Origin: a virus | Taxonomy: Duplodnaviria; Heunggongvirae; Uroviricota; Caudoviricetes | Virus record (IMG/VR): IMGVR_UViG_2660238352_000008 | Length of the DNA stretch: 9,862 nucleotides | Direction: 5' to 3' (one strand) | Shown: piece after piece, positions 1 through 9,862 of the stretch | Position numbering within the stretch: position 1 is the stretch's first letter | Layout of the letters: each line of letters starts with the position of its first letter | The notes under the pieces: model-generated | Database searches by the model: none | What the model saw: the letters and a program-made list of their open reading frames with translations, nothing else | What the model was told of the DNA's origin: nothing | Made by a program: the position numbers and the translations under genes

Positions 1-89
1 ACAAGTATTGTATCGCTGGCGGGCATTTTTATTACGTTTATTCGGCGCAAAAATAGGAAAAAACGTAGTGATTCGTCCGTCAGTAAAAA

Positions 90-2873
90 TTACCTATCCG
101 TGGAAATTAACCTTTGCAGCACTGATGAGGCCCAGTTGCGCCATTCCACTTTATTCCCGTTCAGCATCTCCGTGATGTTATTCACCATCCCTGAGATACC
201 CTCCGTCGCAAGCTGTGCTGCCTGTGAGGCGTAATCGGACGCATTATCCACCCAGTTACTGAGCCCCTCCTGCAAGCCTTTCTGCCAGTCCGCACGCTGC
301 ACATCCGATTCGGCATAAAAGGCTGCCTGGTCCTTAAGGCGTTCGCTCAGATACTGCGCGTTCTGTGCCCGTGCCTGTCTGTAAAAATCCTCACTGATAT
401 CCCCGGCCTGATACTGAGACTGAAGGTCCGCATCCTTCTGGCGGAAGCTGTCGCGGATCTGCTGCAACTCCCGCATGCGTTCCCTGGCTCGTTCTCCCTG
501 CCCGTACCCCAGCAGTTCGGCTTCATTTGATGCACGCGCAGCCACATTATCATTCTTCAGGGTCTCTTCCCGGGATCGCAACTGTTCCCGGATTTTTTGC
601 TGGTCAATCAGGGCCGCGTTACGCAGCAGTTCCTGCTTCTGCATCTCCGTCAGGGTTTTCAGTTCGCCCTGCGCAGTCTGGTACTTCAGCTTCACCAGCT
701 CTGTATTCTGACCCGCCAGTGCCAGTTGCTCTTTCTGCTGCTTCAGTAGCCGGGAAAAACTGTCTTCCGCTTTTTCCGTCTCTGATTTTCCACCCCGGGA
801 TTTAGGTTTGTTCGCCTCGTTATTACGCCAGGCTTCCAGAGCATTACTGATATAACGCTGTCTCGCCTCCTGATACGAATCCCCCACAAAACCAAGGTCA
901 TCCGCCGCATACCCCAGCCGGGCACGCTCTTTTTCCTCCCCCTTCAGTCGGGACAGGGCCAGCTCACGTTCTGTTTTTGTCAGGGCGCTCTGCTGTTTAT
1001 CATCCAGGGTGGCCTGCGGCAGCCGTAACGGTACATTCACCAGTCCCTGACGCTGCTGAAGCAGTTCATTCCCCAGCCCCAGCAGACGGTTGAATTCCGT
1101 ATGCTGGCCGTTCATGACCAGCAGTGACTGATACGCTTTATTCTGCTCTGCCGCCTGCTGACGAATTAACGCCACACGGCGATCTTCCAGTCCGGCAAGC
1201 ACATCCTGAATGGACTGCGCCTTTTCCTGCATCTGTGCCAGACGGGACTGCTCAACAGCAAGCTGCTCTGTTGCCTGAGCAAGCCCTTCCGTTACAGTTT
1301 TCACCGAGGTCAGATGGTTTATCATGAATCCGTCACCGGTCGTCCAGCCCGGGTTCGCCAGAACATACTGATATCCTGCGATTTTTTCCTGCAGGGATTT
1401 CACCCGACTGGCCTGTTCATCAATCAGCCGGTTCTGCTCTGTCAGCGCCGCCCGTGTTCGTCCTTCATTATCTGAGGCTTCAGGCAAAGACATTGACGGC
1501 GTTTTATGCGCGATTTCATCTATCGTCAGTGCATACTGGCGCGCTGACTCCCTGGCCTGCTCCTGATTCTGGTACAGCGTATACCATGCTGCTGCCCCCA
1601 GCATCACCAGTCCGGGTACGCCACCAACCAGTCCCAACGCACCAGTCATCAGACGTGAGCCCACCGCCGTTGTACTGTTCAGCGCATTCTGGGCTGCGGT
1701 TCTGGCAGCAATATTTCTGTTCAGGCGTTCCTGTGTGGCCGCCAGACGGGCTTCTGCAGCAATCTGCATCTCCGTCCCGCGGGCTGCCGCCACAGCCTGC
1801 TGTGCACGGTACACGGCTGCCCTTGCCCGCGCCGTGGCAATCTGCGTCCCCCTGAGCTGTGCTTCCGCCAGTGCCACTTCATTACGTGCTGCCGTCACAA
1901 GTCCTGCCGTGGCAGACACCGCTCCGGAGGCCATATTGCCAAAGTACCGGGCAACCCCGACGGCAACCAGCGCACCCACGGCTGTTGCCACATTATCAAT
2001 CTGTCCGGCAACACCGTTCAGCACGCCGGAGAGCGTTTTTGTCACCCCGCTGGCCTCATTCGCGCCACCCACCCAGGCCATAAAGGCGTTTTCCACCTTT
2101 GTGATACTACCGGAAACCGTTTCCGGCATGGCCGCATATTCATCACGCAATACCCCCAGCTGGCTGATTAACGCAGGGACCACTTTATCCGCCGTCAGTT
2201 TGCCGTCGTCCGCCATCGCCTTAAGGTCTTTACGGGCCACGCCCATACCCGCAGCCAGTGCACGTACGATCCGATCTCCGCTTTCATTGACCGAATTAAA
2301 TTCCTCACCGCGTAACACCCCCTGTGCCAGCGCCTGGCTGAACTGGGTGATCACCGAGCCCGCCTCTGCCGTACTGGCACCGGAGATTTTCAGCCCCGTG
2401 GAAATGGCCTCCGTCACCTTCAGTACATCACCGGCACTGTAGCCATATTCACGCATTGAGGCTGCCGAGCGGGCAAACAGGGCCGCATTATCTGAAAATG
2501 CCGTGCCCGTCCGCTGGCTGATATCCATCAGCACTTTCTGTGATGACGAAAATTCATCGGATGACTGCGACGCCTGTTTCAGTCGGGCATTCACGGAACT
2601 CCATTCATCGGCCAGAGAAATCAGGTGCCCGGTGGCAAAGGCACCTGCAAATGCCCCCGCCGTTCCGGCAACTGAAGCGCGGATTTCCGTCAACTGGCTG
2701 TTCAGCTCAGCCAGGGCGCGTCGCTGCTCCCGGGCGACTGCGGCAGCCTGACGCCCGCCATTCTGCAGGGTCCGGTAATATTCACTGCCCATGCGGGCAG
2801 CCCGCTGGATCTCCGACTGGAATGACTGCGAATTTGCCGAAATTTTGATAATCAGTTCACGTAACGTCGCCAT
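90..2873 (-). CDS. phage tail tape measure protein (lambda-family type)
   Basis: 927-aa ORF. ATG at 2873..2871 is preceded by a GGAGAAAGG Shine-Dalgarno; stop TAA at 92..90. Ala/Gln/Glu/Arg-rich helical composition with Gly/Ala/Val-rich hydrophobic stretches (e.g. [50 protein letters not shown]). It is the largest ORF and lies directly after the G/G-T chaperone pair, the canonical tape measure position. Confidence 0.9.
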
Positions 2874-2891
2874 TCACCTTTCTCCGGGCGT

Positions 2892-2912
2892 AAAAAAACC
2901 GCCTCAGCGGTT
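2892..2912 (-). terminator. intrinsic-terminator-like hairpin plus U-tract between G-T stop and tape measure start
   Basis: Minus-strand reading AACCGC-TGAG-GCGGTT followed by TTTTTTTA: a 4-6 bp GC stem, 4-nt loop, and a run of 7 T. It starts 3 nt after the G-T stop and ends 20 nt before the tape measure ATG. Confidence 0.4.
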
Positions 2913-2920
2913 CTCATCAT

Positions 2921-3600
2921 TCATGACTGTGCTGCAAAGCTCAGCGCGTCTTCCAGCGCCGCAAACGGATCCACCTCCGGCTTATCCTCATCCTCGCCCC
3001 AGCAGAGCATGGCGTCCTTCAGTGCAACATTCATCCCCTGTGCCCCGAAAACCGCTTTCACGATCTGTGCATTACGGATATCCCCGCGCTCATCACCCAG
3101 CGGGGATACCCTGTCGAACTCCATCCACATCATCGCCTCGCTCGCACTCAGGCTGTGCCGCAGTTCGGATAACGTGCGCCCCAGACGGAGCGCAAGTCGC
3201 ATCAGAAAGCGTATTTCCGGGCGGGCTACTTTTTTCTGGCCGCCTCTCCATCGGCGATCAGATCCAGTGCCTGACGCAGCAACCGGGCATGTACCGGACC
3301 ATAGACGACCAGCACCTGCTCCCGATCGTCCGCAGTGAACACCCGCTGCAGATCCGTATCACACAGCACATCGCAGAACAGCGTCACATCCGCTTCCAGA
3401 TTACGGCGGGTTTTCGCCACCACCGACAGAGGTTCGTCACCCGTATCACCGTCATTAAGCACTTCCCGCCACAGATACCAGGCCTCTGCCGAAGGTTCCC
3501 GCAGCACCACGCTGACATTTTCCCATTCAGGCACCCGCACCGTTTTATGGCGAAACCCCGACAGTCTGGCCAGTGCCAGTGTTTTCAGATCCTTTTTCAT
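2921..3600 (-). CDS. tail assembly chaperone G-T fusion, made by -1 programmed ribosomal frameshift near the end of G
   Basis: The -1 frame stays open from the slippery site (3229..3235) through 2921 and reads ...KKVARPEIRFLMRLALRLGRTL...FAAQS, stop TGA at 2923..2921. This matches the conserved G/G-T arrangement between major tail and tape measure genes in lambdoid phages. Confidence 0.6.
3226..3600 (-). CDS. tail assembly chaperone (lambda gpG-like)
   Basis: 124-aa product starting MKKDLKTLALARL. The start is placed at ATG 3600..3598 (AAGGGGA SD upstream, 14 bp after the major tail stop) rather than at the track's upstream ATG 3648, which overlaps the major tail gene. Ends ...ADGEAARKK with TAG at 3228..3226, overlapping the A_AAA_AAG heptamer. 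Confidence 0.75.
   Translation of the reverse strand: MKKDLKTLALARLSGFRHKTVRVPEWENVSVVLREPSAEAWYLWREVLNDGDTGDEPLSVVAKTRRNLEADVTLFCDVLCDTDLQRVFTADDREQVLVVYGPVHARLLRQALDLIADGEAARKK
3229..3235 (-). other. slippery heptanucleotide A_AAA_AAG (-1 frameshift site for G-T)
   Basis: Minus-strand sequence GCC AGA AAA AAG TAG: the heptamer A AAA AAG sits immediately before the G stop codon. Shifting -1 here enters the open T frame. Confidence 0.6.
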
Positions 3601-3614
3601 GATGACTCGTCCCC

Positions 3615-4331
3615 TTATCCGGCTGCTGCGCTCACAGTCACGGTGCATTCAACAGACGTCACACTCTGTGCCCTCTCTGCCGAATCGGTCACCACGCAGG
3701 TATATTTCCCCGCATCAGCGGACTGCGCACCTGGCTTACTGAAGGTGTCTGTCGTCTGCCCGTCAACCGGCTGACCATCCTTCTTCCAGGCGTATTTATA
3801 CGGCGGCGTTCCCCCGTTGGCACTGACTGACATTGTCAGCAGCGCACCGGTATTCACGGTAAGTGTCTTATCCAGATTTTTCCCAAACGCCAGCGGTACC
3901 ACAAAGGACACCGGTTTGCCTTTCAGACGCAGTGAAAACGTTGCTGCCACCACGCCGTTGGTACCGGATGACCAGGTGTGCTGACGCACTTCCGCCAGGA
4001 ACTTAAAGCCCTTACCGGACGGAAACAGCACCTTAAACGCATACAACGCGTCATTGTCATAGGCATCACGCAGGGCGTTCTGGGCCTGATTCAGATAAAA
4101 ATTACCCGACATGGAAATCTCGGACGACGCCCCCAGACCGTTGATGTTCTCCTGCTCTGTGGAGCAGAGCGTGGTCACATCAATATCCTGTTTCTGACCG
4201 GCGGTGAACTGGACTTCCTTGATAGTGCAGTCCAGGCGCAGATATTCCGCCTTATCCATAGTTTCAGCAGTCGCCGGGGCAGATGAAATCATCACCTGCG
4301 TCAGCTGTGAGCGTTCATACAAAGCAGACAT
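3615..4331 (-). CDS. major tail (tube) protein with C-terminal Ig-like domain
   Basis: 238-aa ORF with a perfect AGGAGG SD 8 nt upstream of ATG 4331..4329. Sits between the neck genes and the G/G-T pair. The C-terminal ~85 aa (...PPYKYAWKKDGQPVDGQ...GKYTCVVTDSAERAQSVTSVECTVTV) has the W...D...Y-x-C pattern of Ig-like (I-set / Big_2-like) domains. Confidence 0.8.
   Translation of the reverse strand: MSALYERSQLTQVMISSAPATAETMDKAEYLRLDCTIKEVQFTAGQKQDIDVTTLCSTEQENINGLGASSEISMSGNFYLNQAQNALRDAYDNDALYAFKVLFPSGKGFKFLAEVRQHTWSSGTNGVVAATFSLRLKGKPVSFVVPLAFGKNLDKTLTVNTGALLTMSVSANGGTPPYKYAWKKDGQPVDGQTTDTFSKPGAQSADAGKYTCVVTDSAERAQSVTSVECTVTVSAAAG
3618..3884 (-). other. Ig-like domain at the C-terminus of the major tail protein
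   Basis: Residues ~150-238 of the major tail protein, with the motifs YKYAWKKDG and GKYTCVVTD. Domain boundaries are approximate. Confidence 0.55.
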
Positions 4332-4344
4332 TCTGCCTCCTGAT

Positions 4345-4368
4345 AATAAAAAACCCGCACACGGCGGG
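4345..4368 (-). terminator. intrinsic-terminator-like hairpin plus U-tract upstream of the major tail gene
   Basis: Minus-strand reading CCCGC-CGTGT-GCGGG followed by TTTTTTATTAT: stem at plus 4354..4358 / 4364..4368, T-run from plus 4353..4348. Lies in the 66-bp gap between the tail completion gene stop and the major tail SD. Confidence 0.4.
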
Positions 4369-4397
4369 GTATGGGTTTTGTAGAAAAAAAGAAAAAG

Positions 4398-4742
4398 TCA
4401 CACCGTGACCTGAAACTCCAGGGTTGCACGGTAACAGCGGTTTTCCGGAATATAGTCCTGCATTTCACTGACGGATCCCGGGGCCAGCAGCATTATGGCT
4501 TCACGGGCGTCCTGACGTATCTGACGCGCCTGCGTCACAGTCCCGGCATAAACGTCTATCTGCACCGACACTGAGGACTCCGCCTGCCCGCCCATCACGT
4601 CCGCAGACACCGATGAAATCAGGCTGAAAACCACCCACGGAAGCGCCACCGACGGCCTGCCATCCAGCAGGGGGACCACATACGGGTACACCTGCCCGCC
4701 GGCAAGATGCGCCAGATGAGGATACAAATCCGCCTCCGTCAT
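4398..4742 (-). CDS. tail completion protein (type-1 neck Tc1-like; DUF3168-like)
   Basis: 114-aa ORF in the slot directly before the major tail gene. Its ATG (4742..4740) overlaps the upstream gene's TGA (4741..4739) in an ATGA arrangement. Family assignment rests on position and size, so it is weaker than for its neighbours. Confidence 0.5.
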   Translation of the reverse strand: MTEADLYPHLAHLAGGQVYPYVVPLLDGRPSVALPWVVFSLISSVSADVMGGQAESSVSVQIDVYAGTVTQARQIRQDAREAIMLLAPGSVSEMQDYIPENRCYRATLEFQVTV

Positions 4743-5185
4743 CGTCTCAGTACCTCATCAATGGCCCGGTTTATCCGCGCAATCGCCACCTGAGCTGCCT
4801 GTTCACTGCGCACATCAAACGCCGGGCGCACAAACGGGTGCGGTGGCATATTCACGGTCCCCATTTCCACAAACCGCCAGTAGAAAGCATTGCGCGGGTT
4901 ATCCGCCTTCATGGTGTTATCGCTGTTACCGGTGTCCGGATTAACACCACGGATATGGACACCGGATTCCATCCCGCCATCGCGGGAGCGCCGGGAAAGG
5001 ATCACCACATTGCGGCGCAGTTTTCCCCTGCGTACCGGTGCCCGTGACACCACTTCTTCTTTCAGCACATTCGCACCAGCACGGGTTGCCTCACGCAGCA
5101 CCCGGTTATTTTCTGCACCACTCAGAAGCTGCAAATCACGGCTTATTTCTTCAAGTCCCGAAAAATCCAGCAGGGTTTCGATCAT
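4739..5185 (-). CDS. HK97 gp10-family neck / tail-component protein
   Basis: 148-aa ORF containing FYWRFVEMGTVNMPPHPFVRPAFD, which resembles the conserved core of the HK97 gp10 family. ATGA overlap with the upstream gene at 5182..5185. Confidence 0.7.
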   Translation of the reverse strand: MIETLLDFSGLEEISRDLQLLSGAENNRVLREATRAGANVLKEEVVSRAPVRRGKLRRNVVILSRRSRDGGMESGVHIRGVNPDTGNSDNTMKADNPRNAFYWRFVEMGTVNMPPHPFVRPAFDVRSEQAAQVAIARINRAIDEVLRR

Positions 5186-5532
5186 TTTTCCCCTCCCAGC
5201 CGACAGAGAATTTCCAGGCGCCCGCCGGTCGCATCCGGCACGGGCACCCCGACAACATTCAGGATACAGTCACGCCAGGGACCACTCAGCACATGAAGTC
5301 GTGACGCCGCCGTGATTTCCCGACCGGACTGACCGCGCACCCAGATGCGGATTTCCGCCTGCGCCATTTCCGCACCGGACTGCATCCGCTCCCGGCTGCC
5401 CCTGCCCCAGATATCCGCATGAATTTTCCCGCATGACACCCATTCTTCCGTCATTTCTCCGGCAGCATTACGGGTTAACACCGGGTTCAGAACACTTATC
5501 ATCTGTGTCAGACGACCTGCAGATATTGCCAT
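5182..5532 (-). CDS. head-tail joining / head closure protein
   Basis: 116-aa ORF with a strong SD (GAGGAGGGGGA) overlapping the upstream stop codon. The ...AEIRIWVRGQSGREIT...LEILC pattern is typical of the phage head-tail joining family. Confidence 0.7.
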   Translation of the reverse strand: MAISAGRLTQMISVLNPVLTRNAAGEMTEEWVSCGKIHADIWGRGSRERMQSGAEMAQAEIRIWVRGQSGREITAASRLHVLSGPWRDCILNVVGVPVPDATGGRLEILCRLGGEK

Positions 5533-5541
5533 TCCCCCTCC

Positions 5542-5868
5542 TCATAACACCGTCGGACAACGCAAATCGTAAATCAGCACGGAAACAGAAAACGGCAACT
5601 CCCCCTGCACGAGGTCTTCCCGCTCCGCAAGATCCGGATTCCGGTACAGCATCCCGGTCAGTCGCATGGCAGCCCCCTTCATCCGGGTTAATGCCTCACC
5701 CGGGATCAGTTCACCGTCCTCACGAATCACTTTATCCCGGCTGCCCTGAATGTAGGCCAGCAGCACGGCGGTAGCCTGACGAACCTTGTCCATCAGCATG
5801 TCATCATCCGCGTCATGGTCGACACGCAGATGTGCCTTGATCTCTTCCAGTGTCAGTAATGCCGTCAT
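5542..5868 (-). CDS. head-tail connector / adaptor protein (HK97 gp6-like)
   Basis: 108-aa ORF. The N-terminus MTALLTLEEIKAHLRVDHDADDDML matches the characteristic L-x-E-x-K-x-H-L-R-V-D...D-D motif of gp6-like connectors. AGGAG SD 9 nt upstream; ATG 5868..5866 overlaps the portal stop TGA 5867..5865. Confidence 0.8.
   Translation of the reverse strand: MTALLTLEEIKAHLRVDHDADDDMLMDKVRQATAVLLAYIQGSRDKVIREDGELIPGEALTRMKGAAMRLTGMLYRNPDLAEREDLVQGELPFSVSVLIYDLRCPTVL

Positions 5869-9862: not shown

Follow-up and report, generated by a model that had tools for sequence, protein, structure and literature searches.

The window analysed here is a 9,862-nt stretch of phage DNA with coding on the minus strand throughout, and it raises the question of whether the tail gene G and the frame that overlaps its end are expressed as two separate genes or as one protein and its frameshifted extension. 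An earlier note on this DNA had read the locus as the conserved G/G-T recoding arrangement of tailed phages, with a programmed -1 slip on the heptamer A_AAA_AAG. Since the position, the frame relation, the heptamer, the protein families and the comparative evidence all fit (the last with all 357 related loci in which T was located and with the precedents of HK97 and ECs1801), that reading is upheld, and the site is very probably a programmed -1 ribosomal frameshift for the production of G and G-T in an HK97/lambda-like siphovirus prophage of E. coli. The features of the region are collected in Table 1.

Table 1. Features of the G/G-T region and its surroundings, in positions of the window
Feature	Position	Strand	Details
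Major tail protein gene	3615..4331	-	238 aa, C-terminal Ig-like domain; directly upstream of G
Gene G, tail assembly chaperone	3226..3600	-	124 aa + TAG stop; identified by Pfam, PHROG and anti-SD pairing
SD-like GGAGAGG	3243..3249	-	7-10 nt 5' of the heptamer; anti-SD pairing -7.5 kcal/mol
Slippery heptamer A_AAA_AAG	3229..3235	-	AAA AAG in the zero frame, the final two sense codons of G
Zero-frame stop UAG of G	3226..3228	-	Immediately 3' of the heptamer
T extension, -1 frame	2921..3229	-	102 sense codons + TGA 2923..2921; first codon GTA 3229..3227
Linker V-A-R-P-E-I-R-F-L	3203..3229	-	From slip site to first T-frame ATG; translatable only after the frameshift
In-frame ATG	3200..3202	-	Met of the F-L-M motif; publicly annotated start of a separate 93-aa 'T' CDS
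Hairpin U-GCGCUCC-GUCU-GGGGCGC-A	3175..3194	-	35 nt 3' of the heptamer; codons for A-L-R-L-G-R
Terminator-like hairpin + U-run	2892..2915	-	Between T stop and tape measure start; fold -10.8 kcal/mol
Tape measure protein gene	90..2873	-	927 aa; directly downstream of G-T

Gene order and protein families

The genes are arranged in the order major tail, G, T frame and tape measure, and G and T form two overlapping open reading frames between the major tail and tape measure genes, as is characteristic of a G/G-T pair. The major tail protein scores above the Pfam threshold with the families Ig_3, Ig_2 and I-set and slightly under it with the tail tube families Phage_TTP_11 and Phage_tail_2, and the homologues of this gene are labelled 'major tail subunit' in relatives. 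The tape measure protein matches the Pfam families Phage_HK97_TLTM (E 5e-90), TMP_3 and Tape_meas_lam_C. The window as a whole shares approximately 98% identity with lambdoid E. coli prophages, and its G-T region approximately 95% with the long-tailed Stx1, Stx2c and Stx2a phages.

The G protein aligns over residues 1-124 with profile positions 1-124 of PF06222 (Phage_TAC_1, E 3.6e-56) and matches the tail assembly chaperone family PHROG 344; of the two chaperone profiles considered, it matches PF06222 only and not PF06894 (Phage_TAC_2), the family of lambda gpG. This full-length alignment, together with good pairing to the anti-Shine-Dalgarno (anti-SD) sequence before ATG 3600 (-8.4 kcal/mol), makes that codon the best start of G, and the upstream ATG at 3648 given in the mechanical list of open reading frames, which pairs at -3.3 kcal/mol, was rejected. 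The T extension, whose translation from the slip point begins VARPEIRFLMRLALRLGRT..., contains the lambda gpT family domain PF06223 (Phage_tail_T, E 6.1e-19) at residues 28-98 and matches PHROG 337. Both parts are spanned by a single family, PHROG 14766 (224 positions), with which G aligns at positions 2-122 and the extension collinearly at 125-224, so that the junction at the heptamer is the same junction that this family implies. A search of NCBIfam gave no model match for either G or T.

The terminator-like hairpin that precedes the tape measure gene is represented in relatives by four different stem sequences at the same position, and the HK97 record has putative terminators annotated in the matching region. 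A search of Rfam returned no match to a frameshift element, and its sole notable match was isrK (RF01394). This assignment was rejected, as the score of 27.1 bits compares with a gathering threshold of 50 and it is the terminator hairpin that accounts for the match. The context is also wrong for it, since isrK follows antQ, a Q-like antiterminator gene, in Gifsy-1.

The slippery heptamer at the end of G

Across the end of G and beyond, the minus-strand sequence is GCC AGA AAA AAG TAG GCC CGC CCG GAA ATA CGC TTT CTG ATG, which bears out the earlier description of the gene as ending in AGA AAA AAG TAG. The heptamer at 3235..3229 lies in the shift-prone X_XXY_YYZ phase that tandem -1 slippage requires, and after the slip the reading becomes AAA AAA GTA GCC CGC and continues to the TGA of the T frame for a product of 226 aa, the roughly 100 added codons first estimated being exactly 102 sense codons. 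The earlier note had seen no -1-frame stop between the heptamer and 3202, and there is indeed none, as the -1 frame stays free of stops between 3358 and the TGA at 2923..2921. The span of 3202..3240 originally drawn around the site is a loose box, with the first T-frame ATG at one edge and the codon ahead of the heptamer context at the other.

The count of the bare heptamer is statistically unremarkable, with an expectation of 0.98 copies in the window, four present and that number reached in 4 of 200 shuffles, and it is the context that gives the motif its significance. The copy at the end of G is the only one of the four in the X_XXY_YYZ phase at a gene end, and this context counts because of that phase, because a Pfam domain is encoded in the -1 frame and because the motif is conserved within a short overlap. 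The remaining copies were set aside, those at 4385 and 7969 as lying on the non-coding strand and that at 9369..9363 as standing in the AAA_AAA_G phase within the capsid gene.

Conservation of the junction in related loci

The comparison covered 360 loci, taken from annotated phages and from scans of IMG/VR with the G protein of the window and with reconstructed fusions of HK97, mEp390, Pm34 and P7641. T was located in 357 of these loci, and in every one of the 357 its frame is -1 with respect to that of G, a relation that is maintained down to 29% identity in G. A class could be assigned to 92 of the 93 distinct junction sequences, with A_AAA_AAG in 26, G_GGA_AAG in 38, G_GAA_AAG in 20 and only A_AAG with an adjoining stop in 8. 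The slip motif lies 11-13 T-frame codons ahead of the conserved LALR(L/M)G(R/K)T in all classified junctions, and a stop adjoins it in 25 of the 92. Three fused G-T open reading frames from the protein database (P0001, P0002 and P0003) were considered as annotated products of slippage and rejected as indel variants, with a 13-nt deletion or changes in the length of the A-run.

The heptamer is present in all 83 of the close loci, although G and T overlap by just 7-22 nt in close relatives. A_AAA_AAG is found independently in phi467, Pm34, OS31, Bcep176, TXDOH and PHB09, and its occurrence extends to Burkholderia and Bordetella phages with 29-33% identity in G, despite their GC-rich codon usage. 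Several relatives carry a -1-frame stop 0-5 codons before the heptamer, and their T frame therefore opens at the slip site. The hallmarks of G/G-T recoding, namely a conserved second open reading frame in the -1 register and an in-phase X_XXY_YYZ motif within the overlapping part, toward the 3' end of G, are thus both present at this locus.

The linker, the first ATG of T and alternative explanations

The nine codons of the linker lie outside any other open reading frame in the clade, and among 29 representatives their amino acids are kept and synonymous change is free. The Pro is present in 100% of these and encoded variously by CCG, CCC, CCA and CCT, the Phe in 97% as TTC or TTT, and the Val in 90%, and no start codon was found upstream of the linker in relatives. 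Conserved amino acids with synonymous change, in a place where there is no other open reading frame, indicate that the linker is translated in the -1 frame, where it is under selection at the protein level. This pattern speaks against the explanation that T is a free protein of 93 aa made from ATG 3202, either de novo or by termination and reinitiation after the G stop 24 nt upstream, with the heptamer irrelevant or minor, and nothing upstream of the linker is able to start its translation. The ATG itself is kept in 28 of 28 aligned representatives, and 'tail assembly protein T' appears as a CDS of its own in the PGAP and GenBank annotation of the close relatives inspected. Stop-start overlaps are also seen in OS31, TXDOH, PHB09 and Bcep176, in which the G stop meets the T ATG as TGATG or ATGA in the manner typical of translational coupling; these overlaps are not independent evidence, however, because the conserved Leu-Met pair CTG ATG contains TGA in the G frame. 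A Shine-Dalgarno sequence before ATG 3202 was sought by anti-SD pairing energy and none was found, the value of -3.5 kcal/mol being at the background level of the window (-3.7 +/- 2.7), compared with -5.8 to -12.8 kcal/mol at the nine other gene starts. With no Shine-Dalgarno sequence at its ATG and with its linker under coding selection, T is a downstream frame that lacks initiation signals of its own. Lambda shares the register yet has no Met at this position, and PHROG 14766 and the annotated HK97 fusion both cover G together with T. Separate initiation is a quite unlikely source of T, and coupling or reinitiation at ATG 3202 is kept as a minor rival to frameshifting.

A change of frame could also originate in transcription, if RNA polymerase were to add one A within the run of six and normal translation then read into T. 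The extra A would yield an identical protein (...RKKVARP...), so that protein data cannot separate the two mechanisms, and a review treats slippage during transcription as another way in which frames can change (PMC5009743). Some relatives have longer runs, with A7 in Pm34 and A8 in phi467. This explanation is nonetheless disfavoured because homologues use G_GGA_AAG, G_GAA_AAG or only A_AAG at the same place, which contain no long homopolymer and fit the re-pairing of tRNAs, and the phase of the heptamer, which matters to ribosomes and not to the polymerase, is conserved. A run of six A's is also rather brief for E. coli RNA polymerase to slip on efficiently, and an origin in transcription is considered highly improbable. 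Finally, the heptamer might be a chance Lys-Lys end of G followed by an unexpressed, decaying remnant, in keeping with a bare heptamer count that is not significant alone. A strong Pfam domain in the -1 frame, an arrangement retained in all 357 loci with a located T to 29% identity in G, and Lys-Lys codons fixed as A AAA AAG even in the GC-rich Burkholderia phages stand against it, and these conservation data leave it effectively refuted.

Under programmed -1 frameshifting, the preferred explanation, slippage on the ribosome and its role in assembly, as we infer them, would proceed as follows. Most ribosomes would translate the 124-aa G and terminate at the UAG, and a minority would move back by one nucleotide at A_AAA_AAG, where tRNA-Lys would leave AAA AAG and pair with AAA AAA. 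The slipped ribosomes would go on to read GUA GCC CGC and add 102 residues, giving a 226-aa G-T with a C-terminal lambda-type T domain. If assembly follows the lambda model, the tape measure protein would be coated by G and by the G portion of G-T and the T part would recruit the major tail protein, with the low ratio of G-T to G being what matters for assembly. The earlier note's statement that the ratio of G to G-T sets the chaperone stoichiometry is likewise taken over from lambda (PMC5009743) and would apply to this phage by analogy.

Stimulatory elements and frameshifting efficiency

A stimulatory structure downstream of the heptamer, which the earlier note had recommended looking for, did not emerge: none is conserved at 5-9 nt, and the nearest stable hairpin, with its stem at 3193..3176, is 35 nt away. 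No significant structure was found at 5-9 nt in folds of 45 nt and 79 nt (z +0.4 to -0.9), and folds of 45-111 nt after the heptamer were not better than those of shuffled sequences (z +0.4 to -0.9). Windows of 70 nt reach z values of about -2 to -3 in this clade only, with an outer stem that is not kept in other clades, and RNAalifold gave no consensus structure for 28 diverged representatives.

In the hairpin itself, the wobble sites of the stem are uniform on otherwise rare codons (GCG in 25 of 29, CTC in 20 of 29 and GGG in 22 of 29) and about 20 of 28 diverged lineages keep them there, and the Arg codon in the loop varies freely. Pairing is preserved at 79.6%, with essentially no compensatory change, and 8 of 28 sequences lack the hairpin. 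The constraint that these synonymous sites seem to be under is unexplained, and we do not count the hairpin as an element of the signal. On the other side of the heptamer, the SD-like GGAGAGG is found in the window and in one near-identical locus, the other 81 close loci having GCAGAGT, GCAGAGG or GCTGAGT. It arises from a single C-to-G difference (G at 3248), common to one of the 82 other close loci, and could at most be a possible local enhancer of slippage.

In E. coli reporters, A_AAA_AAG gives 0.29% frameshifting alone, rising to 4.3% when the IS911 stimulators are added and to 39% when the IS3 pseudoknot is, and by this analogy the efficiency on the heptamer alone could be as low as about 0.3%. 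It is a tentative and rather doubtful suggestion that the native context, and not just the heptamer, sets the G:G-T ratio through elements uncharacterised for G-T sites, among them the UAG, GGAGAGG and the hairpin at 3194..3175. The zero-frame UAG that abuts the heptamer may act as a tuner, with release factor competing with slippage. The hairpin might act at a distance, e.g., by holding up a leading ribosome that stands one ribosome-length beyond the slip site, or alternatively might serve to mask the internal ATG 3202.

Implications for tail assembly and annotation

Few recoding events in nature are probably as frequent as frameshifting into G-T, which on the lambda model sets the chaperone ratio needed for a tail of the right length. 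The practical value of the present site lies in annotation, where G and T are to be joined via a -1 slip at 3229/3230; the inspected records of close relatives, including RefSeq PGAP and Sakai, split the locus into two genes, G and a 93-aa 'T', and lack the 226-aa fusion. A modest point of interest is what, if anything, may tune efficiency at native G-T sites, given approximately 0.3% for A_AAA_AAG alone in reporters and approximately 3% for the native lambda site; nothing else about the locus is new scientifically.

Comparison with known frameshift systems

The resemblance to E. coli dnaX that was pointed out in the earlier note holds in part, as the heptamer A_AAA_AAG and the logic of tRNA-Lys re-pairing are identical and the likeness does not clearly extend to the flanking stimulators. 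The dnaX site is known for a conserved upstream SD-like element, a stem-loop approximately 6 nt downstream and very high efficiency (PMC6771820, PMC5009743). In the window an SD-like GGAGAGG (-7.5 kcal/mol) is present upstream, but it is absent from 81 of 83 close loci and not conserved in the wider cluster, and the stem-loop at 5-9 nt downstream is lacking. The direction of the change in product length also differs, the shifted product being shorter in dnaX and longer in the window.

The gpG and gpGT proteins of lambda were reportedly studied by Levin, Hendrix and Casjens in 1993 and by Xu, Hendrix and Duda in 2004, 2013 and 2014, and the 2004 work is said to have dealt with the G/G-T recoding arrangement of tail assembly chaperones in tailed phages. 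In lambda, both G and the rarer G-T are made and needed for tail assembly, and the mechanism operates at a G:GT ratio of approximately 30:1 (PMC5009743). Synteny is common to lambda and the window, as is a -1 slip at a Lys-type heptamer close to where G ends, and in both the T part contains PF06223, with the domain starting at residue 29 after the slip in lambda and at residue 28 in the window, and with the FxLxLAxxxGR motif at the same offset. The G proteins belong to different families, PF06894 in lambda and PF06222 in the window, and BLASTP of the window's G and T extension against lambda G and T gave nothing significant. As judged from the shared Pfam profile and register, only the T part appears to be homologous to its lambda counterpart. 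Lambda differs further in its heptamer (G_GGA_AAG), in a G that extends 5 codons past the slip, in a fusion of 279 aa compared with 226 aa, and in the absence of a Met from T at the position of ATG 3202.

A closer match is provided by gp13 and gp14 of HK97 (NP_037708 and NP_037707), which are annotated as 'translated due to a -1 frameshift', as are their counterparts in HK106 and Bcep176, and the annotated 224-aa product of HK97 agrees with the reconstructed fusion. The pair in both HK97 and the window consists of PF06222 and PF06223 (62% identity in G and 59% in T) and lies between the major tail and tape measure genes, with the slip site 11 codons ahead of LALR(M/L)GRT in each, and the window's pair, being also collinear with PHROG 14766, belongs to the HK97 type of chaperone. 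The HK97 heptamer G_GAA_AAG is non-canonical, and re-pairing in the P site requires a G-U pair, in contrast to A_AAA_AAG in the window. The HK97 G also runs 5 codons beyond the slip site whereas the window's G stops right after the heptamer, and a moron (gp15) is inserted between T and H in HK97.

The closest known case is ECs1801 of prophage Sp9 in E. coli O157:H7 Sakai, which represents cluster A_AAA_AAG_25 of Sharma et al. 2014 (NAR 42:7210, PMC4066793). This cluster of 53 genes, which corresponds to GeneTack programmed-frameshift cluster #10, yields 124 aa in the zero frame and 226 aa after the shift, and is marked as true, with -1 programmed frameshifting described as 'safely inferred' (PMC4066793). 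No conserved Shine-Dalgarno element was found for it, and its 130-nt 'hairpin' index of 0.020 is below the threshold of 0.09 (PMC4066793). ECs1801 is 87% identical to the G of the window (approximately 13% amino acid divergence) and has the identical context AGA AAA AAG TAG GCC CGC, the same products of 124 and 226 aa and the same gene order; as a close homologue with the same site, the locus in the window belongs to this cluster. The two differ in that ECs1801 has C where the window has the G at 3248 of its GGAGAGG, and in that the -1 frame is open upstream for 41 codons in the window versus 5 in ECs1801. The frameshift site of the window is already known and catalogued, and is an ordinary member of its cluster rather than a new one.

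Sequence elements around the proposed G-T slip site

The window's own prophage differs from nearly all of its close relatives in the sequence a few nucleotides 5′ of the A_AAA_AAG heptamer, the proposed -1 slip site at the end of the tail assembly chaperone gene G. The Shine-Dalgarno-like (SD-like) GGAGAGG located there (table below) arises from a single C-to-G difference, and 81 of the 83 close loci carry GCAGAGT, GCAGAGG or GCTGAGT in its place. Frameshifting in this prophage could be raised by the candidate element.

On the 3′ side, a hairpin within the T coding sequence lies 35 nt past the slip site and 8 nt past ATG 3202, the start of a separate T coding sequence in the public annotation. 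Among 29 diverged representatives, the wobble positions of the stem keep the otherwise rare codons GCG (25/29), CTC (20/29) and GGG (22/29), whereas the loop codon is free to vary. Comparison of the diverged representatives found no compensatory changes, and the hairpin is missing from the OS31-like, Burkholderia and Bordetella members.

Features of the tail and head gene region, with coordinates in the window
Feature	Coordinates	Strand	Remarks
Intrinsic-terminator-like hairpin with U-run	2892..2915	minus	between T stop and tape measure start
Hairpin U-GCGCUCC-GUCU-GGGGCGC-A	3175..3194	minus	inside T, codons for A-L-R-L-G-R
SD-like GGAGAGG	3243..3249	minus	7-10 nt upstream of heptamer; -7.5 kcal/mol with anti-SD
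Major tail protein gene	3615..4331	minus	C-terminal Ig-like domain fused in frame
Portal ORF, 915 aa	5865..8612	minus	Phage_portal match at residues 54-382 only
73-aa ORF	8779..8558	minus	overlaps portal ORF start by 55 nt
Large capsid gene, C-terminal 345 aa	8824..9862	minus	upstream of portal gene

Variant G-T junctions

Klebsiella phage P7641 (L089) and seven more unique junctions retain the slip position without the heptamer. In this sub-clade the position holds A_AAG only, with TAA directly after it (GCA AAG TAA); 7 nt 5′ of that stop is where the -1 frame becomes open. The arrangement suggests either single-tRNA slippage in the P site beside the stop codon or dependence on an ATG four codons downstream.

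Three ORFs of the G-T family from public assemblies (P0001, P0002 and P0003) encode G and T fused in frame. They might be read as annotated products of slippage; this is disfavoured by a 13-nt deletion in P0001, which joins ...ARKK to EIRFLM, and by changes in the length of the A-run in P0002 and P0003. More probably, each of the three reflects an error in a homopolymer or in the assembly, or else comes from a mutant prophage.

Terminator-like hairpin downstream of T

Relatives have a hairpin and U-run at the place equivalent to that between T and the tape measure gene, with four different stem sequences; in the HK97 records, this region is marked with putative terminators. Late transcription has to traverse the hairpin. 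A sub-threshold Rfam match to isrK (27 bits against a threshold of 50) is accounted for by the hairpin alone.

Head and major tail genes

The Ig-like domain of the major tail protein spans residues ~151-227 and matches the Pfam families Ig_3, Ig_2 and I-set. The C-terminal ~530 residues of the portal ORF match no Pfam family above threshold. A further AAAAAAG (9369..9363), within the large capsid gene, falls outside the shift-prone phase: it is read as AAA_AAA_G (P-K-K-A). This gene is labelled 'phage prohead protease' in the O157:H7 strain Sakai but 'phage major capsid protein' by PGAP. The portal protein has 859 aa in the Sakai prophage Sp9, compared with 915 aa in the window, and its gene is labelled a 'frameshifted' pseudogene in the closest E. 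coli record. The capsid-before-portal order is unusual, yet it is common to Sakai-type lambdoid prophages.
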